64,000 nucleotides of DNA from Plasmodiophora brassicae (Eukaryota): positions 1,798,001-1,862,000 of the forward strand of contig CP145409.1 of NCBI GenBank assembly GCA_036867785.1. Reading direction: 5' to 3'. Numbering within the stretch: position 1 is the first letter of the stretch; each line of letters opens with the position of its first letter. Shown here piece after piece: positions 1-64,000 of this stretch. A program made the position numbers and the translations under genes. The notes under the pieces were generated by a model, which saw only the letters and a program-made list of their open reading frames with translations, did no database searches and had not been told where the DNA came from.

Positions 1-516
1 TATATCTGCTGGGGCTGCCTGGTGTTCCTACCCGTCGTGTATACGTCGCAGGCCTATTACCTGGCGTCGCACCCGATCCAGCTGAGCACGCCGTTGGCCA
101 CTGCGATCTTCGTTGCGGGATTGGCGTGCATCTGGCTGAACTACGATTGCGATCGGCAGCGCAAGCGCTTCCGAGAGAGTCGTGGGAACAGCCTCGTCTG
201 GGGTCGTCCTGCCGAGTACATCACAGCGCGTTACACTGCTGGAGATGGGACCGCCCATGAATCCTTGCTGCTCTGCTCCGGATGGTGGGGCGTGTCTCGC
301 CACTTCCATTACATCCCGGAGGTGCTGGCATCTTTCTTCTGGAGCCTGCCGGCGTTGTTCAACCACTTCATGCCGTACCTGTACACAGTCTACCTCGCCA
401 TCCTGCTGGCTGATCGGGCGATCCGCGACGAAAAGCGCTGTCGTGACAAGTACGGCAAGGATTGGGACAAGTACTGCGCTCGCATCCCCTATTACGTCAT
501 CCCATATGTCTTCTAA
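1..516 (+). CDS. DHCR7: 7-dehydrocholesterol (sterol delta-7) reductase, 3' part; gene begins upstream of the window
   Basis: Frame is open from base 1 (YICWGCLVFLP...). ERG4/ERG24 family motifs LLCSGWWGVSRHFHY and RDEKRCRDKYGKDWDKYC, with a DWF5-like C-terminus. Confidence 0.88.
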   Translation, partial: YICWGCLVFLPVVYTSQAYYLASHPIQLSTPLATAIFVAGLACIWLNYDCDRQRKRFRESRGNSLVWGRPAEYITARYTAGDGTAHESLLLCSGWWGVSRHFHYIPEVLASFFWSLPALFNHFMPYLYTVYLAILLADRAIRDEKRCRDKYGKDWDKYCARIPYYVIPYVF

Positions 517-555
517 ATGCTCTGGCCATATTCCAATTGACGCCATTTAGCATGT

Positions 556-1152
556 TCATAGAGTTGGTCGTCGTTTAGGAGGTTTTACGCGTGGGGGTTT
601 AGGCGGAACGTCACCGCTAACGGCAAGTTTGTGTGTGGCCAGAAACGCGTCGTTCTTCCAGACTTCATCAACGGTGCGGGCACCCGATAGCGGTATCAAC
701 TTGCCGCTGGGGTACACCGTAGCGAGATGCGCTGCTACACGATCCGCCAATGAGTCGCTTGCCGGCCTCACCGCCGATTTGCCTCGTAATCGCTCCTCGT
801 CGTGCATTCGTCGTTGGCGTTCCAGATCAGAACTCGACAGAAGACAAGGCTGCGCCGCATCGGTCGCATCGCTAGGTTCGGCACGAGTTGAACGACTTGC
901 CCCGCGACGACGGCCAGCCTTACGATCGTGACGACGACGGTTGTCATCCGAGTCGTAGTCTGAATCATGACGTCGTTTACGACGTGGCCGGTCGTCGCGT
1001 CGGTCCTGCTCATACGCAGCCCACATTCGCTGTTGCTCCAACTGTCGGTTATGCGTGTCGACCTGGCGGACGATGCCCTGCAGTAGACGCCGCCCACGAT
1101 CCCCGTCATCGTCCCGCGGATGACCACTTCGGCTGTCCGCCGCCATTCGCAT
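556..1152 (-). CDS. hypothetical Arg/Asp-rich protein
   Basis: 198-aa ORF filling the gap between DHCR7 and the tRNAs; no recognised domain. Confidence 0.5.
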   Translation of the reverse strand: MRMAADSRSGHPRDDDGDRGRRLLQGIVRQVDTHNRQLEQQRMWAAYEQDRRDDRPRRKRRHDSDYDSDDNRRRHDRKAGRRRGASRSTRAEPSDATDAAQPCLLSSSDLERQRRMHDEERLRGKSAVRPASDSLADRVAAHLATVYPSGKLIPLSGARTVDEVWKNDAFLATHKLAVSGDVPPKPPRVKPPKRRPTL

Positions 1153-1358
1153 CGGCCGCGCGGATAGCGTCGTGCAAGACCGTCAGCCAGTCACGGACTC
1201 GAAAACGAAGGCGAGGAACGGCAGGACAGGTCACGAATCATGACTGGCAGACCCAGCAGAACTAAATAGTGCATCGGTTACCGCCTATCGGTGTCGGGTG
1301 CACAGGCATGTCAGCGATGCAAAAAGAGAGTCCAGGACAGAAATCTTCATCTTGGCAG

Positions 1359-1429
1359 TGCGCCTGCCGGGAATCGAACCCGGATCAAGTCGTTGGCAAC
1401 GACCCATTGTACCATTCAACCACAGGCGC
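1359..1429 (-). tRNA. tRNA-Gly(GCC)
   Basis: Reverse complement GCGCCTGTGGTTGAATGGTACAATGGGTCGTTGCCAACGACTTGATCCGGGTTCGATTCCCGGCAGGCGCA: 71 nt, cloverleaf, GTTCGA T-loop, GCC anticodon. Confidence 0.95.
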
Positions 1430-1546
1430 GTTTGACGACCCGTTCCTTCCGTAACCCTCTTGGCATTATCTTCGCCTCTGTTATTGTGTACATACCGTGC
1501 CGGTTTGATTCCGGTCCCGTGCAGTGCTTTCAACCGTCAACCGGTC

Positions 1547-1578
1547 GCTGAGAATGTAGCGGGCTGAGAATGTAGCGG
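1547..1578. repeat. 16-bp tandem duplication (GCTGAGAATGTAGCGG x2)
   Basis: Exact adjacent copies at 1547-1562 and 1563-1578. Confidence 0.85.
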
Positions 1579-1683
1579 TCCTGGTGCGACAGAATGATAG
1601 ACGTCGACGAGCAACGGACTCCGGCCAATGGATTTGGTTCCTGCCGGTGAGGCCGAACAAAAACCACCAAAACCAACGATGCT

Positions 1684-1754
1684 TGCGCCTGCCGGGAATC
1701 GAACCCGGACCAAGTCGTTGGCAACGACCCATTGTACCATTCAACCACAGGCGC
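1684..1754 (-). tRNA. tRNA-Gly(GCC), second copy
   Basis: Identical to 1359-1429 except one variable-loop base. Confidence 0.95.
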
Positions 1755-1905
1755 GAAGACGGTTGTTTTGCGCTGCCGCACAGTCCATGCGCCGGGCGAC
1801 GATCGGGACGGTAACGCAACCGGTGCAGCCCCGGACTGCGTTCTGAGCTGACGGCGGAGTCGGTATCGGGAGAGCCTGGCTGGATCGGATGACGCTCGCC
1901 GCAGC

Positions 1906-3988
1906 ATGACGGCCGATGCGGCTACCCGCGTCGTGGACGTCGGTGGATCATGCAATGCGCTGTCTGTGTCCCCGATGCATGACCGCGTCGCGGTCGGCGG
2001 CCGGGACGTGTTCAAGATCGTCCCGATCGCGCAGATGCAGGCGCTCGTCCCGAACGGCATCGCCAACCTTCGCACGGGGAAGATTAACTTGACGTTCTCA
2101 TCGAATGACGTTCAGTGGAACCCGAAGTCGTCATCCCTCATCGCGACGGCTGCGACGAACGGCAAAGTCGTCATCTGGGACTCGGACCGGTCGACGGGTT
2201 CGAAACAGGACCGCGTCCTGACCGACCACACTCGGACCGTCAACCGCGTCTCCTGGCACCCGTTTGACCCTGTACTACTAAGCGGTTCTCAGGATGGCAC
2301 CATCAAACTCTGGGACATGCGCGTCCGTCAAGGCTGCCAGGTAAAACACCCTATCAGCCTCCCAACATCTGAATGGTTCCTGACGAATCCACAGGCGACC
2401 ATAAATGGTCGATGCGGATCTGTTCGTGACGTTCAGTGGTGCAGCGCGAACCCGTCGTATCTTGCCGCTGGTCTGGACTCGGGACTGGTTCAGATCTGGG
2501 ACCTGCGGCGTACCAGCGCGGTTGAGCTCGAAATATCATCACATCAAGGACCTGTTCTGTGCATTGACTGGCACCACGACGAACGGGGTATTCTCGCTAC
2601 GGCCGGGCGTGACCGGCTCGTTAAAGTCTGGAACCTACTGGGCTCACCTGGCGACGCGCCGGTTCACACGATTGCAACCGTTGCTAGTGTTGCACGTGTC
2701 CGATGGCGTCCTGGTTTTCCGTCGCACCTGACGACCTCTTCGACATTGTTTGATAACCGCGTTCACGTCTGGGACCTTCATCACCCATTCATTCCGATCG
2801 CCACGTTCTCGTCGCACTGTGACGTCGTAACGGGATTCCAATGGCTGGATCGAGGCACTCGCATCGTTACGTGCTCAAAGGACTCCCGGGTTGTCCTCGC
2901 CAATATCGCGACCGATTCCCACTGTCCGTATTCGAGTATGAGAACGTCATGCTTGTCTTGGAATATCACCGGGGATCTCGCTGTTGTCAACGACACGTTC
3001 GATCGAGCTGAAGCCTGTAATCGGCGCTTTATTGCGACACCGTTTCACCTTGTCTCCATGCCTTCGTCGCCAGTCGGGGCGGTCAAAATCCTATCGCCCG
3101 TCGATGATTCGCAGCGACAGTTCAGAACATTCGCTGAACGATATATTCTGTCTTGTGCTTCTTTCACTGTACTGTGTGCGAAGAACGCTACTGTCGCTGA
3201 CGACCTCGGGCGAAAGGATCTCTCGCGGGTTTGGAAAATCTGTTCAAGCTTGTTCGAAGACATTGTTGAAACGGAGGGCACTCCAACCAGAGTACGACGT
3301 TTCAGCAGCGACCAATTTGACGTTGGCGGCGGCATGTTCGAACTGGTAACTGACCACGACATCTCACAGCGGTCTCTTTTGGAATGTTTACCGCACGTTC
3401 GTCCGCTTGGGCCTTCACCAGTTGAGGCGATTCGGCAAGGGGCCATATCGGACCTCCTGTGCGAGCTAGCCGACAATGGGGAGATTCAGACCAGTGCCAG
3501 CATTATTATCGTTCTGGGGCGACGGTCCCATTTCCTCGAAGCGAGATTCGTCAGACGATGCCTCGTCTCATACATAGAGCTGCTTCACCGACATCAGCTC
3601 TGGATATGCGCGAACGAGGTGGTTCGGTCTGGGCCAGACCGTTCTGTCGCGTCCATGAACCAGAATGAAACAAAGGTGGGACGCATACCCATTTACTGTC
3701 GAGTGACCTATTTGATCGTAATTGGTTGCTCGTGCAAAGGTATCACTCCGGTGCCATGTCTGCGATGAGCCCCGACGCCGATCGGAAGGCATGTGCGGTA
3801 AATGTCGATCTGTCCAGCGTTGCTCCGTTTGTCGCCGTCGCGTCACCGGCATATTCGTTTGGTGCCAAGGGTGCGGCCACGGCGGGTGCTCTCGCCATAT
3901 TCTCGACTGGTTCCGGCACAACACGCAATGTCCATCCGGTTGCCTTCACCAATGTCGCCCAAACGTCGTAACATCGTCGTCTTCCTAA
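1906..3988 (+). CDS. WDR24: GATOR2/SEA complex WD40-RING protein (WDR24/Sea2/Rtc1-like); introns ~2341-2394 (in frame) and ~3676-3739
   Basis: N-terminal WD40 propeller (HTRTVNRVSWH, SGSQDGTIKLWD) and C-terminal CSVC...WCQGCGHGGC...WF...CPSGCLHQC zinc finger/RING typical of WDR24. Confidence 0.88.
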
Positions 3989-4404
3989 TATACGTGACAG
4001 AAATGCCATCACCGTCTGCTTTATCACCTGACTCCCGAACTCGAATTGTGGGCCGTCGCCACAGTCGTTGCCGGAAGCGGTATTGTACACGACCGCCCCC
4101 ACCATTCACTATGGTGATGTTCTCAGGATGGTCTCGGTGTCCGATTTCGTGGGTTGTGTGGCGCTGGTACGTCTACGCCGCGTAGCCAACTGGTGCTCGA
4201 CCACTGCGCAAGGCCATATGCCATCAATATCGTTAGGAGCATAGGGAAACAGGCGCTTACTGACGCGCGTGTACTCTCAGCCGTACATGTCAGCACCGCC
4301 GTTGTCGCGAAAATCGCAACGGTTTCGCAGCCCTTCGGAAGCTCATGAGTCATGACTATCGTGGGCAAAAAACAGCGTTGCAGTTTCACGGTTCAAATCG
4401 CGTT

Positions 4405-5656
4405 ATGGAGCGGATTGCACTACGGGTGCGATGGAGTGGGCGGCTGTACGAGCTCGATGTCGACGGGCAGGATACGCTGCTGGACGTGAAGCGAGCGCTG
4501 TCGGAGCTGACGAACGTGCTGCCAGCGAGGCAGAAGCTGCTTATCAAGGATGTGACGACCGGGAAACCGGCGATGGATGGCACGATCGCACTAGCGTTCG
4601 CGCGGAAGAAGCCAGATGAGCCGATCGCCTGCGTTATGGTCGGTACGCCCGAGAAGGACATTATCGTGTACGATGTGGAGAGGGAGGAATCCGACGTCCT
4701 GAACGACCTGGATCTGGATTACTCGCGATCCGTCATCGATGCCGTGCATAACAACCCTGAGTACCATCAGTTAATCGAACAAGTGACCAGGAAAACGGAA
4801 CTGAACATCATTAATCCACTGCGACCTGGCAAACGGCTGCTTGTCCTTGATCTCGTATGTGTCGTTTAACGCTGTTATGTCCCTGGCCTCGAAGTGACAT
4901 CGCGTTCAGGACTATACATTGTTCGACATGAAGAGCTCGGCGTCCAACTTCCTGGATCTGAAGCGTCCGTTTACTGATGATTTCCTTAAGGTTGCCTATC
5001 AGCACTACGACATCTGCGTCTGGTCTCAGACGCATTGGAGATATCTGGTGGGTGCTGTGACAGGTCGTCGTAAGCCATCTTATTCGGTGAACAGGAGATG
5101 AAGCTGACGGAGCTTGGCATTCTTACCCATAACGAGTACCGTATCAGCTTCGTTCTGGACCGCACTTCGATGTTCTCGGTGAGCGGTATCGTCAAGGGCA
5201 AGTCGCGGAAGCACCAAGTGAAACCGCTGAAAGTGATATGGAACAAGTTCCCACAGTTCAATGCAAAGAACACGCTCCACATTGATGACCTCTGTAAGTT
5301 GACGTTCTGGGCATCCTCTCTCGCTCATCTGACATCTGCCGTATACAGCGAGAAATTTCGCCATGAACCCAGCTAATGGTACGCATTCCGTTCCGGGCTC
5401 TCGAGGTCCATGAAACCGATGCCGAATTGCGCATTTAGGACTCAAGATATCGGCGTTCCGAGACGCGCATCGTATGAAACTGACCGACAATGAGCTGCTC
5501 CACCTATCTGAGTACGTACAACATCTGTCAAGTGTAGGTCATGTTTGTCCTTGCCCGGCAATGTTGACTGAACGAAGTCACTGTAGCACGACGATTTCAC
5601 GAAGCTGGACCATAACAAGTGGAAGGAGATACTTCGAAAATCCAAGTAACGTTTAA
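4405..5656 (+). CDS. UBLCP1: ubiquitin-like domain-containing CTD phosphatase 1 (multi-exon)
   Basis: N-terminal UBL (LTNVLPARQKL), LLVLDL|DYTLFD DxDxT motif across an intron, ICVWSQT, VKPLKVIW and HIDDL motifs. Confidence 0.88.
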
Positions 5657-5693
5657 TGAACCGTCCTATGTGTATTTTATCTACCAGACGGCC

Positions 5694-7619
5694 TTAAATA
5701 GGTGGTAGAACAAAGCTTCCGGGCGCCTCGTCGTCTACAGCGCTGCCATCGTCGTCGTTGTTGTTCGGGCAGCTGACGTCTGTGCATTTGGGCCGCGTAC
5801 GCGAATCTCGCAGGTCCCAGCGCCTGGCGCAGGTTTCGCATTCAATGTCGATAACGCCATTCAGCTTCTGCGAACGGCTTTTCTGCTGCGTTTCGACGTT
5901 CTTGTCGTGCTGTTGAATTCGCCATCTCGTGGCTACCAGGGCCTCGTTCATGTCGAACTTCTCAGCGTTCAATATGAACTCCATTTCCCTCAGCTCCCAG
6001 TACTCGCGCTCTCGTTGCAGATGTTCGTCTACACGTCGCACCGCTTTTCGTACGTCTCTGGCCACGCGCCTCTGTTCGATATGGTTCGCCCGTCCTTTGA
6101 TCTTGTTCTCTGAGTACAGGAACCTCTGCGCGTCGCCGTTCAGTTTGCTCATCACGGCCGCCTGGTGATGAGACATGAAATGCTTCTTGAAGAACGGCTC
6201 CTCAAACAGGTTGAACTCCTTCGCCTTGTTCTCTCCTTTGGCCAGCTGCTTTTCCAACTCCTCGATGAACGCCTCGCTCTGCTCACGAAGCTTCTTCTTA
6301 TGGCTCATCTTGATCCTGTATCTTTCCAACGCAGTCAGCTTCGATTCTGACCGATGCTGCCGAGACACGGTTAATGACAATATCCGGAATGCCATTGGAC
6401 CGGCACGTTGACGTACGTGCTTTCGGGACGGTACCGTCACCTCCGGAATGATGAAGTTCAAGTTGCCGCGCGCGATCGTCGCAAAGACACCTCCTCCGCT
6501 GCCGCCGGTGCTGGACACTTGGCGATGATGTGCGGGAACGACGCTTACGCGCCGATTCCGCTGTGAGTTCCCCGAGTTCACTCTCGGCAAGTGCTTGCTG
6601 ATCGCAATTGCAGACAGGGATCGCAACGGCATCACTTTCGAACCTTTCTTCCTGCCACGCCGTCGTCGTCGTTTCTGCCGACGAAGGCTCCGTCCCGTCT
6701 GAGCCACATCGATATCGTCATCGTCTCCGTCATCCTCGTCGTTGACCACATGTCGTGTCGTCTTAGCTGGTGACGCCACCGCAGAGCTCTTCACTCTCGG
6801 CAACGTAATCGTCTTGTGGGCCAACTGGCCGAATCCCGCCGGCGTGTACAACAACGGCGACGCTAGTAGACGACGTCGGTAGCATGGTACCTGGTCCAGA
6901 AGGGCGAACCGTGGCGTCCGCTGCTTGGGGCGATGTCGTACTTCCGCCTTATTTTCCCTGTCGCTGTCGCTGGTATCGTCACCGGCCGACTCCTCCTCCA
7001 GATCGCTCAGCACACGGCTGTTCTCGAATTGTCTGACGGTCTCCTCATTTTCTCCTTGAACGTGCACGGCTTCCTCCCCTGGCTGGTAGTCGTCTTGTTG
7101 ACCGTCCTCATCGTGATGCCCATTGGTCATCGTTTCAGGGCCGTCGCTTTCGTGACTGATGAGCCATTGTTCGATGTTCGAGACGAGCGCAACTGATTCT
7201 GGCAAAGTGGACACGGCGACGGGGACAGGACCAGGTTGGTCGCCGCTCCACTCCTCAGGCCACTTCTCGGACCAGAAGTCGGCATCCGAGCCCGGTTTCG
7301 CAGCGACAACGCCTTTGCCTTCGTTGTACGTTGACGGGTCGTCGTCTGGGAACACCTTACCCACCGCTTTCCTCGTCAGGTCGTGCTGGATGCGTTTCTC
7401 GAGCTCGTCCAGGCGATTGGAGATCCGCGGCGACAGCATGAACGTGGACGCGTTCTGGACGGGTCGCAGCGCCCAGTTGATGCCGTACGCCGCCTGCCGG
7501 TTAATCGGCAGGTTCTTCACGATCGATTCCGCTTCCAGTGCCTGGAACGTCAGCCGGTTGCGGTAACGCGGCGATACCAGGTACTCGACGTTGTCATCGT
7601 CGCAGTGGCTCGACGCCAT
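5694..7619 (-). CDS. hypothetical coiled-coil protein (~640 aa; may contain in-frame introns)
   Basis: Long open frame, likely start MASSHCDD at 7619; C-terminal coiled coil and CxxC...CxxxxC. Confidence 0.65.
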   Translation of the reverse strand: MASSHCDDDNVEYLVSPRYRNRLTFQALEAESIVKNLPINRQAAYGINWALRPVQNASTFMLSPRISNRLDELEKRIQHDLTRKAVGKVFPDDDPSTYNEGKGVVAAKPGSDADFWSEKWPEEWSGDQPGPVPVAVSTLPESVALVSNIEQWLISHESDGPETMTNGHHDEDGQQDDYQPGEEAVHVQGENEETVRQFENSRVLSDLEEESAGDDTSDSDRENKAEVRHRPKQRTPRFALLDQVPCYRRRLLASPLLYTPAGFGQLAHKTITLPRVKSSAVASPAKTTRHVVNDEDDGDDDDIDVAQTGRSLRRQKRRRRRGRKKGSKVMPLRSLSAIAISKHLPRVNSGNSQRNRRVSVVPAHHRQVSSTGGSGGGVFATIARGNLNFIIPEVTVPSRKHVRQRAGPMAFRILSLTVSRQHRSESKLTALERYRIKMSHKKKLREQSEAFIEELEKQLAKGENKAKEFNLFEEPFFKKHFMSHHQAAVMSKLNGDAQRFLYSENKIKGRANHIEQRRVARDVRKAVRRVDEHLQREREYWELREMEFILNAEKFDMNEALVATRWRIQQHDKNVETQQKSRSQKLNGVIDIECETCARRWDLRDSRTRPKCTDVSCPNNNDDDGSAVDDEAPGSFVLPPI

Positions 7620-7749
7620 CCCAGATTCTGATCGCGAATCTGACCGCCGTACCTCCGCCCAGATTCGAACGCGTTCGCAGGCACGCGGTGCCGGTCGTAT
7701 CCACTGACGACGACAATGGCGTCCTATTGGCTCGACATTACACACATTG
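7178..7749. repeat. ~570-bp segment (5' end of the 5694-7619 gene plus promoter) duplicated at 9121-9445 + 14484-14664
   Basis: Colinear near-identical blocks, e.g. TTTGCCTTCGTTGTAC...GTCGTCTGGGAAC, GGCGACAGCATGAACGTGGA, ATGGCGTCCTATTGGCTCGACATTACAC. Confidence 0.85.
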
Positions 7750-7929
7750 TGTCAATTTGCTAATCAAGGGGACGACACGACAGAAATCGGTAACGGTGGT
7801 GCATAACCAGAAATCGACGACTGGATGGCCGCTGTCCAAGGTGTTGTATTCAGAATCCATGTCTGAACATGGTAGAGGTATTCAAATGTCAGGCGTCAGT
7901 CGTCATCCACGATCTGCTGACGTAACCAG

Positions 7930-8789
7930 TTAGTAACTGGGCATCAGCCATTGGGATAATACCCCGGCTACATAAGCCTTCGGGATCACCCATTCGTCGC
8001 CTGCCAACTTTACAATGCTCTGGAACGTGACATCGTAGCGGCACAGAGGGCAAGTACTGTCACGGTACAGCCAGCTGAAGATGCATATCGTGTGAAAGCA
8101 ATGGGCACAGTCCAGGCGCGTGGCAGCACCTTCGTCCGACTCGTGACAGATGGCACATCTGGACGTGGCAAGGTCAGTACGCGAATTAAAAAGCGCATGG
8201 CCGTATGGGGCAATGAGAAATATTACGAACTGGTGGCCAGGAGCCAAGTTGGGCGTGGGCGGCCTCAGAGTCCCTATCTGCAGGGCGGTTTCTCCTGTCC
8301 CAGGTACTTGTATAGTCACTCCGAAGGCTACAATGAATAGGGGCATTACGAGATAGTTGGCGGCTTCAAGAACCCGTGTCGTCTGAGACGGGCTCCTAGC
8401 TCCGAGCTCGTTCCGGATCCATTCGCTGGCATCCTCGACCTCCTGTTGATAGGGCCACAAGTGACCTTCCGTTAAAAGCACATACGCGATGTCAGGCAAT
8501 GTTGACATACATTATGCACTTCTTTCATGTACCGCACGAGATCGGTAAACGCGTCAGGGTCGATATCGACTAGAGGCGATATGCAGGAGTCACTATAGTC
8601 ACCAAGGACATGGACCAAGTCGCCAAGCAACGTCGAGTGCATGACGGCACGGTCGTTGGGAAGATGATGAACAACGTTGTCTTTGGTCTGAACTTGAAGA
8701 GCTTCGCCAAATCCTTTGAGGTGGACGATCAGGAGCAGAGAGAGCAGGACGGGCTTGAGACGGCAGGTCAAATGTTGGTTGTGTGACAT
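7930..8789 (-). CDS. signal peptide + SKP1/POZ-like + RING-H2 protein, copy 1 (introns ~8443-8510 and ~8159-8230)
   Basis: MSHNQHLTCRLKPVLLSLLLIVHLKGFGEA hydrophobic leader, RVLEAANYLVMPL, and RING-H2 CAIC...CAHCFHTIC...CPLC. Confidence 0.8.
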
Positions 8790-9120
8790 TCCGGTCCTTC
8801 GCTTCTTGATCTCGTCGACAGGGCGCACTGCTTGTCCCAACTGGGCGATCTCTGATACGCAAGTCAATTCGGACTGGTTCTGGCTTGGCCGCAAGCCGCT
8901 GCGCGTACAGGAACGTTACTAATAGTGCGGCTTGTCTCCACACGCACGACATGCGCAACCAGAATCGCCGTACGGTGTCCGGAGGGCGGAGACCCCGAAA
9001 GTCAGGAGACATCGAGACTGATCCGACGCATACATTGTGGTGATTTGCATTCCCAAGCTCGAAGGGTTGCTGGAGAATGGAACACCCCAGCCAGGTCGTC
9101 CGCCCTCGCACGCTCATCAG

Positions 9121-9445
9121 TCGAGACGAGCTCGACTTATCCTGACAATTTGGACACGGCTTGGTCGCTGTTCCACTCCTCAGGTCAGTTCTCAGACCAG
9201 ACATCGACATTCGATCCCGGTCCGCAGCGGCAAACGCGAATTTGCCTTCGTTGTACTTTGGCGGATCGTCGTCTGGGAACATCTTACCCGCCGTTTTCTT
9301 CGTCAGGGCGTGCTGCGTGCGTTTCTCAAGCTCGTCGAGGCGATTAGAGATCTGCGGCGACAGCATGAACGTGGATGTACGCGTTCTGGACGGGTCGCAG
9401 CGCCCAGCTGATGCCATACGTCGCCTGCGGGTTAATCGGAAGGTT
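9121..9445 (-). pseudogene. degenerate copy of the 5' region of the 5694-7619 gene, interrupted by the LTR element (continues from 14484)
   Basis: TFMLSPQISNRLDELEKRTQHALTKKTAGKMFPDDDP matches TFMLSPRISNRLDELEKRIQHDLTRKAVGKVFPDDDP; indels break the frame. Confidence 0.8.
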
Positions 9446-9613
9446 AATCGGGACACTGGTGCGACCTCGAGTCCGCAGAGTGCCTTAGATCAGCAATCAT
9501 AGGGCGCCTCCCACATATACCGCGCAACACTGCCGTACGGCGTCCGTGGCGCACCAATCATACATTCTGCTATCTGGCCTTGTCTGGTCTTGTCCGTGTC
9601 CTGCGTGTTAATT
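9446..9613 (+). repeat. 5' LTR (168 bp)
   Basis: AATCGGGACAC...GTGTTAATT, identical to 14311-14478. Confidence 0.95.
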
Positions 9614-9626
9614 GGTTTTGGGCCCA
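9614..9626 (+). promoter_or_regulatory. primer-binding site, copia/hemivirus type (anticodon arm of initiator tRNA-Met)
   Basis: GGTTTTGGGCCCA directly abuts the LTR; 12/13 match to the GGTTATGGGCCCA half-tRNAi-Met PBS. Confidence 0.65.
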
Positions 9627-9639
9627 TCCCAAGCCTTAC

Positions 9640-9800
9640 CCCTGTCCCTGTTCCTGTCCCCGTCCCTGTCCCCGTCCCTGTCCCTGTTCCTGCCCCAGCC
9701 CCAGTTCCCGTACTGTCCCGTGTCCCAGCCCGTGTCGTGATCCAGTTCGCGTTGTGACCGCCCGCGCCCCACGCTCGGTTTGTACCCGTCCCTGTCCCCC
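9640..9800 (+). repeat. degenerate 6-bp (CCTGTC/CCCGTC) repeats in the retroelement leader
   Basis: CCTGTCCCTGTTCCTGTCCCCGTCCCTGTCCCCGTCCCTGTC... between the PBS and the gag start. Confidence 0.75.
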
Positions 9801-9817
9801 TGCTCCCGCCGCCCGCA

Positions 9818-10765
9818 ATGGCGGAGGACTGGAACCAGATCGTCACAAACCTGAACTCTCAGATCCAGCACCTGCAACAGCAACAACAACAACAGCAGCA
9901 GCTTCTACAACAACAGCACGATCAACTGCTACAACAGCAACAACTACTGCAGCAGCAACCGTCCCCACAACAGCGAACGGTCTCACAGCATCATGTTTCC
10001 GAGCCCAAGGTCAAGCTCCCCCCCATCTACAACGGCGGCCGTGGAGAACTTCGCGGTTTCCTGAACCAAGTCAAGCTGGTTATCACCCAGCGGCCTGCCA
10101 CCTATGCGACCGACGCTCAGAAGGTCGCGCTGGTGGGACAGCTGCTGGGTGGTGATGCTCTTCGGTGGTTTAATCCGTTGTTCGAAAAGGACGACGCGGT
10201 GCTGACGGAGTTCGTCGCCTTTATCAAGGCCTTCAAGACAAGGTTCGGTGACCCTCATCTAGCCGAGACTGCGGCACGGAAGCTACAGCATCTTCGTCAG
10301 GGCCGAGGCACTGTCGCCCGCTTCGCGACAGAGTTCCAAAACCTGGTGGCGGACGCCGGGTTCAACGACTCAGCCTGCCGACACATGTTCCGCGCCGGCC
10401 TGTCCAGGGACGTGCAGTTCCTGCTGCTGTCCCTGCCCGTCGCCGAGACGCTTGACGAGCTTGTCATACAGGCAATCCGGTGTGACAACCGCCTGGCCGA
10501 GCACCGATCGACCACCGCCCTCGTTCCTGTCCCTGCTGCCTCCGCCGCCGCAGTGCCGTCCGCTCCTCCCCCAGCCCCGGCCGCCGCGGTTGGGGATCCC
10601 ATGGTTATCGACGCCGCGATCGGCGGTGGGCCCCGCGCGCCCTTAACCCAAGACGAGAAAGATCGCCGTCGTCGCGAAGGCCTATGCCTTTACTGCGGGG
10701 TGGCTGGCCATGTCGCAGTGTCCTGTCCCGTGCGTCCGCAGGGAAACGCCTCCCGGCGTGGCTGA
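9818..10765 (+). CDS. gag: Gag, Ty3/Gypsy (sushi/PEG10-like) type, with N-terminal poly-Gln and a CCHC zinc knuckle
   Basis: KLPPIYNG..ELRGFL, LLGGDALRWF, LRQGRGTVARFATEF, DPMVID, LTQDEKDRRRREGLCLYCGVAGHVAVSCP. Confidence 0.9.
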   Translation: MAEDWNQIVTNLNSQIQHLQQQQQQQQQLLQQQHDQLLQQQQLLQQQPSPQQRTVSQHHVSEPKVKLPPIYNGGRGELRGFLNQVKLVITQRPATYATDAQKVALVGQLLGGDALRWFNPLFEKDDAVLTEFVAFIKAFKTRFGDPHLAETAARKLQHLRQGRGTVARFATEFQNLVADAGFNDSACRHMFRAGLSRDVQFLLLSLPVAETLDELVIQAIRCDNRLAEHRSTTALVPVPAASAAAVPSAPPPAPAAAVGDPMVIDAAIGGGPRAPLTQDEKDRRRREGLCLYCGVAGHVAVSCPVRPQGNASRRG

Positions 10766-10787
10766 AATCCCGGTCGGTCGCCACGCC
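10741..10787 (+). promoter_or_regulatory. programmed -1 ribosomal frameshift signal
   Basis: G GGA AAC heptamer in the gag frame, a 7-nt spacer, then an 8-bp stem GGCGTGGC (10755-62)/GCCACGCC (10780-87); pol is in the -1 frame. Confidence 0.85.
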
Positions 10788-13700
10788 TACCAATACACCT
10801 GTTCCATCATGCAACCCCGACCACTTCTTTCCCGAGCCAAGTATGATTTCCGCGTCCACCAACCTCGTCGAGCACTTGGACCGTGTCCTAAGCATAGACG
10901 TGTCCCTTCAACTCGACAATGGCAAGACTGTACAGACGACGGCACTTATCGACTCAGGAGCAACCAACGACTTCATACACTCCGACTTCGCCCGCGCTCA
11001 CAACGTTCCGCTCACCAAGAAACCCGCACCGGTAGATCTGGAGGTAATTGACGGGCGGCGGCTACCGAAGGTGGCGCTGGAAACGGCCCCTGTCCGCCTC
11101 AGTATCGGCAACCACTCCGAATCGATCGTGCTGAACGTAATCGACTCCCCGCGATTCCCGATTATCCTCGGCATGACCTGGCTCTCAAGGCACAACCCGA
11201 GCATTAACTGGACACACCGAACGATGGAGATTACTCGTGTCGCTCAGGACGCCGCGCGCGAACAGAGCGAACCCAAGGAAGCCATCACAGCCCTAACCTT
11301 GCACGACAATGGCGTATTCTCTCAGCAACCAGACCCACCACCTCAAGACCTCTCGCCACCCACACGACACGAACGGCGGTCGAGGGCCCGTGTTGACAGC
11401 GGCAAGGTGCCCTACGCCGTTCCGCTTCCCGGGGATTGGAACCAAGCCCAGAGTCTCAAGCGTTGGCACCACCGCCTCGGCCACCGTAACCTGCGTGACG
11501 TCATCCTGATGGCAAATCATGACCTTACCGAATCCATGGAGATCCTGGCACAGAAGGTTGACAGGTTCTGCGAAGGGTGCGCTATCGCGAAAGCCAAGGA
11601 ACGTCCTTTCCCCTCGGAGTCCAAAGAAAAACAGTGGAACGTGCTCGAGAGAATCGACGTCGACGAATGCGGACCGCTTCCCGTCGCCTCACTCAAAGGG
11701 GAGCGATACTTTATCACGTTCACGGAATTTGCAACCAGGATGAAATTTACCTTCCTGTTGCACCACAAGAACCAGGCGCTGACCAAGTTCAAGGAGCTCA
11801 AGACTCGAATTGAGAATCGCCTGGAGAAATCCATTAAGATCCTCTTCGGCGACAACGATGGGGTATTCATCAACAACGAGTTCAAGGCGTTCTTGCAGGA
11901 CAACGGGATCGAGTGGAGATCAACGGTGGAGTATTCCTCCAAGCAGAACGGTGTCTCCGAACGGGGACACCTGACGCTCATGGACTCCGGTCGCGCAATG
12001 CTCGTACACGCAAGGCTCCCCAAGCAGTTCTGGGGACCCGCAATTCTGACTGCCAGCCAGGTCCATAATCTCTGCCCCCACCCACGCGATCCCTCGACCA
12101 CGCCCCATGAAATGCTGTCGCGCTCGAAACCTGATATCCGCTACCTTAGAACGTTCGGGTGCGACGCATATGGCTACGTCCCGTCCAGCCAGAGAACGAA
12201 GCTGGACCCACGCGCCGTGAAAGGCATCTTCATCGGATATGCAGATCACCAGAAAGGGTACGTCCTCTATCACCCTTCGTCCGGCCTGATCAAGGTGTAC
12301 CGCAGCGTGACGTTCAGCGAAGACAGCTTCGGCGGCCGCAGTGCGGACGACGCCCTCGCCGATCCCGAGGAACCTGAGTCTGGATACGACAGCGACTACG
12401 TTCCCTCCGGTGACGAACCCGCTGTCGAGGGGGCGCAGTCCGCCGCAGGCCCCAATGAGGATCCGCGACCTCCCACCGAACGAGCCCGGCGTCTCTCCCG
12501 CAAGCCAGACCGTTTAGGAGATCCCGTCCACCACGCCTGGATCGCGTCCCTGCAACCTACCAACGACGATCCTATTCACCACATGTGGATAGGTTCCACA
12601 CATCAATGCGACGACGACGATGACGCCGCGCTCAATGCAGATGACCCCGACACTCCAAACACATATGAAGACGCCATGGCAAGTCCCGAGGCAGAGTTCT
12701 GGACTAAGGCGATGGCCGATGAATTGAAGAGCCTGAAACAGCACAAGACATGGGAAGCCGTGGAGCGACTACCCGTCGGGGCACGCCCCATCGGATGCCG
12801 CTGGGTCTACAAGCGCAAGATCACCAAGTCAAGTCAGATCCCGCCGGACACCACCTGGGTTCTCCGCCATGACCCCGACGGTGTCACCTCCTACCGGTAC
12901 AAGGCTCGACTATGCATACTCGGCTACAGACAGCGCCAGGGGATCGACTACACGAACACCTATGCGCCAGTCGTCCGGAGCGACATCCTCCGTCTAGTAC
13001 TAGCCCTGTCCGTCCAAGACAAGGAGATCATCGCCGAGCAGATGGATGTGATGACCGCATTCCTCAACGCCCACCTCACCGAAGAGATCTACATGGACTC
13101 CCCGAAAGGGATGAAGGCCAGAACCCGTTTCGTCAAGCTCCTACGATCGATCTATGGCCTGAAACAGGCCCCAAGAGAATGGTTCAAGGTCATCGACGCC
13201 TTCCTCGTTAACGAATGCGGGTTCCAACGAGCCAAGTCCGCATCGTGCTTGTACTTCAAACGTGGTCCAACTGGACGGCTCGTCATTGTTGGGGTCTACG
13301 TCGATGATATTCCCATCGTCGGACATCCCGAACTCGTACAGGAAACCAAGTCAGCCCTCTCGAAGAGATTCAAGATGTCGGACATGGGAGAGCTTCAATC
13401 AGTCATTGGCTTCGACGTCGATAGACAAGGTAGATCGGTGTTCCTGTCGCAAGAACGCTACACGAAAACTATCCTCGACACCTACGGCATGGCCGAATCG
13501 CGCCCCGTCTCGACACCGGCAGATGCGAACTTGAAGTTATCCACATCACTGTGCCCGCAGAACCAGGCCGATCGCGAACTTGCCGCCTTAGAAGGCCAGC
13601 GCATCAACTATCGAGCAGCGGTAGGTCACCTAATGTGGCTGCTGCACACCCGGCCAGACATCGCCTATGCGGTGAACGAGGTCTCCCGATACGTGCAAGA

Positions 13701-14367
13701 CCCAGGGCCAGCGCACTTCGTCGCGCTGAAGCGAGTCTTCAGGTACCTCAACGGCACTCGCAACTACGGCCTCCTGTTCGAAGGAGGTGGGGAAACGGCC
13801 ACACCGCTCCTGGTCGGCTACTCCGATTCTGATTGGGGTGGAGACCTCGACACACGACGATCGACTTCGGGGTGCGTGTTCCTTCTGAATGGCTGCCCGG
13901 TTTCATTTCGCTCTAAGAAGCAGACCACGGTCGCGTTATCGTCGTGCGAGGCGGAGACGGTGGCGTCAACACTCGCGGCAACAGAAGGCGTCTGGTTGCG
14001 CAATGTGCTGGACGAACTAGGTTTTCCACAAGCTCAGCCTACACCTCTACACGTAGACAATCAGGGGGCGATCGCGTTCGCCAACAGCGAAATCAACCAC
14101 AGCAAGATGAAACATCTCGCGCTCAAGGACCACTTCGTCAGAGAACTGGTGGCATCCAACCAGATCAAGGTGCACTACGTCCGCTCGTGCGAGAACCTCG
14201 CCGACATCTTCACGAAACCGCTCGGAAAGCACAAGTTCGTAGAATTCCGTGCGGCCCTCAAGTGCGTACCGCATCCCCACATGAACTTGGACTCTCAGGT
14301 CGAGGGGGGGAATCGGGACACTGGTGCGACCTCGAGTCCGCAGAGTGCCTTAGATCAGCAATCATAG
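10741..14367 (+). CDS. pol: Pol (by frameshift): aspartic protease, GAG-pre-integrase/HHCC, rve integrase, Copia-type RT, RNase H
   Basis: ALIDSGAT...IILGMTWLSRHNPSINW; WHHRLGH..CEGC; DECGP/GDND/QNGVSER; GYADHQKGY; YKARL..GIDYTNTYAPV; QMDVMTAFLN; YGLKQAPREW; YVDDI; DSDWGGD; ADIFTKPL. Stop lies inside the 3' LTR. Confidence 0.93.
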   Translation, partial: GKRLPAWLKSRSVATPTNTPVPSCNPDHFFPEPSMISASTNLVEHLDRVLSIDVSLQLDNGKTVQTTALIDSGATNDFIHSDFARAHNVPLTKKPAPVDLEVIDGRRLPKVALETAPVRLSIGNHSESIVLNVIDSPRFPIILGMTWLSRHNPSINWTHRTMEITRVAQDAAREQSEPKEAITALTLHDNGVFSQQPDPPPQDLSPPTRHERRSRARVDSGKVPYAVPLPGDWNQAQSLKRWHHRLGHRNLRDVILMANHDLTESMEILAQKVDRFCEGCAIAKAKERPFPSESKEKQWNVLERIDVDECGPLPVASLKGERYFITFTEFATRMKFTFLLHHKNQALTKFKELKTRIENRLEKSIKILFGDNDGVFINNEFKAFLQDNGIEWRSTVEYSSKQNGVSERGHLTLMDSGRAMLVHARLPKQFWGPAILTASQVHNLCPHPRDPSTTPHEMLSRSKPDIRYLRTFGCDAYGYVPSSQRTKLDPRAVKGIFIGYADHQKGYVLYHPSSGLIKVYRSVTFSEDSFGGRSADDALADPEEPESGYDSDYVPSGDEPAVEGAQSAAGPNEDPRPPTERARRLSRKPDRLGDPVHHAWIASLQPTNDDPIHHMWIGSTHQCDDDDDAALNADDPDTPNTYEDAMASPEAEFWTKAMADELKSLKQHKTWEAVERLPVGARPIGCRWVYKRKITKSSQIPPDTTWVLRHDPDGVTSYRYKARLCILGYRQRQGIDYTNTYAPVVRSDILRLVLALSVQDKEIIAEQMDVMTAFLNAHLTEEIYMDSPKGMKARTRFVKLLRSIYGLKQAPREWFKVIDAFLVNECGFQRAKSASCLYFKRGPTGRLVIVGVYVDDIPIVGHPELVQETKSALSKRFKMSDMGELQSVIGFDVDRQGRSVFLSQERYTKTILDTYGMAESRPVSTPADANLKLSTSLCPQNQADRELAALEGQRINYRAAVGHLMWLLHTRPDIAYAVNEVSRYVQDPGPAHFVALKRVFRYLNGTRNYGLLFEGGGETATPLLVGYSDSDWGGDLDTRRSTSGCVFLLNGCPVSFRSKKQTTVALSSCEAETVASTLAATEGVWLRNVLDELGFPQAQPTPLHVDNQGAIAFANSEINHSKMKHLALKDHFVRELVASNQIKVHYVRSCENLADIFTKPLGKHKFVEFRAALKCVPHPHMNLDSQVEGGNRDTGATSSPQSALDQQS

Positions 14368-14478
14368 GGCGCCTCCCACATATACCGCGCAACACTGCCG
14401 TACGGCGTCCGTGGCGCACCAATCATACATTCTGCTATCTGGCCTTGTCTGGTCTTGTCCGTGTCCTGCGTGTTAATT
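14311..14478 (+). repeat. 3' LTR (168 bp)
   Basis: Identical to the 5' LTR and preceded by a G-rich polypurine tract. Confidence 0.95.
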
Positions 14479-14614
14479 AGGTTCTTCACGATCGATTGCG
14501 CTCTCGTAGTGGCTTCAGGCTTGACGCCATTCCAGATTCTGATCGCGAATCTGACAGCCGTACCCCCGCCCAGATTCGAACGCGTTCTCAGGCACGCGGT
14601 GCCGGTCGTATCCA

Positions 14615-15729
14615 ATGACGACGACACTGGATGGCGTCCTATTGGCTCGACATTACACGCATTGCCACCGGGTCGGGGGCTTCATTGTCAGCCACCCGGT
14701 CGACCCGAAGGCCCCCCGGGCGTCCGTCGTGATCCCACCGCTTCGGGTGCCATCGCCTCCACCAGTCCCCCGGTACGAACGACTGGCACAGGTGCCGCCG
14801 CATCGTCAGCATCGCACCGAGCCGATCCAGTTGGGGGCCTTGACCTCTCGCCTATGTCGGGGACTGGATACCACACCACGACCAGGTTCCCCTAGACGGT
14901 TACCACCTCCGTCGCCTCGTCGACCCATTCCCGCGGATCGACGACGTGCTCAACTGTCGAACGCGACTCGGCACGTTGCCCTCGTCGGTGGGACGCCAAC
15001 CTCACACTGGGTGCGTTCGAAATGGATGCACGCAGGCGATAGGGGCGGGCGCAGGAAGGACGATGGGCCAGAGTCGGAGAAGCGCATCTCGAAGATCCAT
15101 GGGTTCCTGTCGCAACGCGATATCAAGGCATTGCTGAAGCAGACGAACTACAGCAGGAGGGAGATGTACGTGCTGTACGTTCGGTTTAAGGCGTTGTGCT
15201 CCATGTCGCCGTTCTCGCATGGCATCGACAAGCAGACGTTCAAGACGGGGGTCGCGCGCCTCGCCGTGGAGGACGACCTTTTCGTCGACCGGGTGTTCGA
15301 TCTTGTTGATGAGGTCGGTAGTATTATGCTGCTATGCTTGTCTAAGGTCAACATGCGGTGGTTCAGGATGGATCCGGATGCATTGAATGGCCCGAGTTCC
15401 TGGCGTCGCTGGCCGCGCTGGAGAAGGGCAATCCGAGCCAGAAGATGACGTTCTTTCTCAGGACGTACGATTTGGATGGGGACGGGTTTATATCGAAGCA
15501 AGACTTGTACACCATGTTCCTGTCCAGCTGCATGTTGAAACCGGATGAGGTTACCCTGGACCTCGTGCAAAGTTACGTCGAGCGCCTGTTCGGCACGGTC
15601 AACGCGTCGTCGAAGGACAAACTCTCGCTTCAGGACATTGTCTCCTTCATGGAGTCGTCGAACAGCAAGGAAGACGTCTGGGGTCTCTTCGGTCGCTCCA
15701 TGCTTCGCGATTTCGGCGGGGAATCATGA
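14615..15729 (+). CDS. EF-hand calcium sensor (calcineurin B/NCS-like); intron ~15314-15367; start uncertain
   Basis: TNYSRREMYVLYVRFKAL, FVDRVFDLVDE|DGSGCIEWPEF, YDLDGDGFISKQDL. Confidence 0.8.
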
Positions 15730-15990
15730 AACAGTCTCATACAGCCTGTCGATTAACGTATCCAGACGAGTGATCAGGCGTCATCGGTCGGGTTTCTGAA
15801 TTAAGAAATCGAATCCCGCAATTGAACCGACTTGCATTCCAAGTGTCAGCACCGACGTCGTCGTACAATATGATCAGGCATGCGCCTAGTTGCTGGCATC
15901 GCGCCTTCCATTCGAAATGGTTTACTTTCCTATGTGAACGTATAGCCCGGTAGGCGTCTGCCGTCATCCACGATCTGCTGACCTAACCAG

Positions 15991-16851
15991 TTACCAGCTA
16001 GGGGGCGTCAACCATTGGGAGAAGACCCTGTCGAAATAAGCCTCCAGGTTCCAGTCGACGCCTGCCAGATCCACTATGCAGCGCAATGGGATATCGCATC
16101 GGCACAGCGGGCAAGTACGGTGAATCAGTAGCCAGTGGATGATGCATCCTGTGTGAAACTGGTCATGGCCACAGTCCAAGCTCGTGGCAGCACCTCCGTC
16201 CGACTCGGAGCAGATGACGCATCTGGAAGTGGCAAGATGAGTACACGAATAAAAGCACAAGGAACAATGCGACTTACTCGATGCCTGGAGCCAAGGCCAT
16301 GGGCTGCCTCACAGTCCCTATCTGCAGGGCGGTTTCTCCCGTTCCAGGTACTGGTATAGTCACTCCGACGGCAACAATGAACAGGGGCATTTCGAGACAA
16401 TAGTAGGCGGCTTCAACAAGCTGCGTTATCATGTCAGGCGGTTGTGCCCAGCTGAGTTTGTCCAGGATCCATCGTCTGGTAACTTCGAGCTCCTGTTGAT
16501 AGGGACACAAGTGATCTCCCGTTAAGAATATATACGCGGCGTCAGGCAATATTGTTGACATACATAATTATGCACTTCTGCCATGTACTGCACGAGCACA
16601 TCACACGCTTCATGATTGGGATTGTGCATGTGTAGAACCATTATGCTCGAGCCACTAATGCCATTAAAGGAATATACCAATTCACGAAGCACTTCCGAGT
16701 GCATTACGGCAAGATCGTCTCGTAGGTAATAAACGCCGCCGTCGTTGATTTTGAAAGAAATAGCTTCGCCAAATCCTTCGAGATGGACGATCAGGAGCAG
16801 GGAGAGCAGGACAGGCTTGAGACGGCAGGTCAAATGGTGGTCGTTTGACAT
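15991..16851 (-). CDS. signal peptide + SKP1/POZ-like + RING-H2 protein, copy 2 (introns 16493-16563 and 16223-16277)
   Basis: Paralogue of 7930-8789 with the same leader, QLVEAAYYCLEMPLF, CVIC...CGHDQFHTGC...CPLC and the same intron positions. Confidence 0.8.
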
Positions 16852-18375
16852 TTCGGTCCTTCCCTTCTTGATATCGTGGACAGCGCACGCTGCTCGTCCC
16901 ACCTGGGCGATCCCTGATTGCCAGTCAATCCAAACTGATGGTTTTGGCCGCAAGCCGAGGGTCGGAGTGCGATGGAGCGCGCAGAGGTTTTGCTATTAAT
17001 AGTTCGGCCGGTCCCCACTCACGGCATGGGCAACTAAATCGCGCTGCGGAGTCCGTAAACACCGAAAGTCCGGAGACATCGAGAATGATCCGACGCATTC
17101 ACTGGGCCACTTGCATTCCTATGAGCTCGAAGGGGTGCTGGAGAATCAATCACCCCAGCCAGTTCGTCCTAGCATCTTATGGCCTAGACGGAGAATGGTT
17201 GAAACAATGGAGTTATAGCGACCAGACGGGGACTGGTTGAAACGTGTGTAGAGCGGGGCTCAATATTTAGCGTCTCGTGCCCGACCTCAAGTTGCTGCTG
17301 TCCTGGGGAAAGGGGCCTGAACGGATTTAGCTCTACGGTGATGACGTGGCATGGCCGACGCCGAGGATGGGATGGGATGAAGATATTGGCTCGAGAGTCT
17401 GAACTACAAGTGGAGTAGCGACCAGACGGGGACTGGTTGAAACAGTGGAATAGCGGCCAGTGAATAAACGCCCACCGTAACCGTTGGCCTCGGCAGACGG
17501 TTAATCCGTGTGGTGGAGATATTATTGTCGTCTCTCTTTGAGCCCGCACTCGAATTCTTGCCCTGACCTGTACGTGACACTGTCCTATAGCAGATTTTAT
17601 TGAACAGATGAAACGGATGCAGTCCACACCGCGCTATCAGAATCATAGAGGGCTCTGCGACTGATTCGGATTCGCTGTATTGCGAACGAAGTCGTATATA
17701 TGTTCACGTCCAACGTCGCTTCCATGTCGAACCTACATTCCTTGGGTTGTCCAAGACGAACAATTGGGCCCCAGCAAGCGCAACCAGACTGGCTGTAGAG
17801 GTAGGATGTACTACAGATATGTCCCGTTATCCGCTTGTGCTTGGTGTGCGAAGCCAACACAGTTGTTGTAGGTGCCTGCCTTCTTTATATATGGTAATCG
17901 TTCTTCAGCCGCCAGCAAACGCGTGCAACAGCGCTCTCCACGACCCGCGGCTAGCCGTTGAAGGATATCTACATCCCGTTTGCACATTCAAAACGGTCGA
18001 TGGTGTCGTCAGTTCATCGCCCGATGCAATTAGGCCGTCTAGAATCAAAGTGACCCAGCCAGAGCGCAACCTGACCGGCTGCACGACCTGCTGGCTTCCA
18101 ATTGTTCGTTCTGGGCAACATGAGGAATCAGCGAAGCAGGTCGTCGGCTCGTCGCACAAAAACGCGTCCGGCACTGCTGCTCCATCTTGTCCACCCCGTG
18201 AGTGTGACCGTGTGCGACTTTTTTTGTCGTTTCTAGATCCGTCTGGTTGAGTTCTGGGAGCGGAAACTGTCTGGCGGTGTGCAGTCTGAATTTTCGCTCG
18301 TCCAAGAGCGGAGCGGGTCCGGGTTCAGGTCGATCGCGGCACGGGTGGGGTGGGGTGCACCGTCGTTCACGACAA

Positions 18376-19804
18376 ATGCAGCGCGCAGCGATCCGCGCTG
18401 GACGCTGGGCAGTTCGCGTACGGCCGTCTCAGCAGGTGTGGTGACGCGGCCGTCGACGTCGTCGACTCTGACGCCCGCAAATGCAGTCGGGCGCCCAGGT
18501 GCGGTTCCTGAACATCCACGAGTATCTGTCGCACGATATTCTTCGGAAATTCTCGGTGCCGACTGCGAATGGATTCCCAGCGCGCACGCCAGAGGAGGCT
18601 GCTGAGGCCGCCAGGAAGATCGGCGGCAAGGATTTCGTCGTCAAGGCCCAGGTGTTGGCGGGCGGCCGCGGCAAAGGCCGGTTCACAAATGGATTCGAAG
18701 GTGGTGTCCACGCTGCCAACTCGTAAGGCGGTTTCCGTTAGATGGGTTGCCTTGCCCGGCGACTGATGCGGGCATAGGCCCGGACAGGTGCGAGACCTGG
18801 CGGCAAAGATGCTCGGACAGCATCTGGTGACGAAGCAGACCGATTCGAAAGGGCGCCCCGTTGATATCGTATACGTCGTTGAGCGCCTTTTCATCCGACG
18901 AGAATGCTACTTCGCCATTCTGCTCGATCGATCAGCGAACGGTCCCGTGCTGGTTGCCAGCCCGAAGGGTGGCATGGACATCGAGAAGGTTGCCGCAGAG
19001 ACGCCCGACTTCATCTTCAAGGCCGCCGTTGACGACCTCGAGGCCGGGCCGACGGACGACCAGTTGAGCACGCTCGCCGCAGGCATGGGGTTTTCTGAAG
19101 AGAACAGCCTGGATGAGGCCAAGAAGGTGATGTCGTCGCTTTACCAACTGTTCCGGAAGACGGATGCCACGCTGGTCGAGATCAACCCGTTGTGCGAGAC
19201 GCATGACGGCCGTGTTCGCTGCACGGACGCCAAGCTCAACTTCGATGACAACGCCGAATACCGCCAGAAGGAGATCTTCGAGTTGCGCGATCGGAAGCAG
19301 GAGGACCCTCGCGAGGTCATGGCCAGCGAGTATGGGCTGAACTACATTGGACTGGACGGCAACATCGGGTGCCTGGTCAACGGCGCCGGTCTGGCGATGG
19401 CGACGATGGACATCATCAAGTTGCAGGGCGGGTCGCCCGCCAACTTCCTCGATCTCGGTGGCGGTGCAACCGAACGTACGGTCACGAAAGCGTTCGAGAT
19501 CCTAAACATGGACCAGCGGGTCGAAGCCATCCTTGTGAACATCTTTGGTGGCATCATGAAATGCGACGTCATTGCCCTGGGCCTGATCGCTGCCGTCACG
19601 ACGACCGACATGAAGAAGCCGCTCGTCGTCCGCCTGGAGGGCACCAACGTCGACGAAGCCAAGAAGCTGATCGAAGACAGTGGTCTGCGAATGATGACGT
19701 GCGATGATCTGGAGGACGCCGCCCGCAAGGCCGTTCGCGTTGCCGAGATCGTCAGGATGGCGCGCGACGTCCATATCGACGTGAAGTTCGAACTGCCGCT
19801 CTAG
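18376..19804 (+). CDS. succinyl-CoA ligase beta subunit, mitochondrial (introns ~18437-18487 and ~18723-18778)
   Basis: Arg-rich transit peptide, [53 protein letters not shown]. Confidence 0.95.
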
Positions 19805-19888
19805 GGGCAGGCCGACCATCGCTGAGCAGATCAGTACAGGAGCAACAGTGCCATTGGTATCTGGAGGCGTGTGCCACCCATTCAGGGC

Positions 19889-20857
19889 ATGTCGTCGTTC
19901 GACGACATACTACGCGCTGCCCGACAGGCACGGTCCAGGCTGAGTCCCAGCCAGGTCAGCACGTACGAGGAGCGCGTCTGCTCGCGAATCGACTTGCTGC
20001 AGCATGTCCTCGTTCGAACAGGGGACGGCAACTTGCAATTCGCCGACGACATGAGGGAGACGGCCCGCCAGGCGGTCGAACAGATCGCACGCGTCTCCGA
20101 CCTCGACGATCCGGTGGCGGCGGCCGACTACGGCCTGCTCCTTGTGCATCTGCTTCTGCAGGCTCAGTCCGATCGCAACCTTCACGGGACGGGCGCCCTG
20201 GGGTGCGTTCGTGAACAGCTTGACTGGACGACGACAATGCCATCAACACCACCACCGCCACCACCGCCTCGAGAACCTGTTGCCCGGGCTCGTCCCCCTG
20301 CAATACGAACTGTTGCCGTCCCAACGCCGGCTCAGGCGGAGACGACCCTCTCGACAGGGCGGTCCACGACGGACGCAGACGAACTGGCGGCGATTCGCGT
20401 TATTCTTGAGCGCATGCAACGACAACAGGATGCCATACTTGCCCGGATCGATCAGCTGTCCGCGACGAACAGACTCGCCCAGCCAGACGTAGCAACAAGC
20501 GCGCCAGTTGTAAAGGACGACGACGACACGGTGCCCGAGAAGCACTCCGATCTCGATATCGAGGCGCCGCAGGACCATACCGATTGCGCTTGCGAGACAA
20601 TAGGCGGCAGCTTGGCTCGGGAATGGCCCGACTGCTGCGACGCCGAGCGCGATGACTGGCACAGGTTCGAGCATCGCGTCGGCCAGGCGCACCGCACCTT
20701 CTGCGACTACGTCGACACGCGCGCCCGCACCCTGCAACGACGCGGCATCTGCGACCTGTGCGACCTGGAGCGCTGGCGATCCGTCGACAGCCGCCCCACG
20801 CTGCACGACGGCGGCTGGGGGCCGTACCCCTCGTCGTCGTACTACGCCTGCCTCTAG
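19889..20857 (+). CDS. hypothetical protein
   Basis: ~320-aa ORF with coding-like composition, a Pro-rich linker and a coiled coil. Confidence 0.55.
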   Translation: MSSFDDILRAARQARSRLSPSQVSTYEERVCSRIDLLQHVLVRTGDGNLQFADDMRETARQAVEQIARVSDLDDPVAAADYGLLLVHLLLQAQSDRNLHGTGALGCVREQLDWTTTMPSTPPPPPPPREPVARARPPAIRTVAVPTPAQAETTLSTGRSTTDADELAAIRVILERMQRQQDAILARIDQLSATNRLAQPDVATSAPVVKDDDDTVPEKHSDLDIEAPQDHTDCACETIGGSLAREWPDCCDAERDDWHRFEHRVGQAHRTFCDYVDTRARTLQRRGICDLCDLERWRSVDSRPTLHDGGWGPYPSSSYYACL

Positions 20858-21039
20858 CAAACTCAATACATGTGGCGAATGAGTAGGTCAAATCGTGGGT
20901 GCGGGGGGTGTGGGTCAGCAGTCGGCACGCCGCTGCCGCAGTGTTGCCCCGCCAGTGGGAGCTACATCTCGTGCCTGCCACGGAGAAACGGGTGCAGCTC
21001 TGACGGGGTCGCCCGCCCGTCGCCATTTCATTCGGCTAA

Positions 21040-24000
21040 ATGGACGGCGCCCTGCGGCGGTCGTCCCGGGCGGTCAGGGCGCACGTGGGGCGGGCGTCGA
21101 CGCATGCGCATCGGAGCGCGGGCCATGCGGCGCCGAGGACGCTGGCCGCGCTGACGATGTCGGATGTGAACGACGTGGTCGTTGCGGTGGCGCGGCACCC
21201 GCGATCGCTGGACCGACTCGTCGATGTGGATCGCCAGCTCGACGGGTTGCTGCATCTGGGAGGCGACCTGCGTCGCCTGCCGCATATCGCATCGCTCCTC
21301 TCCAAATTGTGCACCGTGCGCAACAGTACGTAACAGGCGACGGCAACGCATCGTGGCCGGACCTCATCGGCGTGCCCCGTTCCTCAGATCACGTCAACGT
21401 GTCAAGCATGGTGACGCGAATATGTCAGGCGGCCGCTAATCACGTTGCTGATTACGATAGCAAGAGTCTGGCGATGATGGCAACGGCCGCTGCGCGCGCC
21501 TGTCCGTCGCTGCCTGGTCTCGTCGAACAGTTCGCCAGGCAGGTCGCCCACCAATCTGCCTCCTCACTGGGCTCCCAGGCTTTGTCGAACTCGATCCACG
21601 CCCTGGCGAAATGCAACGCCCGGGATGATGCCCTGTGGAGGGCACTCGCGGGACTCGTCTGTCAGATGTGCGAATCGTTCAAGGCGCAGGAAATCGCGAA
21701 TACGGCATGGGCGTTCGCAACAGTAGGAATCCGGGACGATGCGTTGTTTGAATGCCTGTCTCGTCGGGCTCTCCAAGTTGGCAGCGAGTTCACATCCCAA
21801 GGCATATCAACGACGGCGTGGGCGTTCGCGACATCGGGTATCAAGAACGACGCGCTGTTCAGCAAGTTCTCCGCGCTCGCTCGAGATCTGGTCGGCGGTT
21901 TCAACCAGCAACAGGTTGCCAATACGGCGTGGGCGTTCGCGACGTTGGGCATCAAGGATGACGTTCTGTTCGACGAGCTATCCCGAAGGGCGATCGGGGC
22001 AACCGCGGAGTTCACCGCCCAAGCAATTGCCAACACGGCATGGGCATTTGCCACGTTGGCAATCAAGGACGATGCCCTGTTCAAGGCTCTTTCAACCCGG
22101 GCGTTCGACGTCGCCCGTGATTTCACGGCGCAAGGCGTTGCGAATTTGGCTTGGGCGTTCGCATCGGCGGACTTCAGGGACGACGATTTGTTCTTCTTGC
22201 TGTCGAGTCGCGCGAGACATGTCTGCCGTCAATTCATCGATAAGGGCATCGCGAACACGGCATGGGCGTTCGCCAAGCTGGGCATCAAAGACGACATGCT
22301 GTTCAGCGCCCTGTCCCGCCGGGCACAGGACCTGGCGCATGTGTTCTGCTCGCAGAACATCGCCAACACCGCTTGGTCGTTCGCAACGCTAAAGATCAGG
22401 GACGACGCACTCTTCAGCAAGTTCGCAACGCGTTTCCAGGAGGTCTTACCGACGACCAATGTGCAAGAGGTTGCGAATACGGCCTGGGCGTTTGCTACGC
22501 TGGGGATCAACGATGGCGTCCTATTCCACGGCCTGTCGGGACGGGCACGTCAGCTGTTACCCGAGTTCAACTCGCAGGCCATCGCCAACCTGTCGTGGGC
22601 GTTCGCGACAATGGCGATTAGGGATGAGGCACTGTTCGACGACCTAGGACGCCGTGCACGAGAAATCCTACCCACGTTCAGCGCGCAGGGCGTCTCCAAC
22701 ACGGCCTGGGCATATGCCACGTTGAATATCAAGGACGTCCCTTTGTTCAATGACCTTTCACAACGGGCACAAGAGATCGTTCGGGAATTCGGCCCGCAGA
22801 ACGTTGCCAATACGGCCTGGGCGTTCGCCCGGTTGAAGTTCAAGGACGACTCCCTGTTCAGTCGCTTCCGAATTCGGGCGCACGACGTGATCAACGATTT
22901 CAAGGGGCAAGAAGTTGCCAACACGGCGTGGGCGTTCGCCAAGCTGACCCTGAAAGACGATGCGCTGTTCCATGATTTCTCACGGCGGGCGCAGGCCGTC
23001 ATCCAGGACCTGAACGCGCAAGAGACCACCAACATGGCGTGGGCGTTCGCCGCACTGGACATCCAGGACCTGACGTTGCTCGACGCGCTCGTCCGTCGCG
23101 CCAACGAATTGATCGACAGCTTCAAGGCCCAGGAGGTCGCCAACATGTCGTGGGCGTTCGCAAAGCTGACCGTGAAGGCTCTGCCGGACCACAGCCTGTT
23201 CAGCAGCCTGTCGCGGCGCGCCCAGGAGGTTTTCCAGCAGATGAAAGCGCAAGAGGTCTCGAATACGGCATGGGCGTTCGCATCCTCCGACATCATCGAC
23301 GATGCCCTGTTCAATGTCCTGTCGCAACGCGCCCAGGTGCTCAGCGACGAGTTCACCGCACAGGCAGTGGCCAACACGATCTGGGCATTCGCAACGGTTT
23401 CCATCGTCAACGACAAAAAGCTGTTCGATGCCATGTGCCGACGCGCGGTCGACGTTATGCACGATTTCTCTACGCAAGAGGTCGCCAACATGGCATGGGC
23501 GTTCGCCGTCATGGAGGTTCCGGCCGACGACGCCGTAACGCGATCACTGCTGCTTCGGGCGATCCAACTCGCCGACCAGCTCAGCGTTGTCGAACAACGC
23601 CAAATGCACCAATGGCGACTCGCTGTTGGTGTCGATCGCCTGGACAAGATTGCAGCCGACCTTGACGTTGCCGACAGTGATATGTTTTCCAACTGGGCGC
23701 TGTCCCTGCGTGAGGCACCCCTGAATGCATCGTTGCTCGAGGACGACGTCTTCGCCAGCCTGCAACGTGCCGACCTGCAGCGCAACTGGATTTGCCCGGA
23801 AACCTGCTACTCCATCGATATGGCCTGCCCTGAGCACCGGCTGGCCATCGAGGTCAATGGCCCGTCGCACTTCGTCGTGTCCGGTCAGCGCCAGCGCCTA
23901 AACGGCTCATCCATCCTCAAGCGAAGCCTGCTGAAACAGTACGGGTGGACCGTTGTCGATGTCAACTACTACGACTGGGATACATTGCAGACCGACGTGG

Positions 24001-24059
24001 ACAAACGCCAGTTCCTCGTGTCTGCGCTTGAACAAGCAGTACCCGCCGTCTTCAACTAA
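21040..24059 (+). CDS. heptatricopeptide (37-aa) helical-repeat protein with C-terminal RAP domain; intron 21326-21387
   Basis: ~18 repeats of xQxxANTAWAFA at 37-aa spacing; RAP motif IDMA...LAIEVNGPSHF...LKRSLLKQYGWTVVDVNYYDW; Arg-rich N-terminal exon splices in frame. Confidence 0.88.
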
Positions 24060-24099
24060 ACTGTCTTACGCGTAAGCAGGCTACATTTGTTTTGAGTCG

Positions 24100-26061
24100 C
24101 TATGATCTTGGTGCAGGAACGGCCGGCGATGGCAAGTACCGGTACGCCTTCTGAGGCAGCGTCGTACTGCGCCGGTCCATCCGTTGCAGGTGAAGCTCGG
24201 TCTGCTTGCCAACGACGACATCGATCAGGTCGAACCCATCGCCAATGACGATCTGCTTGGACAATGGCGTTCTTCGCGGACGACGATGACGAAGTCGACG
24301 AGTGGCGCCAACGACCCGCTCGCGAATCGTCATCAACGCGCGCCGCGTCTGCCTGACCTGAGCCTCCAGTCGACTGAGCATTGTGGTCGGCAACGAAGGC
24401 TCGGGCTCCTGAACGGCCACCTTCCGCCGACGCAGTTGCCGATGATGATGGTGGTGGACCACGCGAGGTTTCGTATCGACGGGCTGGTTCTGCTGGCGGG
24501 CGACAAGGTCGGCTATGGTGACCGTGCACTCCTGGACGGCCATCGTGATCTTCTGGAGCGTGTCCTTCGTCATCTCTGCTGCGCTCTGCACGGTAGCCGC
24601 CAGTGCCGATGAGTCGTGAGGCGGTTCCCCTGAAGTGGACATCTCCATGATGTTCTCGTGCGCGTGTCGCTCACGGTCCCGCTCCCGAAGATCATCGATC
24701 TCTTTACGAATCGCCGCCGTCTGCGCCCGTAGCTCATCGCGAAGCTCGATGAGCGCCGTGTTCGCGTTTGGTGGGGTTGACGATATGTTCAGCGCTGCCA
24801 TGTGATCCAGCAGATTGTTCAAGCGCGTCGCCAGCATCATGTCGCTGATGCTCGGCGGGGCCTGCACGACCTGGACCGGAGGAAACGACGTCGGCGGCGG
24901 CGACGGGTGCGCAAGCGTCTGCTCGCGAACGTGTGTGGCGAATTTCCCGATCTGATGCACTCGCTTGTCGCAGGCCTGGCAATGGGATTTCGCGCAGGAC
25001 GCGCACGGGATCGTGGCACGCTCCACCTCACAGTTGGCGCACTGATCCCCAGCGACGACCATCGGCACCCGATCGTGCGCCCTGAACTTCGGAGCGGCAT
25101 GCATGCGCTGATCGCAGGACGCGCACAACGGCATATCGCAGGTGCGGCATTGAATGCTTGGGGGCGCTCTCTCACAGTTCCTGCAGGGCAATGATCCGGT
25201 CGTTGCTGCTGGTGACGGTGCTGGCGCTGGTGCCTTTAACGGTGCTGCTGCTGATGATGATGTTGGTGATGATGACGGTGCCTTTAACGGTGTTGGTGCG
25301 GGTGCGGGTGCGGGTGTCTTTAACGGTGAGGGTGCGAGTGCTGATGCTGATGGTAGTGCAGCTGGCGCCGCTGAGGGTGATGCTCGCATGTGGGTCCTGA
25401 ATTTGGCAGTTTGATGGAGGCGCGTGTCGCAAGCGTTGCAGTACAGCTTCTTGCATTCCTTGCAGGAGGTGATTCCAGGTTGCATCTCACAGTTGTCGCA
25501 GACGGTAGACGAAGAAGAAGGTCGGTTGACGGGTGGCGAAGCGACGGTCAGAGGCGTCTTCTTCACCGGTGCCCGTTTGTGCGACTGGAATTTCGTCATC
25601 CGGTGCAGGCGTGTATCGCATCCGGTACACAGCGTCTGTGCACAATCGTCGCATCGGACGGCTGCACTCGACACCTGACAGTTGTTGCATGTCGTGGAAT
25701 CGGTCGAAGCAGGCGATGATGACTGGGGCTTGGGGTCCGCTGGCGACAGCGACGGCGGTCTAGACGACGTCGATGCAATTGGCTGACGCGTGTGCGATAT
25801 GAAACGGGATATACGATGCAAGCGCGAATCGCATTCGTCGCACAATGGTTTGTTGCATTCCGGGCAGTCGATGGTGGCCGGCGACACCTGGCAGTTCTGG
25901 CAGCTGGGCGTTGACGGTTCCGCGAACGGCGACAGCGCGTGGCCCTGCCGGGATTTCGTCCTGTGTACGCCCGCGGAACAGTCGGCGCAGAACGCTTTGC
26001 CGCATTCCCGGCAGCTGATCGTGGCGGGATCGCCCTCACAGTTCGCGCACAGCGCCGGCAT
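24100..26061 (-). CDS. protein with six B-box zinc fingers and a C-terminal coiled coil
   Basis: Six CxxC-x8-CxxC-x4-CxxC-x4-H-x7-H units separated by Pro/Ser/Ala linkers. Confidence 0.85.
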   Translation of the reverse strand: MPALCANCEGDPATISCRECGKAFCADCSAGVHRTKSRQGHALSPFAEPSTPSCQNCQVSPATIDCPECNKPLCDECDSRLHRISRFISHTRQPIASTSSRPPSLSPADPKPQSSSPASTDSTTCNNCQVSSAAVRCDDCAQTLCTGCDTRLHRMTKFQSHKRAPVKKTPLTVASPPVNRPSSSSTVCDNCEMQPGITSCKECKKLYCNACDTRLHQTAKFRTHMRASPSAAPAALPSASALAPSPLKTPAPAPAPTPLKAPSSSPTSSSAAAPLKAPAPAPSPAATTGSLPCRNCERAPPSIQCRTCDMPLCASCDQRMHAAPKFRAHDRVPMVVAGDQCANCEVERATIPCASCAKSHCQACDKRVHQIGKFATHVREQTLAHPSPPPTSFPPVQVVQAPPSISDMMLATRLNNLLDHMAALNISSTPPNANTALIELRDELRAQTAAIRKEIDDLRERDRERHAHENIMEMSTSGEPPHDSSALAATVQSAAEMTKDTLQKITMAVQECTVTIADLVARQQNQPVDTKPRVVHHHHHRQLRRRKVAVQEPEPSLPTTMLSRLEAQVRQTRRALMTIRERVVGATRRLRHRRPRRTPLSKQIVIGDGFDLIDVVVGKQTELHLQRMDRRSTTLPQKAYRYLPSPAVPAPRS

Positions 26062-26564
26062 CGTTAACTGTGTGCACACCCCCCTCCCCCCTCATCTGGG
26101 TACGGTACCCCGGTCGAACCTGGCATCAGCGCTAGACTGCAACCAACAAGAGATCCCCCCGGCCTGACGGGTCGAGATAACCTCGGTATCATATGAAACC
26201 GACGATAAATGTTCGAGCAGGTCGACGGCGCTGGACTCTGTGCCAGTACTGGGTAGGCGCCTTGAGTCAGTATTTACATTCGAAGCCCTCAGGCAGGCTG
26301 TATTTGCTCTGCCACCGTTCGTTTGGACGCACGCCAAATAGGGGTGGTTGGTGGGAGCACATAGCACGCCAGGCAGGTGACAGCAGTCCAAGCGACAGAC
26401 GTTGGCTGCGCCCTTGTGGACTTCGACCGCTTCTCGACGACCCCTGTCATGCGGGAGATTGTCGCCGCACGACAATGGGGGCAGGTCCACAAATAGCGCT
26501 TGATGGTACTAAATCCGGGGTACGACGTTCGTTGCGGGAGTGACAGTGTGTCTGAGGGTCGATC

Positions 26565-28231
26565 ATGGCGCCTGGCGAGCTGCTGATGGAGCCGACACGG
26601 GCGACGCTGGTCGCCAACCCTGCGCCTGCCGACGGTGAGCGTCACAGGCGGACCACAATGCTGAGCGCGTTCCTGTCCAGGCGCAACACCGGCTCGCAGC
26701 AGCAGCAGCAACGCCGACCTTCCACTGTCAACTGGCAGACCTCGACGTCGCCGGCCGCGCCCGTTTCATCTGCACCCGCATCTGCTGGCATCCTACTCTC
26801 CACCCAGGTCACCTGCAAAGGTCTACCACTTCTGCCATCGCTCCTCTACCTACTTACAACCAATGCCAGATGCATCTGTGCTGTTGACGGTCACTGAACG
26901 TGCCGTCGTGGAATCGCCCGGAAAGTCCAGGCCGTTCGTCGACGTGTATGCTGTTGCGCGCGACCCGTCCGATGCGAATGTCGTCACCGTGCACTGGATT
27001 AAGAGCAGCGCCGGTGGCGTTGGAGCCAAGGTCGCATCCCATTATCTCGTCCATGCTGCCTTGTATCGCCCGTACTGATGCACGACGTTCGACAGGTCAA
27101 GATTGTCGGCGTGCGCGATTACGTTTCGGTGCGACGTTACCGGTGCGCGTCATCGGAGGACTGCGACAACGTGATGGTCGCGCTGGAGTGTCTCGTTCGT
27201 CGCGCCTGGCAATCGCTGTGCGAATCGTCGATCATGCCTGCGCCGGAGATCTACCAAGCGCATGCATTCGTCGACAAGCTGAACCGGAAAGGCGTTCTCC
27301 AGAACCGGGTGCTGGCGGTGTCTAACGAATGGGTTTACAACCTCGAATGCGGCTATGGTCCCGTGACGATCAAGAACGCCAAGGTACCGTGCTCCGATGG
27401 TTTTGACTTGCCTGGCCAGTGCTCAGCGATTGGTTTGCCAGTGGGCAGTCCCGATCAAAGCGATCGTCGAGCTGAGCGTGTCTAGGCACAACCGGATGCC
27501 ATTGCTGGCCATGACGATGGATCCGGCAGCCATGGGTGCCGCTGCCGACAAGACCCGGGCCCTGGGTGGCGAGCACGCCCCGAAATCGCAGCACCAGTTC
27601 TGCTTCTACTCGATGGCGCTCCTGGAGAATTTCATCACTGTTATACGAACGCTGTCCTTTGCGTCCAATCATACGGGGCTAAAGGTCGTCGTCTCTGACG
27701 ACGCCAAGGTACTCGTCGTTACTGCTGCGGGAACGTATATCGTCGTCGCTGACATCAATGGCGGTATCGTCAGAGGCGAGAATCTGTTTCTCCTGAGCGT
27801 TCAACGTCGGTGGCCGGCAATCATGCCATGCAAGGGTTCCTTCTAAAGCACCGCAAGAACAAGAAAGGTGGGTTGGTGTGCGGAACGTCCCATGCATTGC
27901 ATGCTGATCGTGTCGACAGGGAAGCCTCACCGACGGTTCGTCCGGGTAAACACGGGCGATGGAACAATTGCCTGGTCTGAATCGGAACTGGCGAGCAAGG
28001 TGCTGCACGGTAACGTATGCCACAGATGCCACCGCCGCCCTCGTAGTGATTCGAGCGTGCGACAGGTAAAATTCTGTCGTTCGAGGAAAGCCGTGCCGCC
28101 GGTGATGCGCCGTTCTCGTTCGCCGTGCGCACGGACGCCAAGGTGCTGTTCTTCGTCGCCGAGTCGGAAGGGGACTACACGGCCTGGTGCACAGCGTTCC
28201 GATCGATACACCGCAGGGGAAGCAATGCTGA
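26565..28231 (+). CDS. multi-exon hypothetical protein with PH-like domains
   Basis: Chain of ORF segments joined by GT-AG introns; VDKLNRKGVLQNRVLAVSNEWVYNL and RFVRVNTGDGTIAWSE are PH-like. Confidence 0.5.
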
Positions 28232-28365
28232 ATTAGAACCGCAATAGACAACGAAATCACTGGACGTCCGTCCGCTTCGTTGGCCTATCTATAAACTTCA
28301 TCCAGATTTGTCGAGTTAAGCGCAACCAGCGAAACAGTCAGGCAGCCGTGCGTAGTGTGGCAGGG

Positions 28366-30711
28366 TCATCCCAACTTGCCGTTCTCCGCTCCTTCTACAG
28401 GGCATGCAAGGAGCGTCGTACCGTCATCTTGGATAGTGGTCGTCAGTTGGACGATATTGTCCAGGTTCGTCTGGTGAACGAAGCACACCGTTACGCATTC
28501 TCCCGGCTGACCGAGAAGGACGATCCGGGCATCCCGGATCGAACAGAACCGCATCGTGCCGATTGGAATGAATTTGGCCAGTTCGCCGAGAATGCACCAC
28601 CCGTCGGCACGGACGGGGGCGACATACCACAGCGCGAGACAGTTCGGGTCAACGGTGACGGCATCGTTGAAATCATGGACCCGTACGTTCAGCACCTGTC
28701 CAGTGGATTCGCAGACCTCCCACTGGTATGCGAGCATGGGGGTGTGCGATTTGCACAGTTCGTCCTCTAGGTGGCGCTTATGAAGCTGGAACGGGCACTG
28801 CAGATACGACGACAGAACGCAGAACCAGTACGAATCGCACCCAGGAACCGCCATCCGAGCACGATACACGTGCCCGGTTGGACCGCTCCCATCTTGGAAC
28901 ACGACCTGGGTCCACCAACAATCCAGAGGGCGGAGTGGCTGGTCGACCTATGCCGGCACCATAAGACGGCGGCTCGTATTGCTGGCGGGTGCTCGTACCC
29001 GCAACAGAACTCCATCAGACCGGCACGTCCGCATGATCCTGGCTCTGCAGGAGCAGCCAATCTTGTCGGAGAACGCCACAGGGCCATTCGAGAAGGCGAG
29101 CACGGCGGCTTGAAGATCCGGGTCAGGCTCCTGTAGACCGTAGCGGTTACCGGGTTGCACCTTGGCCGACCATGCCGTATCTTTGCTAGGGCGCAGGCCC
29201 AGAGCGTCGAGGATTAGGGCAACAGGGCCGATCTGCCACTGCGTCCCAATAATGTGGTAATCGTCCGAGGCCCTCGCCTGGGAAACGCTGTCGATCTCGA
29301 GCGATTGCAGAAGATGACAGAGGTACGGCATGCAGTACTGAATCGTGATCCCATTCCTGGATGCGGCCTTGCCCATGCCAACCAGCCATTCACGAAGCGC
29401 GGGCCAATCCGTCGTGTACGCCGTTTCGAGACGCTCGACCTGCTGATCAAGCCAGTCCTGCTCGTAGACACGAAGGCCCCATTTTGTCGCTTCCTCAAAC
29501 AGGTCGTCCCAGAATCGCGGCTCGAGAGGCAAAGCCGTACGAGCGCCCACTAGGAACCGGTAGCTGTCGCGGTAGACGTTGTCAGGGGCCCAGAAACGGT
29601 TGTGCGCTACAAAATGAAGACCGAGCTTCGCGAACAGCGACGACAAGCCAGATGGCAAGACGTCTGGCCGAGCGGTCCAGTTTCGAACGCCCCCGTCGGG
29701 AACGCCGTTGAGGTCGGCGCTGAACGGGTCGCGACTTCGATAGTACCACCACGAGTCCAGCTGCATGTACCGGTACGGGATACGAGACTCGTCTGCATAC
29801 GCCTTGACCGCGAGCAGCGTCTGCTCGTAATCGCCCAAGGTTTCGTCAAACCTGCGACATCGTTACCGACGGTCAAGGCAACCATGAACGCGTTTCGACC
29901 CACTTGTGATAGTAGTAGGCGCCGTTATCAGTAGCATCTGTGAAGCAAACGGTCACATGGCGTCGACCCACGAATGATACGTCGTACAGCCAAGCGTGGT
30001 GAGGCTGATGTCCATGTCCGGGCGACGCTTCGTGCCGTAATGCGCTCGTAACGCAGATCCCCATGCGGCGACAGTGGCAGTGATTCCTGCCCGTCCGAAG
30101 ACCACAATTGTTTCCGATTGGAATCCCGCTGGCAACCCCACCAAGCTTCCAACCGGGCCATACTGGACCTCGCCGTCAGCCACCACCATGGTCGACGTCA
30201 TGAACTGGGAGAAGTTCGACACAATGGCCGTGTACCCTCGTCGTCCGTGTTCGAAGAACATCAACGGGCCGGCGCTGATCCCGGACGGCACGTCAGCGCC
30301 CTCGTTGAACCTGCCGAACGACCGCTCCTTCAGGAACCGGCCTTGGAACGCATAGAATCCTAATTCGCGCCCCTCTTGCTTCATGGGAATCGTGGGGAAC
30401 GCGCCACGAACCGCATCGACAGGAAGGTCGCCACCTGGGCACCCGTTCGGGAATTCCTGCCCGAACACGACCACGCCGCCTTCATCATACACGCGAATCG
30501 ACGTCCGATAGTACGGGTCAGTCGTTGGCTCCGGCCAATGCGACCCCGCCCATCCCGTCTCGTGCAACGTGTACGCCCCGATTGCGTCCCTCCCCGCGGA
30601 CGACCGCTCGCTAGTCGCAACCAGCGTGCCGGTCCCCGAATCGGCCGCCGCCCCAAACAGATGGGCCCTGGTGGGCCCGAACGACAGCGGCCCCGTCCCA
30701 AGCGCCACCAT
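28366..30711 (-). CDS. putative clan-D glycoside hydrolase (GH27/36-like TIM barrel), multi-exon
   Basis: MQLDSWWY, YEQDWL, IQYCM, ARASDDY and GPVAFSD motifs resemble GH36/raffinose-synthase-like enzymes. Confidence 0.65.
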
Positions 30712-30830
30712 CCCGACGCGACGACGCCACGAAAACGACCAGTGGCCCGGTCAGACGCGACCTGAATGCGGCGGCTCTGTTGCATTACGTCAACTAGCGA
30801 ACAAACAGGAACGGGGGTATTTGCCCTTCA

Positions 30831-31673
30831 CTACAATCTACTGCTGTGGGCGAATAGTTGGAGCTTGTTCAGAGCGCGTTGCTGTGCAGCGTTCGGTGGG
30901 GAAGGCTGCCAGCCGGCGAGGATATCCAGCAGCTGGTCCGTGCGATCCTGGCCGAACAGCAAGAGCGAGCTGGCGCTGGGCTTGTCGGCAACCTCGTACG
31001 TAGGGACGCCGATCACGCCGCGCTGCAATGCTGTCGCTGTGTTCTCGGCAAGTTGTTTCTTGACGTGTGGGTCTGTTGCGGCCCGGTTGACGAGGCGTTC
31101 GCCGGGGAACCCAGCTCCGTTTAACACGTCGCAAAGAATGGCTGCCTCACCGACGTTCTTGTTCTGTTGCCAGACCGCACGAAACAGCGCCCCCATTGCT
31201 CTTGGCTCGATAATGCAAACGCGACAGGGCAGTACGGAACGCAGAGGGAAGAAGGACGGCATTGTGCACGGTTCGCCCCAGAACGCCGCCCACCGTTGCA
31301 AGTCATCGGCAGCGTAGCGACGCTTCGTTTCAGAGAGGGCGGCTGACGGTAAGTTCGGGGTCCCGACCTCTCGGAACACGATGCCGACGAGGATAGGGAC
31401 CACGACAACGCGACAACGGCCGGCGAATATCCTGCCGAGCTGGGTAAACCCCAGGAAGGACCAAGGCGACCCAAGGTCGAGGTAAACCCGGACCTCAGGC
31501 TGTGGTGGTTCAGGGGAACGGCGATCGGGAAAGGCGCGAAGCAGCTGTTTCCTGCCCGGCCGCCGCCGCCCGACGATGACGTAAACTTCGCGACAGAGTT
31601 TGCATAACTCTTGCAGATTGGCGGCCCCGGTCCCCCCGCCCCGGAAATAGATCGTTCGCGGACGGGGGGCCAC
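30831..31673 (-). CDS. DSBA-like / GST-kappa / HCCA-isomerase family protein with C-terminal SRL; start uncertain
   Basis: YLDLGSPWSFLG, PILVGIVF, RGVIGVPTY, FGQDR. Confidence 0.82.
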   Translation of the reverse strand: MAPRPRTIYFRGGGTGAANLQELCKLCREVYVIVGRRRPGRKQLLRAFPDRRSPEPPQPEVRVYLDLGSPWSFLGFTQLGRIFAGRCRVVVVPILVGIVFREVGTPNLPSAALSETKRRYAADDLQRWAAFWGEPCTMPSFFPLRSVLPCRVCIIEPRAMGALFRAVWQQNKNVGEAAILCDVLNGAGFPGERLVNRAATDPHVKKQLAENTATALQRGVIGVPTYEVADKPSASSLLLFGQDRTDQLLDILAGWQPSPPNAAQQRALNKLQLFAHSSRL

Positions 31674-31777
31674 TCAGCCACCGTCAGCAGTTCCCATGGG
31701 GCCCCCGTTGGGCGGTCGGCGAACGTTTTGGATCGTCGGGCACGTTGCTAGACAATACTCGTCGACGTCAGCGCGGA

Positions 31778-32823
31778 TGGTGAAGAGCAAGAAGGCGAAG
31801 GTTGATGTCGAGCTGGCTGATGTCGAGATCAGCGACGGGTTCTCGAAGCCGATCGAACAGGTCGGTTACCTACGCCCGCGGCGGAGCACCCGTGACGAAT
31901 GTGATTCGTGTTCGTGCAGGTATTTGGGGTGCTGACGGATCCGAAGAAGAACAAGGGGGCCGGTATCCCTCCGTCGTTCTCCACCAAGATCGGCCAGGAA
32001 TGGTCCACAGATGACATGTACTGCAAGAACTTGCACGTGGTACCCAACAAGCTAATCGGTAGGCGTTCTGCATGGGTTGCCCTTCTCTGCTGACTGGAGT
32101 GCGTATTGTTAGTGCAAGAGTGGCGTGCCAAGCACTGGGAGGACACCGGTTCATCTACACCGACCTTGGTCATCCGTTTGGAGAAGGGCTGCTATCCCAC
32201 GAAGATCTTCCTGTCGCATCTGAATGTCCCAGCGAATGAGAAGGACTCCATCGCGGAAGTATGGACGAAAGAGCTGTTCGGCCGTATCCGCGAAGCGCTC
32301 GACGATCAATCCAGTTACCGTCCGCCACGAAAAGGTGCGACGATATGCCATTTCGAGATCCCTTCCAAGGTGCGACGATAACGCCAACGTATTCATTCGT
32401 GTTGGCTAAAGGGCTTCCTTTGTAGAACCCTGCAGAGAATTCCAAGTTTTATGCGGACGTTTTCGGGTGGAATGTTGCTGACTGGGGAGGCTACGTCGGG
32501 TACAACTCTGGGCCCAGGAACACTGATTGGGGCTTCGGTTAGTCAGAGTCGCCCGTCATTCGTGTGCTACCCGTACTTACGTTGTGCGACCCAAAGTGGA
32601 TGGTGGATTCCCGAAGGTTGACGACGACCGTGAGATTGCCGGGGTGCGCATCGCTTCCCACATGCCATATTACCAGTGCGACATTGAGGAACACATCAAG
32701 AAGGTCGTTGCCGCTGGCGGCAAGGTTATCAAGGAGAAGTACGAGATTATGGGTGGCCATGGCTTCGCTGCCGATTGTCAGGATCTCGACGGCAACATCT
32801 TTGCCTTGTACTCCCAGAAGTGA
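31778..32823 (+). CDS. AHSA1/SRPBCC domain fused to a glyoxalase/VOC domain (5 exons)
   Basis: KNLHVVPNKLI|VQEWR (AHSA1-like), then ICHFEIP..FYADVFGW..KVVAAGGKV..DLDGNIFAL (VOC). Confidence 0.7.
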
Positions 32824-33331
32824 GCGTTGTCTGTGGGTGCCAATCGTCCAGCGGGCCCCAGCGTTATGAACGATGAAAACGCATATTTCGCTATTTGAGG
32901 GATATCGTTGTTGTTACGGTACCGAACTTTAGTCGGCGAGGTTAGGGTGTCTGACACGTGACAGTCGTGTGTCCTCACTTCTCTGCTTCGTCCCGATTTG
33001 CATGTGAATTTGGAGATCGCGAAGCTAGCCACTATATGGTGTAAGTTCAAGATCACACGCTTCCTGGTATAATACTGGCCGCTCTAAGCGCGCAGTGCAT
33101 CCCCGCATTCGGAAAGAAACCGGAGCGTTATTGGACGCCATCCAATTCCATACAGTTTCGAGGCGTGGGCCATGACGTCATGATCAGACCTTGGGAAGGC
33201 ACACCGCTCTAAAATGTCATCTGTATAAGGAATGCTGACGGACGCGATGTGCAGAAGCAAATCTCCACTACTGGGATGCTGTCGACGGAATAATACATTA
33301 GACTCTGGCCGCGATGGCCTTACAGGGTTGT

Positions 33332-33756
33332 TCACGTGGAGCTGGAAAGCTGCTCGCCGAACGATATAAGCTCAGCAACTGGTTTCTCCCATGTCTCTTC
33401 AGTTTCTTCCTCTGCTTCCTCTCCAGTTTCCTCTGACGAGCCCTCAAAGTCAGTCAAGTCATTCTGCGAACAGTCAATGGCATGCAATACGGACCTGGCG
33501 GTTTGTCTGGTTTGATTTTTAAGGCGAAGTATAATTCCACATCGTTGGCAATTGACAGTTCCACTAACGACAATGATTCATCAAGTGGCGGGTTGCCTTC
33601 ATCCAACGATCGGTGCACGCGAATATCTTCGGGCGTCACACCGATCGCCTCGCCCAGCCTTTCCTTCACTGTTCGTATCGTGTCCTCCGGGTCAGCGTGT
33701 ACAAACACAGTTGTCTTCTGCCGCTTCAATCGCAGGTACTCGCCGCGCCCGCCCAT
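33332..33756 (-). CDS. Elongin B-like ubiquitin-fold protein (intron ~33433-33494)
   Basis: YLRLKRQKTTVFVHADPEDTIRTVKERL matches the Elongin B N-terminal pattern; acidic second exon. Confidence 0.7.
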
Positions 33757-33877
33757 CGGCCCGTTTGGTATGGCAAGCGCAAGCCACGCTTGCAAACCGG
33801 ACCCCGCCAATCAAAAAATTTCACGCAACTTTGAAATATATTTGTAGAGGCGAATTGAAACCCTGGCCAGCGCTGGC

Positions 33878-33948
33878 GCATCGTTAGTTTAGTGGTAAAA
33901 TGTCTCGCTTCCAACGAGACGTCCCGCGTTCGATTCGCGGACGATGCA
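33878..33948 (+). tRNA. tRNA-Gly(TCC)
   Basis: GCATCGTTAGTTTAGTGGTAAAATGTCTCGCTTCCAACGAGACGTCCCGCGTTCGATTCGCGGACGATGCA: cloverleaf, followed by a T-rich Pol III terminator. Confidence 0.95.
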
Positions 33949-35043
33949 ATATTTATTTTTGCGACAACAACTGGAAACCTGCCACCTCTATTACAATACA
34001 ACAGGAGCCGGTCGACGTCGTCGCTAAAGTTGGGTTTTTCAAATTTCCCACCATGACCTCATCGTGACTGTTGACGCTGCTGGCGAACAGAGGATGTGCA
34101 TGCTTTTCATGGGGCTCATGAAGCAGCACGAAGCTAACGTTGAACCATGCATTAACCTCAACTGCTTGCAGAGCGTCAACTAACCAAAATCATCAGGTTC
34201 ATCCAGAACAACGTCAGATGGGTACGTACTCAAACGCTTCGTCGCATTCTGAGATTACGACGCGAGGGACGCGCGCCTCTCGTTGTCGATCGCTGTCAAG
34301 GTTCCTGCTCGTGACGACGCTGACCGGGCGTTCCTTTCCTGCTGCGTCCCGGCTGGCATCACGGCCCCGACGTGTCCCCTCGATATCCACAAGGGCGACA
34401 GTTGAATGCCGACCAAATGATCGGATGTCATCAGTACGTGCGCGTCACCCGAAATTGCAATTCGCATGCCACCTATACTCTCCGGACACAGAAAGTTGTC
34501 CTGCACAGACCCGACAGGAACTTCGGCCATCGTCACCAGGGAACTCATCGTACGTTTTATGGGTTGCATTTAATTGGCGGCTGGGACAGCGCCGCCGCGG
34601 CGACCGCTGTCACCTCGTTGCTGCCATTGCCGACCAGGAGACGTTCGCGGTTAATCATTGCTTGGAAGTACGGTCCCCGGCCCTGGCTCGAGACCGAGGC
34701 GCCTGCGACGTCCAACCAGGGCACGACGACCCTTCTAATCGAACTCTCTGGGAAGACGCTGGCCTCGAGACCCTCTGTTGATGATACCGAGGTTCACTTT
34801 GAATGCGGTCTTCGCCGCTCTGGTCATGGCAACCAGCTGCTTGCCGACGATCTCCTGAACAGAGATCCCGTTCTGGAACGATTCGTTCCTATCCGAGTGC
34901 TCCTGACGCACGCCGACTTCTTACATGTCTGTCTCCAGCTTTCTCGTGACAAATGCTTTGCGGCATGCCTGCTGCATCCTGTCCATCAATCATCGTTGCG
35001 AGGGCGCCGGTCATTCCACTGAGGCAGGGGCCATTTTGCCTCA

Positions 35044-35699
35044 ATGGGGAATTGGGGCAGTCGACGGGCGGCGCCGGCAGCTGCAAGCGCCGTGAGCCGA
35101 GGGACGGCAGCGCCGGCGGGTACGGCCGGTCCGGTTCGATCTGGCGGGTTGGTGGGCGGTGACGATACGATGCCGAGGTCGGCGCTGCGCGGGCGTGACT
35201 TTGTGAAGGCCGGCGCAACGTCCGTCGCTCAGGAGAAGGACGAGTCGTACGTGGCGATGTTGAATCAGGTCGCGAGTGTCGATGTGAAGGCGCCGCCAAC
35301 GATCACGACCAAATCGTCGAGTCGCCCGCTGCCAAGGAACAAGGTTTCTGGCGGGGAGTTCATCCCGCCGGTGATGTCAGGGCGTCTAACTGGGACCGAA
35401 TGGGCCGATTTGATCGTCATGCATCGGAAGGACCCTAACAAGAACGCACCAGAGGCGCTGGCCGCCATGTTCAACGTGGTGCGAAAGAGACGCATTTCTG
35501 TTGTCAGCGCGACCCTGACCGTACATCTGCACAGGAGCCGGTTGTTCTCGAAAGTGTCTTGTCGACTGTAACTGTACCGGCTGTGTTCTCCGACACCCGA
35601 ACGAGGGAGATGATCGGAAAATGGGACGCACCAGAAGGACAAGACGTACGGTTCCTTACGGATGTGTGGAAAGAGATGGCGAATCCCGAACCCCAATAG
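35044..35699 (+). CDS. NDUFAF4-like complex I assembly factor (intron ~35479-35533)
   Basis: MG start; KDESYVAMLNQV and GRLTGTEWADLIVMHRKDPNKNAPEALAAMFNV|EPVVLESVL resemble NDUFAF4 segments. Confidence 0.55.
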
Positions 35700-35893
35700 C
35701 TAAAGTGATACGATAGAAACGCACGGCGACTGTCAACACCACACGAAGCGCGCGTTTGTACACTGTCAAACGTCACCATAGCTGCTACGATTTCTGACTC
35801 CCAACCAAAGGGACTGCTCTGCAGACGGGCGTCTGGAAAGTAGGTAACCAATCTCAAACCCTAGTAGCAATATTGTGCAGATAGGTTGAATGT

Positions 35894-37294
35894 CTATCGA
35901 CACCCGCGTGTCGAAGGTTCGATAGGACGGAATCCCTGTACGTCGCTGCAGACCCGATCCCTGTCGTCCTCCGACTGAAATAGGTAGACAGCGTACCCGC
36001 CATGGCCACCACCGCAGTACTTGAAGGCAAGCGGATTCACAGGCAGCTTGACTGGACAGTTGGCATCACCAGGCAGCCTATTCATGTCTTCGGCTACAAA
36101 AGGCGGTTAGCCACGTGACGAAAAGTCGCACAGATAACGGTCGCTTCACCGAGTTGCAAATCGTACGACAATCGAACGGCATCGGCAAGAAGCGTCAGGC
36201 TATTGCTCCAGACGGCATCACGAGCGACGCGTCCCGCCTTCGCAATGGCCTGATAATCTCTGATGTCGTTGGCCGCCCCTGGAGTGTGATGCTGCTGTCC
36301 TGTCCAGAACAGTGACATCACCCCACGAAGCAACTTCCCGTCGGTCTTGATCTCGAGCTCGGGCGTGTCCCCGCTTTTCCATACACACAGCCCGCCTTCC
36401 GATACGATCGCAGGGTCCTGCCATCCCACTCCTGTTCTGCAATCAGCGTCTGCGTTTGTGCGCGTTGGTGGGTCTCACAATTACCCAGGTTGAGCTCGGA
36501 CTCGACACCATTTGCTCCGTTAAGCATTGCCCAGGCCGCTGACCCACCGAGACCAGATTTCAGCTCGTATGGCCATTCGTTGAGTGTGACAGCGGGCGAT
36601 ATCGCACAGTTAACGATGAACGCGCCAGGAACTGCGAACCTCGGGACTAAACGCAGCGTGTCAGCGGAACGGTCTAGCGGACGGACGCATACCCGACCAT
36701 CGAGCCAGCCCCCGGCGAAATCGACGCGTAATGGGCACACTGAAGGGGCCCTGATATTTCGGACGATTTCTGTGGTGGAGGTCGGGGTGAACAGCGGCGG
36801 CGTCTTTGGTAGCACAATGTAGGACGCGCCAACCTGATCGCACAGGTCGCGTTTGATGATCCCATATTTATCATCCGTGGTCACAACTGGGAGCGGCCGA
36901 ATCAGTCCATGCGCGATGCAGGCGAGCATCATCAGCCCACCAAGAAGGTCTGGACGAATCCGGAGGAAGTCATCCTTGAAATCTAGGCCGAGTTCTCGAC
37001 CTTGCCCGACAACGACCTCGTCGACGACTCGCAAGGCCAATATCAAGGCCTTCTTGTGGTCATCCGGGATCGACGGTCGCCGTTGTTTGTGAGCCATCAG
37101 GACTAGGCCAGGCAATTCAGACGCCTGCGGACGCGTGTCGCGCTGCGCCAATGCCCACCTTCCGCGGACGCGAACGACACGACGAGGCGGTCGGCGAGGG
37201 CGCGCGCTTCCGTGAAGAACTGGACGTGGCCGGCATGCAGGATGTCATAGCACCCCGAGACGAACGCTGTGCGCGGCCGACCGGATTCGCCCAT
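35894..37294 (-). CDS. cytidylyltransferase-like domain fused to a GHMP-kinase-like domain (multi-exon)
   Basis: [11 protein letters not shown] (HxGH), [39 protein letters not shown]. Confidence 0.85.
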
Positions 37295-37654
37295 CGCCCA
37301 CTTCGCCGGTGCCAGGTCGCCACAACCCGCCGGATATTGTCTCGACGAGTGACGCAAATGGGACCCGCAACGTTACTCGGCAGTGTTGTGCCGCGCCAAG
37401 CTCGGCAGACGTATGTACATACGTTGCGGAGCTTGGACTGGGAAATGTCTGCGAGCGACCCAGAGAACCCGCCAGTGTATGAGTCAGTGCCAGTCTTGGC
37501 GCGGACGCGGTTGGCTTGCGCATGTGCCGGCCGTCGACCCAAGCGCACCTCGCCGTCCACGAAGAACAGCTGCTGACGATTCCGGTCCAGGCGCCATCGT
37601 CGTCACTGCAACGCGCAGCGCGTGGAACTGCAATCCCCCCGCCGGTAAACGTCA

Positions 37655-37780
37655 TGACTGCAGCGGCCAGTTGCGGCACAGCTGGTTGACTGCAGCGGAC
37701 AGTCGCGGCACAGCTGGTTGACTGCAGCGGACAGTCGCGGCACAGCTGGTTGACTGCAGCGGACAGTCGCGGCACAGTTG
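37655..37780. repeat. 32-bp minisatellite, ~4 copies
   Basis: TGACTGCAGCGGACAGTCGCGGCACAGCTGGT head to tail at 37655, 37687, 37719 and 37751. Confidence 0.92.
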
Positions 37781-37865
37781 ATAACCCATCACGGTGCAGG
37801 TTTCAGTGAGTCGTCGCGCGACGTCAATCACTATTTTTCGGGCCGGTCGTCGGCACGTGCGTCCG

Positions 37866-38714
37866 ATGGCGTCGTCGTGGGCATGCCCGGCATGCACGCT
37901 GGAGAACGAGTCGATGCACCTGGTGTGCGACGCGTGCCTGCGGGAGAGGGACGCGGACGGTGCTGCTGGTCCGAATCAGTTCACGCTGCTGTCGATGAAC
38001 GCCTGGTTCGACGACGTCCACACGGCGGCGCGTCTCGATGCCATCGTGCGGACGGTTGGCGACGTTGACGCGCACGCTGTCGTGCTCCAGGAGCTGCGCC
38101 CCGACATGTTCGCGTACATCCGCCCGCTGATGGGTTCACTGGGGTTCACAACGCGCAGCACCATCCTGCCTCGCGGATACGGCGAAGCAATCTTCCTGCG
38201 CGAATCGGTCCTGCCGCATCGCGCCGCTTCCAGCCGCGACCTCCCGAATTCCGTGATGGGCCCAAGGCAATTGCACACAGTAACGACTGAATTCCGAGGA
38301 CACCCTCTCGTCATCGCCACAGCGCATCTGGAATCGCTGAAGGACTACCAGGCGGTTCGTCTGAAGCAATTGCAATGGTCATTCGATGCGTTGAACGCGG
38401 TGGACACGCCGTGGATTTTCGCTGGCGACACGAATCTCGGCAACCGTGATGCGTTCAGCATGCCGGCGGGCATCAAGGACGCATGGATCGAGTGTGGTAT
38501 GAAGCAGGACCACAAAGCCACCTGGGACACCAGGATCAATCGCAACCTGAACACGCCCTACAGCGCCCAATGCCGATTTGATCGCATATTCTTCAGCGAG
38601 TCGTCGTTGTCGACGAGCGGTTTCGCCACAGTTGCGAAACAGAAACTCCCTCCCCCGTTCGACGTGTTCCCGTCCGATCACTGGGGCGTCATGTCCAGAT
38701 TCGCGTTTAAGTAG
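37866..38714 (+). CDS. TDP2: tyrosyl-DNA phosphodiesterase 2-like EEP enzyme with N-terminal RanBP2 zinc finger
   Basis: WACPACTLEN..CDAC; LQE, TAHLES, FAGDTN, TWDT..N, RFDRIF, PSDHWG. Confidence 0.88.
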   Translation: MASSWACPACTLENESMHLVCDACLRERDADGAAGPNQFTLLSMNAWFDDVHTAARLDAIVRTVGDVDAHAVVLQELRPDMFAYIRPLMGSLGFTTRSTILPRGYGEAIFLRESVLPHRAASSRDLPNSVMGPRQLHTVTTEFRGHPLVIATAHLESLKDYQAVRLKQLQWSFDALNAVDTPWIFAGDTNLGNRDAFSMPAGIKDAWIECGMKQDHKATWDTRINRNLNTPYSAQCRFDRIFFSESSLSTSGFATVAKQKLPPPFDVFPSDHWGVMSRFAFK

Positions 38715-38849
38715 GCGTTTCGGCTCTGCAACTGTCACCATATATAACGCGCAAGGGTCGTTTCATGTGCTCGGTTCGTTTCGTCATGTCTGGTACCTGG
38801 CCCAGCGCATTTATGTAGTGGTCGATCGCTGTACCACGTCGATTAACGT

Positions 38850-41800
38850 ATGGACGCGCCCGATCGCGCGTCGCTGCCCGCCGATGTGGCGTCATGGACG
38901 CCAGCGCAGGTGCTTGCGTGGTTGGAATCCATTGGCGCCTCTCGCTATGCGGAGCGGTTCCGTCGCAATCACGTCTCCGGCACAGACCTATTATCAATCA
39001 AGGAGCAGGACCTTGTGGGACTAGGAGTGGACGATCCGATCAATCGCAGGCGCATGTTCCTCGCTATTGAAGGGCTTCGCGCCGGGCATACTTCCGCCTT
39101 GCCATCGCTATTATCGCCAACCTCAGGATCTCGGAAACGCTCGATTCTTTTCACAACGAAAGCGGAGGGTGTCGCTGTGAAGTCCAAACCCCCAACGCCC
39201 TCGTCGACCTCAAGAGCATCAGTGTTAAATGCTGGGCCGCCGTCATCGAAGTCGGCAAAGGTGCCCGATGCGGTTGCCGAGTTGAGCGAACAGCTTGACA
39301 CGGACGAGGTCCGCTATATGAAGTCTCTCATTGCCGATCTGGCCACCGCCGTCGAGAAGCTCAAATCGCTCAAGCAGTACAGCTTCAAAGAGCACGACTA
39401 CGACGAGGAAGAGGAAGTCAGGAAGATGAAAATGAAACGGCGACGGAAGAAGATGATGCAGAGGCGGCAGAAGCAACTGGCCGCCATGGGAGCGGGACTG
39501 ACGATTTCGGACCCTGTCGAAGATCCTAACGAAGTCGACGACTCCATTATGGAGCCCGAACCAGATTTGACCATGTTCTCGGCCATGCTTGAAGAGGTCA
39601 GACGCGAGCCTTGCGAATTTGAGTTGGCCATGTAAACGATCTCGTGAACAGGTACGGATGAAGCGCGAAATGGGCCTGAAACGAGGCGACCGATTTGCAG
39701 ACCTTACGGGGCCCAAAGAAGTCCTGGACCCTAAAGAGGTTGCGGATGAGGTTTGTCGTCGTGCGATGATTGTCGCAATAATGGTCCCTGACTTTGTTCT
39801 TCAGTACCGCCTTGATCTGAAATTCAAGCTGAAGAGAAGGAATTCGCGTATCGTGGAGGCGAACAGTGAGGAGGAGTTCGAGGAGTTCAGCAGCACGAAC
39901 GAGATGAGCAACGACGAGGATGAGGAGAACCCAGCGGACGAGGATGCGTTGGCGGAGACGAAGGAAGTCGTCAAGCAACGCATCATGGTGATCATGCCAA
40001 CGAACCCATGGCGCGTCCGATGGGATCTCATGATCATGCTTTGCGTCCTGTACTTTGTGGTGATGACCCCAGTCGACCTCGTACGTCCTTGTTGCATTCG
40101 TTACGATATTGGTTGTGACATGGACGGTTTAGGCATTTGGGGACCCAATCGACAATTTCGCGTTTGATATAGTCCTGGACTGCGTCTTTATCTTCGATCT
40201 GGTCCTGAACTTCTTCACGGCGTACCGCGTCGAAGATGGCAAGAACAAGGGCCGCATGGAAGTGCGTCCTAAAGAGATTGCCCGAGTCAGTTTCTGTCTT
40301 GATCCGTCCCAGCTCGAATGATCTTCCTGAATCGTATATCGCAGGAATATTTCAAGTTTTGGTTCTGGATAGACGCTGCGGCGACCATTCCGTTGGACTT
40401 GATCATCCCTGCGGTGGGCGTTAACGCCCCGACGTCGTTCAACAAGCTGCTCCGGTTGTTTCGCGGGTTCAAACTGGCCCGGGTCTTAAAACTCTCCCGA
40501 ATAACGAAGCGTTTGGGCCTGGATAGCACGTACGGCGGCAATCCCGGCCTGATCCGACTGACAAAGTACATCGTCTTCCTTCTGGTCGTCTGGCACTACA
40601 TGGGATGCGCTTACTGGGGCGTCTCCCTCATCATTGGTTTCGGGAATTCCTCCTGGACGCCCAGACCATCGTTCCAGGAGGCACCGATGATCGACCAGTA
40701 TCTGCAGGCCTATTACTGGTCCATTCTCGCCACGACATCGGCGGGATCGAACATCCAACCTGATACCGACGTTGCCACTGGATTCTCCATCGCCATGGTC
40801 ATCTTCGGATGCCTCCTGTACGCGTCTGTCATTGGTGTCTCCTCTGTTGCCCTTGACGCAATGGACGGCGGTGACGCTGACAAGCGCAACAAGATGCAGG
40901 TTTGTGTTTCGCGCGAAGATCGTATTGTTCGGGAACTAAGCGCCCGATTGTCGTCAGGCACTTGGCGTCTTCCTGAAGAACCAATATGAAATGGATCCCC
41001 GACTGAAGAGTCGCATCATCCAGTACTACGATTACGTCCTGAGCAACGCGGCGTCAAGTGATGATCTCATGCACGTACGTTCCGACCCCGTGTGTTCCAT
41101 GTCGAACGAACGGGTGGTGACCACCCAGGCCGTCGTACAGGATCTTCACTCGCGTCTTAAACTGGAGGTCGACATGGAATTGAACCAGAAGCTGATCGAG
41201 CAAGTCCCGATGTTCAACAGCCTATCAGAACAATGCCTGCTGGCAATCATATCGAGTTTGGAGCCGAAGGTACCCTTCGCGTTATGCGGGCACCGATATC
41301 GTTCCTCGACCAATGCTCCCGTAGACGTACGTTCCCAAGGAATATATCTGCTTGAAGGGGGAGAGGAGCCTCGAGATGTTCTTCGTGCAACGTGGCCGCG
41401 TGGAGATTCTGGACGGCGCCCAGCCGAAACAGGACAGCGCGCCCGGCGATAAATCGAAACGTTCGCGGGTCTTCCTCAAGGAAGGCGGGTACTTCTGCGA
41501 TCGCTGCATGCTGGAGAACCTGCGCTGCGAGTACACGGTCCAGGCGACGTCCCACTGCCTCCTGCTTAGCCTGCATCGGGAGAGCCTGAAGGCCATCCTG
41601 AGACGGTTCCCTGAGTTCGCCATCAGCATGCAGGGTTGCGCTCTGGAAGACGTCCGTCCTCTGGTACATCGTACCACAGACCGGGAGCACTGAACCTGTG
41701 TACAGGAGTCGCTGCGAGGCTGGACCAAGATCCGGTTCGTTGTTAGGAACGTCCGCATGCTGGCGCTGGTCGGCAGCCGCATCGGCTTCGAGGAGGTGTT

Positions 41801-42028
41801 CAGGCGGTTCAACGAGGAGAAAGAGATCCGGAAGACGATTCGATGGGCGGAGCCGACGGGCCGCAGGTCTGGCACGGCGGCTCTCCTCAGGCAGCTGACG
41901 AACCGGTTCAGCTCGGGGAGCTCCGGCGAGAGAAACGGCGACTTCCAGAACGGTAACTGTCTCTGTCGTGATCTGCTTCGTCGTGTCGCTCACGATCGTA
42001 TCGCTCAGTTCGCTCCGACTCGACGTAG
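38850..42028 (+). CDS. SAM domain + cyclic-nucleotide-binding-domain ion channel (CNG/KCNH-like), multi-exon; 3' end approximate
   Basis: WTPAQVLAWL..F....VSGTDLL (SAM); PWRVRWDL, LNFFTAY, FWIDAAATIP, S4 RLFRGFKLARVLKLSR, C-linker and VPMF...MFFVQRGRV..GGYF cNMP domain. Confidence 0.82.
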
Positions 42029-42063
42029 CTGTGCGATGGTAAAATGATATATTGGGCATGGCC

Positions 42064-42966
42064 TCAGAACGCCCCCGGTGACGCCGAATAGAATCGTCGC
42101 TTCGCTGCCTGTCGCCTGTGCCAGGTCGCGATCCGGTACAGGCGGTACAGGACGGGGACCGCCAGCAGGACGCCGACGACGATCAGGACCGGGCCGGCGG
42201 CACGTCGCTCGGGCGCCGTCAACCCGTACACGTTGGCGCTGCCGGCGATGGCCTGCGCCACCATCAACGGGTCGTGCACGCTGGCGACCATGAACACGAG
42301 GTCGTGGAACGCGACCGCTCCTGCGTTGATGGTGTTGTTCACGATCGGCCACGTGACGTAGTCGACCAGGTCGCCGTGCTCGTTGGCGCACCCCGCCCAC
42401 GATGACGCCTCGTCGACCTTGACGCAGATGCGGTCGGCCACGCGGACGGTCGTGCACAGGCCGTCGTACGCTGTGTAGATCCCCGCCGGGCACGCCTGCG
42501 GGCCGCCCGCCGGTGTCGTCGCCGCCCTGGCCAACGTTATGGACCCCAGGTCGATCACGTTCGCCTGGAGGGTAACGGCGAACGGCACCGGCGTGACGGT
42601 GTCGATGGGCCCGGACGTCAGCGGGCCTGTGTGGAACAGCCGGCACGACTTGTAGGGCGAGGCGTGGTAGTACGACGGCAGGTCGTCGATGGTGGCGTTC
42701 GCCACCGACAACGGGTACGTCGCGTTGCCGGCAGTGAGGAGCGCGGGCGACTGGGCGCAGAACGACGGCTCGTAGGTGGCCTGCCAGGATTGGACGGCGG
42801 CCCTCACCTGGTGCACCGCGCGTAACGACTGGGCGCTGCTGGACATCATGAAGGTGCCGATTGCGATCAGGGCGACGGCGGCCACGGCCAGGACCGTCAT
42901 GCCCATGGCGTTCACGATGCGGTCGGCGGTCTCCGACGCCGACTCGTAGGCGACGACGCCTCCCAT
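42064..42966 (-). CDS. hypothetical two-transmembrane protein
   Basis: 300-aa ORF with hydrophobic helices near both ends and a Cys-containing loop. Confidence 0.6.
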   Translation of the reverse strand: MGGVVAYESASETADRIVNAMGMTVLAVAAVALIAIGTFMMSSSAQSLRAVHQVRAAVQSWQATYEPSFCAQSPALLTAGNATYPLSVANATIDDLPSYYHASPYKSCRLFHTGPLTSGPIDTVTPVPFAVTLQANVIDLGSITLARAATTPAGGPQACPAGIYTAYDGLCTTVRVADRICVKVDEASSWAGCANEHGDLVDYVTWPIVNNTINAGAVAFHDLVFMVASVHDPLMVAQAIAGSANVYGLTAPERRAAGPVLIVVGVLLAVPVLYRLYRIATWHRRQAAKRRFYSASPGAF

Positions 42967-43027
42967 GGTTAACTGTGTGCAACACCGGGGGGAGGAGGTA
43001 CCGTCTGGTGATCCATACCGGGTGTCG

Positions 43028-44169
43028 ATGGCGATGGACAGGGCGTACATGCAGACGACCGGGCTGCTGCCGCCTGCGCCAATCCAGTCCTGGCTCGCGT
43101 TGTCAACGCCACCGAGCCCGACCTGCAACGGGCTGGATGGTTCCGTTCGGTACCGGCCGGTGTCGGACGACGAGCGCGCCGCCGTCGCCGCCATCAAGGT
43201 TGCCATCGCGGGCATCTACGACCCGGTGAAACACAACGACGCCATGCTGCTCCGGTTCGCCGTCGGCATGCAGCTGGACGTGGAACGCGCCACGGCCGCC
43301 CTGGAGAAGGCCATCGCCTGGAAGAACAGGAACGCCGTCGACCGGATGTGGCATGGGCCGTTAACGGACGGCGAAGCCGCGTTCAGCAGGTACCATGTCC
43401 AGATGTGGTAAACGGCACCGCGGCAACGTGCACGCGGATCGCACAGTGACGGTCGCCATTAGGCACGGCGTGGATCACGACGGGCACCCAGTGTTCTGTA
43501 AGCGGCACACGTTGCCCGTCGTTCCCCTTCGCGTTATCAACAGCGTGCATGGACAGTCGATCGGATTGGCCGATCGGATCGCAAGCAGTTCTTCAGGGCG
43601 GTGACGGACGTCGACGTCTCGTTGCGGTACGCGAGGGCGCAGGAGGTCGGCTTGGTTCTCGCGCAGGACGTCACGTCGGCCACGGGGCGCCACGTCGACT
43701 CGCTGACGTTCGTGTTCGACCTCGACGGTATGGGCGTCACCGATGCCGCCAACCCCAACGTCGTCGCCATGTTCCAGACCGCCGTCTCCCTGATGCAGAA
43801 CGTCTACGGTAACGTGTGGGGCCGCGTTCCCAAACCCGCACGACGCTGAACCTCGCAGTTGGGTCGCTGCACCGCCTCCTGATCATCAACGCGCCCGTCG
43901 TGTTCAGCGGCGTCTGGCGCGTCCTCGTGAACTTCATCGACGCGCAGGCGCAGAAGAAGATGGAGGTGCTCGGGTCCAGGTGGCGCCAGCGCCTGCTGGA
44001 GATCGTGCCCGCGTCCAGCCTGCCCAGGTACCTGCAGGGGTCGTGCCGGCACTGCCCCGGCGACGAATGCATCGCGTTGCCGGCGCGAGCGCCCACGCCC
44101 GAACCGGAGAAACGCGCTGTGTCGTCCCCAACCCCTAGCGACCTCGACGGGACGATCGGACTATTATAG
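43028..44169 (+). CDS. CRAL-TRIO (Sec14-like) lipid-binding protein, multi-exon
   Basis: DAMLLRF, HGVDHDGHPV, FVFDLDGMG, LHRLLIINAPVVFSGVWRVL, LPRYLQG. Confidence 0.85.
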
Positions 44170-44302
44170 GGGCCGCGCGAACACCCAGGCCAACTGGCCA
44201 CGGACGCACTTTCGAGATACAGTCCCGGACTTTGCTGTGCTCCGGTGTTCGCGGCACGCTTTGTTTTGGCGGTCCAGACGCCCGTTTTAAGTATCATCAT
44301 CA

Positions 44303-47300
44303 TCATTGACGCTCCAGGATCCAGACATCGTTGGCCGGGTGGCCGTCGGCGAAACCGCCGAACAGGACGGCGCGATCGGGTCCGGCCGCGCACAGGCAGG
44401 CGCCCGCCCGGGCGGACGGGCCGACGTCGACGCGGATCGGGGACCAGGACGCGGCGCTCCATCGGAACAGGGTGGGGCGGAACCTGGACACCGATGCGCC
44501 CATGGGTTCGCCCGCTGGCGGGGGCGCATCCGAGATCAGGAGCAGGTCGCGCCCGACAAGTTCCATCAGCATGCCGCCGGATGCTTGCGGTCCCGCGTCG
44601 ACGAGCGGGGTCGTCGCCCCCCATCGAAAGTCGACGCCCAGGACGGAGACGTTGGCGTCGAGCAGGCTGCCGCGATCGCCGACGCCCCCAGCGACGGCGA
44701 ACGCTTGCCCGACGCGGACGAACGAATGCAGGTGCCTCGGAGACGGGGATTCGCCAACGGTGCCGATGGGCGTCCACGTGTCACTCGTCGATGAATACCG
44801 CCAGACGTCGTTGTATGCGCGCATGGCATTGCGCCCGCCAAACAGGAGGAAGTCGGTGTCGCTCAGGCGAGCGAGTCGATGACCCTGCCGTGGCTCGGGG
44901 CGCAGGCCGACCACGCCGCCGGTCCATTGACGCCATTTCCAGATCGCTACACAGCGCGTTCAGCGGCGCGGACGATGCGACTCGATGGAGTGCCCTTACC
45001 TGTGTCCAGGACGAGCAGGTCGTTCGTGCAGGCATGGCCGGTAACGCCCCCGAACACGAACATCTTCGATTGGATCACGATGGCAGCGTGGCCGTGACGC
45101 CCACGAGGCGTCCGCCCTCGAAGAACCGGAGCGCGTTCCCATCGGCCGCAGGCGACGTCGAGGAGCCTAACGCAGGGATCAGCGTTCACAGGTCGACGGG
45201 TCGTGTCACGTACGTACCAGACGTCGTCCAGCTGCCGGTCGTTGCTGATGCCCCCGTACACAATCAGGCGGGACCGGTCACCGTCGAAGGCGCTGGAATG
45301 TTGGTGGCGCGGAGTCGGCTGATCTCCACCACTGTGCAGTTGTTGCCAGACGAAGACGCTTGGTGACGAGTTCAGCGCGCTTCCGAACAGGTCGTCGACC
45401 GGATTCGATGGCTGCGTCGTACTCGACTTACGAAGAATGTCGCGAAGACGTCGGTTCTCGTCCGCCAGGGCGTGACACTCATGCTGGTCCTGGGCCACAT
45501 GCTCTTTCGCACGTTGTGCATCCCCAGACCTCGGTGACGCGTCAACGTCGACGGTTTCCTCCGTTCGTGTATCTGACAGGGCTGATGTTGATAATCAATA
45601 ACGACAGGACAAGGAAGACCGTCTGTACCGGCGAGGGAGGCAGATCTGGCCTGGCGCACAGACGACGCTTCTTCCACGTCTAGGAACAGGAACTCGGCGT
45701 GCTGAAGCATAATTCTGCCTAGATTGATTGGAAATGATCCAGCGGCGTTCGGGTTGGTCAAATCCGACAGCGATATGAACCGGTTGCGGTGATACGTCTG
45801 GCTAAGCACAATGAAGGCGCAGAACTGGAGCCTAACGAACACACAAGAATGAGATGACGACAATCACCTGGGAACGGTAGCGCTTGCTTACACAAACTGA
45901 TGAGCCCCAGGGCTGATATCGACGCGGCTACGTTTGCCGGTGGTAGCGAACAGGTCGACCCATTGCCGAACTGACTTCCGGGCGTAATCGTTCAACTGGT
46001 CGAACACGACGCGAACGCTGTGGATGCGCGATGTCTCATTGAGCCCCGGATCCGTGACCGACGTCGACAGGGACGTGAGCTGTTTAGCGGACAGGACGGT
46101 GTCTTCCAGACCGAACACGGCTTCGCGAAGGACGGAGACCATCAGCACCAATGTCGGCGATGCTGGTAGCTCGACAGACACCCCAGGGCGTTGTTCGAAA
46201 TCTACGCATCCAAGGATCTAACAGGGCACGACAGGGGCTAATGCGAACGGCTACCGTTCACCATGGCTTGATACGCCTGCTTGGCACGCGTTTGTAAGAC
46301 GGGGTCACTGAAAGCAGTCGCAATCGCAGCCTCCAGGGCGTCATTGTCAACGTTAGCGCTACGGGACCAAGGTTCAGGCGCACGATTACGGCACAGTCTT
46401 TCGACGTACTGGCAGAATTCCTTGTCGCACGCGCTGACAATCTCTGAGAACAGATCGTGCTGGCTGCGGACGACGAGCGATGTCCTCTGTTTGCTCCTCA
46501 ACAGCGATGAAGGGCCCTTGACCCGGTTCAGCCATCGTAGAGCCATAGTTGGCTCGAATGACGGACACAGCCACGAAATCCACTGTGACTGGACAAGCAT
46601 GGTCGTGCCGACAGGGAGTCGGTCGTCTCACGACCGGTTCTGAAGCATAGCGAAACAGTCTTCGTCGCGGCACAGAAGACCGGGCGGCACTCGACGAAAA
46701 CGTTATCCGTCTCGAAGAATGCCGGGTCATCTGATCCACTTAACATATATAATAACAGCAATCACAGCGACCAAGAATATGGCAAGTGCCTTCCACGATT
46801 TGTCAAACGCGTCCTGATAGTACGCGATCTTGTCCATCAATCGCCTGCTTTCATCCGCCTTCTTGTTGGATGCCTGTAACTAGAGCACCCGTTCTTATTC
46901 GCATGCAACGGGTGGAGTCAAAGCGCCGCCAAACATACATTCGCCCTGGTGGTTTCCATGTGCTCGCGCTGCTGGTGAAGACTTCCCATGATGTCGGTCG
47001 ATACATCCTCCAGTTCAAATACCCTCCTCGTTGCAGCATCCGTTAACAACGACTCGCCTTCGTCCGCCTCTGGGCCGTGACTCGGTCAGGTCGTTGTTAA
47101 TTTGACCGACAAGCATCAACAACTCAGACCTTCGTAGTCGGCGGCCACCAGCTCCGCTTTGATCGCGGCATCAAGCTGGTTTTTAAATACCATCAGCTGC
47201 GTTCTAAACGCAAATTCCTTTGTCGAAAAGTATGCCGCATCTGAAGGCGATAGCGCAGCGAGCTCAAGTTCGAACACTTTAACCTGCCTAGAGGATCAGT

Positions 47301-47587
47301 GATCAGCCGTGCACCACCTCAACGTCCAGAACGAACACTTCTTTCTCCATCGTTGCATAAAATCCTCAGCTGCTGCAACGCCTGCAGCCTGTCGTCTGCC
47401 AGTCCAGCAGTCAGACCGGGCCGATTCGGGACGGCACCGGGCGCCAACCATGCGACTCGATGCCGACGGCACGCGCGAGACGCGCCTCCAGGAACGACAG
47501 CGACTGCCTGACGTCGTCGGCGAGGTCGCCGACGAGATCGACGCGCTCCACCTCGTCGTCGTCCGTCTTCTCCTCACTGGCCAACAT
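44303..47587 (-). CDS. large multi-exon protein with C-terminal kelch propeller; N-terminal exons may form a TBC-like region or a separate gene
   Basis: Kelch repeats PRHQHS..IVYGG, GRHGHAA..FVFGG, PRQGH..LLFGG at 44303-45400; upstream exon chain inferred from GT-AG boundaries. Confidence 0.6.
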
Positions 47588-47780
47588 CGAAAAATATGCC
47601 GCGACTGCAGGCGCGCTCGACAGACCTACAGCAAGCAGCCGCGCAGAGCAGCTGACGACTCGCGCGTCTGACGACGCGAGTGGCGGCCGCAGTGATTGGT
47701 TCTCGTGAAAGGACGCCTGCGATACGTATTGTTGCTGCGGTTGTAGTTGTTGTTACGTACAGGTTCAGCGTCGCCGCGTT

Positions 47781-48938
47781 TCAGACCTGTCCGAACTTGT
47801 CGTGTAGTTTGATGTCGACGCCAGCAGCGTCATCGTTTTCGATGCCGAGACGTTCCTGCGGTAGGGTCCCCGTTGAGCACTCTGCGAAGCCCCAGGTTGT
47901 CGTGGGGTTTGTTACCTCCATCTCCGATTTCTTCATCGTGGACTCTTCGCCCATGATCATGTCGACCAGGTCGTTGCAGTATCGGCGGCGCTGTCGCCAC
48001 AGTTTCTGGATACGGAAAGGTCAGGAGAAGACTTGGCGATTAGAACCCAATACTGACCAGGTATCGTGCATGGTCGCCGCGGATCTGTCCGAGTTCCTCG
48101 TCGGAGACCAACTTTGCCGCTGCTGCTGGGTCTTTGCCTTCGATCTTCTCAACCAGCGCCTTCTTCTCCGTCAACTTCGCTTCTGCGTCGGCAACCATCT
48201 GTTGCAACTGTTGCAACGTCGGCCTGGCTTGCAGCGCAGCGATAGTCGCCGCCTGACCCTTCACGGTCGCCTTCAACGTCGAAAGCGTTTCTTCCATTTC
48301 TTTGATCTTCCCGTCCATGGCGTCGATCTCGCTCTGATCAACGTCGTCGAAGTTTGTTTGGTTGGCCAGATAGATGCTAACCTGCCACCACCAGATGTAA
48401 GGAACACATTATAAGGCAGCAGAGCTTTCACCTTTCCGAAGTCTTTCCGTTGCAGAACGCCGCTCTCAGAGAGCTGGTTGAGAATCTTCGGGACCGATGC
48501 CTTCTTGACGATACCATGGAGGTTATCGAAGACATTCAGGTGCGAATAGGGCCGGTTCTGCTGGAGCATGTAATCCTTGACGATCCCGACCGCTTTGGCG
48601 TCCGATACGGTTTCAACTTTCGCCTTCTTGGCAGTCGACCCAGCTCCATCGCTGGCGGCGGCCCGCTTCGACACATTTTCCTTGTTATCCGCTGCTGCCT
48701 TCTTCGTCGTCGGCGTCTTGCCTTTGGTCTGCGCCGCTTTTCCTGTCTTCTTCGCTGCCGCCTGCGACTTCTTCGCCGCCGGCTGTTTCTTCTTGGGCGT
48801 CTCCTCGAAATCGGAATCGACCTCCGCCTCGCTTTCGCTCTCGCTGTGCGCTTCGAAGGCGGCATCGCTGCCCTCGTCGTCGTGGACAGTGTCACTGCTG
48901 ACGCTGTCACTGCATTCGCTATCACCACCTCTGGCCAT
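47781..48938 (-). CDS. HOP2: meiotic homologous-pairing protein HOP2 (TBPIP), multi-exon
   Basis: DYMLQQNRPYSHLNVFDNLH..VKKA..KDFGK winged helix, coiled coil, WRQRRRYCNDL. Confidence 0.88.
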
Positions 48939-49043
48939 GATGTCGGGGCGCCGCTACCTACAATAATAGCTGTGCGGATCGACGACCACTTCCCAGTCCC
49001 AACTCCCGCGGCAGAGTAATCGTACGAACAACATGGTGTTTAA

Positions 49044-49641
49044 TCATATAAGGTCGTTCTCTTGGCGCAGGTATTCGCCAGTATCTCCCTGGTGGAACGC
49101 AACGATGGCAGTCGGGTCCAGCTTGCGACATTCTTGCGTCGAATGGGCGGTCACGCCGAATCCAAGCGGAATGTCCGACATGGACATCACGACGACACCT
49201 TGGTATTTGACCGTGCTCTCGGTGATACGACCCAGTCCCGATTTCAAGACGTGGTTCCCGTACAGGTACGACATCTCCGACGAAGGTTTCACCCAGACCT
49301 TGTACTGTGTTCCACGAACGCGTCAGACAGATGATTCATACTGGAGCGTTCAGACGAACCTTTGCAAACTGAGACAGGTAGTCTAGGGCAGTGATATGCA
49401 GGCGGAACTTCTTCGTCTTTGTGAACTTCCCGAAGCAGGTCCCAGCCGATAGCAGGTGATCGCTGGACACGTTCAGCGCCTTCTTCAGGACCGCCTCACT
49501 CATGTAGAAGACACGGTCGCGGTGCAGGCGGAAACAGTATTCGCCATCTGGACGGTCAATCAGGTGCTTGATATTCCGCCCGATGAACTTGGCCAGCTTC
49601 TCAAAGAACACGGCGGTTTCCTCTTCGTTCAGCGGCCGCAT
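49044..49641 (-). CDS. NIP7: 60S ribosome biogenesis protein NIP7 (one intron)
   Basis: [62 protein letters not shown]. Confidence 0.95.
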
Positions 49642-49880
49642 GGTTGGTGCCGTCTGAAGTCTCCCACGCAGTCCGTACGCGGTTTCCGCACGCCGTCACG
49701 GCGTCCTCGCAGTGGCAGCAACATAAGACCGTAGGCGGCACGTCGATTTGTCGCAAATCGCAGTTCATTTTCTGTCGAGTTTGTGACGGGAGTGTGGAGA
49801 GCGCTGCTGGGCGCTGTCCAGCCGAACGGCACGAGCCAATGAAATCGATTGGCGCCGCGGCCGGGTGCTATCGGCCGTGT

Positions 49881-51590
49881 ATGGTGCTGCTGGTTCGGGT
49901 GCTCGTTAGCGGGCTGCGGGTTGTCGTCGCGGTTATCGATATGGCGTTTCGGCCTCTGAAGCTGTGGGGCATTATTGTTCACTGGCTGCTGTCGCAGTGC
50001 AATATGGCACTCGTTGATGCCATTTACGAGTTTGCGGCGCTTTATGCTAACCTTCAGACGCGCTTGACAAGTACCGGTTGGTCGTTGCTCTTCCTATAAC
50101 CAGTGACGCCCGTCTAATGGTTTTGCAGTGCCTTGGAGTAACGTGCAACGAATGTACAACAGCAGGTCAGTCAACTATCCGTACCTCCTCTGCAAGGGCC
50201 GTTTAACTTCTCCATCTTCAGAACAGACGCCGGATTCCGAACGTTTATGGCCCTGATCGAACCCTTGATGTTCGAATGGATGAACAACTTCGACGTCGAG
50301 GACATCATCGACATTGTTGACGATATATTTGACTTTCTGGACGCGATGACGTCCGCTATCGTCAACCTGCCCGTTACTGTCATCAAACTATCCCTCTTCC
50401 CGGTCGTCGCAACGGCTGAAGCTCTGGTCACGAAATCTAGTGGCCGTGTGTACAATTCCATGTGTGGACCCGATCAACCACTGCGTGTTCTCGCTGAATG
50501 AATCATGTAATATAAACTGTGTACACACAACAGAGTTCTGCAATGAGCCAATGAGCCAAACCCTAAGCGGAGGTTCTACATGAAGCCCGATGCTGTCAAG
50601 ACACTCTGCTTCTTCGGTCCAGCCGTACTCGAGACAAGATACTTTAGACTTTGTTGAGACATGACCCATCGCACGTTGATATGGAATCAATGGCGGACAG
50701 CTACCTTGTAGGTGACCACGACCGCATCCTGAAGCATTCCCCACCTTGCCGCTGCGCGGATCCGACCGGCCGTTTCATTATAAATGTTCTGATGCTCAAC
50801 GTTGGCGTATCTGTAGGTACAATTCATTTCCTGATGGACGTCACATGCATTATCCATTGCCCACATATCGTCAGTCATTGTTGTTGACATCGTCTTTAAG
50901 GCCACACTTTGTGTGAGTCCAAATGTTGTCCAGACATAAACAATCTCTACGTGCAGTTGCCATAAGTTGTATTCGTCTGTTCAGTGCTGGCTGTGCAGGT
51001 CCCAACCAGTTCACTGGGGTCGCTAAGAAGGCGAATGTCCTCACGACCAGTTGACCAGCGATCTGGCTGTCATCATACAGGCCTCGAGCCGTTGTCCAAG
51101 CCATCGTTATTGCAAATAAGGCGACAATATTCGTGTAACGAAAGAGGTATCCTCGCATGTCAGCCTACCTACCACGGGTAGTCCTCGGCACGCTATTGAC
51201 ACTTGCGACTCACCGCTAACTGGTCGTTATCCCTTGCCGAGGAAAGCGGACATGTTCGTCCACCGTCCAGGTAGCCGAGCAGTACCCGTGGCGGCGGAAA
51301 CTTCGTGGGCAGCGACAAGCCCGTATCCGCGTGCAATGAAGCTTCGAGGGGTCCCATATCGTGAGGCCCGCGACCCCACGCTTCCGGCCGATACGGTTCT
51401 TCTCCGAAATGCAGATGGAGCTAGCACCGGATGCGATCACGTTGGACCAGTTCGGTTCGAATGATTCGGGACACGAAGAAATCAATAAGGGCGGTTGCTT
51501 TACTGGACATTCTGGTACGCCGCGAACATCTTGGGAATCAGTTCATTGTACCTGGCAGAGATTCCATCAACTGTTAAACACAGAATGAAG
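49881..51590 (+). CDS. possible multi-exon hypothetical membrane protein
   Basis: Series of coding-like plus-strand segments with hydrophobic stretches; exon structure unresolved. Confidence 0.3.
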
Positions 51591-51608
51591 CAGAAAGCCA
51601 GGGGCGTC

Positions 51609-52812
51609 TTACGTGCCGGTGTCTTTCCCGAAGGTCGTCAGAATTACTTCGTCCAGCGACCCCTTGTTATCGTCTTGCTCCAGCCAGTCCTTCACAGCGT
51701 TCAGAGCAACTTCAGCGGCCTGCCGTTATCGTTAGTGTGGTCATCCAATTTCCAGTGGTTCAGGAACCCGGTCCCAACCTGTCGTTTCGGGTAACCATAG
51801 ATTCCAGTCGAGATAGTCGGAAAAGCGATCGAGCGCAGGCCTTTCGATTTCGCAAGACCCAGTGCGTTCTGATACACGTTCCGGAGGGTTTGTTGATCAG
51901 ACTTGGACGGGTTTTTGTTTTCCACTTGAGGTCCCACAGCATGAATAACGTACTTCGCTGGAAGATTGAACCCTATCGAGCGCTCAGAGCGAATGCGCAA
52001 AGCGATGATTGCGTCCTCGAAACACACCAGGGGTGATACGAACATCGCCAGCCGGGCACGGCCGGGTCAGCTTGTCGCACGCATTTCGAAGTGCGTCTGG
52101 TCCCGCCGCCTCGAAGATGGCGCCACACACGCCTCCTCCGTGTCGCAATTCCGAGTTGGCAGCGTTGACGATAGCGTCGACCTCCAACTTCGTTATATCG
52201 CATTGAGGGGGCACCTTCACCAAGGTATCGAATATGCGGGCATGTTGGCCGATCTTTGAGCAGGAATGCGAGTTCTTATTGGCAGGCTTTGCCACCGAAC
52301 GCAACTTCTTCAAAGAACAAGGTTAGCATACCAGTACAGCACGACATCAAGAACGAATGCTTACAGCGACAGCAGCAGCAGTGGCCGCTACAACGGGAGC
52401 AATGATCAGACGGCGCGCCCTCCAATAAGGGGTCGCTGGTGCAGGTTGGGTAGAGCCCGGCGTTCGACGATGCCACAAGTAGGCGCCAGCAGCAGTCGCT
52501 CCAACAGCTGCTGCTCCGCCTGCACCAAGTAACACCGAGCGACCAGGCCGCCGCAGAGCCTTGACCAATTGCTCTATAATTAAGGCAGTCCACAGTCACC
52601 TACTGATTCGTGCACATGTCTCCTCCAAGGGACAAACCATTTTCGGGTTCAGAAGTCGTAGAGGAAGATTTGGCTGCATGCGGCCGAGGAGATGCACGAT
52701 TCACTGCGAAGTGGACAGTCAGGCCTATTCCGGTGCCGACTACGATGAGTGACAGGGCCAGGACGGTGATCAGTTTCGCATGGATGATGACGAACGACGG
52801 CAGACTTTGCAT
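51609..52812 (-). CDS. MacroD-type macrodomain protein with N-terminal hydrophobic segments (multi-exon)
   Basis: [56 protein letters not shown]; upstream exons are hydrophobic. Confidence 0.8.
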
Positions 52813-53635
52813 GGCTGTGTTCGGACAAATGCAGAATGACGACAACCAGGCGAAACGCAGCAACTACGGATTTCTGCCCGGATTAAAAATAGCATTTCGA
52901 AGCCGAAGAACGTGCGGCCGAACTTCTCTAGACACTCTCAAAGCACGCCGCTGGCTCGTGACGAGAAACGAATTTTGGATCAAGGTATGGCGTCAATGTC
53001 AAGAACGAGGACCGTGGTGCCACGATAACGCACTAGCTCGGACGGAAAGATCACGAGGGCAAGGTGCCTTTCAAGGCCCGTCCTGATCAGTGATCACGAA
53101 CAGTCACGGGAAGTGCGGAACGGACTGCGCATTACCACCTCATGAGGGTGACCTGAGGGAAAAGCGGTAGTGCGCACCAAGGCTGAAAGTAGCAGACGGT
53201 ACGCGAGGGCTGTCGGGGACGTCGCGGGTTTGTGACCAGGATAAGGAGCGCACGGTAGCCAGCGGACGTGTCGCGTCGGCTCTGGAAGACCATGAGCGCC
53301 GGCGTTTAGCTGCTGGTTCGTTGGGCAGGAGCTGGAAGGGTTCATTTGGTAACGGAACGTGAGATATAACACATTGGGGACGGAGCTGCCGTGCCCGTTC
53401 TTCAACAACTACACGTCCGACTTCAACCAATGCCAAACATGTCACTCGTCTGCAGGGGCACGGGCCCGTTTCCACCTTGTCGCTGAGCGGGGAGAGGGCC
53501 CCGACGCTGTTTGGCGTATTTTGTTGTTTTGCGCTGTCTACCCTCGATCGGCTCCATCGCCCCATCCGGCCCACTGGACGGTCATTGTTGTTGCGTGGCG
53601 AACGTGTCGCAGACTGCAATTCGTCGTCAGTGTGC

Positions 53636-55419
53636 ATGGCGACAGTCGCAGCCGTCTGGGCGCCGTTCGCGTCCGGGTCGAAGGTGCCCGCGAGCGCGAA
53701 GACGCCGGCAGTGCTGAAGGCTGTGTGGCAGGGCGTGCCTGAGAAGCACCCGATCCGGGCGAATGTCTGGCGACTCGCCCGGGAGCAGGACGCGCTGCCG
53801 CCCGTGCGCGGGCTGCCGAAGGCTTCGCGCCAGGTCGAGGAGAAGGTCGGCATGGAGCTGAACTCGGAGGGGTGCTTCGCGTTCGTCGGCGGCGCCGACG
53901 CGCCTGCCGTCGAGAAGCTGCTGATGGCGCATGCTCAGCGCGGCGCGCTCGACGATTACATGCCGGGATCCGTCCAGCTTGCCGCCCTGCTCCTTCAGGA
54001 ATTCCATAACGACAGCGCGGAAGCCTTGTCAACGCTACTCGCATTGACGGCCAAGATTTCGACCTATTTCGCGCATTCCCACGTCCATCTCCGACGGGAT
54101 TGCCTCGTCCTTGCCGACCTGATCGTTTCGCATCTGAAACCGCTGGCCGACCACCTCAACTCAGTCCAGTTCGACGTGTAAGGCTCCCACGTCCTACCAG
54201 AGCGAACGGTCGCTGATAGTTCTGCTGTTCCAGGATCGACCTGACCGACCTGGTGTGCGTCTGGGCGGCCCCGATATTCGTATACGCGTTCCCGAAGCCG
54301 TTCGTTCTTCGGATGCTGGATCTCGTGCTACTTCATGGCCCGGCGGTCATCTTGCCGGTCATGTTCGGGTTCTTCAGCCATTTCGCTGGCGACCTGTCCG
54401 TCCTGCACTCCAGTGACGCCGTGTTCGATTTCCTGGCCACCGTGCCGCCGTCCCTGTCGTCTCGCGACCTCGACTCCATATTTCGGGCCGCTGAACAGCT
54501 GGCCTCGCAGTCTGACCTGCTGGCCAAGATGCGAGCCGAAAACGATTGGATAGCCACGGTTGATCACACGGGGATCCCAACGTTCGTTCCTGGGTTCTTC
54601 AACGAGCCCGTCGTGAATCCAGTGCCTGGAACCGTTGACGTCAAAGCGCTGTCTGCGCGGTACGAGTCTTCGTCAGGCGCGTCCGACTCTGCTACTAGGG
54701 GACTCGGGAAACCGTCCAAGGGTCCTGCGGATGGCGTCGATCCCGCCGGCGAGGCTGTCGTCGGGTACGACGGCGATCTGGCAGCTCAGCTTGCCGCTGC
54801 CGAGAACCGGCTGAAAAACCAGGCGACGAAGATCGCCAATCTTGAGAAGCAGATCCTCGTTCTGGAAGGGAAAATGTCTTCTCAGAGCACCAAGTCTCCT
54901 CTGCGGCCGGCAATGTCGTCGGCAGCATCCTCTGCCGTTGTCAGGGAGCTTCAGCTTCGTCAGGAGAACACGGCCGACGTCGAGGACGAACTCGCCAAAG
55001 TTGCCATACACGTCGAGAGTGGTGCTGGTTCGGATCGCTATCGTTCCCTCAGCTTCAGCCAGATGAACGAGGTCTTCAGCAAGGTGCACACGCTGCTGGA
55101 GTTCCCCTGCATCTACATCGAAGGGTACCTGCTGAAGCTGTCGCGTGGCGGCCTGTTTGGCCGTCAGGTCCTCAACCAGCGCTGGTTCGTCCTGAAAGGA
55201 CGCTTTCTGACGTACTTCAAGACCGCCGACCAGACGAAACCGCAGAAGGATCGCTGCATTAGCCTACGAGGTTCGACCGTATCCGCAGTCGACGAACATC
55301 CCAAGGGCCAGTTCGCATTCAGCATCCACACGAACAAGGAACACTACCTGCTGTTCGCAACGTCCGCCGAGGAACGCGAAAGATGGGTCGATGCGCTCCG
55401 ATCGGCAGTAAAAACATAG
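53636..55419 (+). CDS. Rab-GAP TBC-like domain + coiled coil + PH domain protein (intron ~54178-54233)
   Basis: QGVP..IRANVW, YMPG, PFVLRMLDL; EGYLLKL..QRWFVLK..ERERWVDAL. Confidence 0.8.
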
Positions 55420-55517
55420 TGGCTTTACTATTGGTAGGTGGGCCTTGGACGATAGATATTTATCAACCGTCCTGCTGATCGACGCTCGATTAGTTGCGGC
55501 GACATGAGCGGCCAGCA

Positions 55518-57076
55518 ATGGCGAAGGTTGGTTTGCGACCAGGAAACCCCTCGTCGTTCAACGCGCTTACACGGCACAGTGCACCGGGGGCGACGATAAT
55601 CTCGAAGAGCACCCTGGACAGGATCCGGCAATCCGTTGCACCTCGAGGCGCCGCATCCACCGATGAACGCCTCCATAAGGTGCGCCCTGCCTTTGTGCCA
55701 GCGCTATGATCGATCTAACACGACGATGCGTTCCCCAGCTATTGGCGTTGAAGGAGCGATCGGCGGCCCGGGTGAAGACCTGGGGAAACACGCTGGAGGC
55801 GTCGCGTCAGAAGTTGCAACGCGAACGCGCGAAACGTCTCGAAGAGGCCGAAGCGGCGCAGGTCCTCATCGACATTGCGGAACAGAAGCTTCAGGAAGCC
55901 AATCGCAGAGCGGTGATCGACCGAGCCGACCGCGCCCGGTTCGAGGACAGCGATCCGGTCAAGCGGCTGGCCAGCGCGATGCTGCTGAGCGACATCATGG
56001 TGGACCGGGACGTCTGCCGCCGCGTCAAGAACGCTATTCGGCAGGAGGAGGAGGCGACCGAGGAACGGTTCCAGGCGCACCTCAAGGCACAGTTAGAGGT
56101 CTCCCAGGTGACTGAACATGCACAGCACGCGAAGCGCCATGAACGACAGCTTGAGGCGGCGGTTGTTATTCGTCAGCAGAAGAAGGAGTTGGAAGCGAGA
56201 CGCGCGCAAGCGATCGAGGAGGAACGACGAGAAGGTGACCGGCTGCGACAGCAAGCGGAACGGGAACGGGTTTGCGAGGAGGAAGAGGATCGGCAGGTCG
56301 CGTTGGAGCGCGCTGCTGCCATGCAGCAGCAGGTTAAGGCGAACCAGCAGCGAATCGAGGAGAAACGGCTGGCGAAGCTCGCCGAGGTCGAGGCCCTGGA
56401 GCAGGCGAAACGCAGGAGCGAGGAGCGGCAGCGGTTGACGGATTTGCTGAAGTCGAAGAACGAGGAGCGCGCCAGGGTCAAGTTGCAGATTCGGGAGGCG
56501 ATCAACGAACGGGTTAGCCGGGAGCAACGGGAGCGCCAGGCCGCGGTTGAGCATCGCGAGGAGCTGGCCATGCAGCAGACGAATGACGTGGAGAAGGAGA
56601 GGGAGGCGGCTCGGAAGCGGAAGCAGGCCGATCTGCTGGCCCAGATGAAGGCGCAGATCGCGGCACAGATCAGCGATATCAAGGCGCGGAAGGATGCAGA
56701 GCGCCTGGAGAACGAGCAGGCGCTCGCCAGGGCGATACAGGAAGCCCAGGCGTACCAGAGAGAAGAGCAGGAGAAACTGGCCGTGTCCAGGCAGAAGGCG
56801 CAAGACCTGGCGAAGTTCCATCGTGCTCAGATCGCGTCCAGGTCGGCGCTTAAGTCGTCGATATCGGACAAGGACCCAGGGACGGAGACACAGAAGGTGA
56901 ACGCCGCACAGGACGCCCAGAAGTTCAGACAGTTCGCCAAGCAGGTCACCGAAGCGTACGCCAAAGAGGGCAAGTCGACGCTGCCGATCGTGCTTGCACT
57001 GAAGCGAATGGACCTCAGTGACGAGGTCCCTGGACAGCGACAGCGGCAACCTGCTCACGACACCTGCCCTTATTGA
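55518..57076 (+). CDS. cilia-associated TPH-domain protein, CFAP210/CCDC173-like (intron ~55680-55738)
   Basis: SAARVKTWGNTLE...LIDIAE...AVIDRA...VKRLASAMLLSDIMVDRD followed by a long E/R/Q coiled coil. Confidence 0.7.
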
Positions 57077-57653
57077 CGTGGCATATGGAACAATTTGAGC
57101 CCATGAATGACGGTCTCGATTAATTCATTAACTCCCCTCGAAAGCGAGAGACTGTCATGTTGCCCACTGCGCTTGTAGGAAGGAAGGGCGGTAGACCTGC
57201 AATCACGTGTTCGCCGACGATGATACCAGCCAGGAAATGAAACAGGTGGCAGGAAACGACCCATATCTAGAGAGACACCCGGTACCTACAATGCAAGGTC
57301 GCATCTGGAACCGAACGGCTGCGCCCTCGTGAAAACGTGACGTTCCACACGGCAGGAGTATCGGCACTGGTAGCAGCAGGGCCCGGATCCCTTCCAGCGA
57401 CGACCATTCAGTTAGGCGAGCCCGCGCGCGCGAACCACCCGCAGAAGGTCATGGCGTCCACATCGCCAGGAAGGCTTTGGAGTCGAACGAAGGCTAGACG
57501 ACGTTACATAGCGACGTTCCTAACCAACAGCCATTGCAGGCAGTACGCGATACCTATCGCCCTGACTCATATAGCACACGGGAGCGTTCGAGTTAGAGGA
57601 TGCGCCAAATGTTCAATAGGTGCATATATCGTGGTCGCCACCGATCGCCGTCG

Positions 57654-58561
57654 TCAGGCCTGCTCGTTCCAGATGCGTACAACGTCTGCGGCCAGGGTCT
57701 TTGGGATATCGAATTCGCGTTGCGCGCTTGTAACCTGGACAGCGTCCCAAGGGGTAATCCCCTCGACCCGGCACATTGGGCAGAGGTTGGAACCTATCAG
57801 CCAGCGATCGATACAGTCCACATGGAAGCGGTGACCGCACCACAGGTATCGGAACGTCATGACTTGGCCAGTGGACTCGTGACATATTACGCATCTGGTG
57901 GTGATGTCAAATGGCACGGCTTCCAGCACATAAAACAGTGGCGATTACTCGTTGTCGTCATGGTCGACCTCGTCTGCCAAAACGGTACTCGGACCGATGA
58001 CTGAAGACTCGCGTAGGTCACCGACTGATGGCAGGGCCGGCATTCGTGTCGTCGGCAACGGCAGGGTGATCCCGATGGCAATAATGAAGAGGCGGATCTT
58101 GAGGTTGTCGGCGGCTGACAGAAGCAGCTGAATCTGCATGGTTGTACTCTCTGCGAGATTGGTTCGGACCCATTGGCAGGCGTCATCGACGTCCTGTTGT
58201 GCCAGCAATTAGCAACCTAGGGCGCACACGGCAATCATATGCGACCGTGTACCAGATCCCGCTCCGTGATGAACTGTACAAGCAGGCCAAACACGCCACG
58301 GGTTTGCCAGGGCTTGTCCTGCAGGTGCATGGCTGCGACGTCTCCATAAATCGGGCAGTTGACGCGCTGGAAAGCAACGGCGCTCTGAAGAAGGTCAGGC
58401 GAGTGCATGGCCGCACGCTCGTCTGGCAGCTCGTAAGTCTTGTCGTAGGCGATAATTTTAAAGGCGTGTCCAAGTGCAGCGACAAGGGCGACGACCATCA
58501 GGAGCCGACGTGACATTCGCGTCGCGGGCGTGAGACATGGGACATGCTGGTGGCTGGACAT
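57654..58561 (-). CDS. signal peptide + SKP1/POZ-like + RING-H2 protein, copy 3 (two introns)
   Basis: RRLLMVVALVAALGHA leader, ERAAMHS, LLLSAADNLKIRLF, CVIC...CGHRFHVDC...CPMC. Confidence 0.8.
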
Positions 58562-59601
58562 GGCGGTAGGACTCCCGATCGTCGGCGTTGACGTCTCTTT
58601 GCTCGAAACGCGATGCTGGTCGCGCCACCGGCTGACGTCGGCTGTGCAGGGTCGTTATAATTGTGCTGGGTTTCAGGCTGGCCGCACGCACGCCGCTGCG
58701 GTGTTATCCAGACAAGTCCTTCCCCGTGCCCGTTGTGCGGAGTCCGTGGCGTACCCCGCAACGGGGGCCTGTAGGCAAATCGGGCAGATTTGCGGTGTCC
58801 GTGGCTGGGTGACCAGTCAGATCCCGTCAGACACAGACAGAGACACTGACGCGCTTTTGTTCGCCCACTGCAGACCTCTGGCCTCTAGAGGGCCAGTCAG
58901 TCGTGCCCGACCTCAAGTTGCTGCTATCCTGAGGAAAAGGGGGTGCTGCTGTCCTGAGGAAAATGGGGCCTGCACGGTTTAGCTCCACTGTGATAAGGCA
59001 TGGCAGACGCCGAGGGATGGGATGGATGATAAACTCATTGGGATATTGCTACACCAGTTAGTCCGTTTGACCCAGGACGCGAGTGCTCAGAGCGCGAACG
59101 GCGCAATCCTTCAGACGACGTGACACACAATCCGTTTCTCCGGCTCTTCGATGAGCACCGTCGGCGGCGTCAACGTCGACCAACGATGACTGTCACGATG
59201 CATGAGACACTGTTTCTGTGGAGCCGTTTGATATCCGCCCGGCGCTGTTGGAGAACGATGCCCGTTCAATGTTCAGGAATTCAACGCGTGGCGCGACTCG
59301 AACTTCAAAGAGTACCTGAATGAGCTCAGGTTTTCCGATTTCCTGTGGCCGTTCGAAATCATCAAGAAGCTGGAGGAACTCCAGGCACCCAACATCAATC
59401 CAACAATTCTCGACAATTTCGATGAGGTGATGCGGTCAAAGGGACCGCACAACTCTCTCGATAATATGCTGAAGATTGCTTCGAACCGCGCTAAAGGAGT
59501 CACGTATTCGTCGAAATGCACTGGTACATAATAACACTCCCGTTTTCACGAATGTAAGTTCTCATGGTCATTTGGTAGATTCGTGATATTTGTGAGGCCA
59601 A

Positions 59602-59973
59602 TTAAGGGATACCAAGTGACGACTGTACTGATGCTCTGGATGTGGACCTGAATGCCACAGCCGAATCTATATCAGTGTGTTGCGCAGACATCTTCTGGAT
59701 ATGGGACGTGACGTCGCCCTTTATCAGGTACAAGGCGTGCCGGCCGGGGTGGTCATGTGTGGCCTGATGACGCAGATGTGTCAGGCAGAGCCGTGTATGT
59801 ACTTTTTGCGAACGCCGGGCATGCTGGTGGCTGGACATGGCGATAAGACTCCCGATCTCGTCCGCGTTGACGTCTCCTGCTCGGAACGCAATGCTGGTCG
59901 TGCCACTGGCCTGAGTCGGCTGTGGACTGGCCGCACACACGCCGACATGCGCCCGTACATCCAGACAAGTCCT
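59602..59973 (-). pseudogene. truncated relic of the SKP1-RING family (upstream region and start of exon 1)
   Basis: 59810-59973 aligns with 58541-58720 and 61241-61420; MSSHQHA start and DSAVAF remnant, no RING exon. Confidence 0.7.
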
Positions 59974-60300
59974 GGGGTAGCCCACTAGTAGCAGGAACCG
60001 GGTCCCTTCCAGCGACGACCATTCAATGTACGCGTGCCCCCCGGACGAGACGCCCACACCAAGTTCATGGCGCCCATTTCGTCGGGCAGGCTGCGGAGGC
60101 GTTCGCGAACGAAGGCAAGACGACGATGGCGGTCGTCCGCATGGGTGTCAATAGCGACGTTCCCGATCAACAGCCAAGACTGTACGCGCGCGATACCTAC
60201 AGCCCTGACTAATTTAGCACACGGGAGCCTTCAAGTTGGAGGATGCGCCAAATGTGTTCGTGTTCAGCCGTTGTATCGTGGTCGCCACCGATCGCCGTCG

Positions 60301-61261
60301 TCAGGCCTGGCGCCAGATGCGTACAACCCCTGCGGCTAGGTTCTTTGGGATTTCGAAATCGCCCTGTGCGCTTGCTACTAGGACAGTGCTCCGGCGCTGG
60401 GTAATCACACCGGCCCGGCAGATAGGGCAGGTCGCGGAATTTGCCAGACAGCGATCGATACAATCCATATGGAAGCGGTGGCGGCGTTCGGCGCCACCGC
60501 AGCTCAGGTATCGGAACGTCATGACTTGGCCATTGTACGCGACACCGCAGATTAGGCATCTGGTGGTGATGTCAAATGGCACTGCGCTTCCAGCACATAC
60601 AACAGTGGCGATTACTCGTTGTCGTCATGGTCGACCTCGTCTGCCAAAACCGTAGTCGATTCGAGAGTCGAAACGACTGTATGGGAACCTTGAGACGTGC
60701 GTAATTCATTGACTGATGGCAGGGCCGGCATTCGTGTCGTCGGCAACGGCAGGGTGATCCCGACTGCAATAATGAATAGGTGCATGATGAGGTGGTCGGC
60801 AGCTGACAGAAGAAACCGAATCTGTCTGTCTGTACAGTGTCTTCTCTCTGCGAGTTCGATTCGGACCCATTGGCAGGCATGATCGACGCCCTGTTGTGGC
60901 AGCAATTAGCAACCTAGGACCCACAAGGCGATCATATGCAGACGTGTACCAGGTCCCGCTCCTTGATGAACTGCAGAAGCAGGCGCAGCTCCCAAGATCC
61001 TATCAGGGGCTTCTCCGGCAGGTATAAGACTGCACCGTCTCTATGAATCGGGCGGAGAAGGCGATGGTAATTAACCACGAGCTGAAGAAAGAGAGGCGAG
61101 TGCATGGCCGCACGCTCGTCTGACAGCTCGAAACGTGACCCGTCGTAGGTGACGATTGTAAGGGCGTGTCCAAGTCCAGCGACAAGGGCCACGACCATCA
61201 GCAGCCAAAGTGAAATTCGCGTCGCCGGCGTGAGACGCGGGACATGCTGGTGGCTGGACAT
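60301..61261 (-). CDS. signal peptide + SKP1/POZ-like + RING-H2 protein, copy 4 (two introns)
   Basis: Close paralogue of copy 3: LTIVTYDGSRFELSDERAAMHS, FLLSAADHLIMHLF, CLIC...C..HRFHMDC...CPIC. Confidence 0.8.
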
Positions 61262-61640
61262 GGCGACAGGGAGCCCGATCGTCGGCGTTGACGTCTCCTG
61301 CTCGGAACGAGATGCTGGTCGTGCCACTGGCTGACGTCGGCTGTGCAGGGTCGTTATAATTGGTCTGGGTTTCAGGCTGGCCGCACGCACGCCGCGGCGG
61401 TGTTATCTAGACAAGTCCCGGGACAGCCAAGCCCTTTCCGACACCGCATGGCCGCATTGAGCATCTCCACCGCGGAGGCAAAACCGCGCTGTGTATCGCT
61501 ATTTTTCAGATGGGGCGAGGTTTTCGTCCCGCGGGACGAATCCCCATTGTCGTTCCGCGCAATTGACATATTTTCCAGCAGATCTCGAGGCTGGCTTAGC
61601 CACAACCCTGATCGTGCCTCGAAGTCGAGCTGACGTCAGC

Positions 61641-61832
61641 TCACGTTGCTTCGCCATACCACAAGGTGAAGACAGCCAGGGCAGGCACGTGTTGGGTACC
61701 GACTCGACGAACACGCTCGTGGAGGATAGAGTGGTAATAGTGCAAGACGTAGACGCCGCAGTTGTGACCATCACGACGTTGCTTCTCGGCGACATCCCCT
61801 AGGCTCGTGCATGTCTTGGTGAGCGGTTTCAC
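61641..61832 (-). pseudogene. Ulp1/C48 cysteine protease fragment, possibly transposon-derived
   Basis: KQRRDGHNCGVYVLHY resembles the Q-x-D-G-x-N/D-C-G-V-Y/F-V catalytic Cys motif; the rest of the domain is missing. Confidence 0.5.
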
Positions 61833-62270
61833 CGAGACGGTCTTAAATTCGCTTCCCTCAGGAAATGGCGGAACGACGAATCGGGTCCATTACTGGAGAA
61901 GCTTTGCACGATACGAGTTCCGCATCAGGGGGCCGTATAAATACACCGTCCGTGTCGCGGGACGATAAAAAATTTCCCTTTTCAGATCTTGCCATCACCC
62001 GCGAATGAAACGAAGTTCCCGTTTGCCACGCATGCGCAGATGCAATAGGTGCGCGCACGGCACAACCCGCACGCATTGGCTCGGGCTGCGTGACGAAAAT
62101 AGACCTACCATGTGCAAACGGCTCCTGCAGCCACGCATGGCGTGATGATGACTGGCGGGCGGACTACACCTACCTGGGCAGGGGCACGTCACACTGTCGT
62201 CCGGGCTGGCTCGCCCGCAGCGTTTTCCGGAAATTTCTTCTCATTTTGTCAACGGGACGGCGGGCCGGGC

Positions 62271-63961
62271 ATGTCTATCGACAGCATCATGGCGGCGGCG
62301 CCGTCCGACGCCGCCGTCTGTGATCGGGATGCCATCGTGTCTGATCGCGTCACGTTCCTGCAGAGCGGCGCAAAGTCACGGTAAGCATCCCGCCCAGCCC
62401 GCCCCTCGATCGTCGAATAACGCATCGACAGGGTGGCGTCGTGGCTCTCGATCATGGATACCATGCGAGGGTCCTTTCCAACGCATACGGTCGCGATTGT
62501 TCACAATGCTCTGGACCTCGACACATCCCGGGCGTGTCTTCGTGATGCGTTTTTCGTTGACGGCAATGTCGCTGTGTTCTTACGGGTGGCCTTGCTTCCG
62601 AATTGCCGCCGCTTTGTTGACGAGTACCAATGGAGCGGTGATCGGTGGCTGTTGACGAGGCACGACATCGACCTGTTTTCCTACGTCAGTGGATCCACAC
62701 TTCGATGTGTCAGCGTCGACAGCATGGACAAAGTCAATTCTCGTCGCCAAACCACCAGCAAGGTCTCGACTCGTACTCGCTGGCATTTGATGTGCCTGGT
62801 ACACTGAATGACCTCCGTCAGATTCTGATGGTCGCTCCAGATGGGTTTGCTTACAACCCACACGCGGCGGTCGACAACAAGTTCAGCCATGAGGTCGACA
62901 AGTCCAGCGACGATGTAAGAGAGGCCGCCCGCGCTGAGTTTGCAAGTTTACATGCGGCTTTGGAACGCTGTGGAGTCCAGGTTCCGAAGCATGTCAGACA
63001 TTGTTTTACGGTTAGGTGTTGAATCTCTTTGATGCAGATCGTCCTGATTGCAAACCCTGAGTTTCACGATACGCCTGACGCTGTATTCCCAAACAATTGG
63101 TTTTCGACCCACTCCAAGTCAGGTAATACGGGCCGTTCGGGTCGCTTCGCGTGTCGCCTCATCGCCCACGTTAAACGATGCAGAGGTTGGCCGTGATACG
63201 CTCGCGTTGTATCCCATGAAACCCGTTTCACGTCGAGCCGAAAGGCGAGCTGAGATCATTGCCCGCATCCAAGCCGTGCATTCGTACGACAACCTAGTCG
63301 ATCTGCGCAAGTTTGAGGAGGGCTCCGCACCACAGTTTCTGGAGGGAACTGGTATGCTCCTTCTACAAACGGCGCTAGCACGCTGGTGTTAACATCACGT
63401 CTTTGTTTCAGGCAGCATGGTACTTGATCGCGTCAACCGAGTTTGTTACGTGTGCCTTTCGGAACGGTCTACGTTGCCACTTGCGACGCAGTGGTGTTCG
63501 ACAATGGGATACAATCTTCACGCGTTCCACGCGACGGACGCATCCGGGTCGCCCGTCTATCACACCAACGTGATGATGGCTGTTGGGTCGCGGTTCGCGG
63601 TTGTATGCGACCAGGCTGTCGACGATCAACACGAACGCGCGCGACTGTTGGACCAGCTTCGAACCACCGGCCACGAAGTGATCTGTATCAGCCGGGCACA
63701 GATGGCAGACTTCTGTGGGAACATTCTGGAGCTCTGTAAGTCGTCGTGCGTGTAACTCAGTTCACGAATGTGACCGATCCTGTAGCAAACGCGTTTGGCC
63801 AATCCGTGCTGGTTGCATCGACCCGGGCCTGGAAGGCGTTCGGAGAGGAAATTCGTACCCGTTTCGGAAAGCTCGTCGACGAAGTCGTGCACGCGGACAT
63901 CCCGACGATTGAGTCAGTTGGTGGCGGTGGTGTCCGGTGCATGATTGCCGAGCTGTTCTGA
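62271..63961 (+). CDS. amidinotransferase / arginine-deiminase-related (CtlX-like) protein, multi-exon
   Basis: ILMVAP..F.YN, TPDAVFPNNWFSTH, LYPM...RRAERR, FLEGT|GSMVLDR, YHTNVMM, GNILEL, IESVGGGGVRCMIAELF. Confidence 0.9.
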
Positions 63962-64000
63962 TATACACAACCGCACACCCTCCGTTCGTGGCTGCGATCC

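What the first reader, a model, noticed from the sequence alone, without database searches (positions are those of the whole stretch)
9446..14478. Intact LTR retrotransposon that appears to be a Gypsy-Copia chimera
Seen: one pair of identical LTRs, one TSD and two unbroken ORFs. Gag (LPxxYNG...LRQG...DPMxID...LTxxEKxRRRxxGLCLYCG) and the protease (ALIDSGAT...IILGMTWLSRHNPSINW) have sushi/PEG10-like Ty3/Gypsy signatures. Everything downstream of ~11450 is Ty1/Copia in both sequence and order: WHxRLGH, rve, GKGY-like, YKARL/YVDD RT, ADIFTK RNase H. Established: Copia elements normally have their own Gag type and a (W)xxDSGAS/T protease in one ORF, while Gypsy elements place integrase after RT-RH. 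Inference: this is a functional recombinant lineage packaging Copia enzymes in a Gypsy capsid, with the junction in the low-complexity linker at ~11220-11450. Identical LTRs imply it transposed recently as a unit.
Basis: partly seen in the sequence, partly recalled or inferred. Interest (0 to 1): 0.92.

Follow-up and report, generated by a model that had tools for sequence, protein, structure and literature searches.

The report
Copia retrotransposon with Gypsy capsid-protease
This is an intact, apparently recently mobile LTR retrotransposon whose enzymes are Copia-type but whose capsid and protease come from a Gypsy chromovirus, and it belongs to an older, diversified lineage that blurs the line between the two superfamilies.

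Summary
Window 9446-14478 is a complete LTR retrotransposon. It has two identical 168-bp LTRs, a 5-bp target duplication (AGGTT) and two unbroken reading frames.

Gag matches Ty3/PEG10-type capsid families, and its homologues that are fused to a polymerase are fused to chromovirus (Gypsy) polymerases. The protease is also Gypsy-type (RVP_2, 38-43% identical to chromovirus proteases). From about residue 250 of pol onward everything is Copia: integrase before RT, RVT_2, and 37-53% identity to canonical Copia.

It is neither an assembly artefact nor a one-off. Independent contigs from other sequencing runs span the junction. Four database polyproteins and one metagenome contig (L001) share the architecture at 43-54% pol identity. 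Their gags form a clade with 100/99 support, and their pols nest among canonical Copia.

New points: gag and pol are linked by a -1 frameshift at G GGA AAC, conserved in register in L001. The primer-binding site looks like the Copia half-tRNA type, so a gag-protease cassette was probably swapped into a Copia backbone. An empty-site-like allele and several different flanks suggest recent mobility. My ten open-access full-text search calls (seven ran) found no description. I rate it a new variant of a known kind.

The parts
9441..9445 (+). Left copy of the 5-bp target-site duplication (AGGTT)
   Evidence: Read directly; matches 14479-14483.
9446..9613 (+). 5' LTR, 168 bp, with termini AAT...ATT rather than TG...CA
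   Evidence: Identical to 14311-14478.
9614..9625 (+). Candidate primer-binding site GGTTTTGGGCCC, directly after the LTR
   Evidence: Aligns with GGTTATGAGCCC at L001 584-595. That 12-mer is the exact reverse complement of nt 30-41 (the anticodon arm) of the annotated E. coli initiator tRNA genes. The window copy differs at 2 of 12 positions. The host tRNA was not available.
9631..9714 (+). Low-complexity C/T-rich leader (CCCTGT-like repeats) in the 5' untranslated region
   Evidence: Read; flagged as a skipped repeat.
9818..10765 (+). gag ORF, 315 aa: glutamine-rich N-terminus, Ty3/PEG10-type capsid, one CCHC zinc knuckle (nt 10685-10726)
   Evidence: Pfam Retrotrans_gag, DUF4939 and Ty3_capsid. 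PEG10 capsid domain 7lga at E 4.4e-11. 7896 homologues in the library search. Long homologues are chromovirus polyproteins.
10741..10747 (+). Candidate -1 frameshift heptamer G GGA AAC, in register with the gag frame, 15 nt before the gag stop
   Evidence: The same heptamer sits in the same register at L001 1536-1542, 15 nt before that gag stop.
10755..10787 (+). Hairpin 7 nt downstream of the heptamer, enclosing the gag stop codon
   Evidence: z = -1.3 for the 90-nt stretch and -1.9 for the 65-nt stretch, so not significant alone. L001 has a hairpin 5 nt after its heptamer (z = 0.12).
10486..14367 (+). pol frame, -1 relative to gag and overlapping gag by 280 nt; it runs 57 nt into the 3' LTR
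10918..11241 (+). Aspartic protease of Gypsy type (LIDSGAT active site, ILG motif)
   Evidence: RVP_2, Asp_protease_2 and gag-asp_proteas at pol residues 79-186. 38-43% identity to chromovirus proteases and no hit to Copia proteases.
11270..11450 (+). Variable linker holding the Gypsy-to-Copia junction
   Evidence: This stretch varies in length and sequence in alignment A2. Gypsy homology ends near residue 195. gag_pre-integrs starts at residue 256.
11449..12330 (+). Copia-type integrase: HHCC finger, D,D35E core, SH3-like domain
   Evidence: gag_pre-integrs 256-303, rve 326-418, SH3_retrovirus 481-549. H262, H267, C296, C299, D327, D390 and E426 are invariant in A2. 37-51% identity to canonical Copia.
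12847..13521 (+). Copia-type reverse transcriptase (YVDD at residues 872-875)
   Evidence: RVT_2 at 1.3e-58, residues 722-946. 38-48% identity to canonical Copia and no significant match to Gypsy RT.
13801..14223 (+). RNase H (DSDW ... ADIFTK)
   Evidence: Conserved columns in A2. 45-53% identity to canonical Copia.
14302..14310 (+). Polypurine tract GAGGGGGGG abutting the 3' LTR; it lies inside the codons for the conserved pol C-terminus VEGG
14311..14478 (+). 3' LTR, 168 bp
   Evidence: Contigs of other runs diverge into different flanks at 14479 (table 7).
14479..14483 (+). Right copy of the target-site duplication (AGGTT)

Best explanation
This is an intact, probably autonomous LTR retrotransposon. 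It belongs to an established lineage built on a Ty1/Copia backbone: LTR ends, a half-tRNA-like primer site, integrase, RVT_2 reverse transcriptase, RNase H and polypurine tract. In that lineage the original Copia gag-protease cassette was replaced by the gag, -1 frameshift site and protease of a Ty3/Gypsy chromovirus.

Inferred life cycle:
- Transcription starts in the 5' LTR.
- Most ribosomes make the 315-aa Ty3/PEG10-like Gag.
- A minority slip -1 at G GGA AAC (10741-10747) and make Gag-PR-IN-RT-RH. Copia enzymes are thereby carried into a Gypsy-type capsid as a Gag fusion.
- The Gypsy-type protease cuts the polyprotein.
- Reverse transcription is primed at the site next to the LTR, probably by a fragment of initiator tRNA-Met.
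- The Copia integrase inserts the cDNA with a 5-bp duplication.

Shown: the anatomy, the module origins, and recurrence of the architecture in diverged relatives. Inferred: the frameshifting, the priming mode, current activity, and the direction and number of crossovers.
For: Anatomy. The LTRs are identical over 168 bp, the TSD is AGGTT, and there are two open frames. All catalytic motifs are present and invariant in the family alignment.

Module discordance.
- Against chromovirus polyproteins P0115, P0153 and P0089: gag is 30-36% identical (E 2e-34 to 1.4e-45) and PR is 33-42% identical (E 1.3e-17 to 1.4e-26). IN, RT and RH give nothing better than E 0.02 against any of the six chromovirus proteins compared.
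- Against canonical Copia P0164, P0166, P0168, P0171 and P0173: gag and PR give nothing. IN is 37-51%, RT 38-48% and RH 45-53% identical.

Gag origin.
- Of the 7 gag homologues longer than 700 aa among the 150 listed, 4 carry RVT_1 and/or Chromo plus SH3_Tf2-1, 1 carries only gag plus RVP_2, 2 are repeat proteins, and 0 carry RVT_2.
- Gag matches the PEG10 capsid structure 7lga.

Protease origin.
- A search across the PR-IN junction returned 9 proteins. One (P0152, RVT_2) spans it. The other 8 are RVT_1 polyproteins that match only the protease, and 7 of those 8 carry a chromodomain.
- The ILG motif is reported to separate non-Copia from Copia proteases (PMC2774666, passage seen).

A lineage, not a one-off.
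- Among the 120 best pol hits, 4 cover 96-98% of the query at 47-54% identity and lack Copia gag/PR families.
- 107 carry PF22936 and/or PF14223, and none of these carries a Gypsy-type protease family. The remaining 9 are N-terminally short.
- hmmscan finds Gypsy-type protease families in all 4 lineage members and in L001.
- L001 holds the whole gag(-1)pol arrangement: gag 35% identical (E 3e-55) and pol 43%.

Trees.
- The window and L001 gags fall in a 13-row clade (UFBoot 100, SH-aLRT 99) that excludes all 6 Gypsy-linked gags. In the 151-row FastTree it is a 17-row clade with support 97.
- The six chimera pols are one clade (85/74). With canonical P0164 the support is 100/100, and with P0166, P0167 and P0169 it is 100/99.

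Frameshift. The heptamer is identical and in register in the window and in L001, each followed by a hairpin 5-7 nt downstream.

Not an artefact, and recently mobile.
- 20 runs from 10 studies hold at least half of the sampled words.
- In one search, a 4501-nt contig (X9) covers 9931-14431 and a 3664-nt contig (X12) covers 10811-14472.
- Joints 9445->14518 (X1, X2) and 9445->14570 (X12) indicate DNA without the element.
- Contigs diverge into different flanks at the LTR edges (14479 in X9 and X12; 14310 in X2).
- In X1, internal contigs have word depth 198-413 against 61 for the flank contig. The tool warns that this is not a copy number.
Against: - Only two elements (the window and L001) show gag and pol physically linked. 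The other 11-15 members of the gag clade are assigned by phylogeny alone. P0019 adds a weak link: its protease half is 43-46% identical to lineage members against 37% for the best Gypsy protease.
- The protease tree is unresolved: 12 of 14 inner branches are open, and the chimera label needs 2 changes.
- Monophyly of the chimera pols has only 85/74 support.
- All trees are unrooted, so 'nested' depends on where the root lies.
- In the trees I labelled P0148 as Gypsy-linked although it shows only gag plus RVP_2.
- The frameshift hairpins are no more stable than shuffled sequence (z -1.3, -1.9 and 0.12).
- The window's candidate primer site differs at 2 of 12 positions from the bacterial initiator tRNA used as a stand-in, and the host tRNA is unknown.
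- The LTR ends are AAT...ATT, not the usual TG...CA.
- L001 has a broken RNase H end: RH aligns over only 144 aa.
- P0220 carries both PF03732 and PF14223, so the Pfam label Retrotrans_gag alone is not Gypsy-specific.
- No genome is held for this window, so copies could not be counted.
- Nothing was tested experimentally.
Confidence: 0.8

Rival explanations
1. The element is a single-crossover hybrid. The whole 5' half (U5, primer site, gag, protease) came from a chromovirus and the 3' half (IN-RT-RH, PPT, U3) from a Copia element, joined by one template switch during reverse transcription of co-packaged RNAs. There was no cassette replacement inside a Copia backbone.
For: Only one junction (PR|IN) is actually mapped by homology. 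The frameshift signal travelled with gag: a GN tail occurs in 34 of 128 other gags of this family and in 6 of 15 clade members. The leader between the primer site and gag is low-complexity and uninformative.
Against: The sequence next to the 5' LTR in L001 is an exact complement of the anticodon arm of an initiator tRNA, and the window has the same motif with 2 changes. Half-tRNA priming is described for Pseudoviridae hemiviruses, whereas Metaviridae use the tRNA 3' end (PMC1181622, passages seen). A single crossover would also leave mismatched R regions for strand transfer; that point is my inference.
Confidence: 0.15
2. No recombination occurred. This is a deep-branching Copia lineage that simply kept an ancestral gag and protease resembling Gypsy ones, and canonical Copia gag and protease diverged later.
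For: Capsids of the two families are thought to be homologous (PMC8515867, whole text read; PMC5718144, passage seen). All trees are unrooted. P0220 shows that PF03732 can score on a Copia gag.
Against: Gag is 30-36% identical to chromovirus gags at E down to 1e-45, while RT and IN from the same proteins are not detectably similar. Such unequal divergence does not fit shared vertical descent. The chimera pols sit inside a 100/99 clade with canonical Copia P0164, P0166, P0167 and P0169, and more than 100 other canonical Copia lie outside it.
Confidence: 0.04
3. The chimera is an artefact or dead structure: an assembly join, or a Gypsy fragment nested in a Copia element and bordered by chance by two LTRs, like the 'complex transposons' reported in fungi.
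For: Such complex or nested structures are reported (PMC3248453, passages seen; PMC5445492, passages seen). Only one copy lies in the window.
Against: One frame runs unbroken from protease to RNase H. Contigs from runs of four studies bridge 10569-11442. The same junction exists in relatives only 43-54% identical. The LTRs are identical, the TSD is clean, and an empty-site-like allele exists.
Confidence: 0.01
4. It is a Gmr1-like Ty3/Gypsy element, that is, a true Gypsy element that merely has the Copia-like domain order PR-IN-RT-RH.
For: Gypsy-type gag and protease combined with integrase upstream of RT is the Gmr1 pattern. I know that paper (Goodwin and Poulter 2002) only from the reference list of PMC2774666; its text was not read.
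Against: RT matches RVT_2 at 1.3e-58 with no RVT_1 hit. IN, RT and RH are 37-53% identical to canonical Copia and not significantly similar to Gypsy. The integrase has the Copia gag_pre-integrs and SH3_retrovirus domains, not Integrase_H2C2 or Chromo.
Confidence: 0.01

Closest known systems
Ty1/Copia (Pseudoviridae), especially half-tRNA-primed 'hemivirus'-type elements
   Same: PR-IN-RT-RH order, RVT_2 reverse transcriptase, gag_pre-integrs/rve/SH3_retrovirus integrase, ADIFTK RNase H end, 5-bp TSD, and a primer-site-like motif complementary to an initiator tRNA anticodon arm.
   Different: Gag and protease are not Copia-type: no PF14223, PF22936 or related family scores even at E<=10. Gag and pol are separate frames joined by a candidate -1 frameshift. 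That differs from the Copia strategies reviewed in PMC5580714 (passages seen): single ORF, splicing, frameshifting in Ty1 (which I recall as +1; the passage does not give the direction), or stop-codon readthrough.
Ty3/Gypsy chromoviruses (Metaviridae)
   Same: Capsid of the Retrotrans_gag/Ty3_capsid/DUF4939 type with one CCHC knuckle, an RVP_2-type protease with the ILG motif, and gag ending a few codons after a GN tail. That tail occurs in 34 of 128 other gags of the family.
   Different: No RVT_1, RT_RNaseH, Integrase_H2C2 or chromodomain, and the integrase lies before RT.
Gmr1-like Gypsy elements with Copia-like pol order (Goodwin and Poulter 2002; seen only as a reference)
   Same: Gypsy-type structural genes together with integrase upstream of RT.
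   Different: By its title Gmr1 is a Gypsy-like element. I infer, without having read the paper, that its enzymes are Gypsy-type. Here the enzymes themselves are Copia by sequence.
[quoted passage not shown] 2008; seen only as a reference)
   Same: A precedent for domain exchange between the Copia and Gypsy superfamilies.
   Different: By its title the exchanged module there is the integrase. Here it is gag plus protease, and the integrase is Copia. The paper itself was not read.
PEG10 / sushi-ichi-type Gag (domesticated Ty3/Gypsy capsid)
   Same: Gag residues 143-229 match the PEG10 capsid domain 7lga at E 4.4e-11.
   Different: PEG10 is a host gene (recalled). This Gag is part of a mobile element with LTRs and a polymerase.

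Membership tests
Ty1/Copia (Pseudoviridae) | pol domain order PR-IN-RT-RH | tested here: met
   Protease at residues 79-186, integrase at 256-549, RVT_2 at 722-946, RNase H after it.
Ty1/Copia (Pseudoviridae) | RT, IN and RH group with Copia elements | tested here: met
   RVT_2 at 1.3e-58. 37-53% identity to canonical Copia. Inside a 100/99 clade with canonical Copia.
Ty1/Copia (Pseudoviridae) | Copia-type Gag (Retrotran_gag_2/UBN2/TYA families) | tested here: not met
   No such family at E<=10. Positive control P0164 scores Retrotran_gag_2 at 2.2e-12.
Ty1/Copia (Pseudoviridae) | Copia-type protease (Pol_BBD) | tested here: not met
   No Pol_BBD hit. Control P0164 scores 6e-17. The protease has the ILG motif, not the Copia variant (passage).
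Ty1/Copia (Pseudoviridae) | Primer site complementary to initiator tRNA-Met (half-tRNA in hemiviruses) | tested here: inconclusive
   The L001 12-mer is exactly complementary to the anticodon arm of E. coli initiator tRNA, used as a stand-in. The window copy has 2 mismatches. The host tRNA is unavailable.
Ty3/Gypsy chromovirus (Metaviridae) | Ty3-type capsid Gag | tested here: met
   Retrotrans_gag, Ty3_capsid and DUF4939. PEG10 7lga. Homologues fused to chromovirus pol.
Ty3/Gypsy chromovirus (Metaviridae) | Retropepsin of RVP_2 type | tested here: met
   RVP_2 at 1.3e-08. 38-43% identity to chromovirus proteases.
Ty3/Gypsy chromovirus (Metaviridae) | RVT_1 reverse transcriptase with RT_RNaseH, followed by H2C2 integrase and chromodomain | tested here: not met
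   None of these families is found. No significant similarity to Gypsy IN, RT or RH.
Gmr1-like Gypsy | Gypsy-type RT despite Copia-like domain order (feature taken from the paper's title and my inference; paper not read) | tested here: not met
   RT is RVT_2/Copia.
Autonomous, active LTR retrotransposon | Intact LTRs, TSD, open frames with catalytic residues, and insertion polymorphism | tested here: met
   (joints 9445->14518 and 9445->14570; different flanks at the LTR edges). Transposition itself cannot be tested with these tools.
-1 programmed ribosomal frameshifting | X XXY YYZ heptamer in the upstream frame, followed by a downstream structure after a 5-9 nt spacer | tested here: inconclusive
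   The heptamer is present, in register and conserved in L001. Hairpins are present but no more stable than shuffles. Frameshifting was not assayed.

The most novel reading that the evidence does not exclude
A long-lived, still mobile clade of retroelements is a true recombinant between two virus families. It is a Pseudoviridae (Copia) replication backbone that packages itself in a Metaviridae (chromovirus) capsid. A Metaviridae protease processes it, and the chromovirus -1 frameshift signal doses it. The clade comprises at least 13 gag clusters and 6 pol clusters at 50-90% identity resolution. It occurs in hosts of very different base composition and has not been described as a lineage.
Probability: 0.5. 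Interest if true: 0.72.

Novelty: new variant of a known kind. Interest (0 to 1): 0.62.

Why it matters
LTR retrotransposon superfamilies, and the virus families Pseudoviridae and Metaviridae, are treated as separate vertical lineages defined by RT phylogeny and domain order.

A diversified and apparently active lineage that pairs Copia enzymes with a chromovirus capsid, protease and frameshift signal has three consequences:
- It shows that the structural and processing module can be exchanged as a unit between these families and still give a working element.
- It offers a natural experiment on which contacts are module-internal (Gag with RNA, protease with cleavage sites) and which cross modules (Gag-Pol incorporation, primer choice, LTR-end recognition).
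- It is a practical trap for classifiers that label elements from gag or protease HMMs.

Tried and rejected
Calls that gave nothing usable:
- Own-genome search: no genome is held, so copies and TSDs could not be counted.
- Gag search for longer fused forms in the word-indexed database: none of 7992 candidates scored, probably because poly-Q words swamped the index. The full HMMER library search replaced it.
- Related loci: the metagenome scan matched 593 stretches and confirmed only 3 (L001 full; L002 and L003 are RT-RH fragments). The viral contigs and genome-contig scans confirmed none.
- ESM Atlas: the PR-IN part gave only generic Copia integrase clusters, and a host succinyl-CoA ligase did not reveal the host taxon.
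- Pfam scans of neighbouring ORFs showed ordinary eukaryotic genes but no clear taxon.
- PDB sequence search with the protease: no hit.
- Protease tree: unresolved.

Expression: no RNA holder is listed. Several runs are only guessed to be RNA, so I make no claim about transcription, transcript ends or level.

Literature: ten paper runs. Searches were rejected for term format and re-sent in corrected form. The seven that ran found no description of Copia elements with a Gypsy gag and protease. only located one paper and only located recoding papers.
- Gao et al. 2003 on gag-pol recoding is not held.
- Repbase, GyDB and REXdb could not be consulted.
- Supplements are closed. The supplementary tables of PMC5445492 and PMC3248453 could list similar elements.

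Rejected readings: an assembly or nested artefact, a Gmr1-like Gypsy element, and an ancestral gag retained without recombination (see the rival explanations).

Full report
**What is there**

Window 9446-14478 is a complete LTR retrotransposon. The two LTRs (9446-9613 and 14311-14478) are identical at all 168 positions. A 5-bp direct repeat AGGTT flanks them (9441-9445 and 14479-14483).

Between the LTRs lie two unbroken frames:
- gag, 9818-10765, 315 aa.
- A frame offset by -1, open from 10486 to 14367. It gives 1227 aa from the ATG at 10684.

A purine run GAGGGGGGG (14302-14310) abuts the 3' LTR, and pol reads 57 nt into that LTR. The window holds only this one copy.

**Module identities**

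Pfam places the parts as follows:
- Gag: Retrotrans_gag (5.5e-14), DUF4939 and Ty3_capsid.
- Protease: RVP_2, Asp_protease_2 and gag-asp_proteas.
- Rest of pol: gag_pre-integrs, rve, SH3_retrovirus and RVT_2 (1.3e-58), with integrase before RT.

No Copia-type gag or protease family scores even at E<=10. The canonical Copia control P0164 scores Retrotran_gag_2 at 2.2e-12 and Pol_BBD at 6e-17.

Gag residues 143-229 match the solved PEG10 capsid domain 7lga at E 4.4e-11. The protease found no solved relative by sequence.

**Homology rather than labels**

A full HMMER search of gag against 1.84 billion representatives gave 7896 hits at E<=1e-3 and 264 at E<=1e-30. Nearly all are stand-alone proteins of 200-400 aa.

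Seven of the 150 listed hits are longer than 700 aa:
- Four carry Gypsy markers: P0032 and P0089 have RVT_1, P0064 has SH3_Tf2-1 plus Chromo, and P0115 has a full chromovirus pol.
- One (P0148) has only gag plus RVP_2.
- Two are repeat proteins.
- None has RVT_2.

A search restricted to pol residues 60-340, which span the junction, returned 9 proteins:
- P0152 (RVT_2) covers 91% of the stretch.
- The other 8 are RVT_1 polyproteins, 7 of them with a chromodomain. They match only the protease part, at 29-43% identity.

Module-by-module BLAST of the window's modules:

| Compared with | gag | PR | IN | RT | RH |
|---|---|---|---|---|---|
| Chromovirus polyproteins (P0115, P0153, P0089) | 30-36% (E to 1.4e-45) | 33-42% | no hit below E 0.02 | no hit below E 0.02 | no hit below E 0.02 |
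| Canonical Copia | no hit | no hit | 37-51% | 38-48% | 45-53% |

The E 0.02 floor for IN, RT and RH holds across all six chromovirus proteins compared. Gypsy homology ends near pol residue 195, and the Copia gag_pre-integrs match starts at residue 256. The junction therefore lies at about nt 11270-11450, in a linker that varies in length and sequence among relatives.

**It is a lineage**

The 120 best hits to pol residues 60-1200 divide as follows:
- Four (P0161, P0162, P0163, P0152) cover 96-98% of the query at 47-54% identity and lack Copia gag and protease families.
- 107 carry PF22936 and/or PF14223. None of these carries a Gypsy-type protease family.
- Nine are N-terminally short (at most 993 aa) and uninformative.

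hmmscan finds Gypsy-type protease families in all four lineage members.

A metagenome scan matched 593 stretches and confirmed three. L001 (4769 bp) holds a 307-aa gag (Retrotrans_gag, Ty3_capsid, DUF4939) that overlaps a -1 pol with RVP_2, gag_pre-integrs, rve, SH3_retrovirus and RVT_2. Its gag is 35% identical to the window's (E 3e-55). Its pol is 43% identical. L001 is AT-rich whereas the window is 58% GC, so the two hosts are probably distant. L001's RNase H end is out of frame, so that copy is damaged.

**Trees**

Gag:
- In a 151-row FastTree I left out P0011 and P0026 as repeat proteins and trimmed the long rows to the gag part. The window and L001 fall in a 17-row clade (support 97) that excludes all six Gypsy-linked rows.
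- A careful IQ-TREE used 43 rows: 13 clade rows, 6 Gypsy-linked rows and 24 rows drawn at random. I dropped the fragmentary clade members P0014, P0020, P0027 and P0086. The 13-row clade gets UFBoot 100 and SH-aLRT 99, and the window and L001 sit on different sub-branches.
- I labelled P0148 as Gypsy-linked although only its protease supports that.

Pol:
- In a 119-row FastTree, with 3 rows dropped for covering under 700 aa, the lineage plus the truncated P0165 forms a clade whose sister is canonical P0164.
- A careful IQ-TREE of 26 rows gives 85/74 for the six chimera pols alone. Adding P0164 gives 100/100. Adding P0166, P0167 and P0169 gives 100/99.

Protease: the tree of 17 rows and 131 columns is unresolved.

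All trees are unrooted. The simplest reading is a single capture of a chromovirus gag-protease module by a canonical Copia ancestor, followed by long co-divergence.

P0019 is a gag-clade member whose protein runs in frame into half a protease. That protease half is closest to lineage proteases (43-46% identical, against 37% for the best Gypsy protease). This is a weak tie between the gag clade and the pol lineage.

**Expression of pol**

The gag frame contains G GGA AAC at 10741-10747, 15 nt before its stop. Shifting -1 there continues into the pol frame. L001 has the identical heptamer in the same register at 1536-1542, also 15 nt before its gag stop, despite only 35% gag identity.

Both elements have a hairpin 5-7 nt downstream that encloses the stop codon. 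Neither hairpin is significantly more stable than shuffled sequence (z -1.3 and -1.9 for the window, 0.12 for L001).

A GN tail within the last 14 residues occurs in 6 of 15 clade gags and in 34 of 128 other gags of the family. The signal therefore seems to belong to the chromovirus gag module and to have moved with it.

The Copia strategies reviewed in PMC5580714 (passages seen) are a single ORF, splicing, frameshifting in Ty1, and stop-codon readthrough. I recall the Ty1 shift as +1; the passage does not state the direction.

**Priming**

Directly after the 5' LTR the window reads GGTTTTGGGCCC (9614-9625). L001 has GGTTATGAGCCC at 584-595, 54 nt before its gag start codon.

The L001 12-mer is the exact reverse complement of nt 30-41, the anticodon arm, of all three annotated E. 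coli initiator tRNA genes. It occurs nowhere else in that 49-kb locus. The window's copy differs at two positions.

A bacterial tRNA is only a stand-in. The conservation of this arm among initiator tRNAs is my recollection, and the host tRNA was not available.

Half-tRNA priming from the anticodon stem-loop is described for Pseudoviridae hemiviruses, while Metaviridae use the tRNA 3' end (PMC1181622, passages seen; PMC8515867, whole text read). This suggests that the LTR and primer-site region is Copia-derived. The swap was then a cassette replacement with a second junction in the low-complexity leader (9631-9817). This step is inferred.

**Reality and recency**

Twenty runs from ten studies hold at least half of the sampled words of 9300-14600. 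I laid contigs from four runs of four studies:
- X9 has one 4501-nt contig over 9931-14431 with 5 differences.
- X12 has a 3664-nt contig over 10811-14472.
- X1 and X2 bridge 10366-11442 and 10569-11407.
- Joints 9445->14518 (X1, X2) and 9445->14570 (X12) show DNA that lacks the element. These are not base-precise empty sites, because 34-86 nt beyond the TSD are also skipped or unknown.
- In X1 the variant right-flank contig has depth 63.6 out of 124.8, which would fit a heterozygous insertion.
- Contigs run from the LTR edges into unrelated sequence (behind 14479 in X9 and X12; before 14310 in three X2 contigs). That indicates other insertion sites.
- Diverged copies exist, for example an X2 contig with 65 differences in 698 nt.
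- Internal contigs in X1 have word depth 198-413 against 61 for the flank contig, but the tool states that this is no copy number.

Identical LTRs alone are a weak clock at 168 bp.

**Comparison with what is known**

The element works like any LTR retrotransposon. It meets the enzyme-based definition of Ty1/Copia but fails its gag and protease criteria. It meets the structural criteria of chromoviruses but fails their enzyme criteria.

It is not Gmr1-like, because its RT is Copia. Gmr1 (Goodwin and Poulter 2002) and the red-alga element with a Gypsy-like integrase (Peddigari et al. 2008) were seen only as references.

The 'complex transposons' of fungi are described as the result of multiple insertions into one locus (PMC3248453, passage seen). 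They are not a coherent lineage.

Modular and reticulate evolution of LTR elements is an accepted idea (PMC2774666, passages seen). The principle is therefore not new, but this particular stable combination appears to be.

The seven full-text searches that ran (the three rejected calls are accounted for under tried and rejected) found no description of it. Subscription journals, Repbase, GyDB, REXdb and supplements were out of reach.

**Verdict**

It is refined to an old, diversified and apparently still mobile Copia-backbone lineage carrying a chromovirus gag, frameshift signal and protease. I rate it a new variant of a known kind, with interest 0.62.

Noticed in passing
window 9430-9451: The 10-mer GGTTAATCGG occurs twice, 12 nt apart (9430-9439 and 9442-9451). 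The second copy spans the TSD and the first six bases of the LTR, so the target site resembled the TSD-LTR boundary before insertion. This could be chance, a target preference or microhomology.
   Followed up: no
window 9446-9448 and 14476-14478: The LTR termini are AAT...ATT, a 3-nt inverted repeat, instead of the usual TG...CA. The end at 14478 is supported by contigs of other runs that diverge at 14479.
   Followed up: partly
window 14295-14310; alignment A2 C-terminus: All five aligned pols end in V-E-(G/R)-G-(N/S). In the window these codons (GTC GAG GGG GGG AAT) contain the polypurine tract, so the tract is protein-coding and conserved at both levels.
   Followed up: partly
P0019 (gag-clade protein, 383 aa): Gag runs in the same frame into the first half of a lineage-like protease, and there is no GN tail. 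Some relatives may therefore encode gag-PR in one frame, or this copy may carry a frameshift mutation.
   Followed up: partly
P0220 (1518 aa): A canonical Copia polyprotein whose precomputed Pfam list holds both PF14223 (Copia gag) and PF03732 (Retrotrans_gag). The label PF03732 alone is therefore not proof of Gypsy origin.
   Followed up: no
L001 about 4560-4742: The RNase H end of the L001 pol leaves the family frame (only 144 aa align), so this metagenome copy is damaged. P0165 is almost identical to L001 pol over the part it covers.
   Followed up: partly
window 9300-9445 and 14484-14600: The allele without the element carries several flank differences (9337, 9346, 9353, 9408, a 4-nt deletion at 9375, 14556, 14565). 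It also skips or replaces 34-86 nt to the right of the TSD, so the two haplotypes or strains differ by more than the insertion.
   Followed up: no
window 1358-1429, 1684-1754 (-) and 33878-33948 (+): Three tRNA-Gly genes: two GCC copies 255 nt apart and one UCC.
   Followed up: no
window 20883-24059 (+), 24100-26091 (-), 55679-57076 (+): Neighbouring long ORFs encode a FAST_1/RAP-domain protein, a protein with five B-box zinc fingers and a TPH-domain protein. The window is 58% GC and has long uninterrupted ORFs. The host taxon was not resolved.
   Followed up: partly
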